A stretch of 64,000 nucleotides of DNA from Candidatus Obscuribacterales bacterium (GTDB taxonomy: Bacteria > Cyanobacteriota > Vampirovibrionia > Obscuribacterales > Obscuribacteraceae), in NCBI GenBank assembly GCA_965228855.1, contig CBDDIJ010000003.1, positions 2,208,001 through 2,272,000 of the forward strand. The letters are read 5' to 3'. The translations under genes were made by a program, and so were the position numbers. Under the pieces are notes generated by a model. It saw only the letters and a program-made list of their open reading frames with translations, had not been told where the DNA came from and did no database searches. Shown piece by piece: positions 1 through 64,000 of this stretch. Position 1 is the stretch's first letter; the number at the start of each line of letters is the position of its first letter.

Positions 1-1
1 A

Positions 2-1204
2 CCGCTTGAAACGTTAGACCTCGAAGGCACTAAGGTTTCGGACGCAGGTCTCAAAGAAGTAGCGAAAATCAGGACGCTATCCTATTTAATTTTGTCGACA
101 TCGGAAGTGACGGCATCAGGTCTTAAGTACTTAAAACCACTCAACTATCTTCGCAATCTGTACATCGGCGAATTGGTCATTAACTCTGCCGACTTGAGAA
201 GCAACGCGCTAAACTTCGCGCCGAGCTGCTCCGTCTGGTTCAATCACATAAACCAGAATGACATCAACAAACTGCGAGACGAATTTCCCGACCTAAATTT
301 CAACGAAACCTACGGCGTTATAGCGTCGCAGCGCAAGGAGGCTGAGAGTCTGGCTGCAAGGTCGAAGCGCGCGGCTTTGATAGAAGCTGCTGAAAAGTTC
401 AGAGAAATAGTCACCACTCTCGAGAGGATCTACGGCAGTGAATCCCCGCGCCTGCGTCATCCAGTTTTAAGTTTAGCGTCGGTAGAGATGAGACTTGAGA
501 AGCCTAATTCGACACAGATCAAAACTGACTTGCTCAGGTCTATAAGGCTGAGTCAAGCCGCGGCGGACGTCGAATGCGAGCATGATGGACTGCAGTTACT
601 ATCAATCGAATATTTGAGGGAATTGGATTGCGACAATGCAAGTTCTACTGTCAATAAATCACTCGACTTAGCTGAAAAGATCGAAGCCAAAAATCCGGAG
701 AGAATTCTCGAGGAATACGAAAAGTGGTCTCGCTCGATTCTGCAGTCAAGCTGTGTCGATCGGGCTCAACAGCTAGCGGACCGCGGTTTGAAATTCGCAA
801 TGCGAATGAAAAATCCCAATATGGAAATGCTCGCCGCTCTCTTCCAGGTAAAAGGAAACGTCGCGAAACACACCAAACGGTACGACGATGCGATCGCATT
901 TTTTCGAAAATCCGCGGAAGCAATGGATACGCTTAAACCATTCAACAAGAAGCAATCTATAAATCAAATTTCGAACTACGCATCTCTGGCGGACTGCGAA
1001 GGTCTTCGCAACGAAAACGAGAAAGCTTATCGCTACACGAAGAAGGCTAGAGCTCTCTGCCAGACTGGCATCCCAAGCGACACCCAGGTGCTCATTTACA
1101 CTCAAGCTCTTCATTATGGTGAGTTGATTAACTGCTCGGAAGAGGAACGACTTGCTGTTCAAGAGCGATTGGAGAAGCTGAAGGTTTCCGCTTCCAAAAG
1201 GTAG
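2..1204 (+). CDS. Leucine-rich-repeat plus TPR-like helical repeat protein (5'-truncated by window edge)
   Basis: The frame is open from base 2: PLETLDLEGTKVSDAGLKEVAKIRTLSYLILSTSEVTASGLKYLKPLNYLRNLYIG fits the LxxLxLxxTxVxDxGL LRR pattern. The C-terminal half has TPR-like helices (LFQVKGNVAKHTKRYDDAIAFFRKS). Confidence 0.75.
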   Translation, partial: PLETLDLEGTKVSDAGLKEVAKIRTLSYLILSTSEVTASGLKYLKPLNYLRNLYIGELVINSADLRSNALNFAPSCSVWFNHINQNDINKLRDEFPDLNFNETYGVIASQRKEAESLAARSKRAALIEAAEKFREIVTTLERIYGSESPRLRHPVLSLASVEMRLEKPNSTQIKTDLLRSIRLSQAAADVECEHDGLQLLSIEYLRELDCDNASSTVNKSLDLAEKIEAKNPERILEEYEKWSRSILQSSCVDRAQQLADRGLKFAMRMKNPNMEMLAALFQVKGNVAKHTKRYDDAIAFFRKSAEAMDTLKPFNKKQSINQISNYASLADCEGLRNENEKAYRYTKKARALCQTGIPSDTQVLIYTQALHYGELINCSEEERLAVQERLEKLKVSASKR

Positions 1205-1284
1205 TCTCAAATTTTTCCAAAACCATTGCGAAAGAGCGCAAATCCATAAATATATGTAGGGCAAAGCAAGGGCGATGCAAGATG

Positions 1285-1300
1285 TAGCCAATCGGCTACA
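1285..1300 (+). promoter_or_regulatory. Palindrome TAGCC-N4-GGCTA, shared with the upstream region of the second giant gene
   Basis: tagccaatcggctaca; the minus-strand reading of 42356-42371 is tagccaaatggctaca (14/16 identical). Confidence 0.4.
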
Positions 1301-1771
1301 CGATTACGCGATGAAACTTTGCCTTTTGAATACATTGCGTTCCACTTGGATATCTGCATGAACAGCGCCTTTCCAAATGTAAGGTAGCGAAAATTTTCCC
1401 TAGTTCTAATTAAGAAAACGCCAGCATTTGACACTCGAATTCTACAGCGACGAAACATTCACGCAAGTGTTCCCAGATTGGAGAGGTTTAATAAAACTCG
1501 TGTTATCAGACTCGAATCCGGCACCTCGGAACTCTTACAGCTAACTTTCGGGCCTTTTTGGGCGACCCCCTGCGTATCTTCCGTCTTTACTCTGACCGGC
1601 CAGTTGCTAAACTTCCTGAACTCGGCGATCACGAGACCATCACAACAGCATGTGTTGTGGGGCGGCTTTGCTGCGCCTTAAAAAATTCGGCTCATCAACC
1701 TTGAGCCAAGAAAACCGAGTGTTTTAACTGCCTCCATCGCAGCAAAAGGGCATGGCATCACAATTCCACTG

Positions 1772-1785
1772 GCATCCCGGAATCC
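1772..1785 (+). promoter_or_regulatory. Conserved 14-bp cis element GCATCCCGGAATCC, 32 nt upstream of the giant gene start
   Basis: An identical 14-mer lies at the same 32-nt spacing upstream of the paralog start (42143-42156, minus strand). Confidence 0.65.
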
Positions 1786-1817
1786 TGGTCAACCGTAAAT
1801 CCTAACTGGTAAACAGA

Positions 1818-4800
1818 ATGCAATCGATAAGAGTGCAATCCAACAAAACTCAATCGCGTTTCATCAGGAGGTTTGGAGCCTCCTTTTTGGCGTTCTTGAT
1901 GTTCTACAGCACGACGGCTGCGTGGGCTAACCCAGAAAGTGTGCCAGTTCAACTGAATACCTCAAACGCCAATCAAAATTGGCGGGCGGCGCGCGAGGAA
2001 TCGCGCGCTTTGCGGCATGAGATGCGCCAGGAAGCGCACATACAACGTATTGAAGATCGTCAGGTGCGAGTTAACCCGGTCGTCACTCCCGGCTTCCAGT
2101 CGGGTCTTGCGAACGAAATCCGCAATGCGCTACAAGCTGATCGAGTGCGCGGTCAGGGCGCGCTCGAACGTGGTATCACACGTGGTGAACGTAAAGAGCA
2201 AAGACAAAACGCTCAGCACCACGATAGAAACACGGCTGTTCTGTATCCGGGTCAAGTTTCAACGTTCAGAACTGCGAGACCGAATGTCCCGACTGCTTCA
2301 ACCAGAGGTTCAAATCGCAATACGTATGTTAACGACGCGGGTAATGCAAAGCTGCTCAACAAGGGCGTTTCACTAGACCTCGCTTCGACCGCAAACAACA
2401 TAACCCTCGGGAAGAATATGCTCGACGGGACGGTCACTATCGACGTGGGCGGCGTCGACAAACAATTCGCAGCGGGCGACAAAGTCACCGCCGCTGAATA
2501 CGCAGCTATCAATCAGAAAGTCGCAACAGGCTCGCAAGGTTTAACACTTTCGAACAAAGGTGCAGCTACTGGCGGAGCGTTGAATATAAACACAATCAGC
2601 GATGACGGAAAAACCATTCGAGCATCAGAACTCGTAGTACCTCAGTCAGTTTCAGTAGTTGGTGACTTCGCAAGAAACGCTGATGGTGTGCGCGTCACAG
2701 GCGACCTCAACAATGCCGGTTCACTGTATGCGGTGTCTTCGAACGCCTCAAAAAATACCGCTGTCATCGGAGCGCGTGACATAAACAACGCTCAAGGCGG
2801 TTCAATCAGCACGAACGTTCCCACTTCTGTTTCGACGCAGTTCGGCGAAGTTAACTCGACACTAGACCTTTCTCTCAAAGCAAATCGCGATTTAAACAAC
2901 GAAGGCTCAATCACAAGCTCCGGCAATCTTGAATTGTCTGCCGGAAGAAAGATCGACAACTCGGGCATCGCAGAGGCGAGCGGAAACCTCTCTCTCTCCA
3001 GCTCCAACATCAGAAACTCAGGAACTATTAGCTCCATCAATAGAAGCGTTTCGATCACAGCGCTCCCAGACATGAACATCAATGTCGATAATGCTGGCGG
3101 CGTTATCAAAGCTCAATCCGGTGACATTAACGTAACTACCGTTTCCGCCGCTAATCCGAAACTCAACACCATGTTAAACGGCGGTGACTGGCACTCAAAG
3201 CAGTTAAACGTCTCCTCGTCCGACGGCGCGGTAGATATCAATGCCGGTGACGTGACAGCTAGAGTAAACGTCAAAGCAGGAAGCGCCCATATCTATGCGG
3301 ATACAAGCGCTCTCGACATCGGAGACTTCGAGGTAAGTGGTGACCCTATCCTAAGCAGCAGCGGCGACGTCAATTTCAGCGGCAACATAGTTACCAACGG
3401 CGCGGATCTTGCGATCATCGCCGGCGGCAATGTTAACGCTAACGGTTTCAACACGATTAACACCTCCAGCAGCAGCGCTAGTGGTGGAGGTGATATCACC
3501 ATCGTCGCGGGAGCGGCATTCACTACTCCTGGGGCGACGCTAAACATCACCGGCGGCACCACCAGTGGTGGTATTCTCAATTTGGACCAACTGTCCACGC
3601 TCGATTCACGTGGGACCGGAATCAACACATCCGGAGGAGACATAAACCTGATCGCTTACTCCGGCGACACCAACAATGGCTCGATTTCCCTCGGCAACGT
3701 CGGAATACAAGCGGGCGGCACAGGCATTACAGCTAACGGCAACGTACAGATCATCGCTGGAACCGCGACAGGAAGCGCGATCAATGTCGGAGCTGTCACA
3801 AGCACTGGTGGCACCGGTGGCGGCGGAGATATCAGTATCTCCACTTCGACACCAGCCATCGTCGGCGGACAAGTTGTAATCGACAATTCGAGCCCGACTA
3901 CTGGAGGTTCAATTATCTCGGGCTCGTTCACGCCAGGTGCAACGCAAGGCTCGAGCATGTCGATCGGCAGCCTCAACGCCGCAGGAACGGTGTCACTATT
4001 AGCTGGAGAGAACTTCAACGTGCCATCTGTGACCGCGGCTAGAACAGTGGTCACATCTTTAGGCAACATTGCTTTCACTTCAACGGTCACATCGCCAGGC
4101 GGGATACTGGCAGTCTCAGCAAAAGATATCGTCAACTTAGGCGCCTCGCAGCTACGCGCGGACTCAGCCACCGGTGACGGTGGCAACATCACATTGATCG
4201 CTGGTGCTGATTTTACGCGGAACGCAAACAATGTTGCGATTAATGGCGCGTCGTCTTTCGGTGGAGTGATCGGTCTTGATCAATCTAGTCAGATTCAGAT
4301 ATTCCGGACAAGTAGCACCGCGATCGACGGAAGCGCGGGCGATATTAACCTCACGGCCTTTTTCGGTTCCGGCTTCAACGCGGGATTGATCCGCATCGGA
4401 AGCGCGGCAGCGATTGAAGCGCAAGGAAATGGTCTGGGCGCCAATGGAACCTTGTCGGTCGTTTCAGGAGCCGATCAAGTCAACGCGATCAACTTCACTG
4501 AGTTCAGAGCAGACATGGGTGCCGCTGGCACTGGCGGTGTCACCCTGAGCGCATCCGCTCCGGTTGCGAGTGCGTTGAACCCGGTCACGTTCGCAACCAC
4601 AACGACTGACTTTGCCGGCATTTCGTCCGCCAACGATTTTCTTGGCGGCAGTCGGACGCCCAACAGCACGATCGGCTTCAATAACATCTATCTTAACAGC
4701 GTTCCATTCACGCTACTGGTCGGAGCCGAAACGGGATTTAGTTCGGTCTCTGGAGCCACGTCATTCACGGCAGATTCGCTCAATAATTTGACCCTCGGCG

Positions 4801-7800
4801 CTGTCAGTGCGAACAATACGCTGCTCACAGCCCTTGGCAATATTCGCCTGAACAGCACGATCACCTCTCCCGGCGGAATTCTAGCAGTTTCGGGACACGA
4901 CATTTACAACGGAGGCGCATCGCAGCTGCGCACAGATTCCAGCACAGGAGATGGCGGCAATATCACTCTCGTCGCGGGTGCCGATTTCACAACCAACGCA
5001 AGCAACATTGCGATCAACGGCGCGTCCGACTCAGGCGGCGTTATCGGGCTGGATCAATTCAGCCAGATTCAAATATTTCGCACCAGCAGTACAGCCACCA
5101 ATGGTAGTGCGGGCGACGTGAATCTCACTGCGTTCTACGGCGACGGTTTGAATGCCGGATTGATTCGCGTTGGATCAGCCGCGACGATTGAAGCCCAAGG
5201 AAACGGACTCGGTTCAAATGGAACACTGTCGATAGTTTCCGAAGCTGATCAAGTCAATGCAATCAACTTCACGGAGTTCAGAGCAAACCTAGGTGCAGCC
5301 GGTACCGGAGGAGTTACATTGAGCGCCTCCGCTCCAATTGCTACTTCACTCAACCCCGTTACGTTCTCGACGACCTCGGACTTTGCAGGAATATCATCGG
5401 TAAACAACTTCTTTGGCGGCAGTAGGACCAGCAGCAGCACCATCGGCTTCAATTTCGTAACTCTCAACGACGCCCCCTTCACGATGTTGGTTGGTGCGGA
5501 AACCGGTTTTGTCGCAGTTACTGGTGCAACACTCTTCAAAGCAGACTCGTTGAATAACCTCAGCATGGGAGCAGTCACCGCGAACAGAACACTTCTCACT
5601 GCCCCTGGAAACATTCGACTTAATGGAATCATTACCTCTCCCGGAGGCGTGTTGGCGGTCTCGGGCCGCGATATCTACAATGGGGGTGCAGCCCAGCTCC
5701 TCGCTGACTCAAGCACCGCCGATGGCGGCAACATTACTCTCATCGCTGGTGCCGACTTCACGAGCAATGCGACCAATGTAGCAATCAACGGTGCTTCAGC
5801 TACCGGTGGTCTTATCGGAATGGACCAGGCCAGCCACCTTCAAGCTTTCAGAACTAGCAGTACTGCTACCGGTGGCAGCGCCGGCAATGTCAATCTTGCC
5901 GCTTTCGCTGGACCTGGTGTCAACGCCGGACTAGTCCACATGGGCGGAGCTGCGTTAATTGAGGCTCAGGGAGACGGTTCTGGCTCTAACGGGACCGTGA
6001 CCATTGTCGGCGGAGCAAATTTTGCCGATGCAATCAATTTCACGGAGGTCAGAACAAACCTGGGAGCAGCAGGCTCGGGTGGCGTCATACTGAGCGCATC
6101 AAATCCGGTGGCATCAGCCCTTAATCCGGTGACTTTCTCAACAATGACTGACTTTGCCGGAATGACCTCAGCTAACGATTTCTTAGGCGGCACGAGAACG
6201 ACAGTTAGCACCATTAACTTCAACGCTATAAACGTCAACAACGTTCCCGTGACGATCTTGACCGGCGCAAATGTCGGACAAGATTCTGCATCTTCCATCA
6301 CCGGTGCAAGTTTGTACCGTGTTGATTCGCTGGGCAATCTGAGTTTGAACTTTATCACTGCCAACCGAACCCTAGCCACAGCACCCGGACGAATTCGGAT
6401 GACTAACGCAATCACCTCTCCAGGAGGCATATTTGCGGTAGCCGGTTACGATATTTTCTCAGTTGGCGCACCATCGTTGTTCGCTAACTCGACCACCGGT
6501 GATGGCGGCAACATCACACTGATTGCTGGTGCAGATTTCACTGTTGGAGCGAATGATGTCTCAATACTGGGTGCTTCGGCGACTGGTGGCTACGTCGGTC
6601 TCGACCAGTCCAGCCAAGTTCAGAACATCACCACTGTAGGTGCTGACGGTTTCGATGCCGGTAATGTCAACCTCGTCGCATTCTCCGGCTCAGCAATGAC
6701 AAATCCGGGACTTGTGCGCCTGGGCGGCGCGGCTGAGGTCAAAGCGTATGCCACCGGCGGCGGTGCCAATGGCGACGTCACAATCGTCTCGGGATTTCAG
6801 GGTCCGATTCCTGACTTCACAAGTACCATAAACGCTAATGTGATAAACGTGAGCGGACCCACTGTGGTCACTAGCGCACCGGGCACTGGGAGTGTGACGC
6901 TCAGTAATTCAGCTCCAAACGCATCTGTGTCGAACCCAGTAGTGCTGACAACCAGCCAATCCGGATTCGGCAACATCACCTCCACAAACAATTTCCTCGG
7001 TGGTACACGCACCGTTGCTGGCGCTTCAATATATGTCAACGCAATTAAGGCAAACAATTCACCGGTTACATTGCTTGGCGGCAACGGCGCGCCTGGAACG
7101 ATAGCAAGCGTTAATTTTGGGGATATCAGCTCCGCAAGTCTCCTGCGCATTGACTCTCTGGGAGATGTCGTAACATCGACAGTCAACGCAAATCAAACTT
7201 TCGTGACAGCAACAGGCGTGATTCGTGTTCCAACAGTTGTAACGTCACCGGGCGGAATTTTGATGGTAGCTCGTTCAAATGTTTTCTCTGGAGGCGCGCC
7301 GCAACTACTCGCTAATGCGGCAAACGGCGACGGAGGAAACATAACGATTATCGCAGGAGCGGATTTCACTGTTGGTGCAAACGACGTGACCATCAGTGGA
7401 GGCACATCAACTGGCGGATATGTTGGTTTTGACCAATTTAGCTCAATTCAAGCGATGAGAACAAATGGTGGCGCAGGCAACGGTAACGCAGGCGACATTA
7501 CGCTTGTGGCTTTCGCTGGAACCGGCGATTTTGCAGGCGTTGTAAGAACCGGCGGAGCCGTAACAATCGAAGCTAAAGGCAATGGCACTGGTTCTAATGG
7601 TGACATTAAGGTTATCGCTGGTTCGAGTTTGACAGACGCGATTCAATTGAAGAATGTCGATTTAAACGGAGGCAGCGCCGGAACAGGAAGCATCACTCTC
7701 AGTGCATCAACGCCTTTAGCTACAAGTCTTGACCCGGTAAAAGTTGCTACAACGACTGTTGGATTCGCTGAAATTATCACGACAAACGATTTCTTGGGAG

Positions 7801-10800
7801 GCACACGCACAGGAGCTGCCACGATCGGCGTCGATACTCTCACGCTGAACAAGGCTCCAGTCACCATCCTTACAGGTGCCGACACCTCGTACGGCTTCTT
7901 GACCGGGGTGAGTAATCTACGCATCGACTCGCTAGGCACAATAAACGTCAACTCGATAAATTCCGATCAAATTTTCCTGACCGCTCTCGGTAGGGTTCGC
8001 GTAAATGGCATACTCAGCTCGCCGGGCGGCATATTAATAGTCTCCGGAAGCGACATATACTCAGGCGGTGCTCCGCAGTTCAACACCAGTTCGGCAACTG
8101 GAGACGGCGGAAATATTAGCTTGATAGCGGGCGCGGACTACGTGCTCGGCGCTAACGACATCTCCATTCGTGGCGGCACTGTCGGAGGAGGCTACGTAGG
8201 ACTCGACCAATTCAGCAGTGTCCAAGTCCTCAGAACAAATGGCGGTGGTCTGTCCGGCACCGCCGGCGACATCAACCTCGTCGCGTTCTCAGGGAATAGC
8301 AGTGTCTCGGCGGGTGTAGTCAGGACTGGTACCTCTGCATTCATCGAGGCCCTAGGAAGTGGCACCGGCGCCAACGGTGACGTCACTCTCGTTTCCGGAG
8401 CCAACGGTCCTACGGATGACGGTCTACCAACAATTTACATTCGCGGTGTAAACATCAATAGCGGTGCATCCGGCACCGGTAGCGTGATACTGAGCAACTC
8501 CACTCCGAACGCTACCATAGCCAACCAAGTCACGCTTTCTACAGTATCCGGCTCGACATTTGGTGGTATCACATCAACAAACAACTTCCTCGGTGGAGCA
8601 AGAACAAGCTTTGTCAACTCAGCAGTAAATATCTCAGATACGATTAGCACCAACAATGCCCCTGTCACATTACTTGGCGGACGTAACGTCACATTCGGAA
8701 CTATCAACGGAGCAAACCTCCTGAGAATCGACTCCCTTGGTACAGTAACAACCAATACCATCAACGCTAATCAGACTTTCATAACTGCACAGGGTAACAT
8801 TCAGCTAAATAGCGTGACAACTTCCCCTGGTGGCATCATGATGGTAGCCGGAGGAGATATCTCCTCTGGTGGTGCACCTCAATTGAACGCGACTGCGAAC
8901 GGAGATGCAGGAAACATTAGCCTACTTGCCGGCGCAGCATTTACAGAAGTTGCTGGTGGACTTCGCATTGACGGGGCATCGGCTACGGGTGGAAACTTGA
9001 ATCTCCACTTTTTCTCCGGAATTCAGGTGTTAACCGCCAATAGTACGGGAGGCGATGGTTCAGCAGGCGACATCAATCTGATTGCATTCTCTAACGGCGG
9101 CAACAATGGTTTCGTATTCACGACCGGTGGCGGGTTCTCAATTAACGCTGAGGGCAACGGCACCGGCGCCAACGGCACCGTCACCATCGTGGCAGGCGCG
9201 GACCAGAACCAGAACGCCATCGCTATGGCAAATAGTTTCACTCGCAACGGCACCGGCGGTGGTGGCGGTATAACTCTCCGAGCTGCAGCACCTCTCTTCA
9301 CTGCTCAAACAGCAACGCTATCTGGAACCAGCAACTTTGGTGGAGTTTCAGCAGGTAACTTCACCTCGGGAACTCTCTCTGCGACTGCTGATATCGCCGC
9401 TGGCGATCTGGTGACCCGTGATGGAGACATTAGTGTTTCATCACGCAACGTGAACCTGGGAAGCATCATTGCTGACGGTGGCATCGCGCCATCGACTTCC
9501 AACGGCGGAACTATCACCATAAACACGAACTCCGCGACCACGCTGAGATCCAATGGTGGCGGAGTAAACAGAATCACTTACTTGAGCGCTAGCGGCGGAG
9601 CCGTAAGTGGCGATGCCGGCACCATCTCATTGAGCAACCTCGGCGCGGGCGGAATTGATGTAACGGCAGGAAACATATTCCTGAACACGACCGACGGAAA
9701 CGGCGGAACTCTCAGCCTCAACGCACCTACATCGACCTTGACGTTGCCAGCTACCAATCTGACCATCTTCACGAATGGCACGGATCGGAACGGCGGCAGC
9801 ATCATCATCAATGCCAACGCTCTCGACAACGGAGGGAATCCATTCACCTTCACCGCCCTCGGCACCGGCACCGGTCTCGGTGGCACTGTCGACGTGACCT
9901 TGAACTCAGGCAGCATCTCAACGGGCACAGGTCCTGGTCAGTTCAATCCAGTCGTAGGCTCAGACGGAGTAATCAGACTCAAAGCGACAAACGGCGGGGT
10001 GACAGTTGCACCTTTCACATCCATCGCAGGTCGAGAAGTTAGTCTGACTGCTGGTGGCGGTGACATAACACTTACAAATGCGAACATCGTGGGTACGTCC
10101 GGAGGTCAAATCAACCTTACGAACTCGTTTGCTGCCGGGACCATCAATCAATTCGGAGCGTCGCTAATTTCGGGCGGAAACCTTTCCGTTCAAACTGTCA
10201 GTTCAGACGTGATACTCAATACAAGCGTTGAAGGTCTGAGATTTAACAGCGGCAATGGCGGCTTAATAGTCAACAACGCGTCAAGTTCCCTCACCGTCAA
10301 CTCAAGCTACACCGGTGGCACCCTCAGCATTGCCACGCCCGGAGATATGTACTTCGCGGAGAATGTCACCGCAAATGGTGGCATCACTCTCACCTCCAAC
10401 GCACCCGGGGGTCTCTTCTCGGGTCCTGGCGTTTTGAAAACATCACCCAGTTTCGTTTTAACCGTCAATCTCGGAAGCACTGGTAGTCAGGCATACCTCA
10501 ATACTGAGGTTTCCAATTTCACCGGTAACGCCACCAATGGTGGTCTAATATCTCTTACCCAGACCGGCAACATTTCTATCGGTACTGGCTCAACTTTATC
10601 CATTGATGATCTACGTGTTATCGCTGATGGAAACATCCATCTCGTCAACAATGTAGTTGCAGATCCTGTTTCACTCATCTCGACAACAGACATTCTTCTC
10701 AGTGCAGACATCACCGCAAATGATGGCATCCTCTTAGTTTCAGGTGGAAACATCAGAACGGATATCGTCGGGCTCGATATAAACGGTTCGGGAACGCATG

Positions 10801-13800
10801 GCGGTGCTATAACCATGGTCGCGGGTGCAGACTATACCGCTGACAGTCTCGCCGGCACGGTTGTAATTAACGGTCCCTCCTCCACCGGCGGCAGCATCGA
10901 CTTCGTAACCGGCGGGTCAATCACGACTCTTTCATCGGCAGCGACTTCGACAGCCACTGGTGACAACGCTGGAGACATTAATCTGATCGCCTACGCTGGC
11001 GGCACTACCAATAGTGGCACAGTGCGGATCACGACAGCGACCACAATCGACGCATCTGCAGCTGATATATCGAACAACGCTGGTGCAGTTAACATCATCG
11101 CCAGTGGAGTCAACGGCACTTCTACAATCAGCATCGGAGACATCGACAGCACAGGCGGCAGCAATAATCCGGTCAGCTCGATTAACGTATTGGGCGCCGT
11201 GGCTAATTCCAATGTTCTGCTCTCTCTGTTTAACGCGATACCTGCGAGCAGCTTCGTTCCTGTCAGTTCACCAGCAGGTGCTGACATCACCACCGGTGTA
11301 ATCGGTACAAGCGGTGCGAGCATAAAAGTGGACGGACAAGCCAATGTGACTACGGGGGCAGTTTCCGCTTCACCACTTGGATCAGACCAGACCGGAGGCA
11401 GTATCTCCATTGCCGGTGCACAAACAACTACCGGAGCGGTCACGACGAACGGCACTGGAACTGGCGGTGGCGGAAACATCGCCATCACCGGTCTGTCGGG
11501 GCTGACCACAGGAACGCTCACCGCCAATGGTGGCATTTCCGGTATCGGCGGCTCTGTTAGCCTCTACTCGAATTCCGCGACAGTTCTGAGCCACGCAGCA
11601 ATCAGCGCACAAGCAGGTGCCAACGGTTTGGCCGGAGGTTCGGTAACTGTTAGAAACGACGGGGCTGGCGGCATCAACTACAACGGAGTTGATGTGTCGG
11701 GAGGCATCGGCAGCGGCGGCAGCATCGACTTCGAGACAGCGGGGACTTTGAATTTCGTCTCCGCCAGCATGCTTGCAAATGGCGCAACCACCAGCGGTGA
11801 CATCAGTCTTCGTGCAGCCAACATAACCGGCTCCAATGGTTTAAATATCCAAGCTAACGGAGCTACACCTGGTGCTGGTCCTGGTATTGACATTGAAACG
11901 ACCGGAGTTGGTCCAGCGGGCAACATCACAATCCAGGGAGATGTGACCATTGCCAGCACCAGAAACGTACAGATCTTCAACACCGGCGGTCTAACGATCG
12001 ATACAAGCACAAGCGTCGGTGCTCTGGGCACGGTCAACATCACGGCTAATAGCCTCTTCGCAGGCGGCGTCAACATCTTTACCGCAGGTACATCTGGGAA
12101 CCAACAAGGACGAGCCGTCGGCATCACGACATCCGGTAACAGTACTCAAATCGGAGATATCGTCACAGCTGGCTTCGGCACCAGTTCAGGTGGAAGCGTC
12201 ACTATCACGAACAACAGCAGCACCGGAAGCATCAGCGCAGGCGCGATCAACACAAATGGTGGCGTTGTAGGTAATGCAGGGGCCGTGCTCGTGACCGCTG
12301 CGTCAAACGGTTTAATTTCCATAAACTCCGTGAGCGCGACTGGAGGATCCTTCGCAGGAGACGGTGGGTCAGTCACCATCAGAAACGATGGAACTGCACT
12401 CGCTGCAGGTTCCGTAAGAGTGGCGGGTGGCGTCGATGTTTCCGCGCCGGACAATGCCGGATCCGTCATCCTGGATGCTGAAAGCACTAATGACGGTTTG
12501 GTTCAGATTGGCGGAACTATAAATGCCACCTCAGAGTTTGCGATTAACGGCTCTGTCTCCATTGCAGGCAGCCAGATACAAGCGCTCAGTTCGCTATTCA
12601 TCAATGCCGGATATGGTGGCTCAACAGACACTGGTTCAGTCAACCTCGTCGCAACTGCCGGCGGTCTTGTCTCCAGTGGCACCGCTATCAATATCTACTC
12701 TGGTGATTTCATCGGAATGAACTTAAATCCTGCTGCAGCAATTCAATCAGGCGGTGGAGATATCACACTCCATGCGGGTGGAGACCTGAACGGTAATGGA
12801 GCGAATATCAACGCCTCGGCGCTCACCGCTAATACCAATGGCGGTACTATCACGATAGATGCAGGAGAATTCGCGACTGGCGTGGGCGTCTCGCTGGGAG
12901 ACATCGTTTCTAACGGAAACGGCACCGGCACTGGCGGAACAATCGATATAACTCTTCGAGGTTCAGCGGTGAACTACAGTCTGGGAACCGGCGGAAGCAT
13001 TCGCTCGATCGCCTCACGTGGTGGAACAGGCTCGACCGGCGGCGATGTCTCTATCTCACAGACTTCTATCAACCCTCTATCGTTGCTAAACGGATTAGAC
13101 ATCGATGTCACCACGGCATCTGGCGATGCAGGCAACATCAATATCAGCACTCAGGGTGAATTGATGGTGACCAGTGGAGCAGTCACCCTCGCTGCTGAGG
13201 GTCAAACAGGCAGAAACAACGGAAATATCTCCATTCAAGCAACTAACGTTGCGATTGCCTCCGGCGCGACATCACTCACGCTGGATACGTTTAAGACAGG
13301 CTCGAACGCGGGCACCGGCAACATTGCGATCAATAACCTCGGTGGTGGTGGCATATACACGGCAGGCGGAGACTTCATTGTCGATGCAGGTAACAATTTC
13401 ACATCCAACGCGACATACGTTAACACCAACATCGGTGCTTCTGCTGGTTCCGGAAACGTGAGCGTCACTGCGCGCGGTGACATCAACTTCAGTGCAGCAG
13501 CACCAATTTCGACTGTTGCCGTTAATGCTGACCAAAATGGTGGAAATGTCACCCTCACTTCAGGAGCAGCAGGCTTAATCCGTGTTGGCAATATAATCGC
13601 AAACGGCGATGGCACCGGTGACGGTGGCACTGTGGAAATCACGGCCGGCACAGGCGAATTGCTAGATATCACATCGATCACGGCGAATGGCGGCACGAAC
13701 GGAGACGGTGGCACCATTAACGTGACCGCAGAATCAGCTACTATGCTCGACTTCACGAGCCTCATCGCTCGAGGCGGAAGCGTGAGTGGCAACGGCGGCA

Positions 13801-16800
13801 GCATAAGCCTGATCAACACCGGTGCTGGCGGCATTCGTATCGATAATGGCGATATCGATGTCGGAGTCAATCCGGCTGGCAACGGAAATGGTGGTTTTAT
13901 AACAATTGATGCGACTGCTGGACCTTCAGATGGAACAGTGCTCATCGGTAGCAGCGCTAATATCACTGCTGATGCAGGTTTGACTGGTGCTGTCGGTGGA
14001 AGAATCGAGATCACAGGCGCATCTATCGCGTTCACAGGTCCACCGGCGAGTGCAATCATAAGCGCTGTCAACGGAGACAATGCAAACGGCATCACGTTAA
14101 CCACGACTTCCACTGGAATCTCCACTAGCGGAAGCAATCTCAGTATCGCTACAAGCGGAGCCGCAACGATCAATCTGGCAAACGGTCTCTTAGCGACTGG
14201 CGGTGGTAACCTGAGCATCAACGCAGATGTGATAAATGCAGCTGGACAAACTTTCCAAACGAATTCACTCGCAGCCAATGCGAACGGCGGTAACATAACG
14301 CTAAACGCAGTTGGTGATGTGACGACCAGCCAACTCAACACAGTTGGTTCCGGAACCGGCAACGGCGGAGACGTCAACGTCACAGGAGCGCTGGTCACAC
14401 TAGGAGACATCAGTGCGGACGGCGGGCTAGATGGTGACGGCGGAGACGTCACAATCAATTCCACAAGATTCGCTCTGAGCAACATCCTCGCTAGAGGCGG
14501 CAGTAATGGTGGCTCAGGCGGTTCCGTTCTAGTCAACGCTAATACAAACTTCTCTAATTCCATATTGAACGTGGAAACAACCGGTTCGACTTCAGGTGGC
14601 GACGGCGGCAACATCACAGTCGCAAATGCTGGAAGCGGGCAAATTCAATTTAACGGCACAACTGGTTTGGTATCGTCCGCTCCAGCAGGAAATGCAGGAG
14701 ATATCACACTCACCGGAGGTTTGCTTTCATTCGGAGCGAATTCACGCAATATCATCGCGGATGGTGGCATCACCAATGGCGATATCACGGTTAACTCCGT
14801 CAACGTCGCGTTCACAAGCACTACAGGCACCAACACTATCCGAGCTTCGGGGACCGGCACAGGCGGTTCGATCACGTTTAATTCACCTGGTGGCAACATG
14901 ACGACCGGCGGCTCTGCTATCAGCATGGACACCAAAGGAAGCGTCACCCTCGCAATGCTATTCGCCGATGTCATCACCAACGGCGGAGCCCTGGCGATTA
15001 ACGCAGGTCAAGACATCGACGCAGATGCTGATTTCAATACCAGTTCCGCCACCGGCAATGGTGGCGACGTGACCCTTTCAGTGAGTTCCGGTGCAGGAAA
15101 TTCGATCTTCTTCAACACCATTAACGCAAGCGGTACGTCGGGATTCAATGGAGGCACTGTCCAAATCACTGGCTCCCAGGGCGGCACTGCATTCAACGGC
15201 ATAACCTCTAATGGTGCAGGTTCTGGTAACGGCGGCGCAGTGACGATATCTGCAGATCAGGACACTCAACTGGATATCGATGCGATCTCCTCGACCGGTG
15301 GAACCTCTAATGGAGACATTTCCATCACCAACGCTGGAGATGGAAACATTCGCGCAATCAGCTCTCTAACCGGCAGACAAATCTCACTGTCGAATTCCGC
15401 AGGAACCGGCGGAATAGCACTTTTCGGTGCGACCATCAATGCATCGAATGGAATCTTGCTCGACTCCGGTGCCGGAATAACTCAAACCGTTTCGTCCATA
15501 TCCGGCGGAGCGCTTGACGTGAGATTTGTAACTGGACCTGTAACTCTCTCTACAGACGTCGCGTCGATTACGACGAGTGCATCAGGTCAGACACTCACAA
15601 TCAATGAAACTTCAGGCATCAGCATTCTTGGTCAAAACATTGCCAGTCTCACAGTCAACTCCGCAAACGGGAACATAACCGTTGACGCTCCAGCTACCGT
15701 CACGGCACTACTCAGACTTAACGCCACCAATGGCGGAATCACTACGAGTGCTGCGGTTCAGTCCCCCGTTATAGAACTCCTTGCCGGCGGCGGCGACATA
15801 CTTTTCAATGGCAACCTGGTTAGCAGCGGTGCCAGCGGAGGCATCACGCTATCGTCGACCGGAAGTATCTCTGGCACAGGTAGCGTTCAGACAGACGCAG
15901 CAAGCTCAATCGGTTTAGATGTCACGTTGAATGGCTCAGGGAATGCGACTTTTAGCAATGCAGCAGTGAGCAAGCTCACGACAGCCGGCACCAGCAACGG
16001 TACCGTCACCATCAACAATGGCAACAACGCACTTCAGATCGGTGCACTCGGTTCCGCGCTCTCATTAGCGGCGAGTTCCACGAACGTTGGCGGAATTACA
16101 CTGACCCAGAACGGCAGCACCACTGGAACCGTGACGTTCAACGCTCCGTACTTCAGCGTCAACGATACGACGCTCCAGGCAGCCAGCATCCTGATTCAGA
16201 ACTTGAACGGCGGATTGACTGTCGATGGTGGCGCGACCCTCGGAACGTTGACAGGCACCACTCCTGTCGCCGGCGCTCCCGGAACTCCGAGCGTACCTAC
16301 AGCGATTAACATCGTCACTCAAGTTGGCGCAGCGCTGAATCTAGTAGGCGACATCAATTTCAATGGCGACTTGACGATCGACAACACCTTCGGTACAACG
16401 ACTTCGACGAGCGGCTCGTTATTCACAGGCAACAATAACGTTCGCCTCACAGCCGCTTCCTGGGTTCAGAATATGGAAACCAACGGAGGTATCGTCGGCA
16501 ACGACTTCGTGTTCACGATTTCCGCTGGCGGCACCATCATCAATACCGATGGCGACGTCAATCTCTCGGCTAATACCACACTCGTAGGTCAAGACTTCGC
16601 GATCGTCGCGCGAAACAACATCAACATGAACGGTGTCACGATCAACCTGTCCAACACAACAGGTGACGCCGGCAATCTCAGCATCATTGCGGGGTACGAC
16701 TTCACCACTAGCAGTGGCGGTCAAATTCAAACGCAAGCTCCCTATACCTTCTCTGGTTCATCTGTAGCAGGCGGCAGCGTAAATGCTACGGGAGCCCAAC

Positions 16801-19800
16801 TGATCACAACAGCAACCGGTGGTAACGGCGGCAACGTTCTCGTCGTCGCAAATAACGGTTCCGTCAATCTTGGCGGCTCATCTCTCATTGACGCGTCTTC
16901 CACGACAGGTGTTGGCGGCTCCGTCACCATCATCGGACAGAATGGAATTACCGCAAACGACATTACGACGAACGGTAACGACGTAGTTCTCTCGGTTTCC
17001 GCACCGCAAATCCTCGGCGGACCACTCGTCGTGACCGATGGAACCCTATCTGGCGGCATCGTCGACGCGTCCGCTGCAGTGACAGACGGCAACTTGCAAC
17101 TCCACAACATCAACGGCGCTAGCAATGTCCAACTCCGTGGAGGAAACGGTGCTTCCAACACAATCACGCAGACAGCAGGCGGAGTGGTAAATGCATCCAA
17201 CCTTCGCGTGGTACTCGAAAACGGCAGCGCTACGCTGGCAGGAAACGCTGGTCTGTTAAACGCGATCGTCGGAGGCGCAGGCTCCGTGACTCTCGATAAC
17301 GGATCTACCGATATCAATCTCGTTGTTTCGAATTCGAATACAGCTCAAAACATCGATGTCAGAACCACAGGCTCGCTAGTTCTCTCCTCCGACATAACCG
17401 CAGGTAGCTTGACGCTATACGGTGGTGGAATCGGTCTCAACGTCAATCGGAACGTCACCGTGAACGGAGCGACAGTGATCCGGTCCACAGCAGGTCCGCT
17501 CACGGTTACAAACGCAATCTCCGGTGGCAGCGTTCTCCTGGAACAAGCAGCCGCGAACGGTTTAATCGATATCAACAACACGGTTACCTCCACGTCCGGC
17601 GCTGTGACTATTGAAAACGCGGGCAGCGGCAACGTTCACATCGACGGTGCGGTCAGCTCCGCTGCTGGAGTAAACCTCGTCATCGGCTCCGGTACCGCGG
17701 ATCAAACAGCGGCAGTATCCGGCACCGCACTCGGCGTCACCGTTGGAACCGGAACGGTCAACCTGAATACATTGAGCAACGACGTGGATTCGTTAAGCGT
17801 CACCGCATCCGGTGCAGCTAATGTTCAACTCAATAATGGAACCAACGACCTCTCGATCGATTCGATTGCCGCTCTATCGACCGGCGGACTAATCGTCAGA
17901 ACAACAGGCAATTTGGATCTCAACTCCGCAATAACCGTCAACACACTCACTCTGAGCGGCGGCGGAAGCGGACTGACGATCGACAACAACATCGTCACGA
18001 CTGGTCTTGCCTCAATCACGGCGACGGCAGGAGATCTCACCGTTGATTCCACCCACACAGTGTCTGGTGCTGGCGACAAACTGCTACAAGCCACAGGCTC
18101 AGCCGGTGACGTACTCATCAATGGCGGAGTCAGCGGCAACAACGTGACTTTACGAGCGACCACCTCGGGTGGTGATGTGACGATAGCCGCTGCTGTTACC
18201 GCGTCTGGTGGCACGATTGGCTTAGAAACGGACGGCGGCAATGTCTCGGAGACCGGAGCCGGAAGTTTGACAAGCAGTGTCCTCAACCTCAATTTTGGAC
18301 AGAGCGGCTCGTCAGCTACGCTCAACAACGCCAACAACGTAGGCACTCTGAATAGCCTCGGACTCGCTAACGGAACTACCGTTTCATTCAATAATGCGGG
18401 CAATCCGATTCAACTCGGAAACATAATCGGAACTGGACATAACTACCAGGTCAGCACAACAAGTGGTGCTATCACCACTTCGACAAACGCGTTCAATTTC
18501 GCGACCCTGGGTCTAACTACAGCAACCGGGTCCATCACCATTGATGCGGATATCACAGCAACGACCTCGGCCAATCTCGAGGCTACGGGCGGTTCCGGCA
18601 ACCTCACCATCACCAGTCAGGGTACGCTCACAAGCGCCGCTGGTGCGCTAAGTCTGACCAACCACGGCTCCGGCAACATCGCTATAAATGGAGCCTTAAG
18701 TGGCGAACAGGTAGCACTGCAAATTGCAGGAGGTCAAGTAAATCAATCTGGAACCGGAGTGCTGACGGCAGGAACACTCGACGTCATTATCACGGGAATC
18801 GGTTTCGCCAACCTGAGCACACTTCAGAACAACATTGGAGTTTTGAACACAGACGCCCAGGTCTTCGGCTCGACTCAAATCGATAACGGCAGCAATGACA
18901 TTGTGGTCAACAACGTTGTAGGTGGAACCCAAAATCTGTACGTTCACACTAGCGGTTCTATAGATTTGATGAACGACTTCACAGTGGGCTCGTTGAACCT
19001 GCAAGCGGGCAGCGCGCTAGACATCGATGTGGACATCGTTGCAAATAACGTGACCTCAATCACTACCGTCGGTGCTCCACTCAACATAACCAGTTCTGGA
19101 AGCCTCACAGGTTCAGGTTCCAAAACAATTCTCGCTGGTGGAACCTTCACCGCCGATGGTGCGCTCACTTCGACGAGCTTCGTCACCTTGCAAGCCAGCG
19201 GTGCTATCGACGTCAACGCGGCAATATCCGGCACCAACATCATCATTGATTCGTTCAATAGCGGTATCAGTCTAGATGGAGCAGTCACGGCGAGCTCTTC
19301 TTTGAGTATGTCTACGGTGGGCAACAATGTCATGAGCCAGACCGTTGCGCTCACGGCGCCGACTCTAAACATAACTCTCGCAAGTGGTTCCGCGAATCTC
19401 GCGTTCCCCGTCACCACTAATAATGTCGGCATTCTAAATACCAACGTTAGCGGTAATGGGTTCGTCGGTTTGAACAATGGTGCCAACGATATAACCCTCA
19501 ACAACATCGTCGGCAATAACCAGAGTTTGACCGTTTTGACGACCGGCAGCATGCTGTTCAACAGTGACTTCCAGGTTGACGCCCTCGGTCTGACTTCTAG
19601 CAATATGAACATCACGGTCGATATAGTCACCACAGGCAATGCCACAATCAACGGTGTGAGCGGCGACCTCGTCGTAGCGAATAGCGGAAGCTTAACCGGT
19701 TCGGGATTCAAGTATCTGAGTGCGCTGAGCGCTGGAACCCAAATAGATATCAACGGAGCCGTCACAGGAAGTGGGGTTACGCTGTTCCATCAGAATGGTG

Positions 19801-22800
19801 GCGACATCAGCCTTGATGCGGCTGTCACAGCCACGTCTGGGACGCTAACCCTCACAACGAGTTCCACCGGCAACATCTCGCAATCGGTTGCCTTGAGCGC
19901 TCCGACTCTGCAAATCAACCTGGGATCAGGCACTGCTACGCTGACTTCGGCAAACAACGCAGGGACTTTAAACACCTCTGTATCTGGTACCGGAAGTGTC
20001 GCGTTCAACAACGGAAGTAATGACCTGGCAATAAACACAATCACCGGTCAGAATCAGTCGCTGTCAGTCTCGACCACCGGCGAAATCACGACGTCGGGCG
20101 GACCATTCCAGGTCGTAGGGCTCGATCTTGACGCGACAGCGATCACACTCAACACTGCGGTCACAGCGACGGGTACCGCATCGCTCACAACAACGACCGG
20201 AGATCTGACAATTGCGGCGACCGGCTCTCTCATCGGAAGTGGAGACAAAACACTCCAGACCGCGAGTGGCACCATCGCCATCAATGGCAACCTGTCCGGG
20301 ACGAACGTCGACCTCATAGCGACTGGCGCCGGCAACATCTCTAACAATGCCACCATTAATGCCACCACGCTGGGTATCAGCATCACGTCCGGAACTGTTA
20401 CACAAACAGGTTCAATAACCGCGACAACCGTCAACACTTCAGTGACGAGCGGATCAATGACTCTCACCGGGAACTCAGTGGGCGCTTTGAACGCTACGTT
20501 CAATACGGTCGGCGCAGGCTCCCTTGTTTTCGGAAACACGACGGATCTAGCATTGAGCGTAACCGGAACTGCGGATTCGCTTTACATCGGCTCCGCCGGT
20601 GTTCTGGATCTTCAATCCGGCATCACGGCGAATTCGATTGGCTTGAGTAGCTCAGGTACCTTGACTATTGATCAGAACCTCGTTGCGCTGACCGGAATCT
20701 CCAACTTCACCTCCACCGCAGGAGATCTCGTAGTCACCGCATCCGGTTCCGTCAGCGGTGCCGGTTCGCTTCTCACCTTCTACGGTAATAATGTAGACAT
20801 CAACGGTTCAGTTTCGACCTCGAATGGTGACATCCAAATCGCCAATGCGGGAGGAGCTTCTCAGACAATCACGCTAGACGCAGCGGTGAGTGCCAGCGGC
20901 ATTCTGGAGATACTCGGTGGCTCTGGTACGACAACACAGACTGTTGCAATTTCAGCAAATCAGCTGACCGTCACATTGTTTGGTGGCACGGTCAATTTGA
21001 CCAATTCCGGAAACAACGTGACAAGTCTGACCACGAACGACCTCACGACAAGTTCAATCAACTTCAACAACGGAACTAACCCACTCACCATTGGCAGCAT
21101 CGCCGGTTCCAATCAAAGTCTGACTGTGTCGGCTGGCGCCATCACAACGTCTTCAGCGATTGTGGTGAACAATCTTTCCCTGACCTCGACCGGTTCTGGA
21201 AATGACATCACCCTGGCTGATTCGGTGACCGGCACGACGACCATCACGCTAAACTCAGCGGACGACATCGTACAGAGCTCCGGCACCATTGGTGGTGGAG
21301 CCTTCATGCTGACATTCGGCACTAACTCGCTCACACTTCAGACAGACGTGACATCGCTGACTAGTAGCGGCACTCCGGCAGTTTCCCAGTTGCAAGTGCT
21401 CGAAGCGAATAGTATTCAACTCCTGGCGCAATCGGTGAGCAACCTGTCAGTTACCGCAGGATTTGCGGGATCAGGCGACATCACAACCGGTGCCGACCTC
21501 ACAGCGACGACACTCTCGCTCAACGCCAACGGCGGCGACATCACGCTGACTAATAACCTTACTGCAGCAATAATCTCGTTGACGGCCTCAGGTTCGATTA
21601 CATCGGCAGGTGTTCTCGATGTAGACACTTTGACCCTCACCGGCGGCAATATTGGAACATCGCTGGCGCCAGTTCGCATCAGTTCAGCAACCTCGACACT
21701 GGTCACAATAGCCTCCACCGGTAATGTGTTCGTCTCGAAACTTGATTCCAATCTACTTGCAGTATCTCCAGGAGCTACGGCAACTAACTTGACTCTCGTG
21801 GCGGATGTTTTGGAAACAAGAGGCGCGACGCTTACCGGAGCATTCAACGCCACTGCCAATGATTACTCCGCCAACGGGACCCTCCAAGCCACCAGCATTA
21901 CCGTTGCTAGCGAAGCTGGAAGCGGTCTGGTCGTCAATGGACTCGCCAGCGCCGTGATGACCGCGACAAGCGGTTCAGTCAACTTCACTGCCACCGCCAG
22001 TGACCTCACGCTCAACGGCGCGATGACATTCAATGGCACCACGAATCTGACAGTGAGCCCATTCAACAATATCGTTGTAAGCACGGGTGCCAACTATGTA
22101 GGCAACGACACCGTCAATCTCAACACCTGCTCAATAGTTCTGCAAGGCAACATCAGCGGAGACCCGTTGAACTTCAACTGCCCGCTCGGCGCAGGCACCA
22201 TCGCTAACTCGACTGGTGACGTGGACCTCACAGGTTTGAATTTGAACTTCTCCGGTCAATCGTTGGCAATAATCGCTTCCGGCAACGTCATCGCTGGAAC
22301 AAATACGCTTATAAACCTCTCGTCCAGCACCGGAGATGCCGGTGACTTGCTCGTCGTGGCAGGTTTCGACTTCACACCGGCGACGGCTGGTCAAGTCGGT
22401 CCTGTAGCTACTTTGTTCACGATGGGGGCGCCGAACGCCACCGGCGGCAATATCAATCTGGTTGGTTTGACCGTCAACACCACATCGACGAACGGCGCAG
22501 GCGGTGACGTTCAACTAATCGCTAACGGCGGCTCCTCGTTCTCCGGTCAAATTGCTGCAGGAGATTTCAACACTACAGGCTCGACCGCGAATGGCTCATT
22601 CACAGTTATCGCTGAAAATGGATTTACCGCAGGAACAATAAGCAGCGGAACCGTTTCGATCACGAATGCAGAACCGGTAATCACCGGCGGAACCATTCTG
22701 ATTGGTAATGGCGAGCAACTCGGCTCCGGTTCATTCAGTGCCGGTGCCGCAACTTCGGGAGATATCATTGTAGGCTCCATCAACGCAAACGGTGCAGACG

Positions 22801-25800
22801 TCACAATCACTGCAGGCACCACCGTTTTTGACGACATCACCGTCACCTCCCTCGGCGCAAACAATTTGAACCTCAATGTCGGAGCAGGCATCGTTGAAAT
22901 CGCAAACAGCGACGTCAATGTTTTGAACACGAATGCAAGCGGCGCTGCTTTCATCAGATTAAATTCCAACGTGAATGGTATTCAACTTGGAAGCATCAGC
23001 GGCGCAACTCAAGACCTGAGCGTTACTGATGACACGTCGATAGCGACAACCTCCGGATTCACCACCGGCGACCTCTGGTTGGTTGCACCGACCATCTCGC
23101 TGGACCACGCTATCGTGACAACCGGCTCGACGAACATCACAGCAGTGAATTCTCTCCAACTCAATGCGAGTTTGACTGGCGCAGGCTACAAATCACTTTC
23201 TTCCAGCGGTACCCTCACTATCAACGCTCAACTCAGCAGCTCCGCTTACATACAACTTGGAGTCGGCGGCGTCCTTACGGACACAGCCCTGGGCTTCGTG
23301 ACGGCGCCCACACTGTACCTGTACGGTGATAGCGGCTCAGTCACGACCCTCGATTCAGCATCAAACAACGTCGGCACATTGAATACCGACAGCTCTGGCG
23401 CAGCCTCGATCGCCTACAGCAACGGCGCTAACGACCTCGTACTTGGCACTGTCACTGGTGCTGGTCAAAATCTGACGGTTTCAACAACTGGGAACCTTGA
23501 CCAGACAGCAGCGATAAACATCGCGAGCCTAAATCTTTCAGGCGGTGGAACCGGACTTAACATCGACTTCGGCATAACCACATCTGGTTTAGCCAGCCTC
23601 AACGCTACGGCAGGCGACCTCACAGTCACAGGAGTCATCGACGGAGCCGGTGATAAACAGCTCATAGCGCTTGGCGCGGTCAACATCAATAGCGCGGTGA
23701 GTGGACAGAATGTGAGCATCACAGGTAGTACCATCGCTCTCGACGCTACTGTCACCGGCTCTACAACAATTGCCCTGGACGCAAACGGAGCGATCACTCA
23801 GACATCCGGCAGTGTAAGTGGCGGAGCATTGACGGTGGCTTTCGGAAGTGGACCTCTCACACTCGCTACTGACGTCACCTCGTTGTCGACAGACGCGGTC
23901 GGTCAAAGCCTGACAATCAATGAAGCTAACGGCATTCAGCTGTTGGCACAAAACATCGATAACCTCCTTATCTCCGCGGGTCTGACTTCGACCGGCGCGA
24001 TCACCACGGGCACTACCGTCACAGTAGGCAACACGCTTAGCCTGACGGATAACAATGGAGGCATCAGCCTGTCTGATGGCATCCTTGCACAAAATACGCT
24101 TCTGTTCTCCAACACAAGCATCACGCAAAGCAGTGGTGTCATCAGTAGTGACGCGCTATCTATTGATGTCAGCGGAGGTAGTTCGACTCTAACAACTGAC
24201 GTGAACTCGTTGACCGTCGCCCTGTCGAACAACGCAACCGTCACTATCAATGAAGACGCCGGAATCGCGATAGTCTCGGGAAGCGGTGGAAACGGCAGCC
24301 TGACAGTGAATGCAGGACGCAACAACACCGGCGAAATTACGACCTCTGGTTCTTCGTTAAATACAATCGACGTCACTGGAACTCTGACGCTGGACAACGA
24401 TAATGGCGGCATAAGCTTGTCGGTCGACATCAATGGAACAACAGCAGTCAATCTCGATGCGGCGACCTCGATCAGCCAATCAGGAACCCTGATTTCCGGA
24501 GGGGCACTCTCGGTAGCATTCGGCACGACGGCTAGCCTCTCTACCTCTGTCGCATCTCTGACGACGAATGCGCCTGGTAGAACTCTGAACATATTCAACG
24601 ACGGCGCCCTGAGCTTGCTTGGACAAACTCTGGACACGCTCAATCTCACGAATCAGGGCGATGTCACTACGAATGCGACCTTCAGCATCGGCACGCTCAA
24701 CATCAGCACAGTCACTACAGGTGATATCAACCTCAATAGCAACGTGACCGGCACAACAGCTGTCCTTCTCGACGCTGCCGGCTCTATCAGCCAGGGAGCA
24801 GGCTATGTCCTGGCAGGTGGTGACCTCACCCTGACTTATGCCACTGGTCCCGTCACCCTGGCCACCGATGTCACTTCATTAACATCGAGTGGTCCTGGAA
24901 CCTTGACCATCAACGAAGACGATGGTATTCAACTGAATGCACAAAACGTGACTGCGCTCACTGTCAATGCGGGCAGAAACAATGCAGGCAACATCACCAC
25001 AGCGGCAGACATCGCCGTCACTGATTTGATTCTGGATAACAACAACGGCTCAATTGCACTCTCGAACAACCTGACGGCAACCAACGTGACACTTGATGCG
25101 TCCGGAACGATCACGCAATCGGCGGGCATAATCAACGGAACCACGCTTTCCGTTGGCTTCGGAAGCGGACCTGTTGCTCTGACAACCAACGTATCGAACT
25201 TGACCACGACTACCGGCGGTTCACTCACCGTTAGCGAAAACGACGGCATCAATCTGCTCGCTCAATCAGCGACTAATTTGACTGTCAATGCGGGTCTCAC
25301 AGGTGCAGGCGCCATCACGACCGGTGCAAACATCTCCGTCGCGGGATCACTCAATCTGACCAATAGCAACGGTGCAATTAACCTGAATAACAATATTGCA
25401 GGTTCCGTCGGTGTCTCACTCGACGCTTCCACTACAATTACGCAAGCTGGTGGCACCTCAATCAACGGTGGTGCGCTGAGCGTCGCTTTCGGAAGCGGAC
25501 CAGTAAGCCTGACCACCAATGTAGCGTCGCTAACCACGGACGCAGCCGGAAACGCCCTCAGCATCAACGAGGCCAACGGCATCCAATTGCTAGGTCAAAA
25601 CCTTAATCAATTGGTTGTGACGGCTGGTCTGACTGGGGCAGGTGATATTACGACCGGTGCAGATGTCGTAGTGCCGGTTCTATCACTAACCAACAACAAC
25701 GGGTCGATCGCCCTTTCCAATAACATCAATAGCACCACGTCGGTTGTCCTTGATGCTTCGGCAACGATCAGCCAGACCGCTGGCACTGTGACAACGGACG

Positions 25801-28800
25801 CCCTCGAAGTCGACTTCGGAACAGGTCCGGTCACACTGGCGACAAACGTGAATTCGCTTACGTCCTTCAGTGGTGGCGGTTCACTCACGATCAATGAATC
25901 GAACGGTATCAACGTTGGCGTAGTCGACGTCGATAACCTCACGGTCAACGCGGGCTTGGCCGGAGCTGGAACTCTCGTCGTGAATGCTTCACTTAGCTTG
26001 AGTGGCGCTCTGGTTCTCGATAATAGCAACGGCTCGATCGATCTCTCGACCGCCATCAGCGCCACCTCAATTACGCTTGATGCGTCGGCGACAATCAATC
26101 AGTCAGCGGGCTTACTGTCTGCTACCGACTTGAGTGTTGCCTTCGGAGACGACACTACTGTCGAACTCGATACCAACGTCGCGTTCCTGACGACTGCTAA
26201 CTCCCTTGGCGGAACTCTCACACTCAATGAAAACAACGACATTGCGCTGAAGAGTCAAAACATCACCGATCTGAACATCAATGCGGGCGTGGTCTCGGCT
26301 GGTGGCATCACCTTCTTCTCTCCAGTCACTGTAGCTGGAGCGATGACGCTGACCAGCAATCAAGGCTCAATCAACTTCAACAACAATGTCTCGGCAGGTT
26401 CGGTCAACGCAACAGTGGTGAATGGAGCAGATCTATTCATCGGCGCTACCGTGTCAGCAACGACTGTCACACTCACCACCAACGGCGGTGACATTCTCGA
26501 AGTATCTTCCGGCAACGTTACAGCCACCACCCTGAATCTGACCTTGAACGGTGGCACGCCTGGCAGCGCAGACTTGAGCACCAATGCAAATGCTGTCGGC
26601 ACGCTCAATAGCGCAGGCGGCGGAATCGTTTCCCTCAATAACGGAAACACTGCTCTCAACCTTGGAACGCTCGGAGCCGGTCAATCACTGACCGCAAGTT
26701 CTACGGTCTCGATGACCACTACAGCTGATCTCACAACCACCGGTGATGTCACTCTCACTACGGCCTCGCTCGTAAACGGTTTCGACCTTGCAGCAAACTC
26801 CATTACTGTTGCAAGTCAGACTGGTAGCGGACTGTCGGTTAATGGACTGACCGGCGGAACATTCAATGCCACGGGAAGCGGTGAAGTTGTGAGCATGACT
26901 GCTACCAACGGTTCCCTCGATCTGTTCGGTACGATGACATTCATCAGCGAAACCGACATGTACGCTGACGACATCGAGTTCCACGTCAACACTGGAGCAA
27001 ACGTAACCGGTCAGCAAAGATTGACTGTTCATGCCTGCGACGTGAACTTGCAGGGAGCGATCGTCGCCAACCCGCTTATCTTCGATTGCCAGTTCAGCGA
27101 ACTGACAATCGGCAATGGTGCGGGCGACGTCGTCCTTACCGGCGACATTCAAGCTCTCAGCCGCTCGGTCGCGATCATCGCATCAGGTAGCATCATAGGC
27201 AGTGGTATCACCTCCATCGACCTGTCCAATCCGGGCGGACCAGCTGGAACCCTGACCATGGTCGCCGGCTTCGACTTCACACCAGCGGATACTCCGCAAT
27301 TCGAAGATTCGACCACATCTTTCACAGGCTTCACCGCTAATGCCACTGGCGGAAACATCGACCTCGGCAACGTAACCATCAATGTGTCCAGTGGAACTGA
27401 CACCGCAGGCAGCGTCACAGCGGTCGCCAATGGCGGCACGACAAATGCTGGCACGATTACCGTCGGCGCAATCAATGCCAACGGTGCAGATGCTGCGGGA
27501 ACCGTCCTACTGGTCGGTGAAAGCGGTGTCACCGCTGGCACGATCACAGCCACCGGCGGATCGGCTGGAACGGTTTCACTCCTGGCGGCTCAACCGACAA
27601 CAAGCGGCGTGCCGACGATTTTGAATGGTGTGCTCTCGGGTGGTAACTTCCAAGCGGGTGCTATCACATCCGGCGATATCACCACCGGTGCTATCACCGC
27701 GACAAATGTCACGCTCCAAACAGAAGGTGCGAGCAGCACCATCACTCTTAATGGTGCACTGACCTCATCCAACTTGAACATCCTGGCTGGCGCAGGAACT
27801 ATCGACATCACGAGCAGCGGGTCGAATACCATCGCCGCTCTAGCCGATGGCTCCGGAAACGGCGGGACGCTCAACGTGAGTTCCTCCGACATAATCGGCG
27901 GCGCTGGCGCGATTAACCTGACCGCGACTGGTTCTATCGGCAACGGCGGTTCAATCTTCTTCGAGCATAACGGCAACGCTGCTATGACCGTAGGCTCCGA
28001 ATACACCTTCGACGCTAGCGGCGCCCTCAACGGTGGCTTCGTCAACCTGCGTTCGCTGGATGCGGACATCATAGTCAATGGTGGATTGACCGCTGCCGGC
28101 ACCAACGGCGATGGCGCAAGATACGTACTTCAAGCAGGGGTTCCAGTCAGACTGGTACTGAATGACACGTCCTTCCTCAGCGAAGCAAATGCGACGGGGG
28201 CGAACGGCAATGGTGGAACTCTCAGCCTGACAGGCGGCACCATCGTCGCGGCGAGTTCCGCAGCGCAGCCGCTGTTACTCAGCGCCAATGGTAATGGCAC
28301 CGGTAATGGTGGCTCAGTGTTCTACACGTCGAGCGACGTCACCCAGACATTCGTCGGAACTCCTGCAAAGGCACCGAAAGGCGCTGCAATCTTCCTCGAA
28401 CTCAGCGCCACGAGCGGCACCGCAGGTGGTGACGGTGGTATCGCAAGCGTGGAAGTCGGCGGCAACCTGACGGTCGATCCGAGCGCAATCAATGCCGGAC
28501 CGCTTGCAACAACTGGAGACCACAATGGTGGTTCCTATCAATTGAGCGCAGGAACTAACGCCCCCAAAGGTGCTTACCTGGTTGTAAACGGAAGTCTTGA
28601 CGCCAGCGGCGTCGGCAACGGTGGCGGCGGATCAATCGACCTGAGAACCAACAACAAGAAGGCCTTCATCGTCGGCTCGACCAAGAATCTAAAGAACGGC
28701 GTCAAAGGAACTCTAACCGCTAATGGAAACGGCGGCACTGTGGTTCTTCGCAACGCTGGCGGCGGTCTGACCGTGTCGACCTCCAATGCGCTCGTCGGCG

Positions 28801-30410
28801 ATGAGCTCCGTCTCCTCGCTGGTGGCAAGGGAGCGATCACAACATCTAAGGATGTCGTCATCACAGCTGGACAGAGCATAGAATTCCAAGCAGACACCGG
28901 CGCCATCGGCAAGAAACCAATAGTGGTGAACACACCGGTCATATCGGCAAACACGCAGGGTGCTGTCAACATAATCAACAATTTCACCGGTCCGATGGTG
29001 CTCGCCACCTCTACAGGCGGCAAGGGCTTCAGTCTTGAATCCGCAGGCGGAATCGAAATCGGTGATCTCTCCACCACTAAGGGTTCCATCGACGTCATTG
29101 CCAACGGAGGCATCCTATCCGTCAGAGCAGGCAATAACGTAAATGCGGCAAACGGAGCACTATCCCTGATCAATATGGACATCACCAATGGTTCCATCTT
29201 GATTGACGACGGAGCGACGGTCCAAACCTCCGGAAAAGGCAAAACCACCACCATCTCCATCGGTGCAGCACCGAGGAAAGGTACGGTCGGCGCAACTCCA
29301 GCAGGCGTGACCGTCGACGAAGATGGCGGTATCGTCTACTTCGGTCAAGCCGGTGGCGTTGTGGCACAGTCAGTCGCAGATGTGATCGCGAAGAATCAGG
29401 ATGTGATCTTCAATAACTCATCCACTAATATCGGAACTAACAAGATAGTCCTGGGTGATAACGCGACCGTCATCGCAGACCCACCGTCGAGAGCGGTTTC
29501 CTCAATGCCGGTCATGATGGCTAGCACCATTGACCTCAGCGCTCAGCCTACCGTCTCCGGTACATCGAGCGGCTCAGCCTCCGTTGCCATCAACAATGGC
29601 TTCACTTCAACATTCGACGCATCACAAATTACAAACCAATTGGCGACCGTCGATAATTCGACAGGCTGGACGGAAACAGCCAGCGCAAACGGAGCAAGAA
29701 CACTCAGCCGCGCGCTTCACGGTGGCATCACCGCATGCGGTGCTGATGATGGCATCGAAAGCGCTGACGACATGATAGTGAGTGCTGCTTTCCATGCAGG
29801 AAAAGACACGGGACTTAATGAGTACTCAGTCGACAACAGCAAGGTCGACATGATTGAATCGACTGACGCTAGCGTCAAGCAGTTGCCTAACAGCAAGCGC
29901 TTCGTGCTCAAGCAAGGAAACGTAGTCTTCGCTCCGTTCCAGGACACCACAATCGAAACCGCTCACGGCTCCGTGAAGATTGCTGCAAACTCCGTAGCGC
30001 TCGTAATGGAATCGAAGAACGGATTGGCAGTTTATAACATCAACGACACTAAGAAGAATTCTGTCGTCATCACCGCTGATGATAAGCAACTGACGCTCTC
30101 TCCAGGACGTCATGCTCTGGTCAGCAACCATGAAGAGTTTGTCGACGGCAATGCTGTAGAACTCGTCCAGCATCGCAACTTGAGCAGACTGAAACTGAAC
30201 AACGGCATGAAGGTCTTCACAACGGAATTCTCTATCCCGTCAGCCTGCTACGCTGTTAAACCGCTCAAGCAGTTGATGAGTTCGAAGCACGCAGAGGCCT
30301 CGAAGATGGCGAAAGGCATCCTCAAGACTACTGCAGTAATTATGACGTTGAGCCCAGACAAGGGAGATTTCGTCCAGTTCTTCAAACCAAGAACCACAGC
30401 GATGAAATAG
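1818..30410 (+). CDS. Giant (9530 aa) exported filamentous-hemagglutinin-like beta-solenoid repeat protein with FecR-like C-terminal domain; putative adhesin or surface filament
   Basis: Uninterrupted 28.6-kb ORF with a Sec-type signal peptide (…RRFGASFLAFLMFYSTTAAWA|NP). It is G/N/T/S/A/I-rich with many G-G-[ND]-I-x-L motifs and several internal repeat classes. The N- and C-terminal domains align by eye with 33336-42110. Confidence 0.85.
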   Translation: MQSIRVQSNKTQSRFIRRFGASFLAFLMFYSTTAAWANPESVPVQLNTSNANQNWRAAREESRALRHEMRQEAHIQRIEDRQVRVNPVVTPGFQSGLANEIRNALQADRVRGQGALERGITRGERKEQRQNAQHHDRNTAVLYPGQVSTFRTARPNVPTASTRGSNRNTYVNDAGNAKLLNKGVSLDLASTANNITLGKNMLDGTVTIDVGGVDKQFAAGDKVTAAEYAAINQKVATGSQGLTLSNKGAATGGALNINTISDDGKTIRASELVVPQSVSVVGDFARNADGVRVTGDLNNAGSLYAVSSNASKNTAVIGARDINNAQGGSISTNVPTSVSTQFGEVNSTLDLSLKANRDLNNEGSITSSGNLELSAGRKIDNSGIAEASGNLSLSSSNIRNSGTISSINRSVSITALPDMNINVDNAGGVIKAQSGDINVTTVSAANPKLNTMLNGGDWHSKQLNVSSSDGAVDINAGDVTARVNVKAGSAHIYADTSALDIGDFEVSGDPILSSSGDVNFSGNIVTNGADLAIIAGGNVNANGFNTINTSSSSASGGGDITIVAGAAFTTPGATLNITGGTTSGGILNLDQLSTLDSRGTGINTSGGDINLIAYSGDTNNGSISLGNVGIQAGGTGITANGNVQIIAGTATGSAINVGAVTSTGGTGGGGDISISTSTPAIVGGQVVIDNSSPTTGGSIISGSFTPGATQGSSMSIGSLNAAGTVSLLAGENFNVPSVTAARTVVTSLGNIAFTSTVTSPGGILAVSAKDIVNLGASQLRADSATGDGGNITLIAGADFTRNANNVAINGASSFGGVIGLDQSSQIQIFRTSSTAIDGSAGDINLTAFFGSGFNAGLIRIGSAAAIEAQGNGLGANGTLSVVSGADQVNAINFTEFRADMGAAGTGGVTLSASAPVASALNPVTFATTTTDFAGISSANDFLGGSRTPNSTIGFNNIYLNSVPFTLLVGAETGFSSVSGATSFTADSLNNLTLGAVSANNTLLTALGNIRLNSTITSPGGILAVSGHDIYNGGASQLRTDSSTGDGGNITLVAGADFTTNASNIAINGASDSGGVIGLDQFSQIQIFRTSSTATNGSAGDVNLTAFYGDGLNAGLIRVGSAATIEAQGNGLGSNGTLSIVSEADQVNAINFTEFRANLGAAGTGGVTLSASAPIATSLNPVTFSTTSDFAGISSVNNFFGGSRTSSSTIGFNFVTLNDAPFTMLVGAETGFVAVTGATLFKADSLNNLSMGAVTANRTLLTAPGNIRLNGIITSPGGVLAVSGRDIYNGGAAQLLADSSTADGGNITLIAGADFTSNATNVAINGASATGGLIGMDQASHLQAFRTSSTATGGSAGNVNLAAFAGPGVNAGLVHMGGAALIEAQGDGSGSNGTVTIVGGANFADAINFTEVRTNLGAAGSGGVILSASNPVASALNPVTFSTMTDFAGMTSANDFLGGTRTTVSTINFNAINVNNVPVTILTGANVGQDSASSITGASLYRVDSLGNLSLNFITANRTLATAPGRIRMTNAITSPGGIFAVAGYDIFSVGAPSLFANSTTGDGGNITLIAGADFTVGANDVSILGASATGGYVGLDQSSQVQNITTVGADGFDAGNVNLVAFSGSAMTNPGLVRLGGAAEVKAYATGGGANGDVTIVSGFQGPIPDFTSTINANVINVSGPTVVTSAPGTGSVTLSNSAPNASVSNPVVLTTSQSGFGNITSTNNFLGGTRTVAGASIYVNAIKANNSPVTLLGGNGAPGTIASVNFGDISSASLLRIDSLGDVVTSTVNANQTFVTATGVIRVPTVVTSPGGILMVARSNVFSGGAPQLLANAANGDGGNITIIAGADFTVGANDVTISGGTSTGGYVGFDQFSSIQAMRTNGGAGNGNAGDITLVAFAGTGDFAGVVRTGGAVTIEAKGNGTGSNGDIKVIAGSSLTDAIQLKNVDLNGGSAGTGSITLSASTPLATSLDPVKVATTTVGFAEIITTNDFLGGTRTGAATIGVDTLTLNKAPVTILTGADTSYGFLTGVSNLRIDSLGTINVNSINSDQIFLTALGRVRVNGILSSPGGILIVSGSDIYSGGAPQFNTSSATGDGGNISLIAGADYVLGANDISIRGGTVGGGYVGLDQFSSVQVLRTNGGGLSGTAGDINLVAFSGNSSVSAGVVRTGTSAFIEALGSGTGANGDVTLVSGANGPTDDGLPTIYIRGVNINSGASGTGSVILSNSTPNATIANQVTLSTVSGSTFGGITSTNNFLGGARTSFVNSAVNISDTISTNNAPVTLLGGRNVTFGTINGANLLRIDSLGTVTTNTINANQTFITAQGNIQLNSVTTSPGGIMMVAGGDISSGGAPQLNATANGDAGNISLLAGAAFTEVAGGLRIDGASATGGNLNLHFFSGIQVLTANSTGGDGSAGDINLIAFSNGGNNGFVFTTGGGFSINAEGNGTGANGTVTIVAGADQNQNAIAMANSFTRNGTGGGGGITLRAAAPLFTAQTATLSGTSNFGGVSAGNFTSGTLSATADIAAGDLVTRDGDISVSSRNVNLGSIIADGGIAPSTSNGGTITINTNSATTLRSNGGGVNRITYLSASGGAVSGDAGTISLSNLGAGGIDVTAGNIFLNTTDGNGGTLSLNAPTSTLTLPATNLTIFTNGTDRNGGSIIINANALDNGGNPFTFTALGTGTGLGGTVDVTLNSGSISTGTGPGQFNPVVGSDGVIRLKATNGGVTVAPFTSIAGREVSLTAGGGDITLTNANIVGTSGGQINLTNSFAAGTINQFGASLISGGNLSVQTVSSDVILNTSVEGLRFNSGNGGLIVNNASSSLTVNSSYTGGTLSIATPGDMYFAENVTANGGITLTSNAPGGLFSGPGVLKTSPSFVLTVNLGSTGSQAYLNTEVSNFTGNATNGGLISLTQTGNISIGTGSTLSIDDLRVIADGNIHLVNNVVADPVSLISTTDILLSADITANDGILLVSGGNIRTDIVGLDINGSGTHGGAITMVAGADYTADSLAGTVVINGPSSTGGSIDFVTGGSITTLSSAATSTATGDNAGDINLIAYAGGTTNSGTVRITTATTIDASAADISNNAGAVNIIASGVNGTSTISIGDIDSTGGSNNPVSSINVLGAVANSNVLLSLFNAIPASSFVPVSSPAGADITTGVIGTSGASIKVDGQANVTTGAVSASPLGSDQTGGSISIAGAQTTTGAVTTNGTGTGGGGNIAITGLSGLTTGTLTANGGISGIGGSVSLYSNSATVLSHAAISAQAGANGLAGGSVTVRNDGAGGINYNGVDVSGGIGSGGSIDFETAGTLNFVSASMLANGATTSGDISLRAANITGSNGLNIQANGATPGAGPGIDIETTGVGPAGNITIQGDVTIASTRNVQIFNTGGLTIDTSTSVGALGTVNITANSLFAGGVNIFTAGTSGNQQGRAVGITTSGNSTQIGDIVTAGFGTSSGGSVTITNNSSTGSISAGAINTNGGVVGNAGAVLVTAASNGLISINSVSATGGSFAGDGGSVTIRNDGTALAAGSVRVAGGVDVSAPDNAGSVILDAESTNDGLVQIGGTINATSEFAINGSVSIAGSQIQALSSLFINAGYGGSTDTGSVNLVATAGGLVSSGTAINIYSGDFIGMNLNPAAAIQSGGGDITLHAGGDLNGNGANINASALTANTNGGTITIDAGEFATGVGVSLGDIVSNGNGTGTGGTIDITLRGSAVNYSLGTGGSIRSIASRGGTGSTGGDVSISQTSINPLSLLNGLDIDVTTASGDAGNINISTQGELMVTSGAVTLAAEGQTGRNNGNISIQATNVAIASGATSLTLDTFKTGSNAGTGNIAINNLGGGGIYTAGGDFIVDAGNNFTSNATYVNTNIGASAGSGNVSVTARGDINFSAAAPISTVAVNADQNGGNVTLTSGAAGLIRVGNIIANGDGTGDGGTVEITAGTGELLDITSITANGGTNGDGGTINVTAESATMLDFTSLIARGGSVSGNGGSISLINTGAGGIRIDNGDIDVGVNPAGNGNGGFITIDATAGPSDGTVLIGSSANITADAGLTGAVGGRIEITGASIAFTGPPASAIISAVNGDNANGITLTTTSTGISTSGSNLSIATSGAATINLANGLLATGGGNLSINADVINAAGQTFQTNSLAANANGGNITLNAVGDVTTSQLNTVGSGTGNGGDVNVTGALVTLGDISADGGLDGDGGDVTINSTRFALSNILARGGSNGGSGGSVLVNANTNFSNSILNVETTGSTSGGDGGNITVANAGSGQIQFNGTTGLVSSAPAGNAGDITLTGGLLSFGANSRNIIADGGITNGDITVNSVNVAFTSTTGTNTIRASGTGTGGSITFNSPGGNMTTGGSAISMDTKGSVTLAMLFADVITNGGALAINAGQDIDADADFNTSSATGNGGDVTLSVSSGAGNSIFFNTINASGTSGFNGGTVQITGSQGGTAFNGITSNGAGSGNGGAVTISADQDTQLDIDAISSTGGTSNGDISITNAGDGNIRAISSLTGRQISLSNSAGTGGIALFGATINASNGILLDSGAGITQTVSSISGGALDVRFVTGPVTLSTDVASITTSASGQTLTINETSGISILGQNIASLTVNSANGNITVDAPATVTALLRLNATNGGITTSAAVQSPVIELLAGGGDILFNGNLVSSGASGGITLSSTGSISGTGSVQTDAASSIGLDVTLNGSGNATFSNAAVSKLTTAGTSNGTVTINNGNNALQIGALGSALSLAASSTNVGGITLTQNGSTTGTVTFNAPYFSVNDTTLQAASILIQNLNGGLTVDGGATLGTLTGTTPVAGAPGTPSVPTAINIVTQVGAALNLVGDINFNGDLTIDNTFGTTTSTSGSLFTGNNNVRLTAASWVQNMETNGGIVGNDFVFTISAGGTIINTDGDVNLSANTTLVGQDFAIVARNNINMNGVTINLSNTTGDAGNLSIIAGYDFTTSSGGQIQTQAPYTFSGSSVAGGSVNATGAQLITTATGGNGGNVLVVANNGSVNLGGSSLIDASSTTGVGGSVTIIGQNGITANDITTNGNDVVLSVSAPQILGGPLVVTDGTLSGGIVDASAAVTDGNLQLHNINGASNVQLRGGNGASNTITQTAGGVVNASNLRVVLENGSATLAGNAGLLNAIVGGAGSVTLDNGSTDINLVVSNSNTAQNIDVRTTGSLVLSSDITAGSLTLYGGGIGLNVNRNVTVNGATVIRSTAGPLTVTNAISGGSVLLEQAAANGLIDINNTVTSTSGAVTIENAGSGNVHIDGAVSSAAGVNLVIGSGTADQTAAVSGTALGVTVGTGTVNLNTLSNDVDSLSVTASGAANVQLNNGTNDLSIDSIAALSTGGLIVRTTGNLDLNSAITVNTLTLSGGGSGLTIDNNIVTTGLASITATAGDLTVDSTHTVSGAGDKLLQATGSAGDVLINGGVSGNNVTLRATTSGGDVTIAAAVTASGGTIGLETDGGNVSETGAGSLTSSVLNLNFGQSGSSATLNNANNVGTLNSLGLANGTTVSFNNAGNPIQLGNIIGTGHNYQVSTTSGAITTSTNAFNFATLGLTTATGSITIDADITATTSANLEATGGSGNLTITSQGTLTSAAGALSLTNHGSGNIAINGALSGEQVALQIAGGQVNQSGTGVLTAGTLDVIITGIGFANLSTLQNNIGVLNTDAQVFGSTQIDNGSNDIVVNNVVGGTQNLYVHTSGSIDLMNDFTVGSLNLQAGSALDIDVDIVANNVTSITTVGAPLNITSSGSLTGSGSKTILAGGTFTADGALTSTSFVTLQASGAIDVNAAISGTNIIIDSFNSGISLDGAVTASSSLSMSTVGNNVMSQTVALTAPTLNITLASGSANLAFPVTTNNVGILNTNVSGNGFVGLNNGANDITLNNIVGNNQSLTVLTTGSMLFNSDFQVDALGLTSSNMNITVDIVTTGNATINGVSGDLVVANSGSLTGSGFKYLSALSAGTQIDINGAVTGSGVTLFHQNGGDISLDAAVTATSGTLTLTTSSTGNISQSVALSAPTLQINLGSGTATLTSANNAGTLNTSVSGTGSVAFNNGSNDLAINTITGQNQSLSVSTTGEITTSGGPFQVVGLDLDATAITLNTAVTATGTASLTTTTGDLTIAATGSLIGSGDKTLQTASGTIAINGNLSGTNVDLIATGAGNISNNATINATTLGISITSGTVTQTGSITATTVNTSVTSGSMTLTGNSVGALNATFNTVGAGSLVFGNTTDLALSVTGTADSLYIGSAGVLDLQSGITANSIGLSSSGTLTIDQNLVALTGISNFTSTAGDLVVTASGSVSGAGSLLTFYGNNVDINGSVSTSNGDIQIANAGGASQTITLDAAVSASGILEILGGSGTTTQTVAISANQLTVTLFGGTVNLTNSGNNVTSLTTNDLTTSSINFNNGTNPLTIGSIAGSNQSLTVSAGAITTSSAIVVNNLSLTSTGSGNDITLADSVTGTTTITLNSADDIVQSSGTIGGGAFMLTFGTNSLTLQTDVTSLTSSGTPAVSQLQVLEANSIQLLAQSVSNLSVTAGFAGSGDITTGADLTATTLSLNANGGDITLTNNLTAAIISLTASGSITSAGVLDVDTLTLTGGNIGTSLAPVRISSATSTLVTIASTGNVFVSKLDSNLLAVSPGATATNLTLVADVLETRGATLTGAFNATANDYSANGTLQATSITVASEAGSGLVVNGLASAVMTATSGSVNFTATASDLTLNGAMTFNGTTNLTVSPFNNIVVSTGANYVGNDTVNLNTCSIVLQGNISGDPLNFNCPLGAGTIANSTGDVDLTGLNLNFSGQSLAIIASGNVIAGTNTLINLSSSTGDAGDLLVVAGFDFTPATAGQVGPVATLFTMGAPNATGGNINLVGLTVNTTSTNGAGGDVQLIANGGSSFSGQIAAGDFNTTGSTANGSFTVIAENGFTAGTISSGTVSITNAEPVITGGTILIGNGEQLGSGSFSAGAATSGDIIVGSINANGADVTITAGTTVFDDITVTSLGANNLNLNVGAGIVEIANSDVNVLNTNASGAAFIRLNSNVNGIQLGSISGATQDLSVTDDTSIATTSGFTTGDLWLVAPTISLDHAIVTTGSTNITAVNSLQLNASLTGAGYKSLSSSGTLTINAQLSSSAYIQLGVGGVLTDTALGFVTAPTLYLYGDSGSVTTLDSASNNVGTLNTDSSGAASIAYSNGANDLVLGTVTGAGQNLTVSTTGNLDQTAAINIASLNLSGGGTGLNIDFGITTSGLASLNATAGDLTVTGVIDGAGDKQLIALGAVNINSAVSGQNVSITGSTIALDATVTGSTTIALDANGAITQTSGSVSGGALTVAFGSGPLTLATDVTSLSTDAVGQSLTINEANGIQLLAQNIDNLLISAGLTSTGAITTGTTVTVGNTLSLTDNNGGISLSDGILAQNTLLFSNTSITQSSGVISSDALSIDVSGGSSTLTTDVNSLTVALSNNATVTINEDAGIAIVSGSGGNGSLTVNAGRNNTGEITTSGSSLNTIDVTGTLTLDNDNGGISLSVDINGTTAVNLDAATSISQSGTLISGGALSVAFGTTASLSTSVASLTTNAPGRTLNIFNDGALSLLGQTLDTLNLTNQGDVTTNATFSIGTLNISTVTTGDINLNSNVTGTTAVLLDAAGSISQGAGYVLAGGDLTLTYATGPVTLATDVTSLTSSGPGTLTINEDDGIQLNAQNVTALTVNAGRNNAGNITTAADIAVTDLILDNNNGSIALSNNLTATNVTLDASGTITQSAGIINGTTLSVGFGSGPVALTTNVSNLTTTTGGSLTVSENDGINLLAQSATNLTVNAGLTGAGAITTGANISVAGSLNLTNSNGAINLNNNIAGSVGVSLDASTTITQAGGTSINGGALSVAFGSGPVSLTTNVASLTTDAAGNALSINEANGIQLLGQNLNQLVVTAGLTGAGDITTGADVVVPVLSLTNNNGSIALSNNINSTTSVVLDASATISQTAGTVTTDALEVDFGTGPVTLATNVNSLTSFSGGGSLTINESNGINVGVVDVDNLTVNAGLAGAGTLVVNASLSLSGALVLDNSNGSIDLSTAISATSITLDASATINQSAGLLSATDLSVAFGDDTTVELDTNVAFLTTANSLGGTLTLNENNDIALKSQNITDLNINAGVVSAGGITFFSPVTVAGAMTLTSNQGSINFNNNVSAGSVNATVVNGADLFIGATVSATTVTLTTNGGDILEVSSGNVTATTLNLTLNGGTPGSADLSTNANAVGTLNSAGGGIVSLNNGNTALNLGTLGAGQSLTASSTVSMTTTADLTTTGDVTLTTASLVNGFDLAANSITVASQTGSGLSVNGLTGGTFNATGSGEVVSMTATNGSLDLFGTMTFISETDMYADDIEFHVNTGANVTGQQRLTVHACDVNLQGAIVANPLIFDCQFSELTIGNGAGDVVLTGDIQALSRSVAIIASGSIIGSGITSIDLSNPGGPAGTLTMVAGFDFTPADTPQFEDSTTSFTGFTANATGGNIDLGNVTINVSSGTDTAGSVTAVANGGTTNAGTITVGAINANGADAAGTVLLVGESGVTAGTITATGGSAGTVSLLAAQPTTSGVPTILNGVLSGGNFQAGAITSGDITTGAITATNVTLQTEGASSTITLNGALTSSNLNILAGAGTIDITSSGSNTIAALADGSGNGGTLNVSSSDIIGGAGAINLTATGSIGNGGSIFFEHNGNAAMTVGSEYTFDASGALNGGFVNLRSLDADIIVNGGLTAAGTNGDGARYVLQAGVPVRLVLNDTSFLSEANATGANGNGGTLSLTGGTIVAASSAAQPLLLSANGNGTGNGGSVFYTSSDVTQTFVGTPAKAPKGAAIFLELSATSGTAGGDGGIASVEVGGNLTVDPSAINAGPLATTGDHNGGSYQLSAGTNAPKGAYLVVNGSLDASGVGNGGGGSIDLRTNNKKAFIVGSTKNLKNGVKGTLTANGNGGTVVLRNAGGGLTVSTSNALVGDELRLLAGGKGAITTSKDVVITAGQSIEFQADTGAIGKKPIVVNTPVISANTQGAVNIINNFTGPMVLATSTGGKGFSLESAGGIEIGDLSTTKGSIDVIANGGILSVRAGNNVNAANGALSLINMDITNGSILIDDGATVQTSGKGKTTTISIGAAPRKGTVGATPAGVTVDEDGGIVYFGQAGGVVAQSVADVIAKNQDVIFNNSSTNIGTNKIVLGDNATVIADPPSRAVSSMPVMMASTIDLSAQPTVSGTSSGSASVAINNGFTSTFDASQITNQLATVDNSTGWTETASANGARTLSRALHGGITACGADDGIESADDMIVSAAFHAGKDTGLNEYSVDNSKVDMIESTDASVKQLPNSKRFVLKQGNVVFAPFQDTTIETAHGSVKIAANSVALVMESKNGLAVYNINDTKKNSVVITADDKQLTLSPGRHALVSNHEEFVDGNAVELVQHRNLSRLKLNNGMKVFTTEFSIPSACYAVKPLKQLMSSKHAEASKMAKGILKTTAVIMTLSPDKGDFVQFFKPRTTAMK
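4092..9600 (+). repeat. Seven tandem ~257-276-aa intragenic repeats marked by SPGG
   Basis: SPGG[IV] codons start at 4092, 4866, 5637, 6417, 7245, 8019 and 8823. Each is followed by G[DN][GA]GNI[TS][LI][IVL]AGA[DA][FY]. The end coordinate is approximate. Confidence 0.8.
23750..26350 (+). repeat. About eight tandem ~110-aa intragenic repeats (T[DN]VxSL…INExNGIxLLxQ)
   Basis: INEANGIQLLAQ-like motifs recur every ~320-345 nt from ~23915 to ~26225. Isolated copies occur near 15600 and 21400. Boundaries are approximate. Confidence 0.7.
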
Positions 30411-30447
30411 GAAAAGAAATCTGCTATAAAAATCCAAACCTAGATGT

Positions 30448-31029
30448 TTGGAGAGCATTCCCTTGACTACAGTAGACGGGTTGGAACTCAGACAGGCTCG
30501 CAGCGAAGATCGCGATGAGATTCTGAACGTGCATGAAGCCGCGTTCGGCCGTGCGGCTGAAGCGAAACTAGTGGAGACGCTGTTAAACGACGGCGCTGAC
30601 ATCCGCGAGCTATCGCTTGTTGCGGTGCGCGATGGCAAAATCGTTGGTCACATTCTCTATACCGAGGTTCAAATCCTGGATGAGAAAAACAAAAATCTTT
30701 CCTCTATGGTGCGAGGCAAAGGCGGGATCCCCTATGCTGTCGCATTAGCACCGCTGGCGGTGCTACCGGCGCATCAGAAACAGGGCGTTGGGAAAGCACT
30801 GGCAAACGAGTCTCTAAAACTGGCTAATGAGCGCGGTCATGGCATCGTCATCGTGCTCGGACATCCCGAGTATTATCCAAAGTTCGGTTTCGAGCCGGCT
30901 TCGAAGTTCGGAATGAGTTCGCCCTTCGACGTTGCCGACGACGTCTTTATGGCGAAACCGCTATCGGCATTCAACGGAAAAATCTGTGGCAACGTCATTT
31001 ACCATGACGCTTTTATTGAGGTCGAATAG
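30448..31029 (+). CDS. GNAT-family N-acetyltransferase (YhbS-like)
   Basis: AFGRAAEAKLVETL, LAPLAVLPAHQKQGVGKAL (acetyl-CoA motif A) and VLGHPEYYPKFGF. Confidence 0.9.
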   Translation: MESIPLTTVDGLELRQARSEDRDEILNVHEAAFGRAAEAKLVETLLNDGADIRELSLVAVRDGKIVGHILYTEVQILDEKNKNLSSMVRGKGGIPYAVALAPLAVLPAHQKQGVGKALANESLKLANERGHGIVIVLGHPEYYPKFGFEPASKFGMSSPFDVADDVFMAKPLSAFNGKICGNVIYHDAFIEVE

Positions 31030-31182
31030 CTTACGACACGCTTCGCTTGCCTTTGATAGATTCGAGCAGCTTACGACACGCGTCGCTTCTCGTTAAACAA
31101 ATTCGAACAGCTTACGACACGCGTCGCTTCCCTTTGTTAGATTCGAACAGCTTAGGATCCGCGTCGTTTCCCTTTGATAAAC
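31022..31182. repeat. Four tandem 40-41-bp degenerate repeats copying the esterase 3' end
   Basis: Units at 31022, 31062, 31103 and 31143, consensus tcgaacagcttacgacacgcgtcgcttccctttgatagat. The last unit is the coding 3' end of 31152-32165; the first overlaps the GNAT stop. Confidence 0.9.
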
Positions 31183-32165
31183 TCGATGAGTTCTTTCGTT
31201 GCATTGACTGGTGCCGCCGAGCCTGGACTGCCATGCCAATCATGGCCCTTGTATTTCGGTAGCGTGATGCTGCGGATCTTTGCTCCTGTCGGCGCTTCCC
31301 AATCTCGCTCAATCACCGCTTCCGTTGAATCCTCTTTGATGGAAACTGCCTTTTCCTTATCATTTATCGAGTTTCCTCGAAGGTATCGTTGCAGAGTTCT
31401 CTCTTCCGAATCCATGTGCAGCCCGAACCAGCGACCATCAATCGGCGCCACTGAATCACGCTCTGACTGAATCGACATGAAATTCATACCTGGCGGGACA
31501 GGCTTCTCTTTTCCTGTCGTCCAACCGCTTACATCTACGAGGTTCGCTGGACGATACTTCTCTGGAAGTTCAGCCGCGGCTCTATGGGCGAAACTTGCGC
31601 CTTGCGAATAGCCGGTCAGAGTAATTCTATCGAGGTCAACGTTGTAATTTTTATTCAGTTGATCCAACACCGCAGTCGTGTAGCCTACATCATCTGTCTT
31701 GGAAAACGGATACTGCCCATTGTTGTAGGAGATGTCCTTTTTCGGATTACCACTCATGTAGAGAACGAACATGCCGTTCTCATCAGCCTCTTTGCTGAGG
31801 CCGGTCAATTCTTCCAAACCCGCGGCACCAGCTTTGGTACCACCGGGACCAGGCTTGTCACCCCATCCATTGAAGACAACTAACACCGGTGCAGGTTTCT
31901 GCGCATCGTAGTTCTTCGGCACATGCATAAATATCTCGCGCTGCGTTCCATCTACCGAAACCGACATCGGGACAGTGCTACCCTTTTCCACGCTCTCCGG
32001 ATTTGGAAAATCTATCTTCGTGCCCTTGTCCGATGCCGTCTTTTCAGCACGCATCGAATCCCAGGTCTCCGCCGACAGGTTTTTAGGCTCGCCCTCTTCA
32101 GAAGACTCCGAGCTTGCGTCTCGGTGAGACTTATGATGAATTTCCGTTTCATTGCTTCTTGGCAT
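31152..32165 (-). CDS. Alpha/beta hydrolase, LpqC/PHB-depolymerase-like esterase
   Basis: HVPKNYDAQKPAPVLVVFNGWG, DDVGY, nucleophile motif GYSQG, D in SERDSVAP and H in GHDW. Confidence 0.8.
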   Translation of the reverse strand: MPRSNETEIHHKSHRDASSESSEEGEPKNLSAETWDSMRAEKTASDKGTKIDFPNPESVEKGSTVPMSVSVDGTQREIFMHVPKNYDAQKPAPVLVVFNGWGDKPGPGGTKAGAAGLEELTGLSKEADENGMFVLYMSGNPKKDISYNNGQYPFSKTDDVGYTTAVLDQLNKNYNVDLDRITLTGYSQGASFAHRAAAELPEKYRPANLVDVSGWTTGKEKPVPPGMNFMSIQSERDSVAPIDGRWFGLHMDSEERTLQRYLRGNSINDKEKAVSIKEDSTEAVIERDWEAPTGAKIRSITLPKYKGHDWHGSPGSAAPVNATKELIEFIKGKRRGS

Positions 32166-32331
32166 AGCGTTTCCCGGGCGGTCAGCAGCGACATCGCAAT
32201 CACCTTATTCCCGCTCCAAGAAGTCGTTAAACGCTGTCCAGCGCTGACTCAAGCCGAAATCCGGCGTCAAAAGAACTCGGCGAAAAGGTCGCAACTCAGG
32301 CTCCCAAACTCAGCGTTTCGGCCGGCTCTAA

Positions 32332-33177
32332 CTAGAATTGCCGCACTACCGGCAACTTCAAATTCCGCCGCAAAACCATTATGTCAAGACACTCTTCGAC
32401 TGTTCGTTTCAAGTTGCCCTGACTTACGTCTTGCACACTAATTGAAGGAGAATACCGCAGACACCCGAGATACGGGACGCCTGTTCCTGTGATCATAAAC
32501 AGCTCGAAGTCGTCCTTGGATATGTACCGGTCCATGACCTGTGCTTCAAGGACATTAGTTTCAACCGTCGCCAGCGATAGAACTTGAATGCCGCCACTCT
32601 GCAGGTAGTTGAGAGACAAAGAGAGTTTTTCCAGAGCATCTGGAGCATGTTTCGCTACGAGAATAACGGGATAACCGAGGGACCTGATCAAATCCGTCGT
32701 TGTATACCACTCATGCGTGAGCTTGTTGAATCCATCCTTTTCGAAACTCAGCGGAGTTGCAACGGTCGTCGGCAGCTCGATAAAGGTTACAGCATCACGG
32801 GCGGTGCCCGTCATGATTATTTGATCCCACTCCGATTGACTTAAGGTCGGAGGAAACGACAAATGTATTGACGGATAGTCAACTGGCGTTCTGGTGATGT
32901 TGCTGATGAACGAATACTCCGGCGAACTCTTCTGATAGCGAGAGTAAGTCACAGGTTTGACGGCGCGAACCTTTCCGCTATAGTCACCAAGCACTCCAGC
33001 AATGCCAGACATTAAGACTGTCTTTCCGCATCCAGGCTCGGTCCCCACAATGCAGACACCAGAGTGCAAGCCTGTTTTCTTGGTGTCGTAGATCGATCGA
33101 CAGTTGTTAAAGAAAGACTCCTGGAGGGCATCTCCATGGTTGTCGTCGAAGAAAAATGAGTTGTGGTTAGTAGACAT
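32332..33177 (-). CDS. bioD: Dethiobiotin synthase-like P-loop protein (divergent)
   Basis: IVGTEPGCGKT P-loop, AVKPV, DLIRSLGYPVILV and GVPYLGCL match the BioD layout. The EGAGG motif is replaced by ELPTT. Confidence 0.6.
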   Translation of the reverse strand: MSTNHNSFFFDDNHGDALQESFFNNCRSIYDTKKTGLHSGVCIVGTEPGCGKTVLMSGIAGVLGDYSGKVRAVKPVTYSRYQKSSPEYSFISNITRTPVDYPSIHLSFPPTLSQSEWDQIIMTGTARDAVTFIELPTTVATPLSFEKDGFNKLTHEWYTTTDLIRSLGYPVILVAKHAPDALEKLSLSLNYLQSGGIQVLSLATVETNVLEAQVMDRYISKDDFELFMITGTGVPYLGCLRYSPSISVQDVSQGNLKRTVEECLDIMVLRRNLKLPVVRQF

Positions 33178-33310
33178 GGCGAAACTATACTACAAGTGGT
33201 GCCCCCATGCAGAGCAGTTTTTGCCCGAAAGAGATCGAGAGCAGGCTTTTTGGAACCTGCTCTCGAAATTTACATCAATTGTTATTGGACGTATTTATCA
33301 GCTCACTCAT

Positions 33311-33328
33311 TCAGGAATCCGTTCCTGA
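33311..33328 (-). terminator. Hairpin just downstream of the second giant gene stop
   Basis: tcaggaa-tccg-ttcctga forms a 7-bp stem; there is no clear U tract. Confidence 0.35.
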
Positions 33329-33335
33329 CAAGCAA

Positions 33336-36300
33336 TTATTTCATCGCTGTTACGCTTGGCTCTGAGTAGACTCGGAAGTCACCGTTTCCACCGATGTGCA
33401 TGAGAACTGCAGACGTCTTCATGAGCTTGTTGCTCATGCGGCGGGCATTATCATGCTTGGAACTCATGATTTCCTTTAACGGCTTAACCGAACCGATTGC
33501 ATGCAGAGTGGCAAACTCCGCATTGAATGCTTTGATACCATTACCATGATTGACGGCGGCTACAGACTTGTAACCGACGCTTTCCATCGGGTTCACGCGC
33601 TCGAAGCCATGATTAGAGCGGGTGGTGAGTACCGTGCAGCGACCAGGGCTCAAAGTCGTAGCTCTGGCTCCGGCGGTGACGCGCACGGACCCCTTACGCT
33701 CATCGTGCAGGTCATAGACACCGAGCCTGGTGCCATCAAGCACCACTAGCGCCACCGAGCCTTTCGAGACTTCAATTGTGCCCATCGGCGTTTCAATGCG
33801 AGTATCCTTCGCTGGAGCTAGAACGATGGTTCCTTGACGGAGTTTCGCGACTTCAGTGGATGTGACACCAGGCGCGCTACCATTGCCTGTTCCGGTCGCT
33901 CCAATCGTCGAACCTGAGATACCACTGTTTGCGGAGCTACCACTTAGCATCGTTGCCGAGCCGAGCCCCAGATCTTCGTCGCTCCAAACATAGGCATCAG
34001 TGAGGTAGTCACAGGCGGTTGAAACCGCTTCAGACGTCTGCACTGCCGATGACAAACCAACCACACTATTTTCAGCCTGCGCGGTATTGCTGACGGTGCT
34101 GAGCAAGTCAGTCGGCAGCGGCGAGATGTGCTGGGAGTTGAAAGTGGAACCGATGCTCGAGTTCGCAGAACTCAAATTCAGCGGAGCAGAATCTGAGGCG
34201 ACAAAGGTCTCTGTCGCTGGTTGAGCTAGCAATGATGGCATGATGGCCGCGGCAGAACGACTCGGAGGGTCAGCTTCCACAACGACGTTGCCGCCGAAGA
34301 TGATTTTCTGTGTCGAAGGATTCGCCGATCCATTATTGATGATGACGTCCTTGTTCGTACCACGCGTTTCATTCGACCCGACGACCGTGAATCCGGAAGC
34401 AGCACTGAAATAAGACTGACCCTTGCCAGTGTTGTTCACAGTGACACCAGACGGCGGAGTCGTGTTTGTTGGCTTCTTCGGAGGAGCGCCAATCGCAATG
34501 TTGACGTCCTTGCCTTTGCCTTGGGTTTCAATAACCGTATTGGCACCCAAATTGATATTTCCGGTGGTTATGTCGGTGTTAATCAATGTCAGCGCACCAT
34601 TATTGGCGGTGATTACCGAACCATCGTTAACGGTCAAACCTCCGGTTGCAGCCGTCACTGAGATGCTGCCTTTTGCAGTGTCGATGTCGTTTAGAGTGAC
34701 ACCGGCTGCGGTTGTGAGTGTGAAGCTGCCACCGGCACTGGAGTCATTAACAACTAGAGGCGTGGCTCTCTGGCTCGTGAGATTTACATTACCAGAGGTT
34801 TCAGCGTCAACACTCGCGGCTTGGAAGACAAAGCTCTTCTTGCCGATTGCGCCAGTATCCGCGATGAGAGTCAAGTTATTGACCGTGGTCAAGACCACAT
34901 TTTTCCCTGTCAGAAGCGTACCTTTGCCGCCCGCAGTAAACTTCACGTTTTGAGCCGACAAGATTCCAGCACTACTGTCTAGCTGAACCCCACTTCTGAC
35001 GTTCAACACTTCTATGTTGCTCGCCGTTAAACTTCCTTGCACGCCGTTCTTGGGAGTCTTACTCGCACCAATTGCGAAGTTTTTCGAATAGTTAGAGGTG
35101 AGATTAATCGAACCACCCGTACCGGATGCATCAATTCCACCGCGCACGACCAGTGCGCCGGACTTCTTATCCTGGCTCGCACTTCCGGTAGTGAAACCAC
35201 CGCCAGAGAGCTCGCCGTTGAGGATACTTGGCGCACCCACAACATTTGGCGCAGTCGTACTTATCAGAACACTGCCGCCGTTGGTTCCGCTTGCATCAAT
35301 TCCGCCGACAGAAATGTTTCCAGGACCGATGATTAAGATGTCACCACCATCAGTGGCACCACTTGCATCAATGGCTCCAACTGATATGCTTCCTGCACTC
35401 TGCGTTCCATCGCTAGCAATCAGCGTGACGTTTCCGCCAGCGCCTAAACCGCCGGCAGTGTTGACAGTCACGTCAGACAGATTGATGTTTCCGCCGATCG
35501 CGCTTGGGGTAATGCTCGAATAAGTTACGGCTTCATTGCCTACGGGTCCAACTTGTCCACCGGTTGAAGGAGTGAAACTGAAACCGGCAAGGACTGTTAA
35601 CGCCCCACCAGATGCACCACCACCGAGATTTATCGTAGTGGCCGAGCCGAAGTTAACGTTACCCAGAGCGATGATTGCAAAGTTACCATTCAAAATCACA
35701 TCGCCGCTGAGGGTCACATCACCTTGAGAATTGGCAATGGTGCCGACACCTTCCGGAGCTCTGAATATGAGCGGATTTCCTACGATACTTCCGGCAAAGT
35801 CATATCTTGACGAATTCAATGTTAGCGTCTGCAATCCTTCGATGTCAGCTCCTGCCAGAACGTTGAGAGAACCGGTGTTCTCGATCACATTCATCTCAGC
35901 TTCGCTTATATAGGTTTGAGTTCCCCCAAGAGAAAGGTCGCCGTCGTTCGCTGTAAAGCGAACAAGCTGTCCTACTCCAGTAGCGTTGAAGTTTCGATTG
36001 CCACCGCTACCGTCAACAGTTAAACCGCCAGCACCAATCGGACTTGAAACATCAATTGAGTTAGCAGTCATGTCGGCCTGGGCAGTTAGCACCGTGGTCG
36101 AAACATCGATATCCCCTGATGTCGAAATATTTGCAATCACGGTGACACCCGCCAGAGCGGTTAAATCCAGTGACTGAGTTGTCCCCACAGACCCAAGTTC
36201 CATTGCTGTTGACGCATTATTCTTGAACACGAGGGCACCGCCACCGGTAGCGAACAAGGTGTTCACCGCATTGTCAGCGTTAAGATTGGCCAAACCGGTT

Positions 36301-39300
36301 AACGAGTTAACAGTTAAAAGATCCGCCGTGATGATCGCACCAGCCGTTTGAGTGATACCACTTCCAGCGCTCAGAGTAAGCTGATCGACGGAAATTGCTG
36401 AATTCAGCGCAATGGTTGTTCCAGCGTCCAGTACAAGCAAGCCGCCCTGTCCCGAGGTGCCGACCTGGACTTCAAACTGATTAGCTCCAGCACCCAGGAT
36501 GTTGGTCAATGCGCCATTCGATTCGATAGTGACGGAACCAGCCGTTCCACCACCTAGTGACGCATTAGCTCGCAGGTCAACGTTCAATCCATTGAAGTTA
36601 TAGCTGTTGGCACGAAGGGTGATCGAGCCGCCGTCTTGCGCTGTCGCGCCTTCGCCGGAAGCTTCGATAATGACTGGTCCGTTGATGAAACCTAAAGTTC
36701 CTTGGTCCGCATCAACAGTGATGTGACCTCCATCGCCTGTGTTTTGATTTTGTTGGAGAACAGTACCACTGATATTCACACCGCCGGTTCCTCTATTGAG
36801 GATATTGACAGTGCCACCATTTCCGCTGACCAAACCACCGTCCGCTTCGATATTGCCGACGCTGTTAGTGCCACCCGCTCCAATTGCCAGGACTTCAGTG
36901 CCATTTGTTTCGATTGATAGAGTACCAGCATTCCCGACAGCGTCAGGCGTGATTGATATCCCGCCAATTTGCACGTTTCTTCCGGTAAGGATAGTGACAT
37001 CGCTTCCATCAGTAGCGACCGCGGTTCCGCTTGTCATGCGAATAACCGAATTGGTCGCGGAGCCCGGACTGAAGACTCCAGAAGTCTCGCTCGCAGTGGT
37101 GCGACTGAGAGTGATACCACTACCTGCAGAGCTTGCCGCCACCGTGACAGATCCGGATCCAGTCGCTCCACCTTTAATATTGATTTGACCGTTACCTATG
37201 TTGACCGCGTTGCCGCCGTCGTTGTTAGCGCCGATGATCAGCACATCGCCATTCGTATCACTTCCACTTCCACCTGCTCTAATTGCGAAGGCGTTGTCAT
37301 CCGCGAACAGACGACCGAGACTTCCAGAGTTGCTGGCGTAGGCCACGACTGTAATATCGCCCGCGTCGCCCTGACCAGCCGTGCTGCGACTGTCAAGCCC
37401 CTGGAAGTTATTGCCGAAGTTGATGTCGCCACCACCAGCGGTGCTGCCCGTGATTGTTACGCTTGAGGAGTCCTGCGTATAGGTAGCACCAGCCACAAGC
37501 GTGATGTCACCACGGTCGCTCGCCCCGGCGGTGGTGATCGACATTGCGCCACCGTTGTTGTTGATACTGCCACCTGTGACGAACAAGATACCGCCCGAGG
37601 TAGCAACCATGTTGCCACCTCGCATATCAATTTGACCCGTCGCGGTGACAGAAATTGAGGCCGCGCTGATGCCTTTGATGTTCGCCGTAGAATTGGAATC
37701 GGTCAGACCGGCGTTGTACTGAACGCTGCCACCAGTATTGGTGACTCCCTGCATTTGCACGCCTCGACCGGCATTAGCAATCAGTTTGCCGCCAGCCATG
37801 ACGATTCCGCCTTCGCCGTTACTCTGGAAGATTTGAGAATCCGTTGCGACGCCGCCATCAAAGGTGGTGCTTATCACAGCATCAGATTTCTGAATAACAC
37901 CATTGGCTGGTGCGGCGGTGAGCATAGTCACATCTCCTGTGCCCGCCTGCCCGCCTGTCACGTCGATGTCGGCGTCGATTTGAACGCCAGTGCCGTTTCC
38001 AGCTTGTCCGGAAATCGCGGTAATGTCTCCGTTATCACCGGTGCCGTTACCACCTGTCTTCAGCGTCGCGGTACCGCCGACAAAAATGGAGTTGGAGAAG
38101 ACGTCCGTGCTGGTCATCCGAATGAGGGCGATATCACCTCCGGTACCATTGCCGCCTAAACTACGAGTGTCGATTCCAGCGAACGTATTGCCCAAACTGA
38201 TTGAAGTCGACAGGTTTGAACTTCCTGTAATCGTGACATTCACTAAGTCCTGAGAGAAAGTCGCGCCCGCTACCAGCACGACGTCGCCGCCGTTGCCCGA
38301 TGCACTGGAGGTGTTGAGAGAGGCGCCGGCATTGATGTTGGTGATGGCGCCTCCGGCGACCAATACGATGCCACCAGGAGCGGTGATGCTGGAGCGAATG
38401 TTTAAACTACCGGTCGAGGTGGCAACGACGGTTCCGTTGCCGAAGGTGTTTAGTGTACCGAGGTCTGTAAGCCCTTCAGCGGATAAACGAATCCGACCTG
38501 CACTCAACGTTGTATTCGTCAAATTCAACGTGTTACCGGATCGCATGGTTAACGTGGCGTTGCGGTCAACGTCCATCGTCAAACTGTTGTTAATACCATT
38601 GATGTTGTTGTTGGCTTGAACGGCTCCATTCGTAAAACCAACGGACGTGTAAGCACCGGTGGTTTTGCTCAGTGTCGCACCGTTAATCGGCTGTGCTGAT
38701 AACAGGAGTATATTTCCGGTTCCGCTGGTAGTGCCGTTGGTATCCCATATGCCACCAATGTTGATACCACTACCACCCTGGTCGTTACCAGCCATGACGA
38801 TAATCTCGCCATTGTTTCTTCCCGCTCCCGCGCCTTGAGAGACAACGTCAGCGCTGGTATCAACAAATACTGTTCCGCGGGTACCGGTAGCGGTTTCGCG
38901 ATAAGCGATTAAGTTGATTTGACCGCCGCTAGCATCACCAATTCCTTGAGAATCGATTTGATCGAAACCGTTGCCGAGATTGATGTTGCCGCCGGTCGAC
39001 GATGGACCCGTTATAGTTAAATTCGAAGCAGTTTCGGTAAACAATGCACCGGCAATCAACGAAATCGAACCGGCCTGCGTGAGTGCACCGGGATTGGTGT
39101 TGAAATCAAAGCCGGAATCAATGTTGACTATGTCGCGACCAGCGACGACGAGAATACCGCCTCCGCCCGAAGCTGTTGTATTCCAGCCTAGGCTGCCGCG
39201 CAAGGTGACATCCTGCGTGGAGGTGACGACAATGCTGCCACCTTGTATTGTCCGAAGCTGTACGTCAGAATCAGCTCCACTGGCGTTTATACGAACGGCT

Positions 39301-42110
39301 CCAGTCTGCGCGGTGACCGTTCCTAAATCGATGGCAAGGTTCGAACTCAGACGCCCAGATACTATGTCGACGTCTCCGCCATTAGTTTGAATTGTCGAGC
39401 TAGAACCTGATGATATACCACTATTAACAACGGCACCGCCAAGGAAGGTGCCTGATGCAATGCCGCCGTTTACCTTGGAAAGGACCGCGCCAGTAGCTGG
39501 AGTTCTTGTATGCAGGGTGACATCACCCGAACCATTGTTCGATGCGCCGCTTGTATTTACGCCATTTCCTAGAGCGATGCCTTGACCACCATCATTCCGA
39601 CCAGCAACAACAACGAAGTTGCCATTGCTACCAGTGCCGGTACCGCCTGTGGTGATATTCAGAACACTGTCGGTGAAAACGCCTCCATTAGCAGAATTAC
39701 CTGTGCTCGTATAAGCGACCAGAGTAATGTTTCCGCCACTAGCATTGAGTCCGGTGCCTCGTGAATCTAACGCAGTCAAACCGAAGGTTAGATCGACTGC
39801 TGCGTTATCCGTCGCGTTGGATGGACCAGTGACGGTAACAGTGGTAGCCGTTTGAGTGAAATTAGCACCAGACACCATAGTGATGTCTCCGCCCTGACCA
39901 ACTGCGGAAGTAGAGATGACAGAGTTGGCTGGCGGTAGAATTACCTTGATTTCCTCACCGGCAACCATCAGTATGCCACCAGGGGCGATGATGCTGTTTC
40001 TAATGTCGATGTTCTGTGTTGTGAGAAGAGTCAGACTTCCAGAGACATTGATACCGTTCCCTATCTGAATCGTGCCACCGGAAGTCACTGAATACGATCC
40101 TGCGGTAACACTGCTATTCTGAACGTTCGTTGAATCAGCAGATACGGTGACTGAGTTTCGAGCATTCAGGGTAGATGTGGCAGTAACTGAGCTTCCCGTC
40201 GTCGAACCCGGTGCAAGTGATCCGCTCGTAACCGCTCCGGTAGCATCAATTGATAGAGTGCCCACGATCTGCGGTTGACCGCCGGCTAGCAGTATATTTC
40301 CGGTTCCCGCTGTGTTATTCGTTCCTGCGCCGCTGACGTTTATCGCTCCAGTCGTGATGCTGTTGGCAAACATCGAAACAGTCCCATTGCTGAAACCGTT
40401 AGCGCCGGTAGATGTGATAGTCGTAGCGCCACCCAGGTTGATGACACCGGAGGTGGTGCCCTCGAATGCAGCGAATGTTATGTCACCGCCATTTGCGGCG
40501 GAGCTACTGGCGTTGAAAATCGGAGCAGTACCAGTGAAGGTGATGGCACCCCCGGTGGCAGATGCACCAGTCACGGTCAGCGGGCCTGTACCAGTATGCG
40601 CGGCACCAGCAATGAAGAGAATGTCCCCGCCATCGCCGGTATTCGAAGTGTCAAAGGTCAGACCACTCGCGATATTTATATTTCCTGTAGCGATATAGGT
40701 CAAGGGACCACCACCGGTCGTTTGGCTTGCGCCTACGTTAAGGTCCCCCCCGCTTTCGAACAACGGGTCGCCGCTAGTTACCGTCTCTCCTATGTTTAAC
40801 GTGGAGGTGGCATTGACTGAAGCGGTACCTGCGTAAGTGTTCACGACGCCAGTCAACTCTCCGACGCTTACGCTGACATGACCGTCGCCACCGTTCAGAT
40901 TCAAAGTCTGCGAATACCAGTCGCCACCAGATACGGTGGTATCAACTTTTTCTGTAAAACCTGCCTGCCGGAAATTGATAGCCCCATTCAGAGCATTGAT
41001 TGTTCCACCTGTATTATCAACCGAGATTGAAGCCGGCGAAGCAGTATCAAAGTTGACGTTTCCACCAGTCGAGCTAATTGAGCCGTTGTTTACGACAACC
41101 GAAGATAGCAGTGTCACATCGGATTGAGCAGACACAGAGCCGCTGTTCGCGAGCGTACCGCCAGCGGAGAGCGTTACCGTTCCATTGCTCGAAATCGAAC
41201 CAACGTTGTTCAAATCTCTATCGGCGGAAACCCTCAAATCAATCGGTACGTCGACGGCGTCATTTGCTGATGCCACCGCATCCGGTGCCTGAGTCGTAAT
41301 TGAGCCTGCGTTTGTTACATCGCGAGCACCAATGTTTGCTTTATTGTTCGCAGCATTACTGGTCAGCGCATACATGCTTCCATAGTTAACAAGCTCGCGA
41401 GTAACCTTGAAATCACTGTTTCGACCGAAGTTGCCTATAGCTTCGACGCCTTCGGAGATTGTCAACGAGGATGCTTTGATGTTGCGTCCGGCGTTGTCGA
41501 TGCTTCCGAGGTTGAAGCTTCCATCTACACCGCGTCCCGAGCCATCCACGACCAGGCTTTGCGCATCGCCATCAATCACTTGCTGAAGCGCTACGAATTC
41601 TGCAGCGGTGACTTTCGAACCACTGGTGAGTACTTTCTGCTCGCCGCCGACATTGACGGTATACGACGAAGCGTTGGAGAAGAGGTTATCTCCGAGAACG
41701 ATTGAGCGTGTGTCTGAAGTCAGATCTAACTTCAACCCTTTGGAGACGTTTCTAGTTCTACCTTTATCGGTTACAAAAGTAGTCTGCGTCTCGAATCGAG
41801 GAACAATCGGCGTGACTATCGGCTGAATTACAAACTTGTCATCAACCACGGGCGTGTATTCAAAACGCGGACCATTCGCACCACCAGCGTTTCCTCTGGC
41901 ATCTCGAATTTGCTGGACGTGGTCACGCCTCTCGGTGCGGAACATTTGGCGCAACTCTTGTCTATCCAATCCCGGGTTCGCATCACGGAAATCGCGAAAT
42001 GAAGTTCTATTCTCGTTTGCGAATGCCGGACCTGCCAGCAGCAGCGTTCCTGCCAATGCTATCTTTCCCGTTGCCAGCAGATTGCGACCTTGAGAGTCTG
42101 TGGATTTCAT
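33336..42110 (-). CDS. Large (~2924 aa) exported beta-solenoid repeat protein, paralog of 1818-30410
   Basis: Start placed at ATG 42110, which has GAGGT upstream and signal peptide MKSTDSQGRNLLATGKIALAGTLLLAGPAFA|N. It shares KVTAAE, GGDW, APGGI/SGGI repeats, ADPPSR, TLSPGR, VKPLK and SSKH with the paralog and ends in TAMK. Confidence 0.85.
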   Translation of the reverse strand: MKSTDSQGRNLLATGKIALAGTLLLAGPAFANENRTSFRDFRDANPGLDRQELRQMFRTERRDHVQQIRDARGNAGGANGPRFEYTPVVDDKFVIQPIVTPIVPRFETQTTFVTDKGRTRNVSKGLKLDLTSDTRSIVLGDNLFSNASSYTVNVGGEQKVLTSGSKVTAAEFVALQQVIDGDAQSLVVDGSGRGVDGSFNLGSIDNAGRNIKASSLTISEGVEAIGNFGRNSDFKVTRELVNYGSMYALTSNAANNKANIGARDVTNAGSITTQAPDAVASANDAVDVPIDLRVSADRDLNNVGSISSNGTVTLSAGGTLANSGSVSAQSDVTLLSSVVVNNGSISSTGGNVNFDTASPASISVDNTGGTINALNGAINFRQAGFTEKVDTTVSGGDWYSQTLNLNGGDGHVSVSVGELTGVVNTYAGTASVNATSTLNIGETVTSGDPLFESGGDLNVGASQTTGGGPLTYIATGNINIASGLTFDTSNTGDGGDILFIAGAAHTGTGPLTVTGASATGGAITFTGTAPIFNASSSAANGGDITFAAFEGTTSGVINLGGATTITSTGANGFSNGTVSMFANSITTGAINVSGAGTNNTAGTGNILLAGGQPQIVGTLSIDATGAVTSGSLAPGSTTGSSVTATSTLNARNSVTVSADSTNVQNSSVTAGSYSVTSGGTIQIGNGINVSGSLTLLTTQNIDIRNSIIAPGGILMVAGEEIKVILPPANSVISTSAVGQGGDITMVSGANFTQTATTVTVTGPSNATDNAAVDLTFGLTALDSRGTGLNASGGNITLVAYTSTGNSANGGVFTDSVLNITTGGTGTGSNGNFVVVAGRNDGGQGIALGNGVNTSGASNNGSGDVTLHTRTPATGAVLSKVNGGIASGTFLGGAVVNSGISSGSSSTIQTNGGDVDIVSGRLSSNLAIDLGTVTAQTGAVRINASGADSDVQLRTIQGGSIVVTSTQDVTLRGSLGWNTTASGGGGILVVAGRDIVNIDSGFDFNTNPGALTQAGSISLIAGALFTETASNLTITGPSSTGGNINLGNGFDQIDSQGIGDASGGQINLIAYRETATGTRGTVFVDTSADVVSQGAGAGRNNGEIIVMAGNDQGGSGINIGGIWDTNGTTSGTGNILLLSAQPINGATLSKTTGAYTSVGFTNGAVQANNNINGINNSLTMDVDRNATLTMRSGNTLNLTNTTLSAGRIRLSAEGLTDLGTLNTFGNGTVVATSTGSLNIRSSITAPGGIVLVAGGAITNINAGASLNTSSASGNGGDVVLVAGATFSQDLVNVTITGSSNLSTSISLGNTFAGIDTRSLGGNGTGGDIALIRMTSTDVFSNSIFVGGTATLKTGGNGTGDNGDITAISGQAGNGTGVQIDADIDVTGGQAGTGDVTMLTAAPANGVIQKSDAVISTTFDGGVATDSQIFQSNGEGGIVMAGGKLIANAGRGVQMQGVTNTGGSVQYNAGLTDSNSTANIKGISAASISVTATGQIDMRGGNMVATSGGILFVTGGSINNNGGAMSITTAGASDRGDITLVAGATYTQDSSSVTITGSTAGGGDINFGNNFQGLDSRSTAGQGDAGDITVVAYASNSGSLGRLFADDNAFAIRAGGSGSDTNGDVLIIGANNDGGNAVNIGNGQINIKGGATGSGSVTVAASSAGSGITLSRTTASETSGVFSPGSATNSVIRMTSGTAVATDGSDVTILTGRNVQIGGISITPDAVGNAGTLSIETNGTEVLAIGAGGTNSVGNIEADGGLVSGNGGTVNILNRGTGGVNISGTVLQQNQNTGDGGHITVDADQGTLGFINGPVIIEASGEGATAQDGGSITLRANSYNFNGLNVDLRANASLGGGTAGSVTIESNGALTNILGAGANQFEVQVGTSGQGGLLVLDAGTTIALNSAISVDQLTLSAGSGITQTAGAIITADLLTVNSLTGLANLNADNAVNTLFATGGGALVFKNNASTAMELGSVGTTQSLDLTALAGVTVIANISTSGDIDVSTTVLTAQADMTANSIDVSSPIGAGGLTVDGSGGNRNFNATGVGQLVRFTANDGDLSLGGTQTYISEAEMNVIENTGSLNVLAGADIEGLQTLTLNSSRYDFAGSIVGNPLIFRAPEGVGTIANSQGDVTLSGDVILNGNFAIIALGNVNFGSATTINLGGGASGGALTVLAGFSFTPSTGGQVGPVGNEAVTYSSITPSAIGGNINLSDVTVNTAGGLGAGGNVTLIASDGTQSAGSISVGAIDASGATDGGDILIIGPGNISVGGIDASGTNGGSVLISTTAPNVVGAPSILNGELSGGGFTTGSASQDKKSGALVVRGGIDASGTGGSINLTSNYSKNFAIGASKTPKNGVQGSLTASNIEVLNVRSGVQLDSSAGILSAQNVKFTAGGKGTLLTGKNVVLTTVNNLTLIADTGAIGKKSFVFQAASVDAETSGNVNLTSQRATPLVVNDSSAGGSFTLTTAAGVTLNDIDTAKGSISVTAATGGLTVNDGSVITANNGALTLINTDITTGNINLGANTVIETQGKGKDVNIAIGAPPKKPTNTTPPSGVTVNNTGKGQSYFSAASGFTVVGSNETRGTNKDVIINNGSANPSTQKIIFGGNVVVEADPPSRSAAAIMPSLLAQPATETFVASDSAPLNLSSANSSIGSTFNSQHISPLPTDLLSTVSNTAQAENSVVGLSSAVQTSEAVSTACDYLTDAYVWSDEDLGLGSATMLSGSSANSGISGSTIGATGTGNGSAPGVTSTEVAKLRQGTIVLAPAKDTRIETPMGTIEVSKGSVALVVLDGTRLGVYDLHDERKGSVRVTAGARATTLSPGRCTVLTTRSNHGFERVNPMESVGYKSVAAVNHGNGIKAFNAEFATLHAIGSVKPLKEIMSSKHDNARRMSNKLMKTSAVLMHIGGNGDFRVYSEPSVTAMK

Positions 42111-42142
42111 ACGCCATACCTCGATAACAATATTGAGCGAAG

Positions 42143-42156
42143 GGATTCCGGGATGC
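42143..42156 (-). promoter_or_regulatory. Conserved 14-bp cis element GCATCCCGGAATCC, 32 nt upstream of the start
   Basis: The + strand ggattccgggatgc is the reverse complement of 1772-1785. Confidence 0.65.
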
Positions 42157-42355
42157 GAAAAGGTTCCAAAGCAAGACAACAGGCGCACCACCTATGGTGC
42201 CCTGTCACCGCAAATTTCATTACATATAAAGTACGGAGAAAAGCGTATCACGCAGATCCGCACACTGTCCACGCTGCGGGCTTGAGAGCAGGTTCACAAG
42301 AAGCACGGTCACAAAACCGTCACATCCGATCCACGTTCAGTTTCCCGATACTTGC

Positions 42356-42371
42356 TGTAGCCATTTGGCTA
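42356..42371 (-). promoter_or_regulatory. Palindrome TAGCC-N4-GGCTA
   Basis: Reads tagccaaatggctaca on the minus strand; 14/16 match to 1285-1300. Confidence 0.4.
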
Positions 42372-42683
42372 TTCTAAAAGTTATGCAATAAACGTTACTT
42401 CGCCAACAGTAGCGCAATTCCGGACTTTACGAAGCGCATCAGTCAACGAAGGGAAGACACCAAATTGGCACCAAATTGTTCATACCAAACACTTAGCGCA
42501 CGGAATGTTGTCGAACAACATTTCGACAACGCGACTAACCGCTTACAACAGACCGATTATTGGATAATGCTGACCGAGAAGACCCGGCTGCTCTATGCGA
42601 GTATTCAGGCTCCGCAAACTAGTAAAAGCGTCGCCGAGGCGACGCTTTCCTAATTGACAATCCGATTATTTCAATTCAGCCGG

Positions 42684-42790
42684 TTACTTGGCAGCGCCGG
42701 CAAAGCAACTGACGTTTCACTCACTTAACCGCGCGTTGCATAGCAACTGACGTTTCAATCACTTAGCCGCGCGTTGCATCGCAACTGACG
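42684..42790. repeat. Tandem 38-bp repeats copying the ctpA 3' end
   Basis: gcaactgacgtttcactcacttaaccgcgcgttgcata (42705-42742), gcaactgacgtttcaatcacttagccgcgcgttgcatc (42743-42780), then gcaactgacg. A degenerate partial copy starts at 42684. Confidence 0.9.
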
Positions 42791-44117
42791 GAGCCCTCTC
42801 GATACCTTCCTTGAGAGCGTCGAACGCTTTCTTCAGTTGAATATCCTTGAGGTCGTCAGCTTTGCGCTCAACGTTCGGGCCGTCCGGGTCAAGCCACCAG
42901 GGTCCTTTATGGGCCTCAATGTCTTTCTTCTCGAGCTTCACTTCCAGGTCAGGCGCGATGCCCTTCTTGTTGATATCGGTATCATTCGGAGTCAGGTAAC
43001 GCGCAATTGTGATATTGACACCGCTTCCATCTTCCAATCGGTTGATACCCTGTACGAGCCCTTTACCAAAGGTTTTCTCACCCACTAGAATCGCCCGACC
43101 GTTATCCTTCAACGCACCGCTTGTGATTTCTGAAGCAGATGCACTCCCGTGATTTATCAAAATCGCGATCGGCAAATCGCAAATCGGATGTCCGGTGGAG
43201 GCTTCGGATTTCTTGTATCCATCGCGATCTACAGTAGACACGACTGTTCCATTCTTCAAAAACATATTTGAAATTGCGATGGCGTTGTTCAACAAACCAC
43301 CCGGGTTGTCGCGCAAGTCGAGCACAATCGCCTTGGCGCCAGGTAGTTTGGCAATTGACTCCGCAACTTCTCTGTCTGCTTTTTGAGAGATGAAACTGGA
43401 CAGTCTTATGTATCCAACTTCACTATCAAGCATCTGAGCCGTTTGAACTGCTTTCAACGGAATCTCCGCACGAGTGATCTTGATGATCAATTTCTCCGGC
43501 TCTTTTCCGCTCGTTTTGCGAGTGACAGTGAGAGCCACGTCTGTGTTGATCAAACCGCGAATTCTCTTGGCGGCATCATCAACGGTGTAACCTTCGGTCG
43601 GCTTACCATCGATCTCGGTCAGCTCATCACCAGCTTTTACGCCGGCTTTGAACGCAGGAGTGTCCTCGATCGGAGAGATGATGACGATTTTGCGTTCTTT
43701 GTTAGTCCCTATTTGCACGCCTATGCCGCAAATCTGCGCATCGATTTGCGAACGCTCATCATCAAAAGCATCGCGATCCAAAAATCTAGTGTAGCGATCA
43801 CCAAGGCTAGCCAACATGGTTTCGACGGCTTTGTGTGCGTCGTCAGAATTTTTCAGCTTCCCGTCATATTTGTTCTTCCAACGCTTCCAGTCTTGACCGT
43901 TGAATGTTCCATCATAGAAGTCGTCATTAATCAGGTCCCAGACCTTTTCGTAGATCTTCTCAGGATCGCTAAACGGACTCATGTATGGTCGTTGAGCCAG
44001 TTTGGCACCCCGACCAGGAATCGAGGCCAGGGGGCTGGTCTTCCCATAAGTAAAGTCAGAACCGCCAAGACTGACACACATCACCAGCGTCAGCCCGAGT
44101 AAGAGCTTCCCTTTCAT
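42759..44117 (-). CDS. ctpA: Carboxyl-terminal processing protease, S41A family (PDZ + peptidase)
   Basis: Signal peptide, LGDRYTRF, PDZ segment GIGVQI…TPAFKAGVKAGD, DLRDNPGG, SASASEI (catalytic Ser) and TFGKG (catalytic Lys). Confidence 0.95.
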   Translation of the reverse strand: MKGKLLLGLTLVMCVSLGGSDFTYGKTSPLASIPGRGAKLAQRPYMSPFSDPEKIYEKVWDLINDDFYDGTFNGQDWKRWKNKYDGKLKNSDDAHKAVETMLASLGDRYTRFLDRDAFDDERSQIDAQICGIGVQIGTNKERKIVIISPIEDTPAFKAGVKAGDELTEIDGKPTEGYTVDDAAKRIRGLINTDVALTVTRKTSGKEPEKLIIKITRAEIPLKAVQTAQMLDSEVGYIRLSSFISQKADREVAESIAKLPGAKAIVLDLRDNPGGLLNNAIAISNMFLKNGTVVSTVDRDGYKKSEASTGHPICDLPIAILINHGSASASEITSGALKDNGRAILVGEKTFGKGLVQGINRLEDGSGVNITIARYLTPNDTDINKKGIAPDLEVKLEKKDIEAHKGPWWLDPDGPNVERKADDLKDIQLKKAFDALKEGIERAPSVAMQRAAK

Positions 44118-44662
44118 CTTTTACATCACGACTCCCTTAGACACAAACGGTTTCTAATTTGCCTACGCGCCAGGCACTCTGGGAAACAGGGGCGGTATCG
44201 AAAAACCTAGGTCTCATCAGCGTTTCGATAATGCTGGCCGCATTTGTAAATGACGTCATCGCCTCCCGGAGTCGTGAAAGATATGGTGACTAGTGCTTTA
44301 TACCCGTTGCACCAATCTTTTAAGCAGGTGTATCGCTTATTGGCTGCGGCTTTCCAAAATCGAGAAGATTTCCCAATGTCGTCAACGACGATCCCCTGTA
44401 CGTTTACACGAAAACTAGCCGTCGCAAAACGGCTTCAGAGGCTGGAGTACAGGGTTTGGAGATTCCTTTCTCGTCTTGAAGACAAGCGCCATACTAATCG
44501 GGTGATACCATAGAGTGTACTCAAAAATTCCGGCGGTTGCCATGGTGAATTTCCCTGGCCTTTTTCACCGCCCGGTAGGCTTGCGGGCGGTTTTCCTTTG
44601 AAAACTCCTGAGCGCCAAAGGTACTACATGGCAATTCATATTAATAGGTAGGATGGGAGCAA

Positions 44663-45469
44663 ATGGCGGAGAAACCTAAGGCAGACATCGGCGTTTTCGG
44701 AGGATCGGGCTTCTACAAATTGCTCGACGAATTTACCGAGCATGTAATCGAAACCCCTTACGGCGCGCCGAGCGACAAAGTCGCAATCGGCAAGCTCGGC
44801 GGCAAAACTGTCGCGTTCATGCCGCGCCACGGAGCCGGTCACACACTGCCCCCCCACAAGATCAACTATCGCGCTAACGTCTGGGCGATGAAGTCGCTCG
44901 GCGTCAAAAGACTGATCACGCCGTGCGCAGCCGGAAGCTTGCAGACGAACGTAAAGCCGGGCGAATTCGTCGTCTGCGATCAATTTGTCGACCGCACGTC
45001 GGGACGCATCGATACGTTTTACGATGGTCCGATTACCACGCACGTCTCATCGGCTGAACCTTATTGCCCTGAACTGCGCGAGCTGGCGGTGAAGGCTGGC
45101 AAAGACGCAGGCATCACGATGCATGACAAAGGAACCGTCGTTGTCATTCAAGGACCGAGATTCTCCTCGAAAGCCGAGTCCACCTGGTTCACGAATGCGG
45201 GTTGGGAAGTCATCAACATGACTCAGTACCCCGAGGTTCACCTCGCTAAAGAGCAAGAGCTTTGCGTCGTCAATATCTCATTGATCACAGATTACGACAG
45301 CGGCTTGATGGGCGACGTTCCACCAGTTTCGCATGCTGAAGTCGTTAAGGTCTTCACCGAAAATAATGCGAAGCTGCTCACGCTTCTGACGAAACTAATC
45401 GAAGGCATGCCGGATCGCAGCGCCAAGTGCAACTGCGGCTCCGCGCTGGTTGGCGCTCGCATCGAGTAA
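44663..45469 (+). CDS. mtnP: S-methyl-5'-thioadenosine phosphorylase
   Basis: IGVFGGSG, TPYGAPSD, PRHG, INYRAN, QGPRFSSKAE, NMTQYPE and TDYD. Confidence 0.93.
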   Translation: MAEKPKADIGVFGGSGFYKLLDEFTEHVIETPYGAPSDKVAIGKLGGKTVAFMPRHGAGHTLPPHKINYRANVWAMKSLGVKRLITPCAAGSLQTNVKPGEFVVCDQFVDRTSGRIDTFYDGPITTHVSSAEPYCPELRELAVKAGKDAGITMHDKGTVVVIQGPRFSSKAESTWFTNAGWEVINMTQYPEVHLAKEQELCVVNISLITDYDSGLMGDVPPVSHAEVVKVFTENNAKLLTLLTKLIEGMPDRSAKCNCGSALVGARIE

Positions 45470-45600
45470 TTTTAGGTGCGGTCTCTGCGTGGTGACGCGG
45501 GATAGCCTGAGGCACTCCGAACTTTCGCCTTAGGTACTCGTTAGTCCCAAACGGCATCAAAAAGCAAACTTCATTCCACTTGGGACTCAGATTCCAGAGC

Positions 45601-45686
45601 GCATCGACCAGCTCTGGACTCGCATCGACCAGGTTCGGACTCACATCGACCGGGTTTCGAACTCACATCGACCAAACTCTGGTTTA
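45601..45686. repeat. Four tandem 21-22-bp repeats (rcatcgacc…gactc)
   Basis: gcatcgaccagctctggactc, gcatcgaccaggttcggactc, acatcgaccgggtttcgaactc, acatcgaccaaactctggttta. Confidence 0.85.
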
Positions 45687-45823
45687 AATCGATCCGCAAA
45701 CTGAGCTTCAACGTGTTGACTCACGAAATTCGTAGCCGATTTATGTCCTAAATGGACTAAACAGCTAAATTCAATTCCTCTCAGTAATATTGGGTCACTA
45801 AGGCAAAAGTTAAATGGTCATAG

Positions 45824-45970
45824 TGCTTCAATAAGCCTGGCAAACCATTGCTTCAATGACTCCTGGCATCAGCCAGGCAAACACTGCTTCAATGACGCCT
45901 GGAAGATCCGCCTGGAAGATCCGCCTGGAAGATCCGCCAGGCAAAAACTGCTCCAATGACGCTTGGAAGT
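45824..45970. repeat. Nested repeats: tgcttcaatgacgcctgg-like x4 and gcctggaagatcc x3
   Basis: Copies of the longer motif start at 45824, 45849, 45885 and 45949. A perfect 13-bp tandem runs 45897-45935. Confidence 0.85.
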
Positions 45971-46112
45971 GTGACGCTTGGCTACCATTTGCTTGCACGG
46001 GACCTTGACGTGCGCAGGCGCAGATTCTCTGCGATAATGTGACTCTGTCGACACTAGATGGCGTCTGCTTCAGACTTCCGTGTCGGTATCGCATCTTTGC
46101 AAGAGACGGGTC

Positions 46113-46310
46113 ATGAATTTTCCGCGTCTGAAAGTCAATCACATGGTTGCCATTTTGGCAGTATGTCTTGCCCTAAGTGCGTATCTTGCAATGAGGCGCT
46201 TTGGTTTTCCTGAAAAAGTTTGCATAGGCACAGGATTTCTCTGTGTTCTGGTAGTGGCCATTTTTTGGTCGTGCGTAATACTGACGGATGATGAGGACGA
46301 AGATGATTAG
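46113..46310 (+). CDS. Small (65 aa) two-TM membrane protein with acidic tail
   Basis: Two hydrophobic stretches (VAILAVCLALSAYLAM; VCIGTGFLCVLVVAIFWSCVIL) and a DDEDEDD tail. It overlaps the start of the next gene. Confidence 0.55.
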   Translation: MNFPRLKVNHMVAILAVCLALSAYLAMRRFGFPEKVCIGTGFLCVLVVAIFWSCVILTDDEDEDD

Positions 46311-47844
46311 GGCGATTCGAAAGAATGCGGCGTTCGCGCTGGCGATGTCGTTTGTTATGTCTGGTACAGCGGCCTCGGCAGCGAATAGTGACGAAAAAAC
46401 GAATGAAAAAGCGTACAACGCGTCACTAGCAAATTTGACTGACCAAATTGGTTACCCGGGCTACCCCTGCCCCGCCGTTCAAGATTGGAAGACACGTTCA
46501 GACAAGAAACGACGGATCGCGCAAGCGGTTTCGCAGGAGAAGCCGAAGCTGCCTAAGCCGCTCATTCCAATCACAAAAGACTTCAAGTTGGAAAACGGCT
46601 TGCGCGTGATCGTTTCGGAAGACCACTCCGTGCCGGTCGCGTCTTTCGTACTTATATATGATGTCGGCGCCCGCGATGAGAAGAAAACGAAGTCGGGGTT
46701 CGCGCATCTGTTTGAGCACATGATGTTCGAGGGCTCTGACAACGTTCCGAAGGGAGCGTTCTTCAAACACGTACAAGCCTCCGGCGGTCAGCTTAACGCT
46801 TCTACCCATGCCGATTTCACGGACTACTATGAGAAATTGCCGAGCAATCAGATCGAACTCGCGTTCTGGCTTGAGTCCGACCGCATGCGCTCCTTGAAAG
46901 TTACCGAAGAGAATTTCAAAAACCAACTCGATACGGTTAAGGAAGAAAAACGTTTGCGCATCGACAATCAGCCGTACATGCCGGCGGCATTGAAGACGGA
47001 AGAAACTATCTTCGATAACTGGGCGAACGCTCACCCGGTAATTGGTTCGACCGAGGATCTAGAGGGTTCCACAGTTGCTGATGTGAAGCAGTTCTTCGAT
47101 ACCTACTATGCGCCCAACAACGCGACTATCGCTGTTGTCGGCGATGTGAAATCTGACGAAATCGAAGAATTAGCCAAGAAATATTTTGGTTCGATTCCAA
47201 GTCAGAAACCGCCTGAACGCCCTAATCTTGATGAGCCCAAACAAGAGAAAGCTAAGTATCTCAAGATTGAAGATAACCAGGCAAAGATGCCGGCGTTCTG
47301 GATGGCGTGGAAAGCGCCTCAACGCAGGGACAAAGATTCCTTTACGCTCAACATGATTCAGAGCATACTGACAGGCGGCGCCTCGTCGCGTCTCTATCAG
47401 CGTCTCGTGAAGGACGATCAGGTTGCTCTGAAGATCCAGAGCAGTTACGAAGAACGTCGCGGTCCCTCGGAATTCGACATCTTCTGCGTCCTGAAGAAGA
47501 GCGATGCGGAAACGGTTCGCAAGATAATTCTCGAAGAGATTCAAAAACTTAAAGACACACCGGTGTCAGCAAGTGAGCTGGAGAAAGCGAAGAATAAAAC
47601 ACTGGCTTCTTTCTTTTCCTCATCCAGCTATTCATCACTGCAGCGCAGCCTGGGACGCGGAGAGATTTTGGCTCAATATGCCAGCTTCTACGGTGACCCG
47701 ACGCTCGTCGATCAGGACGTTGAAGCTTATTTGAATGTCACCGCAGACGACGTTCAAGCACTCGCGAAGAAAATATTTACGCCTGAAGGCATCACGATTT
47801 GCGATGTAGTGCCAGGTTCGGCGAAACCGAAGGCAGAGGGTTAA
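46303..47844 (+). CDS. M16B zinc peptidase, catalytic subunit, with signal peptide
   Basis: LENGLRV, SGFAHLFEHMMF (HxxEH), NAST, EEKR and YYAPNNA. GAGGA precedes ATG 46303; 46288 is an alternative start. Confidence 0.93.
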   Translation: MIRAIRKNAAFALAMSFVMSGTAASAANSDEKTNEKAYNASLANLTDQIGYPGYPCPAVQDWKTRSDKKRRIAQAVSQEKPKLPKPLIPITKDFKLENGLRVIVSEDHSVPVASFVLIYDVGARDEKKTKSGFAHLFEHMMFEGSDNVPKGAFFKHVQASGGQLNASTHADFTDYYEKLPSNQIELAFWLESDRMRSLKVTEENFKNQLDTVKEEKRLRIDNQPYMPAALKTEETIFDNWANAHPVIGSTEDLEGSTVADVKQFFDTYYAPNNATIAVVGDVKSDEIEELAKKYFGSIPSQKPPERPNLDEPKQEKAKYLKIEDNQAKMPAFWMAWKAPQRRDKDSFTLNMIQSILTGGASSRLYQRLVKDDQVALKIQSSYEERRGPSEFDIFCVLKKSDAETVRKIILEEIQKLKDTPVSASELEKAKNKTLASFFSSSSYSSLQRSLGRGEILAQYASFYGDPTLVDQDVEAYLNVTADDVQALAKKIFTPEGITICDVVPGSAKPKAEG

Positions 47845-47849
47845 GAGTC

Positions 47850-49616
47850 ATGAGAAGAGAAACAAAGATGAATTCAATTTACGAAAGCATCAAAGCTGCC
47901 ACCACAACCGGTGTAGTCGCGGTGATGTTTATGACCACTACCGGCGGTTCCATCGCCTTTGCAGAAGATGCGAAGAAGCCGATGCCACCGGCACTGAAGG
48001 ACTCACCGGAGGCCGGCAGCTGCATGCCGGACATTAGCAAAGCGGAAGCTCTTCGGAACGCGGCAAAGTCAAAAGCGACAAAATCGGAAGCCGCAAAGTC
48101 CGGAGCATCTCAGTCAGCAGCATCTCAGTCAGCAACAGCCTCGCAAACAGCAACATCGAAGGAAGCAGCATCAGCAAAACGTTCGCAGAAGAAACTGCTT
48201 GCAGCAGTTGAAGAAAGCTGGCGGGCTAAACCGCCAACCCTTCCGGCGCCCAAAGAATTCAAAATGCCGGAAGTCAGAACATACAAACTCGACAACGGTC
48301 TGAAAGTTCAACTGGTCGTCGACCACCGCTTTCCTTACATCACGACATTTCTCGGGATGAAAACCGGCACCATTGCTGATGATCCGGAATCTCTGGGTGT
48401 CGCGGACATGACCGCCGACATGCTGAAAGAGGGAACCAAAACACTCAAGAGCAAACAGATTGCCGAAGAAGTGGATTTCATCGGTGGCTCACTGAATGCG
48501 ATATCAGACTACGATTTCACAATCGTCAGCAGCAGCGCGTTATCGAATTACACGGACAGAATGTTTTCGATCCTGCACGATGTTTTGTTCAATCCGAGCT
48601 TTCCTGAAGACGAATTGAAGCTCAAGAAAACCAACTGGATTCAAGAACTGACAATGAAGCGCAGCAATCCTGATTACCTTCTTGAGGAGCGTTTCCGCAA
48701 AGTCGTGTTCGGCAAACACCCTTATGGCGTCGTCTCACCAACGCCTGCCATGATTGAGAAAATCACCCAGGCGGATCTGCAAAAGTTCCACAAAGCCAAC
48801 TACATTCCAAACGATTCAACCTTGATTGTGCTGGGCGATATCGATGAAAAGAAAATCGATGAACAGATTAAGGCGACCTTCGGATCGTGGGAAAAAGGCG
48901 AGCGCAAATCAGGCGAATTGGCGGAGGCGGCGGTCAACAAAGAGCGTCGCGTCTATGTCGTCGACCGTCCCGGTTCCGTTCAAACGGCACTGATGATCGG
49001 CAACCTTGGAATCAAGAAAAAGGATCCCGACTATTTTGCAACACGCGTCATGAACCAGATCCTTGGTGGCAGCGCTCACTCGCGATTGTTCCTCAATATT
49101 CGCGAGCAGAAGGGATACACGTATGGCGCCTACAGCAGCATGCCCGCTCGCATCTATCCAGACGCGTTCTCTGCCGGAGCCTCTGTTCGTACAGAAGTGA
49201 CGGCGCCAGCGGTGAAAGAGTTTTTGTTTGAACTCGATCGCATTCGCGACTCAGCCGTCACCAAGGAAGAGATCGATGACGCGAAAGCGTATCTCGTCGG
49301 TCAATATCAGCTAGGTTTGGAGACACAAGCTGGTTTTGCACAACGTCTGCTCGAGGTCGATTTGTTCGACATGCCGGCTGACTATTTGGAAACCTTCACG
49401 AAGAAAATCATGGCTGTGGAAGCCGCTGATATTCAACGTGCAGCAAATCGCGTCATCCAATCGAAGGATCTGGTTATCACCGCAGTTGGTGACGCTGCGA
49501 AAATTAAGTCCGGTCTTGAAACTTATGGAAAGGTCGAACTTTACGATGCCAACGGCGAAATGACGACGATGGCAAATCCGACAAAGCCTGCCGATACAAA
49601 AACAATCGAGCAGTAA
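47850..49616 (+). CDS. M16B peptidase partner subunit lacking HxxEH
   Basis: LDNGLKV; the HxxEH position reads DMTAD; SRLFLNIREQKGYTYG carries the R/Y pair. There is an Ala/Ser/Lys low-complexity N-terminal linker. Start is 47850 or 47868. Confidence 0.9.
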   Translation: MRRETKMNSIYESIKAATTTGVVAVMFMTTTGGSIAFAEDAKKPMPPALKDSPEAGSCMPDISKAEALRNAAKSKATKSEAAKSGASQSAASQSATASQTATSKEAASAKRSQKKLLAAVEESWRAKPPTLPAPKEFKMPEVRTYKLDNGLKVQLVVDHRFPYITTFLGMKTGTIADDPESLGVADMTADMLKEGTKTLKSKQIAEEVDFIGGSLNAISDYDFTIVSSSALSNYTDRMFSILHDVLFNPSFPEDELKLKKTNWIQELTMKRSNPDYLLEERFRKVVFGKHPYGVVSPTPAMIEKITQADLQKFHKANYIPNDSTLIVLGDIDEKKIDEQIKATFGSWEKGERKSGELAEAAVNKERRVYVVDRPGSVQTALMIGNLGIKKKDPDYFATRVMNQILGGSAHSRLFLNIREQKGYTYGAYSSMPARIYPDAFSAGASVRTEVTAPAVKEFLFELDRIRDSAVTKEEIDDAKAYLVGQYQLGLETQAGFAQRLLEVDLFDMPADYLETFTKKIMAVEAADIQRAANRVIQSKDLVITAVGDAAKIKSGLETYGKVELYDANGEMTTMANPTKPADTKTIEQ

Positions 49617-49753
49617 TCAACCAATACTGAAGGTGTTAACACTTACAGCAAAAAATACGACCCGGAGCGGTGCGAAAGGATCGACTGCGTTTCACAACGA
49701 AAGTTACGGCGAATCCAATTTCACACCGCTCCTTCGCTTACATAGGAAACCAA

Positions 49754-51367
49754 TTGGCAGCTACCGATTTTGACACCGTCATACGGGGCGGCACTATATA
49801 CGATGGCGATGGAGGCGAACCTTTCATCGGAGATATCGCCATTAAGGGCGATACCATAGCAGGGCTCGGTCCCAAACTCACAGGTCGAGGCACCAGAGAG
49901 TTGGATGCTACGGGACTTGCTGTGGCGCCTGGTTTCATCAACATGCTGAGCTGGGCAAATGAAAGCCTGATTGCCGACGGACGTTCCATGAGCGACATCA
50001 AGCAGGGTGTCACTCTCGAGGTGATGGGCGAAGGAAGTTCCATGGGGCCCTGGAATGACGTGATGAAGCGTGAGCGCGTAGAGAACCAGGGTGATATCAA
50101 ATACGATATCGAATGGACAACTCTTCGCGAGTATCTCGACTTTCTAGAGCGCAAAGGAGTCTCGTGCAATGTGGCGTCGTTTGTCGGCGCCACGACAGTC
50201 CGCGTGAATGTTCTCGGACGCAACGATGTCGAGCCGACCGCCGACCAATTGGAAAACATGAAAAACTTCGTGCGCGAAGCCATGAAAGACGGCGCGCTGG
50301 GAGTGGCTTCGGCTCTGATCTATGCTCCCGCCTTCTACGCAAAAACAGAAGAACTCATCGCCCTGGCATCGGCAGCCGCCGAATACGGTGGCATGTACGC
50401 ATCACATCTCCGCAGCGAAGGAGACGCCTTCCTTGAGGCATTGGACGAATTCATAAGAATCGCAGAAACATCAGGCGCTCGCTCGGAAATTTATCACCTC
50501 AAAGTAGCCGGCAAAGCAAACTGGCCAAAAATGGAGCAAGCGCTAAATCGCATTGAAACCGCTCAAGAACTGGGTCTTCCAATTACAGCAGATATGTATA
50601 TGTACAGCGCGGCGCAAACGGGACTCGATGCTGCGATGCCACCATGGGTTCAAGAAGGCGGTTTGCGTGCCTGGATAGAACGCCTGCGACAACCGGAAGT
50701 TCGAGCCCGAGTCGTTGCCGAGATGGAAACAGCGACTGACAGCTGGGAAAACGGTTACCTGCACTCGGGTGCAGACGGTGCGCTCCTCGTCGGATTTAAA
50801 AAGCTCAAACAATATACGGGCAAAACCCTGGCACAAATTGCCACGGAGCGCGGGACTACGCCGGCGGAAACAGCAATCGATCTGGTAATCGAAGACGAAA
50901 GCCGGGTTGAAACTGTTTACTTCTGGATGTCCGAAGAAAACATCCGAAAGCAGCTCGTCAAGCCATGGTTCAGCATCGGCTCAGATGGTTCATCCCTCGC
51001 CACCGAAGGAGTTTTTCTAAATTCGAGCACTCATCCGCGAGCCTATGGGAATGTCGCGCGTTTCCTGGGGAAATATGTCAGAGACGAGAACTTGATGACT
51101 TTGCAAGAAGGCATCAGACGTCTGACGGTTTTACCAGCGACCAATTTAAGGCTTAATAACCGAGGCGCGCTCAAACTCGGCTGCTTTGCCGACGTGGTAG
51201 CTTTCAATCCCGAAGAAATTCAGGACAAGGCGACCTTCGAGAACCCTCATCAATACTCGCTCGGCATGCACCATGTTTTCGTCAACGGCACACAAGTTTT
51301 AAAAGATGGTGACCACACTGGAGCACTGCCAGGTCGAGTAGTTCTTGGTCCTGGCGCGAAGCATTAG
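49754..51367 (+). CDS. N-acyl-D-amino-acid deacylase (D-aminoacylase family amidohydrolase)
   Basis: IRGGTIYDGDG, APGFINMLSWA, QGVTLEVMGEG, SHLRSE, IYHLK, GSDG and HPRAYG. Probable TTG start at 49754 after AGGA. Confidence 0.9.
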   Translation: MAATDFDTVIRGGTIYDGDGGEPFIGDIAIKGDTIAGLGPKLTGRGTRELDATGLAVAPGFINMLSWANESLIADGRSMSDIKQGVTLEVMGEGSSMGPWNDVMKRERVENQGDIKYDIEWTTLREYLDFLERKGVSCNVASFVGATTVRVNVLGRNDVEPTADQLENMKNFVREAMKDGALGVASALIYAPAFYAKTEELIALASAAAEYGGMYASHLRSEGDAFLEALDEFIRIAETSGARSEIYHLKVAGKANWPKMEQALNRIETAQELGLPITADMYMYSAAQTGLDAAMPPWVQEGGLRAWIERLRQPEVRARVVAEMETATDSWENGYLHSGADGALLVGFKKLKQYTGKTLAQIATERGTTPAETAIDLVIEDESRVETVYFWMSEENIRKQLVKPWFSIGSDGSSLATEGVFLNSSTHPRAYGNVARFLGKYVRDENLMTLQEGIRRLTVLPATNLRLNNRGALKLGCFADVVAFNPEEIQDKATFENPHQYSLGMHHVFVNGTQVLKDGDHTGALPGRVVLGPGAKH

Positions 51368-51415
51368 TTCAGCTAAAGCAGAGAACAGCTAAAGCAAAGG
51401 AGCCAGCTACAGCAG
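51359..51415. repeat. Three 16-18-bp degenerate repeats beginning in the last codons of the D-aminoacylase gene
   Basis: aagcattagttcagcta / aagcagagaacagcta / aagcaaaggagccagcta. Confidence 0.55.
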
Positions 51416-51430
51416 AAAGAAAGAGCATCC

Positions 51431-51450
51431 GTGAGACCTAGCGGTCTCAC
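51431..51450. terminator. Hairpin between convergent genes
   Basis: gtgagacc-tagc-ggtctcac is a perfect 8-bp stem overlapping the TadE-like stop. Confidence 0.5.
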
Positions 51451-51884
51451 TCAGTCTGCGCGGTCTTCGGATTCTTGATTTGATAGGTGTAGGTTGACGT
51501 GAACACGACGCGATTGCTGTCCGGTTTCAAATTAAACGCAAGAAACGGCATCGGAACTGCGCAAACGGTTTGAGTCTGTAATTGTATGACCCGCACATCC
51601 GCAGCGATATCGTCTTTAAAGGCGGTGTATTGGGGATGACTGATGAACGCACCGCCGTACCCACAGTTGTCCATTCCATGCCGCGCGGCACCTTGAACTG
51701 CTTCAGTCGGTTTCCCTTCGAGAGCGGCTCCGGCAGCCAGCGCTATTGAATCACGGCAGACCTTATCATTGTATGTCTTAGCGAGATACAGGATACAGGT
51801 GTTGGTAGCAAGTAGAGACATAATTACGAGCAAGAGAACTGCTACACCAAGCTCGAAAAGACCGTGACCGGAAGGGTTGCGCAT
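51447..51884 (-). CDS. TadE-like/pseudopilin protein
   Basis: Short basic leader, G|HGLFE (Glu at +5) followed by a hydrophobic helix, AARxG motif and a Cys pair. Confidence 0.6.
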   Translation of the reverse strand: MRNPSGHGLFELGVAVLLLVIMSLLATNTCILYLAKTYNDKVCRDSIALAAGAALEGKPTEAVQGAARHGMDNCGYGGAFISHPQYTAFKDDIAADVRVIQLQTQTVCAVPMPFLAFNLKPDSNRVVFTSTYTYQIKNPKTAQTE

Positions 51885-51952
51885 AGATTCAACCTGAGGG
51901 GTTACAAAACTAGTTTACCCTTTTTTGGCGATCTTTTTATGCTCCAGACAAA

Positions 51953-52513
51953 CTAGCCGTTCAGATCCAACTCGGCGAGGAAAGGCAGTTCGCGATACTT
52001 TTCATCGTAATCGAGACCGTAGCCGATAACGAACAAATCATCAATCGTGAATCCGACATAGTCAGCATTGATATCGACGACTCGGCGAGACGGTTTATCG
52101 AGGAAACAAGCGAGTTTCAACGATGCCGGATGGAATTGACCTTCCAGATAATCCATGAAGAACTTGGCGGTTCTGCCTGAATCGATGATGTCTTCAACCA
52201 CCAGGATATGGCGATTGGAGATGTTCGGCAGGTCCAGATAAGGCGCTTGCACGTGCCCTGAACTCTCCGTTGCACTGCCATAACTCGACAGTCTCACGAA
52301 CTCCATCTGCAGTGGATCTTTGGTCTTCAATTGACGCACGAGATCGGCGAAGAAAACCAGAGCCCCCTTCATGACGCCGATTACAACGAGTTCTTCGACA
52401 TCCTTGTATTCGTCACTGATGGTTTTTCCAAGCTCGATTATTCGCTTCTGGATCTTGTCGGCACTGTACAATTCAGTGATTTTCGGTCCCGCAGTCTTCT
52501 CACCAGTAACCAT
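51953..52513 (-). CDS. hpt: Hypoxanthine phosphoribosyltransferase
   Basis: IGVMKGA, LSSYG, PRPP motif VVEDIIDSGRT and FVIGYGLDYDEKYRELP. Confidence 0.96.
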   Translation of the reverse strand: MVTGEKTAGPKITELYSADKIQKRIIELGKTISDEYKDVEELVVIGVMKGALVFFADLVRQLKTKDPLQMEFVRLSSYGSATESSGHVQAPYLDLPNISNRHILVVEDIIDSGRTAKFFMDYLEGQFHPASLKLACFLDKPSRRVVDINADYVGFTIDDLFVIGYGLDYDEKYRELPFLAELDLNG

Positions 52514-52685
52514 AGTTCCTCACCGCCCTTTTCGTAGGAAGTTGTAGATCCTAACAAAAACCACCGGCTGCGTACACGATGATTTGCGAGCTTTCATTGA
52601 AGATGACGAGCAAATGGGCTTTTCGGCAGATGAAATTGTTCACAATCGATTATTGATTAAACATTTGTCGCCGGTTTCACTGCAA

Positions 52686-54014
52686 CTATCGACGCAAACC
52701 GCTCAACTCGAGTGCATCCTGTTTGTTGAAGATTTGCCGTCCGCGCACGAAAGTAGCTTCGACTACCCGGTCGTCGCCCAGAAAGACCAGCGCAGACAAT
52801 ATCTCGTCGGTTGGTTTCGACAGGATGTCGTCGATAATTCCGGTTCGATGAGTCGGGTCGACAACCACAAAATCAGCTTCCTTCCCCTCATCCAGACTGC
52901 CAATCTTTTCTTCGAGACCCAGAGCAACTGCACCGCCAAGAGTGGCACGATACAGTAGCTCGCTGGGATAAAGCCACTCATCGGGCTGAATGTAGTTCGC
53001 ATCCTTCATAACGCAAAAGAGAGACATCTGCGGTCCGGCAGCGACATCGGAGCCGATGCCAAACCGAATCCCCTTCTTCTCGACACGACGGTAGCCGAAA
53101 ACCCCACTCTTCAAAAAGAAATTCGAGCTCGGGCAATGCGACAACGATGAATCGGTTTCCTTCAAGACATCAAGATCTTGGTCGTCCAGATGAATCGCGT
53201 GCGCGAGAATGTTATTTCTCGCGAGCAGACCATGCTGATGGTAAACCTCAACGTAAGTGCGAGCTTTCGGAAAGAGCTCCTTCACGAAATCAATTTCTTC
53301 ATGTGATTCGGCAAGATGAGTATGCATGTAAGTGCCAGGCTTCGAATGCCACAACTTTCCCGACTCAGACATCAATTCGCTGGTGGAGGTCACCGCAAAA
53401 CGCGGCGTGAAGGCGTACAGCAATCGACCGTCGTCATGTCCATGCCACTTTTCGCAGAGCTCCAACGAGCCCTGTAGACTGTCGCTCAAATTCTCAGTGA
53501 GCGCCGGAGGCGAATTGGTGTTCATCATCACCTTGCCCATAATGGCCCGACAACCGACACTATTTGCGACTTCAAAAGCTATATCGGTAGCCTGTTTGTG
53601 AATGGTGCTGAATACGACACCGAGTGTGGTGCCGTTTCGAACCATTTCGTCGAAAAACCAGGTAGCAATTTTCAAAGCATAGTTAGGGTCGGCGCAACGA
53701 GCTTCGGAAGGAAATACAAAGCGCTCCAACCACTTCATCAGATGCTCGCCGGACTTGCCGGTGACTGTGACCTGAGGAAGGTGTAGATGAGTATCAATAA
53801 GACCTGGCAAGATAATTTTGTCGCCAAAATTATGAATCTCTTTCAAGTTGCTGTGCCGGTCGAACTCCGCCCACAGTCCGCAAAAAACAATCTTGCCGCG
53901 ATCGTCTACAATGAGAACTCCGTCGCGAATGTCATTCAACTCACCGTTTATCTTCGGCGATATGACGTGACCTCGGTAGGCAGTCAGTTCCTTCGATTGA
54001 TTTACTGCATGCAT
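52686..54014 (-). CDS. guaD: Guanine deaminase
   Basis: PGLIDTHLHLPQ, WLERFVFPSE, NGTT, TPRFA, HTHLAES, HCPSSNFFLKSG, GSDVAAG and GDDR. Start is 54014 or 54074. Confidence 0.93.
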   Translation of the reverse strand: MHAVNQSKELTAYRGHVISPKINGELNDIRDGVLIVDDRGKIVFCGLWAEFDRHSNLKEIHNFGDKIILPGLIDTHLHLPQVTVTGKSGEHLMKWLERFVFPSEARCADPNYALKIATWFFDEMVRNGTTLGVVFSTIHKQATDIAFEVANSVGCRAIMGKVMMNTNSPPALTENLSDSLQGSLELCEKWHGHDDGRLLYAFTPRFAVTSTSELMSESGKLWHSKPGTYMHTHLAESHEEIDFVKELFPKARTYVEVYHQHGLLARNNILAHAIHLDDQDLDVLKETDSSLSHCPSSNFFLKSGVFGYRRVEKKGIRFGIGSDVAAGPQMSLFCVMKDANYIQPDEWLYPSELLYRATLGGAVALGLEEKIGSLDEGKEADFVVVDPTHRTGIIDDILSKPTDEILSALVFLGDDRVVEATFVRGRQIFNKQDALELSGLRR

Positions 54015-54153
54015 CTCAGAGAATCCAATCCATTTGCGCGCTCTCTCAGCAGCCGTTCTCAAGTAGATAACCATCTATGCAAAATACGGCAGCGATAAGA
54101 TTTTAAACCAAGTCGACTATTTTCACCTCTTTCTCCTCCGCGGCGACGCATTC

Positions 54154-55269
54154 ATGATGAAAAAAAAGCTCGAAATTGCTGACTGGTGCGATGTTCAGCG
54201 AGTTCTGAAAGAAACCTACGAAATCTGGTCGCCGGGTCTCAGCCGAGACCAGTACCATGAGTTTGTCGAAATGCAGATGTCTCATCCCTGGAGTAAGAGA
54301 AACTACTCTTACTTGATCCTGCGCGACAAAAGGAATTCGGCGACGCCTGCATCCAGTATGAAGTATTACAACCTCAAGTTTCAGAGTCATAGTAAACAAT
54401 ACAAATTTGCAGGCTTCGGAGCGATCTATACGCGAAAAGACTTGCGGGGCGAAGGCTACGCCACTGAGATGATCAAGCAGGCTCTCGACCGAGCCTGGTA
54501 CGACGGTTGTCACGGCGCGTTGCTTTTCTCCGATATTGGCGTTGATTATTACGCGCGCATCGGTTTCTTCGACTTGAATAATGAACGTTTCGTTCTGCAG
54601 CTCAATCCGGCGCATCAAGGCTCCGAAGTCCATGTCCCAATCGATTGGACCACAGAAGCACCTGATATCACAGGCGATACCACGGAGTGGAGCAGTTGTT
54701 ACCGCATTGAAAGCAACCTTATTCGTACGCGTTATCTCACGACCTCGCCCGGTCAACTCGAGTACATAGAGAGGCACTACAGGCGATGGCTGCGAAAACA
54801 ATCTTTCGGCGTCGCAAGAAGCAGAGATTACCTGCACTTCAAAATAATGCGCGAGAATTATCTGGCCAGGTTTTCCAGAACTTCCTGGCCGAAACTGGAA
54901 TTACTGACCGTCGATCACAGCTCGGCGTCAGGATATGCAATTCTCGAGTATGGCGGTCGCGTCTTGCGAATTCTCGAATTGGTTGGCGATGAAAATACAC
55001 GCCGCTTGCTCTGGAAGGGCGTGGTCGCCAGGGCGCGAGAACTCGAAGCAGTGCGGATAGCCGGGTGGGAAGCGATACTAGCTGACTTTGCGCCGGGTTT
55101 CTCCCTAAATCAGCTTGATTCAATCGACGCGTCACTCGCAAACAGTTTTCAATCCCTGATGTTTGCAGAAAAGAAAAAGGGGCGAGCTATGATTCTGCCG
55201 CTCAAAGATGACATCGAAGATTGGTTGACAGTGTGTCCTTGTCCCCTGCTTGAGATTGATCATTTATAG
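54154..55269 (-). other. Placeholder note: no minus-strand gene supported here; see the + strand CDS at the same coordinates
   Basis: The minus-strand ORFs (54103-54837, 54839-55141) lack recognisable motifs and overlap the + strand GNAT. Confidence 0.1.
54154..55269 (+). CDS. GNAT-family acetyltransferase (Eis/LYC1-like two-domain layout)
   Basis: GFGAIYTRKDLRGEGYATEMI (motif A), LLFSDIGVDYYARIGF, and a second degenerate GNAT-like half. Confidence 0.8.
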   Translation: MMKKKLEIADWCDVQRVLKETYEIWSPGLSRDQYHEFVEMQMSHPWSKRNYSYLILRDKRNSATPASSMKYYNLKFQSHSKQYKFAGFGAIYTRKDLRGEGYATEMIKQALDRAWYDGCHGALLFSDIGVDYYARIGFFDLNNERFVLQLNPAHQGSEVHVPIDWTTEAPDITGDTTEWSSCYRIESNLIRTRYLTTSPGQLEYIERHYRRWLRKQSFGVARSRDYLHFKIMRENYLARFSRTSWPKLELLTVDHSSASGYAILEYGGRVLRILELVGDENTRRLLWKGVVARARELEAVRIAGWEAILADFAPGFSLNQLDSIDASLANSFQSLMFAEKKKGRAMILPLKDDIEDWLTVCPCPLLEIDHL

Positions 55270-55374
55270 ATGCAGCTCGGTCGTTCGATTAGGTTTGCTG
55301 ATTTACCGACCGGGTCGGGTCGATTAGACTATACTCGTGTTAAACAGTTTTCCTAACAGCCTTTACCAAAGAAC

Positions 55375-57063
55375 ATGACAACCGCACAATCGCGTAAATC
55401 GCTAACTGTCCATCAGGTGCTTGATCAGCTTCGAGTGGAAGGAGTCAGGTATCTGTTCGGCTCCGTGAGTTCGTCCGACTCGCCAATCTCAGCAAGCGTA
55501 ATGGCGCTTCGAGGCAAGGAAGGCGAGAACATACACTTCTTGGGTTCCGTCCATGAAGCTTCGGCGGTGTTCATGGCGTCCGGTTACGCCCAGGCGACCT
55601 CACTGCCCGGCGTTGTCAACATAGCCAGCGGTCATCTTTTGAATGCGGTCCCTGCGATATACGCGGCCAATCGATCGCAAATCCCACTCGTCATTCTGGC
55701 CGACCAGGAAGACTCGCATATCATCAACGATGAGCCGCCCCTGACCGTCGAACATCATTTGACGGTGCGCACCATCGCTAAGTGGATGGCGGAAGCACGT
55801 ACCGCCCGCGAAATTGGACGACTTATGAGACGCGCGTTCCATGAGGCTCTTTCGCCTCCGAAGGGACCTGTCGTTCTTTCCATACCTATAAACCTTTTAT
55901 TGTCGACGGCTAAATCCCAGGTGATTAGACCACCTCTGACGAGCCCGCTGGGAACAGCCGATCAAAACTTCGTCAGCAAAGTAGTCGGACACCTCGTCCG
56001 CGCTGAGAATCCAGCGATCATCGCCGGCAATGAGGTTTCGCAATACCGCGCCCGCCGAGACACCGTGCTGATGTCGGAGGTGCTGGGCTGCCCGGTGTAC
56101 TGCGAAGCAGCTCCCATCGGTGTCAACTTCCCAAACCGTCACCCGCATTTCGCCGGAGTTTTGCCCCAGGATGTTGATGCAGCGCACGAGCGCCTGAAAG
56201 CTCATGACCTCATTTTGGCTCTTGGTGTCCAGAATCGATTGCCGAATAGAAGTGAGGGACCGTCGATGGTTCCTGACACCGGCACAATCATTCAAATAAA
56301 TATGGATGGCCGATTGGCCGGCATGACGTTCCGCTCGACGATGGCTACACAGGCGGATATTTCGGAAACCCTGTCTCGCATTCGCGCTGAAATGCAACTT
56401 GCTGTAGACAACGATTGGTTATCGAAATCTAAGGTCAGGACCCGAAATACGATAACCGGAATTGCCGAACTGCGACACCATCAAGAAGAATCTTTGCTTT
56501 ATCCCAATCCTGCAAAACCGACCAGCTTGTTCTGGCTAATGCGCCTGCTCGAAGGCATCAGACCGCCAAAGTCAGTCGTAGTCTCGGATATCATCCATGC
56601 GAATGCCATGCCGTTTGAGATTCTCAGCTTAGAGAGCGGCTCTTCCTTCTTTTCAAGCAACAGCGGGGTAAACGGTTTTGCATCCGGAGCCGCATGCGGT
56701 GTTCAATTTGCCGGTCTCGACATTCCGATCATCTGCCTCACCGGCGATGAGTCATTCCTTGGATACCCGCAGACACTCTGGACCGCAAGACATTATGGAT
56801 TAAACACAAAATTCGTAATCGCCAATACGCAGAGCCGAGCCCGGCTCAACATGCTGCCTTCGGCGCCCACCCGCCGACCACCGCGCTTTGAGCTCACGCG
56901 TCCGGAAATCTCCTTAACCCGCCTGGCGGCTTCCATGGACGTGCCGGCATTTCAAGTTCAGCAATTCAGCGACCTGGAGCCGGCGCTCGTCAAACTATTC
57001 TCCGAGCCAGGTCCAGCACTTATTGATGTATTGATCGATCCTGAATCGTACCTGGGAAGCTGA
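55375..57063 (+). CDS. Thiamine-pyrophosphate-binding protein, benzoylformate decarboxylase/ALS-like, with degenerate motifs
   Basis: GVRYLFG, HEASAVFMASGYAQAT, RRAFHEALSPPKGPV, GDES (for GDGS), LWTARHY and GPALIDV. Confidence 0.8.
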   Translation: MTTAQSRKSLTVHQVLDQLRVEGVRYLFGSVSSSDSPISASVMALRGKEGENIHFLGSVHEASAVFMASGYAQATSLPGVVNIASGHLLNAVPAIYAANRSQIPLVILADQEDSHIINDEPPLTVEHHLTVRTIAKWMAEARTAREIGRLMRRAFHEALSPPKGPVVLSIPINLLLSTAKSQVIRPPLTSPLGTADQNFVSKVVGHLVRAENPAIIAGNEVSQYRARRDTVLMSEVLGCPVYCEAAPIGVNFPNRHPHFAGVLPQDVDAAHERLKAHDLILALGVQNRLPNRSEGPSMVPDTGTIIQINMDGRLAGMTFRSTMATQADISETLSRIRAEMQLAVDNDWLSKSKVRTRNTITGIAELRHHQEESLLYPNPAKPTSLFWLMRLLEGIRPPKSVVVSDIIHANAMPFEILSLESGSSFFSSNSGVNGFASGAACGVQFAGLDIPIICLTGDESFLGYPQTLWTARHYGLNTKFVIANTQSRARLNMLPSAPTRRPPRFELTRPEISLTRLAASMDVPAFQVQQFSDLEPALVKLFSEPGPALIDVLIDPESYLGS

Positions 57064-57331
57064 TTACAACACGTTTTCTGGTTCGGGACAGGCGAAAAGG
57101 TTTCCTACCTGACAGTTTTGAAAATTAGATTTTGAAAATGTCGAGCAGTACCCACTTTCGCACTGCTTGCGGTCCCGCTTGACAATATTATTGCAATTAA
57201 AGCTCAAGAACCTTATCGAAATCGGTATGGAACCCAATATCCGAGCGGTCACTTGATAAACTTTAAAACCGTAGTGGGCAACAAATCGCCAGGTATTTAT
57301 CGTGAAAACTCTAGCAAGAGATAGCAAAGAC

Positions 57332-59134
57332 ATGACCGAGGACAAGAAGCTCATCGTAAATGACTTCTCGATCCACGTAGCAACGGTCAACGGCTCGGGG
57401 AGCCAATCCTCAAACACAGTGCTCTTGAGATCAATATTTCAAATGGGCATTCCAGTAAGCGGCAAAAACCTCTTCCCATCGAACATCATGGGATTGCCGA
57501 CCTGGTTCACCATTCGTGTAAACAAAGACGGCTACATCGCTCGTAAAAAAGAGGTCGATATTCTTGTCGCCATGAACCCGCAAACGGCGATTGAAGACGT
57601 TAAAGAATTGCGTCCGGGCACCGTTTGCGTCAGCCCCATCGAACTTAGCCTCGACAAAATTCGCGACGACGTTAAGCACTATCAAGTGCCGTTCGGCGAG
57701 CTTGCCAGCCAGGCCACCGACAACGTCAAGTTGAAAAAGCTTGTGACCAACATCATCTACGTAGGCGTTGTAGCGGAGCTGCTCGAAATCGATCAAGCAG
57801 AAATCGACAGAGCTATCGAAGCGCAATTCGAAGGCAAGCAAAAGGCGATCGACCTCAACAAAAAAGCGGCAATGATTGGTCGCGAGTGGGCGAAAGAAAA
57901 CCTCAAAAAGGCTGACCCTTACAGAGTCGAGCGTCTCGATTTGACCAAGGGCAAAATCATCATCGACGGCAACCAGGCTGCAGCTATCGGCTGCATGATG
58001 GCCGGCGTGTCGGCGGTTACCTGGTATCCGATCACACCATCGTCCAGCCTCTGCGAATACTTGATCGATTATCTCCACAAATACCGCGTAGACAAAGATG
58101 GCAAAAACACATTCGCCGTCGTCCAGGCGGAAGATGAACTTGCTGCAGTAGGAATGGCTATCGGAGCAGGTTGGGCAGGTGCTCGCTCGATGACATCGAC
58201 CTCGGGTCCCGGCATCTCGTTGATGTCCGAATTCTGCGGATTCGCTTACTTCACCGAGATTCCAGTTGTAATCTTCGATGTTCAGCGCGTCGGTCCGTCG
58301 ACCGGTCTGCCGACACGAACATCGCAAGCAGACTTGCTCTCCACATACTTCCTCTCACACGGCGACACCAAGCATGTCGTGCTGCTTCCGAATTCGGTGG
58401 GCGAGTGCTACGAATTTGCGATGGCCGCATTCGACCTCGCGGAGCGCCTCCAACAGCCGGTCTTCGTTCTTACCGATCTCGACATCGGCATGAACAACTG
58501 GATGTCGGATCCGTTTGTCTATCCTGAAAAACCTTTCGATCGCGGCAAAGTTCTCAACGCAGAACAGCTCGAAAAGGCAGGCGGTTTCGCCCGATACAAA
58601 GACGTCGACGGCGACGGTATCGCTTACCGCACTCTTCCGGGAACGGAACATCCCAAAGCCGGTTACTTCGTTCGCGGTTCCGGTCACAACGAAAACGCCG
58701 CATACAGTGAGCGTCCTGAAGACTATGTCAAACTCATGGATCGCTTGCTGAAGAAGCTTGAAACTGCAAAGCAATATGTGCCTCAACCAGTGATCGAGCA
58801 GAACAAAGATGCGAAAGTCGGCATCCTCGCCTTCGGTTCGACCCACTGGGCAATTGAAGAAACGAGAGATCAACTTTCTCGCGAAGCAAAATTGCCGACC
58901 AGCTATTGCAGAGTGAGATCGTTGCCCTTCACCGAAGGCGTTCAAAAGTTTGTCGAAGACCACGACCACGTGTACGTCGTCGAACAAAACCGCGACGGTC
59001 AAATGCTCGACCTGCTCCGCCTGGAGATGCCGCAACTCGCGACCAAGCTGAGATCGGTCAAACACTACAACGGTCTACCCGTTGATGCAGAATCATTTAC
59101 GACCCAAATTCTTGAACAGGAGAAGAACGTTTAA
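57332..59134 (+). CDS. korA: 2-oxoacid:ferredoxin oxidoreductase alpha subunit (gamma-alpha fusion)
   Basis: NGSGSQS, WYPITPSS, QAEDELAA, TSGPGISLM, QRVGPSTGLPT and VVEQN. Confidence 0.93.
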   Translation: MTEDKKLIVNDFSIHVATVNGSGSQSSNTVLLRSIFQMGIPVSGKNLFPSNIMGLPTWFTIRVNKDGYIARKKEVDILVAMNPQTAIEDVKELRPGTVCVSPIELSLDKIRDDVKHYQVPFGELASQATDNVKLKKLVTNIIYVGVVAELLEIDQAEIDRAIEAQFEGKQKAIDLNKKAAMIGREWAKENLKKADPYRVERLDLTKGKIIIDGNQAAAIGCMMAGVSAVTWYPITPSSSLCEYLIDYLHKYRVDKDGKNTFAVVQAEDELAAVGMAIGAGWAGARSMTSTSGPGISLMSEFCGFAYFTEIPVVIFDVQRVGPSTGLPTRTSQADLLSTYFLSHGDTKHVVLLPNSVGECYEFAMAAFDLAERLQQPVFVLTDLDIGMNNWMSDPFVYPEKPFDRGKVLNAEQLEKAGGFARYKDVDGDGIAYRTLPGTEHPKAGYFVRGSGHNENAAYSERPEDYVKLMDRLLKKLETAKQYVPQPVIEQNKDAKVGILAFGSTHWAIEETRDQLSREAKLPTSYCRVRSLPFTEGVQKFVEDHDHVYVVEQNRDGQMLDLLRLEMPQLATKLRSVKHYNGLPVDAESFTTQILEQEKNV

Positions 59135-59136
59135 TC

Positions 59137-60192
59137 ATGGTTGAAACAGCAACACCTTCTCCAGCACCGAAGGCACCCGCAACAAACAAATTGAACCTGA
59201 CGCTGGCCGACTATAAGGGTTCACCTTCCACACTATGCGATGGCTGCGGTCACGACGCCATCACAAGCCAGATCATCAAAGCGTTTTGGGAACTCTCAAT
59301 CGAGCCGCACCAGGTTGCAAAACTGAGTGGTATCGGTTGCTCATCAAAAACGCCCGCGTACTTCTTGAGTCGCGCTCACGGATTTAACTCCGTACACGGA
59401 CGCATGCCGTCCGTCGCGACCGGCACGCACATGGCTAACCACAAGCTGATCACAATCGGCGTCTCCGGCGACGGTGACACCGCTTCAATCGGTCTCGGTC
59501 AGTTTGGTCACTTGATTCGCCGCAACATTCCGATGGTTTACATCGTTGAAAACAACGGCGTTTACGGACTGACCAAAGGTCAATTCTCGGCGACCGCTGA
59601 CGTCGGTTCAACATTGAAAGATGGAACCGTCAACAGACAATCAGCGATCGACCTTTGCGGATTGGCTATTGAACTTGGTTGCGGTTTCGTAGCTCGTTCA
59701 TTCGCCGGTGACCCGAAACAGCTCGTCGCTCTAATCAAAGCCGCCCTCGCTCATGAAGGCACCGCATTGCTGGACGTAATCAGCCCCTGCGTGACCTTCA
59801 ACAACCACGAGGGTTCGACGAAGAGCTATAAGCACGCAAAAGAGATGGATCGCCCGCTCCACGAGCTAGGCTTCATTCCGTTCTACGAGCAAATCACAGT
59901 CGACTATGAACCGGGAACGGTCCAAGACGTCGAGATGCATGACGGCTCGCACTTGCGTTTGAAAAAACTCGGTCACGATTACGATCCGACCGACAGATTT
60001 GCAGCCGATAGAGCAATTCACCAATCTCACAAAGATGGCACTTTGCTTACCGGCTTGCTCTTCCACGATAAAGATCTGCCGAGCTGGACGCAACTCAACA
60101 ACCTTGTTGACCAGCCGCTCTCTAGACTCTCGCAGGAACAACTGAGACCGAAGAAAGAAGTTCTCGATGAGATCATGAAATCATTGACGTAA
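59137..60192 (+). CDS. korB: 2-oxoacid:ferredoxin oxidoreductase beta subunit
   Basis: LCDGCGH, SGIGCSSK, HGR, GDGD, NNGVYGLTKGQ and SPCVTFN. Confidence 0.94.
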   Translation: MVETATPSPAPKAPATNKLNLTLADYKGSPSTLCDGCGHDAITSQIIKAFWELSIEPHQVAKLSGIGCSSKTPAYFLSRAHGFNSVHGRMPSVATGTHMANHKLITIGVSGDGDTASIGLGQFGHLIRRNIPMVYIVENNGVYGLTKGQFSATADVGSTLKDGTVNRQSAIDLCGLAIELGCGFVARSFAGDPKQLVALIKAALAHEGTALLDVISPCVTFNNHEGSTKSYKHAKEMDRPLHELGFIPFYEQITVDYEPGTVQDVEMHDGSHLRLKKLGHDYDPTDRFAADRAIHQSHKDGTLLTGLLFHDKDLPSWTQLNNLVDQPLSRLSQEQLRPKKEVLDEIMKSLT

Positions 60193-60219
60193 TTTCGATC
60201 CGGAATTAAACCACTTGAG

Positions 60220-60254
60220 ACGGGCTTGCTCTGCGGCAAGCCCGTTTTTTTTTT
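60220..60254 (+). terminator. Rho-independent terminator of korAB
   Basis: acgggcttgc-tctgcg-gcaagcccgt stem followed by a T run. Confidence 0.9.
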
Positions 60255-60362
60255 GAAATTGGGAATGAGCACGAAACCAGATCCGCTGTCGCAGCGCTAC
60301 GGACTTCCAGCGAGATAATTTCTTACTCGTCGCAACCACAGGTGGTATTTAAAACTAAACCA

Positions 60363-61730
60363 TTAATGCGCTTCCAACAGCGGAGCCACTTTCGGCAAGC
60401 AGTGGTTCAATAAATACAACACGTCTTTATAGCGCTGTTTGTTGCAAGTAGCATCGTCGAACAAGCAGATTCGTTTCGACGTCCCATCTACCTCAAGTTT
60501 GTCAGTAAACAGGTCCGCCTCCTTCACGTCGTTGTACATAGAAACCATCCGGGCATCATCACCATAAACAGCCTTGCCTTCGACGAAAACAAGACTGATG
60601 TTCTTTGGCTCCGTCTTCAAAAGACTGACGAACGGATTTTGATCTAGCTTAGGAGCAAGGAAAAAATCACCTGCGAATCCCTTTTTCAGATGACCGAAGT
60701 GGTCTTCGAGACCAGCTGTTAGCGCGGCATCCGTCGTGACCATCTTGTATAAACGTTCAGGCGTGACGGGATTCTCGGCGCCCCAAGTTTTCTTGGCGTA
60801 GTCAAACGCAAACTTCATCTCGCCGAGCAAGTTGTCGGAACCGGAAATAGTCCAGTCCGGACTCAGTGCAACCGTGACGCCAGATTCGATGGCAGCAGGA
60901 ATATTTGTGGTTTGGTTGTACAGGCTTATATTGCTCCGAGGCGACCATGAAAGATACATCTTGTTGTCAGCCATCTCTTTGAACTCTGGCTTAGTAAGCG
61001 CGACTCCATGGATGACGACCATGCCGGGCGTGACCAGATTGTTGTCTCGCAAAACCTTGAATTCATTAATGCTAGCTGGGTCATCAGCGCGACCTTCGCC
61101 GATGTGCAAGAAAAAGCGTTTCAACTCTTTGCTTTTAAGCTTCGCGGCATTTGCTTGAAGTTTCTCATTGCCAATCTTAAGAATATTGTTGCTGGAATTC
61201 GCTACCAGACCGCCTGTCAGATTGCGGATTGGAAGCGAAGGTGGTTTCGTATAATAAGACGATTGGATCATAGTAGTACCGCCAATGATGGCACGAATCT
61301 CCGCGTACTTAATAGACGTCGACATCACGTCTCCTGATGCTTCCATGTTCGCTTTAAAAATGTCCACGACGTTATCGAAATATTCTTTGTTTTGCGGACT
61401 CTTGTTCTGCTCATCGTTCCACTGGTAGCGGTTTACGAAAAACGATTTCGGTTTCCACAATGGAATGGAGTTGTAGTGGACGTGATTGTGAGTATCAATC
61501 AAGCCAGGGTAAGCGTAGCCCTCATACTTCAGTTTTTTCGCAGAACTCGGGACGTCAGCCTCGGAAGTGAAGACATCAAGTATGGAATCGCCATTCTCCG
61601 AATCGATCAGCAACCAACAATTCGTCGCGCCGGTTTCGCTCACCACATCGGCATTGATTGCAAGAGGTTCCGCATGAGCCGCGGTTGCAATCAAGAGCCC
61701 CGCGACGGCTAAAGCAATCTGACTTTTCAT
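60363..61730 (-). CDS. Exported metal-dependent amidohydrolase/deaminase-family protein
   Basis: GGAGG RBS before ATG 61730; signal peptide MKSQIALAVAGLLIATAAHA; PGLIDTHNH, GGTT, LHIGEG, IHG and SPDW. Confidence 0.85.
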   Translation of the reverse strand: MKSQIALAVAGLLIATAAHAEPLAINADVVSETGATNCWLLIDSENGDSILDVFTSEADVPSSAKKLKYEGYAYPGLIDTHNHVHYNSIPLWKPKSFFVNRYQWNDEQNKSPQNKEYFDNVVDIFKANMEASGDVMSTSIKYAEIRAIIGGTTMIQSSYYTKPPSLPIRNLTGGLVANSSNNILKIGNEKLQANAAKLKSKELKRFFLHIGEGRADDPASINEFKVLRDNNLVTPGMVVIHGVALTKPEFKEMADNKMYLSWSPRSNISLYNQTTNIPAAIESGVTVALSPDWTISGSDNLLGEMKFAFDYAKKTWGAENPVTPERLYKMVTTDAALTAGLEDHFGHLKKGFAGDFFLAPKLDQNPFVSLLKTEPKNISLVFVEGKAVYGDDARMVSMYNDVKEADLFTDKLEVDGTSKRICLFDDATCNKQRYKDVLYLLNHCLPKVAPLLEAH

Positions 61731-61801
61731 TTCTACCTCCGGTCCCATTGAATTTCGCAAGCACGTTCTTGCTGAGCTTTCTGCTATCGCTAAAGGACGC
61801 T

Positions 61802-61825
61802 AACAACAACAACAACAACAACAAC
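61802..61825. repeat. (AAC)8 microsatellite
   Basis: Eight perfect AAC units in the intergenic region. Confidence 0.95.
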
Positions 61826-61837
61826 AGACGAGATACG

Positions 61838-62995
61838 CTACAACAGACCTTCAAGCGCATAAAGCTCTCGACAGTTGCGATATAGAACTTTTTCAGCGAT
61901 AGCCTGAGCTTGCGCCAACGTCAGATAGTTCTCATCAATCAGATCGTTCAGCACCGACTGTAGTGCTTCCTTCATAATTACCGCACCGTACCAGTGCATC
62001 TCGGGCAGAGTATGTCCATCACTCCCAGCAAGAATTTTAGTCGCAGGCGCGATTGCTAAAGTTTCGCGCACGAAGTTTTTCACCATCGCGGATACGAGAA
62101 TGACTGACAACGATAAATCCATATAGCAGTTTGGAAAAACGGAACAAAGATATGCCGCCTCGCGGTGATATGGATAGCAATGAAGGAAGACGAATTTGCA
62201 TGAAGCAAACCGTTTATCCTTCACTATTGGCGTCATGACGGTAGGGTTCGCCTCATGCAATACGAGGTCTGCGTCACCAATGCCGGTGTGAATTTGGATG
62301 GGCAATTTCGAATGTGCGGCAAGTTGAAACGCGTTAAGGAGCAAGTAATGATACAGGGGAGACGCGGATATTCGAAAATCCTTCTTGTCATTTTTCGAAG
62401 CAGCTTCAATCTGCCTTCTGGTCTCTGAGAAACTTTCTTTAGCAGCCTGCAAATCGATTTCCGGTTCTCTGGGCAAACCGCCGCGGTAAGCAGCTATTGT
62501 TTTAAACCCAACTGGAAGCGACTCTTTGAATGAATGCATTTCGAGTTGCAAATGATTTATAAGGTCTTGAAACGAATCGTGTTCGCAAATCAAGCGCTCG
62601 AAAACAGATTCAAGGCGAACAATTTTGAACACCGGACGTCCGCAAACTTTTGCTACTTCATTGACCGACATGGACGCTTCCGAATTGAATCCATCATCAA
62701 TAAGCAATCCGCCAATAGAGGCGTCGTCCCAGAGTTCATTCACGTAATCCGAAGCGGAAAGCGCCTGTCGCGCCTCGACAAGTTGCTCGTCGGTTTCGAA
62801 CCGGAGATAGTCCTTAAGGCGCTCGCGCATGTTCATATAATGCAAACTATGTGGCACATGGTTTTCTATCATTGACAGCGAGTTAGACTCACTGAATGTT
62901 CGCCGAAAACCAACAACATCGACTTCCAGATGCCGCCTTAAAATGGAATGCGCATGGTGGTCGATAAAGACACTTTTGCTGATATCGAGTTTCAC
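61838..62995 (-). CDS. Amidohydrolase_2-family protein (FluG/NodGS N-terminal-domain-like)
   Basis: IDHHAH, LLIDDG, FKTIAAYRGGL, QIHTGIGDADL, LHCYPYHREA and SDGH…PE. Confidence 0.88.
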   Translation of the reverse strand: MKLDISKSVFIDHHAHSILRRHLEVDVVGFRRTFSESNSLSMIENHVPHSLHYMNMRERLKDYLRFETDEQLVEARQALSASDYVNELWDDASIGGLLIDDGFNSEASMSVNEVAKVCGRPVFKIVRLESVFERLICEHDSFQDLINHLQLEMHSFKESLPVGFKTIAAYRGGLPREPEIDLQAAKESFSETRRQIEAASKNDKKDFRISASPLYHYLLLNAFQLAAHSKLPIQIHTGIGDADLVLHEANPTVMTPIVKDKRFASCKFVFLHCYPYHREAAYLCSVFPNCYMDLSLSVILVSAMVKNFVRETLAIAPATKILAGSDGHTLPEMHWYGAVIMKEALQSVLNDLIDENYLTLAQAQAIAEKVLYRNCRELYALEGLL

Positions 62996-63052
62996 GCGGA
63001 TAACCTCGCTAAACTAGACGAACTGGCTAGTACTGGAAGTGGTGCACGCATC

Positions 63053-64000
63053 CTAGTACCGCATGCGGTGATGGCTTAGCTCGAAGTCCTGGTCGAGGCT
63101 ATAGGCTTCCGCCTCGGACGACTTTACGATTATGTATGCGTTCGCCAGCTCCTCTCCAAGTGTCTTCATCATGTAGACATCTGCTTCCAGTTCTGTAAGT
63201 GCCTGCTGAAGCGTTTCCGGTAAGCGAACCGCGCCGCACTCCTCACGCTCCTCATCTGATAAATCAGCTGGATCTATTGTCACCGGTTTCGGTGGCTTTA
63301 GTTTTTTGCGAACGCCATCAAGTCCTGCCGCAATTATGCATGCCAATGCAATATAGGGATTCATGGTGGCATCGACGCACTTCACTTCAATATTCGACGA
63401 AGCCATCTCATGTCCCCAGTACACGGAGGGAACTCGCACTGCCGCCTCGCGGTTTTCATACCCCCAACATTTATAAGCCGAAGACCAGTGTTTCGGTTTC
63501 AACCTTCTATATGAATTAAATGAGGGGCAGGTCACCGCCAGTAGTGCTGGTAGATGCTCAACGATTCCTGCGACGAACTGCAAGCCGAATTCGCTCAATC
63601 GACCTTCATCAGCCCAGAGCAAGTTTCGCTCCCCGTATTGGTCCCAAACCGAAAGATGAAGGTGACAGCCGTTTCCAGGCTGGTCTTCAAACGGTTTTGG
63701 CGCGCAGGTCACAAGCATGTCCTGTTCCAATGCTAAACCGCGCAGAGTCTCACGCAGCATCACCCACTGATCGCAAGCCGCCAGTGCCGGCTGATGGGAG
63801 ATACTTACCTCATGCTGCCCATGTCCAAGTTCCGGATAATACTGCTCTACCTGCAACCGCTGGCGGTGCAAATAATCTACGAGCTTTGAAACGTACCTGT
63901 TAGCACGATTCATTCCATCCGTGCCGAAACAAACGCTATTGTCCACAGAAACAAAGCGCCCATCGAAGTCTTTGCTACCAAGAAAGAACTCGGTCTCGAA
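63053..64000 (-). CDS. Glutamine synthetase-family (gamma-glutamyl ligase-like) protein, 5'-truncated by window edge
   Basis: Open to 64000 (FETEFFL), with PELGHGQHE, PKPF, GNGCHLHLS, NSYRRL, WGYENREAAVR and NPYIA. Confidence 0.9.
   Translation of the reverse strand, partial: FETEFFLGSKDFDGRFVSVDNSVCFGTDGMNRANRYVSKLVDYLHRQRLQVEQYYPELGHGQHEVSISHQPALAACDQWVMLRETLRGLALEQDMLVTCAPKPFEDQPGNGCHLHLSVWDQYGERNLLWADEGRLSEFGLQFVAGIVEHLPALLAVTCPSFNSYRRLKPKHWSSAYKCWGYENREAAVRVPSVYWGHEMASSNIEVKCVDATMNPYIALACIIAAGLDGVRKKLKPPKPVTIDPADLSDEEREECGAVRLPETLQQALTELEADVYMMKTLGEELANAYIIVKSSEAEAYSLDQDFELSHHRMRY

Follow-up and report, generated by a model that had tools for sequence, protein, structure and literature searches.

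Proteins of the CsrA/RsmA family, partnered by the RNAs CsrB and RsmX/Y/Z, recognise sites with an invariant GGA core that usually lies in a hairpin loop. The general layout of the Csr/Rsm systems comprises short sites starting with GG, variable spacing of these sites in leaders, and multi-copy titrating RNAs (in part after PMC2662882). In Prochlorococcus, the loop of the Yfr2-5 RNAs carries a GGAAACA repeat (PMC1242208), and an Rsm-like titrating role has been proposed for Yfr2, though a search for an RsmA homologue is reported to have found none (PMC2662882). The STRRs of filamentous cyanobacteria are tandem units of 7-8 nt in untranslated DNA whose function is described as unknown, with an effect on transcript stability or translation coupling suggested (PMC2670836). 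The ops/RfaH systems (UpxY, LoaP, TaA) rely on a strand-specific element in the leaders of long surface-structure genes (PMC7819879). The literature searched holds no description of the element reported below, nor of regulatory motifs or small RNAs of Obscuribacterales; subscription papers and supplementary motif tables could bear on this novelty.

In this study, we analysed a 64,000-nt stretch (the window) from the genome of a Candidatus Obscuribacterales bacterium, one of the non-photosynthetic relatives of cyanobacteria (G000; 8.2 Mb, 95% complete), in which the leaders of two genes for giant proteins, A and B, share a 14-mer. This 14-mer consists of a 7-8-nt unit, GG-H-R-W-C-Y, standing twice side by side in the same orientation, and among 104 Obscuribacterales family genomes arrays of the unit occur in three settings, namely 5' leaders, the spacers between stop codon and terminator, and one stand-alone stretch. 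The arrays are laid out like Csr/Rsm sites but are not a member of that group: GGA is not invariant in the unit, whose third position admits A, C and T (47, 13 and 15 of 76, with G in 1), the units have no flanking stems, long arrays mostly belong to mRNA 3' ends and not to RNAs of their own, and no CsrA was found in the source genome (PF02599, 0 matches among 28 candidates, the control being detected in 3/14 genomes). The Yfr2-5 GGAAACA fits the unit; there is, however, no Yfr2 hairpin here, and the Obscuribacterales unit is degenerate and mostly found in mRNAs. The covariance model of the Yfr2/Cyano-1 family (RF01701) gave 0 matches in the source genome at E<=1 (control detected in Synechococcus) and none in 16 array loci. 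STRRs share the unit length and the untranslated location with the arrays, but differ in sequence and lineage, and the Obscuribacterales units are degenerate around a conserved core, irregularly spaced, in a single orientation and without the STRR hairpin; HU leaders and 3' arrays hold mixed units 7-17 nt apart rather than near-perfect head-to-tail heptamers. The element differs from ops in forming multi-copy arrays and in being present before short genes and at 3' ends as well, and a genome scan found one NusG-family gene and no paralog. RNA polymerase pauses at a consensus of G-10 Y-1 G+1, which the tandem does not fit by eye.

The original prediction noted an identical 14-mer, GCATCCCGGAATCC, 32 nt before both ATGs, at 1772-1785 (+) before ATG 1818 and at 42143-42156 (-) before ATG 42110, which is correct. 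The whole genome holds 2 exact copies, no further site at 1 mismatch and 47 sites at <=2 mismatches. In an empirical null from which 3 near-duplicate pairs were dropped, exact sharing of a 14-mer at the same offset was seen in 5 of 7,471,045 leader pairs, the A/B pair included, so that chance does not account for the match. Neither recent duplication nor gene conversion accounts for it, A and B being distant paralogs: the two proteins are about 40% identical N-terminally (40-41% in the N-terminal domain), fall in different clades of a quick tree and share no DNA match longer than 44 nt. Both start codons, for which the match had been taken as support, are sound, as signal peptides follow and orthologs begin at the same place. 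GGTA at -10 to -7 is indeed present before both genes, but it is an ordinary ribosome-binding-site variant and not special to the element: among the 6067 called genes, a GGTA starting at -10 was counted 60 times and at -20 to -16 about 14 times. The 32-nt distance is merely near the mode, other tandem copies ending 6, 31, 36, 41, 76 and 92 nt before starts. The features of both genes are collected in the table, including a third unit of the gene A array beyond the 14-mer that had been overlooked. A candidate promoter of gene A, picked by eye within a segment that sister genome G007 retains almost intact and sub-threshold in a consensus scanner (0 found), would place the units inside a leader of about 200 nt.

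Features of genes A and B in the window (units were scored in bits with two models trained outside G000)
Feature	Position	Strand	Remarks
Candidate sigma70-type promoter, gene A	1586..1613	+	-35 at 1586-1591, 16-nt spacer, extended -10 at 1605-1613
Unit 1, gene A array, GGCATCA	1754..1760	+	7.3 and 9.3 bits; GGCATCT in G007
Unit 2, gene A array, GGCATCC	1771..1777	+	First half of the 14-mer with the preceding G; GGTATCC in G007
Unit 3, gene A array, GGAATCC	1779..1785	+	Remaining half of the 14-mer; its end lies 32 nt from the ATG; GGAAACC in G007
GGTA at -10..-7, gene A	1808..1811	+	Ordinary ribosome-binding-site variant, outside the element
Gene A, 9530 aa	1818..30410	+	Largest of a 45-gene family of secreted Gly/Ser/Thr/Asn-rich proteins
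Gene B, 2924 aa, ATG 42110	33336..42110	-	Distant paralog of A; one weak haemagglutinin-repeat hit
GGTA (within GAGGTA) at -10..-7, gene B	42117..42120	-	Ribosome-binding site; GAGGT kept in the B orthologs of G005 and G002
Last unit, gene B array, GGAATCC	42143..42149	-	12.6 and 12.9 bits; ends 32 nt before ATG; kept in G007
Middle unit, gene B array	42151..42157	-	Eroded in G000 (first G absent); intact GGCATCC in G007
First unit, gene B array, GGAACCT	42161..42167	-	5.6 and 6.5 bits; GGAAACC in G007

The proposal of a strand-specific cis-element in the leaders thus held, but its dedication to the giant genes did not, as none of the 43 other paralogs has the 14-mer within 2 mismatches. The 14-mer was accordingly rejected as a family signature; it is exact in 2 of 41 relatives searched, the source genome being one. 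Absence before other family members, named beforehand as grounds for refutation, applies to the exact 14-mer but not to the single unit, which a model trained on other genomes found in 15/43 other family leaders against 429/3875 (11%) in the background (p 4e-5, a value that like the others ignores kinship) and in 6/43 on the antisense strand. A palindrome had also been read into the 14-mer, which is instead a direct repeat: the A ortholog of G007 alters two bases inside it and leaves the unit consensus intact, family leaders match in the sense orientation in 7/43 cases and in the antisense in 0/43, and variants hold the direct-repeat consensus, most of them breaking the dyad. In the kinase leader L081 one change in the 15-mer discussed below is symmetric, and two other variants break the pair. 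Gene B of G007 retains the 14-mer with an added G; the B orthologs in G005 and G002 have a single related 7-mer unit only, and the closest match of A in G001 is without the tandem. That A and B have the same 14 letters would follow from the scant room for variation once two near-optimal units stand 8 nt apart, the commonest spacing.

A 15-mer, GGNATCCCGGAATCC, gave 15 matches in 14 of the 104 family genomes (control 0), all on the sense strand and upstream of the first ATG, for which 4% of random positions qualify. The matches lie in nine orthologous kinase leaders and before genes for a PAS histidine kinase, a response regulator, a polyphosphate kinase and a second giant protein (9475 aa), besides A and B, 5 of the 15 being independent of A and B; the presence of the element before such genes in relatives contradicts a dedicated operator. 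Removal of the last base added 14 matches, 8 coding and 6 non-coding, the latter including an HU leader and a long intergenic array. A hairpin formed by the 15-mer was considered and dropped, since shuffled sequences fold at least as well as the leaders (z +0.17 to +0.97). HU leaders from 30 genomes, these loci being the closest to a motif-found query, carry arrays of 2-4 GG-H-R-W-C-Y units 7-17 nt apart, upstream of a gene of 93 aa. Leader arrays thus precede genes for HU, kinase, response regulators, polyphosphate kinase and giant proteins, as named from Pfam or NCBIfam. One leader array, with 11 units, precedes a gene for a 229-aa GGDEF-domain protein in one genus (g48; L274:1470-1625 (+), and L273) and surfaced via a looser four-unit pattern, which at 9 matches against 14 in the control was not above control.

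Units end 6-92 nt before starts, mostly 31-41, and are spaced 7-17 nt apart without helical phase; the spacing seen most often in HU leaders is 10 nt (21 of 44, the majority from one genus). Arrays mix units that differ at the degenerate positions, the central one being A in 33 and T in 30 of 76, and some stretches are locally perfect octamer tandems. In 15 close-ortholog alignments, some of them rough and all with kin dependence, GG and C were variable in 22/165 columns, against 67/275 for the other unit positions and 214/997 for the flanks. Single units might form GNRA-like or triloop mini-hairpins, a reading that was rejected since the stems do not extend; positions -1 and +6 can pair in 19 of 105. 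Genes A and B are encoded on opposite strands within a single replichore, so that the orientation of the arrays follows transcription and not replication, which discards a replication-polar motif.

A three-unit pattern gave 20 matches against 4 in the control, and 17 distinct loci after 3 overlapping ones were dropped. Fourteen of these lie between the end of a same-strand gene and a terminator-like hairpin 5-95 nt further on; two of the rest are at gene starts and one is coding. The 3' arrays, of up to 13 units (in a reductase tail, L126), follow sepF, the genes for both kinds of ribonucleotide reductase subunit, and three further genes with a weak name or none, and they share their consensus with the 5' ones. 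The stand-alone stretch (L054:1372-1625 (+), genome G020) holds 14 intergenic units without a same-strand gene upstream and ends in a 13-bp terminator, which makes it a candidate RNA of about 250 nt. It has no Rfam family match, occurs in 1 of 104 genomes apart from one 33-nt partial match, and has no counterpart at the syntenic xer-pbp site of the source genome. The latter has a 6-unit intergenic cluster at C5:105289-105400 (+) (L267), which lacks a clear terminator and a neighbouring gene on its own strand; the cluster was detected in 1 of 5 genus relatives, is partly kept in G007 and is possibly a small RNA. The 16 array loci compared with Rfam matched no family except flanking tRNAs. In a phylum sample the three-unit pattern occurred in 12 of 401 genomes, always in coding sequence or plain tandem repeats, and in 0 of 175 of the largest same-class family, whose genomes are small. 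Two oxygenic cyanobacteria have near-perfect, intergenic, STRR-like tandem arrays of the same octamer (L138 in G320; L142 in G182).

Hold-out tests indicated that one consensus serves both gene ends. A model built from 3' arrays only found 35 sense against 1 antisense unit in 13 genus-level HU leaders, all 13 with at least 2 units (300 shuffles: mean 4.4, max 11), and in the HU leaders of 11 further genera 19 against 2, with at least 2 units in 4 of 11. Conversely, sepF tails (n=35, a single one from each genus) yielded 28 sense and 5 antisense units with a model from HU leaders plus L054 (shuffles max 12). Arrays are patchy: 5 of the 35 tails have at least 2 units, the number behind sepF ranges from 0 to 8 across the family, and copy number differs within a genus. 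Genome-wide in G000 the signal is modest: the model from HU leaders plus L054, which also gave the 15/43 family leaders above, found 254 sense against 150 units at 20-60 nt before starts, and paired units in leaders numbered 33 against 20; the leader of gene A ranks first among real leaders and that of HU third. The 3' regions of this genome show no overall excess (89 against 90; 173 against 174), and its stop-to-terminator spacers hold just 56 against 35 units.

As for proteins that could read the unit, Hfq was not found in the source genome with PF17209, a weak negative because cyanobacterial Hfq is divergent, and a sigma54 gene was not found either. RNA-binding candidates in this genome comprise 6 RRM matches, 1 cold-shock domain, KhpA and KhpB; the flanks of the RRM and cold-shock genes, including an RRM gene that we take to be rbpA-like, were searched for an array of their own, as in autoregulation, and none was found. 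Across the family genomes, the leaders of this presumably rbpA-like gene (L235-L264) have a conserved box resembling TGCGA(T/C)AAT about 35-45 nt before the start, together with a GGTA-type ribosome-binding site. One of the 6 RRM matches is a eukaryotic-looking protein, presumably splicing-factor-like, encoded in AT-rich DNA at C4:48618-48833 of G000; the small contigs C1, C4 and C6 may be foreign. The genome also has 19 sigma70-family genes, two of which we assume to be SigB/SigF-like, and a sense-biased -10-like box, GGG-[A/C/T]-ATAA, stands before about 100 genes, peaking 20-50 nt from starts with a weak TA 17-18 nt upstream; this box likely marks an alternative-sigma regulon, and in the window it is found at 44298-44305 (-), upstream of an S41 protease gene, and at 32205-32212 (-).

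We see about an even chance that the 14-mer represents two units of message-strand arrays serving as sites for a putative regulator that binds single-stranded RNA sequence-specifically. Such a binder fits best because of the message-strand orientation at both gene ends, the non-helical spacing, the fixed GG and C in an otherwise degenerate unit, and the closure of long arrays by terminators. Judging from their place downstream of -10-like boxes and upstream of terminators, the units are probably transcribed. The predicted protein, bound at -64 to -32 of both giant genes, would set the level of ribosome loading or the stability of the transcript; for the long 3' arrays and the 14-unit candidate RNA we predict that they titrate or hold it, as CsrB/RsmY-type RNAs do for CsrA/RsmA. 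An account that needs no dedicated protein, and which we consider unlikely though worth serious attention, is that the arrays are STRR-like repeats, seeded and enlarged by slippage in untranslated regions, whose message-strand orientation is maintained by weak selection acting on the structure or decay of the RNA. The fast change in copy number behind sepF, local duplications in kinase leaders, the octamer tandems of the two oxygenic cyanobacteria and the very occurrence of STRRs in filamentous cyanobacteria (PMC2670836) would all suit slippage, but it does not readily account for the recurrence of the unit in one orientation at unrelated genes, for units that vary at degenerate positions and still keep GG and C, for the spaced, non-identical units of HU leaders across many genera, or for the enrichment of single units in leaders without any tandem. 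Similarly unlikely is a protein that binds DNA, be it a transcription factor or nucleoid protein on direct repeats or a transcription-coupled reader of the non-template strand, and that forms a roadblock or represses immediately downstream of promoters. Direct repeats with a period of 8-11 nt suit some DNA binders, 10 nt is the preferred HU spacing (mainly in one genus), and HU and cell-cycle genes are among the targets; against this, the spacing has no helical phase, the orientation tracks the transcript at both gene ends, and arrays between stop codon and terminator, like the stand-alone array with a terminator of its own, are hard to read as operators.

The other explanations carry far less weight. 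A reading of the units as -10 boxes for an alternative sigma factor, related to the GGG-H-ATAA box, is suggested by a shared GG-H-AT core, by the number of sigma70-family genes and by the peak of units 20-60 nt before starts; it is improbable, since no -35 or positional signal was seen upstream of 112 GG-H-ATCC sites, unlike GG-H-ATAA sites, since conserved TATATAA-type boxes precede the units in kinase leaders, and since 3' arrays reach 13 units directly before terminators. The ops-like antitermination or translation-coupling site of the original prediction, dedicated to the giant genes and read by a NusG paralog, has in its favour the sense-strand leader position, the best-scoring real leader at the largest ORF of the genome and the enrichment of units in giant-family leaders. 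With a single NusG-family gene in a genome 95% complete, the exact motif absent from 43 other paralogs and the same element before the short HU gene and after the stop codons of short genes, we hold it to be very improbable. Slighter still is the probability that the units pair with RNA, either a small RNA seed or the part of the 16S tail immediately 5' of the anti-Shine-Dalgarno sequence: G-U wobble would be allowed at the R and Y positions, and some single units lie at ribosome-binding-site distance, but a 7-bp duplex is broken by the about equal A and T at the centre and by the free third position, rRNA complementarity to the 15-mer extends over 7 nt at most, and the 3' arrays are far from starts. 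Finally, that chance, shared ancestry or gene conversion put the same letters in two functionless leaders can hardly be credited; orthologs at greater distance have not kept the exact 14-mer, and a few chance pairs exist genome-wide, but A and B are distant without extended DNA identity and the unit passes hold-out at unrelated genes.

Returning to the single-stranded-RNA binder, its tentative extension, which we rate as possible but on balance doubtful, would be a global post-transcriptional network of Obscuribacterales with Csr-like logic and a different protein. This protein would read GG-H-R-W-C-Y in the leaders of HU, signalling and giant secreted-protein genes, would be buffered by 3' arrays of cell-division and ribonucleotide-reductase mRNAs, acting as sponge tails with a link to the cell cycle, and by lineage-specific sponge RNAs, and might belong to the same family as a partner of the Yfr2 GGAAACA repeats. 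A real binder would mean that the sister group of oxygenic cyanobacteria has a global regulator of Csr-like type that is not CsrA, would provide a testable function for STRR-like repeats, and would mean that mRNA 3' ends evolve into sponges quickly and repeatedly. The 13-unit and 14-unit arrays, together with natural mutants, are ready baits, so that the binder is directly findable by pull-down.

The giant proteins themselves form a family of 45 members in the source genome and of 24-57 matches per genome across the genus. They are secreted, 900-9500 aa long, with a common N-terminal and mostly also a common C-terminal domain, the latter standing alone in four proteins of 340-380 aa. Gene A matched no Pfam and no NCBIfam family in the two stretches scanned for each, and a single-sequence model of the giant protein fold was of low confidence (pLDDT 51) and had no PDB match at E<=0.001. 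On the quick tree of the family the units are scattered (13 changes; shuffles 13.8). A different hexamer, CCTGGC, is sense-enriched within 120 nt of the start in giant-family leaders (9/43 against 1.3 expected; antisense 0). At 42700-42790 of the window, 2.4 copies of a 38-nt tandem repeat run across the stop codon of the S41 protease gene upstream of B.
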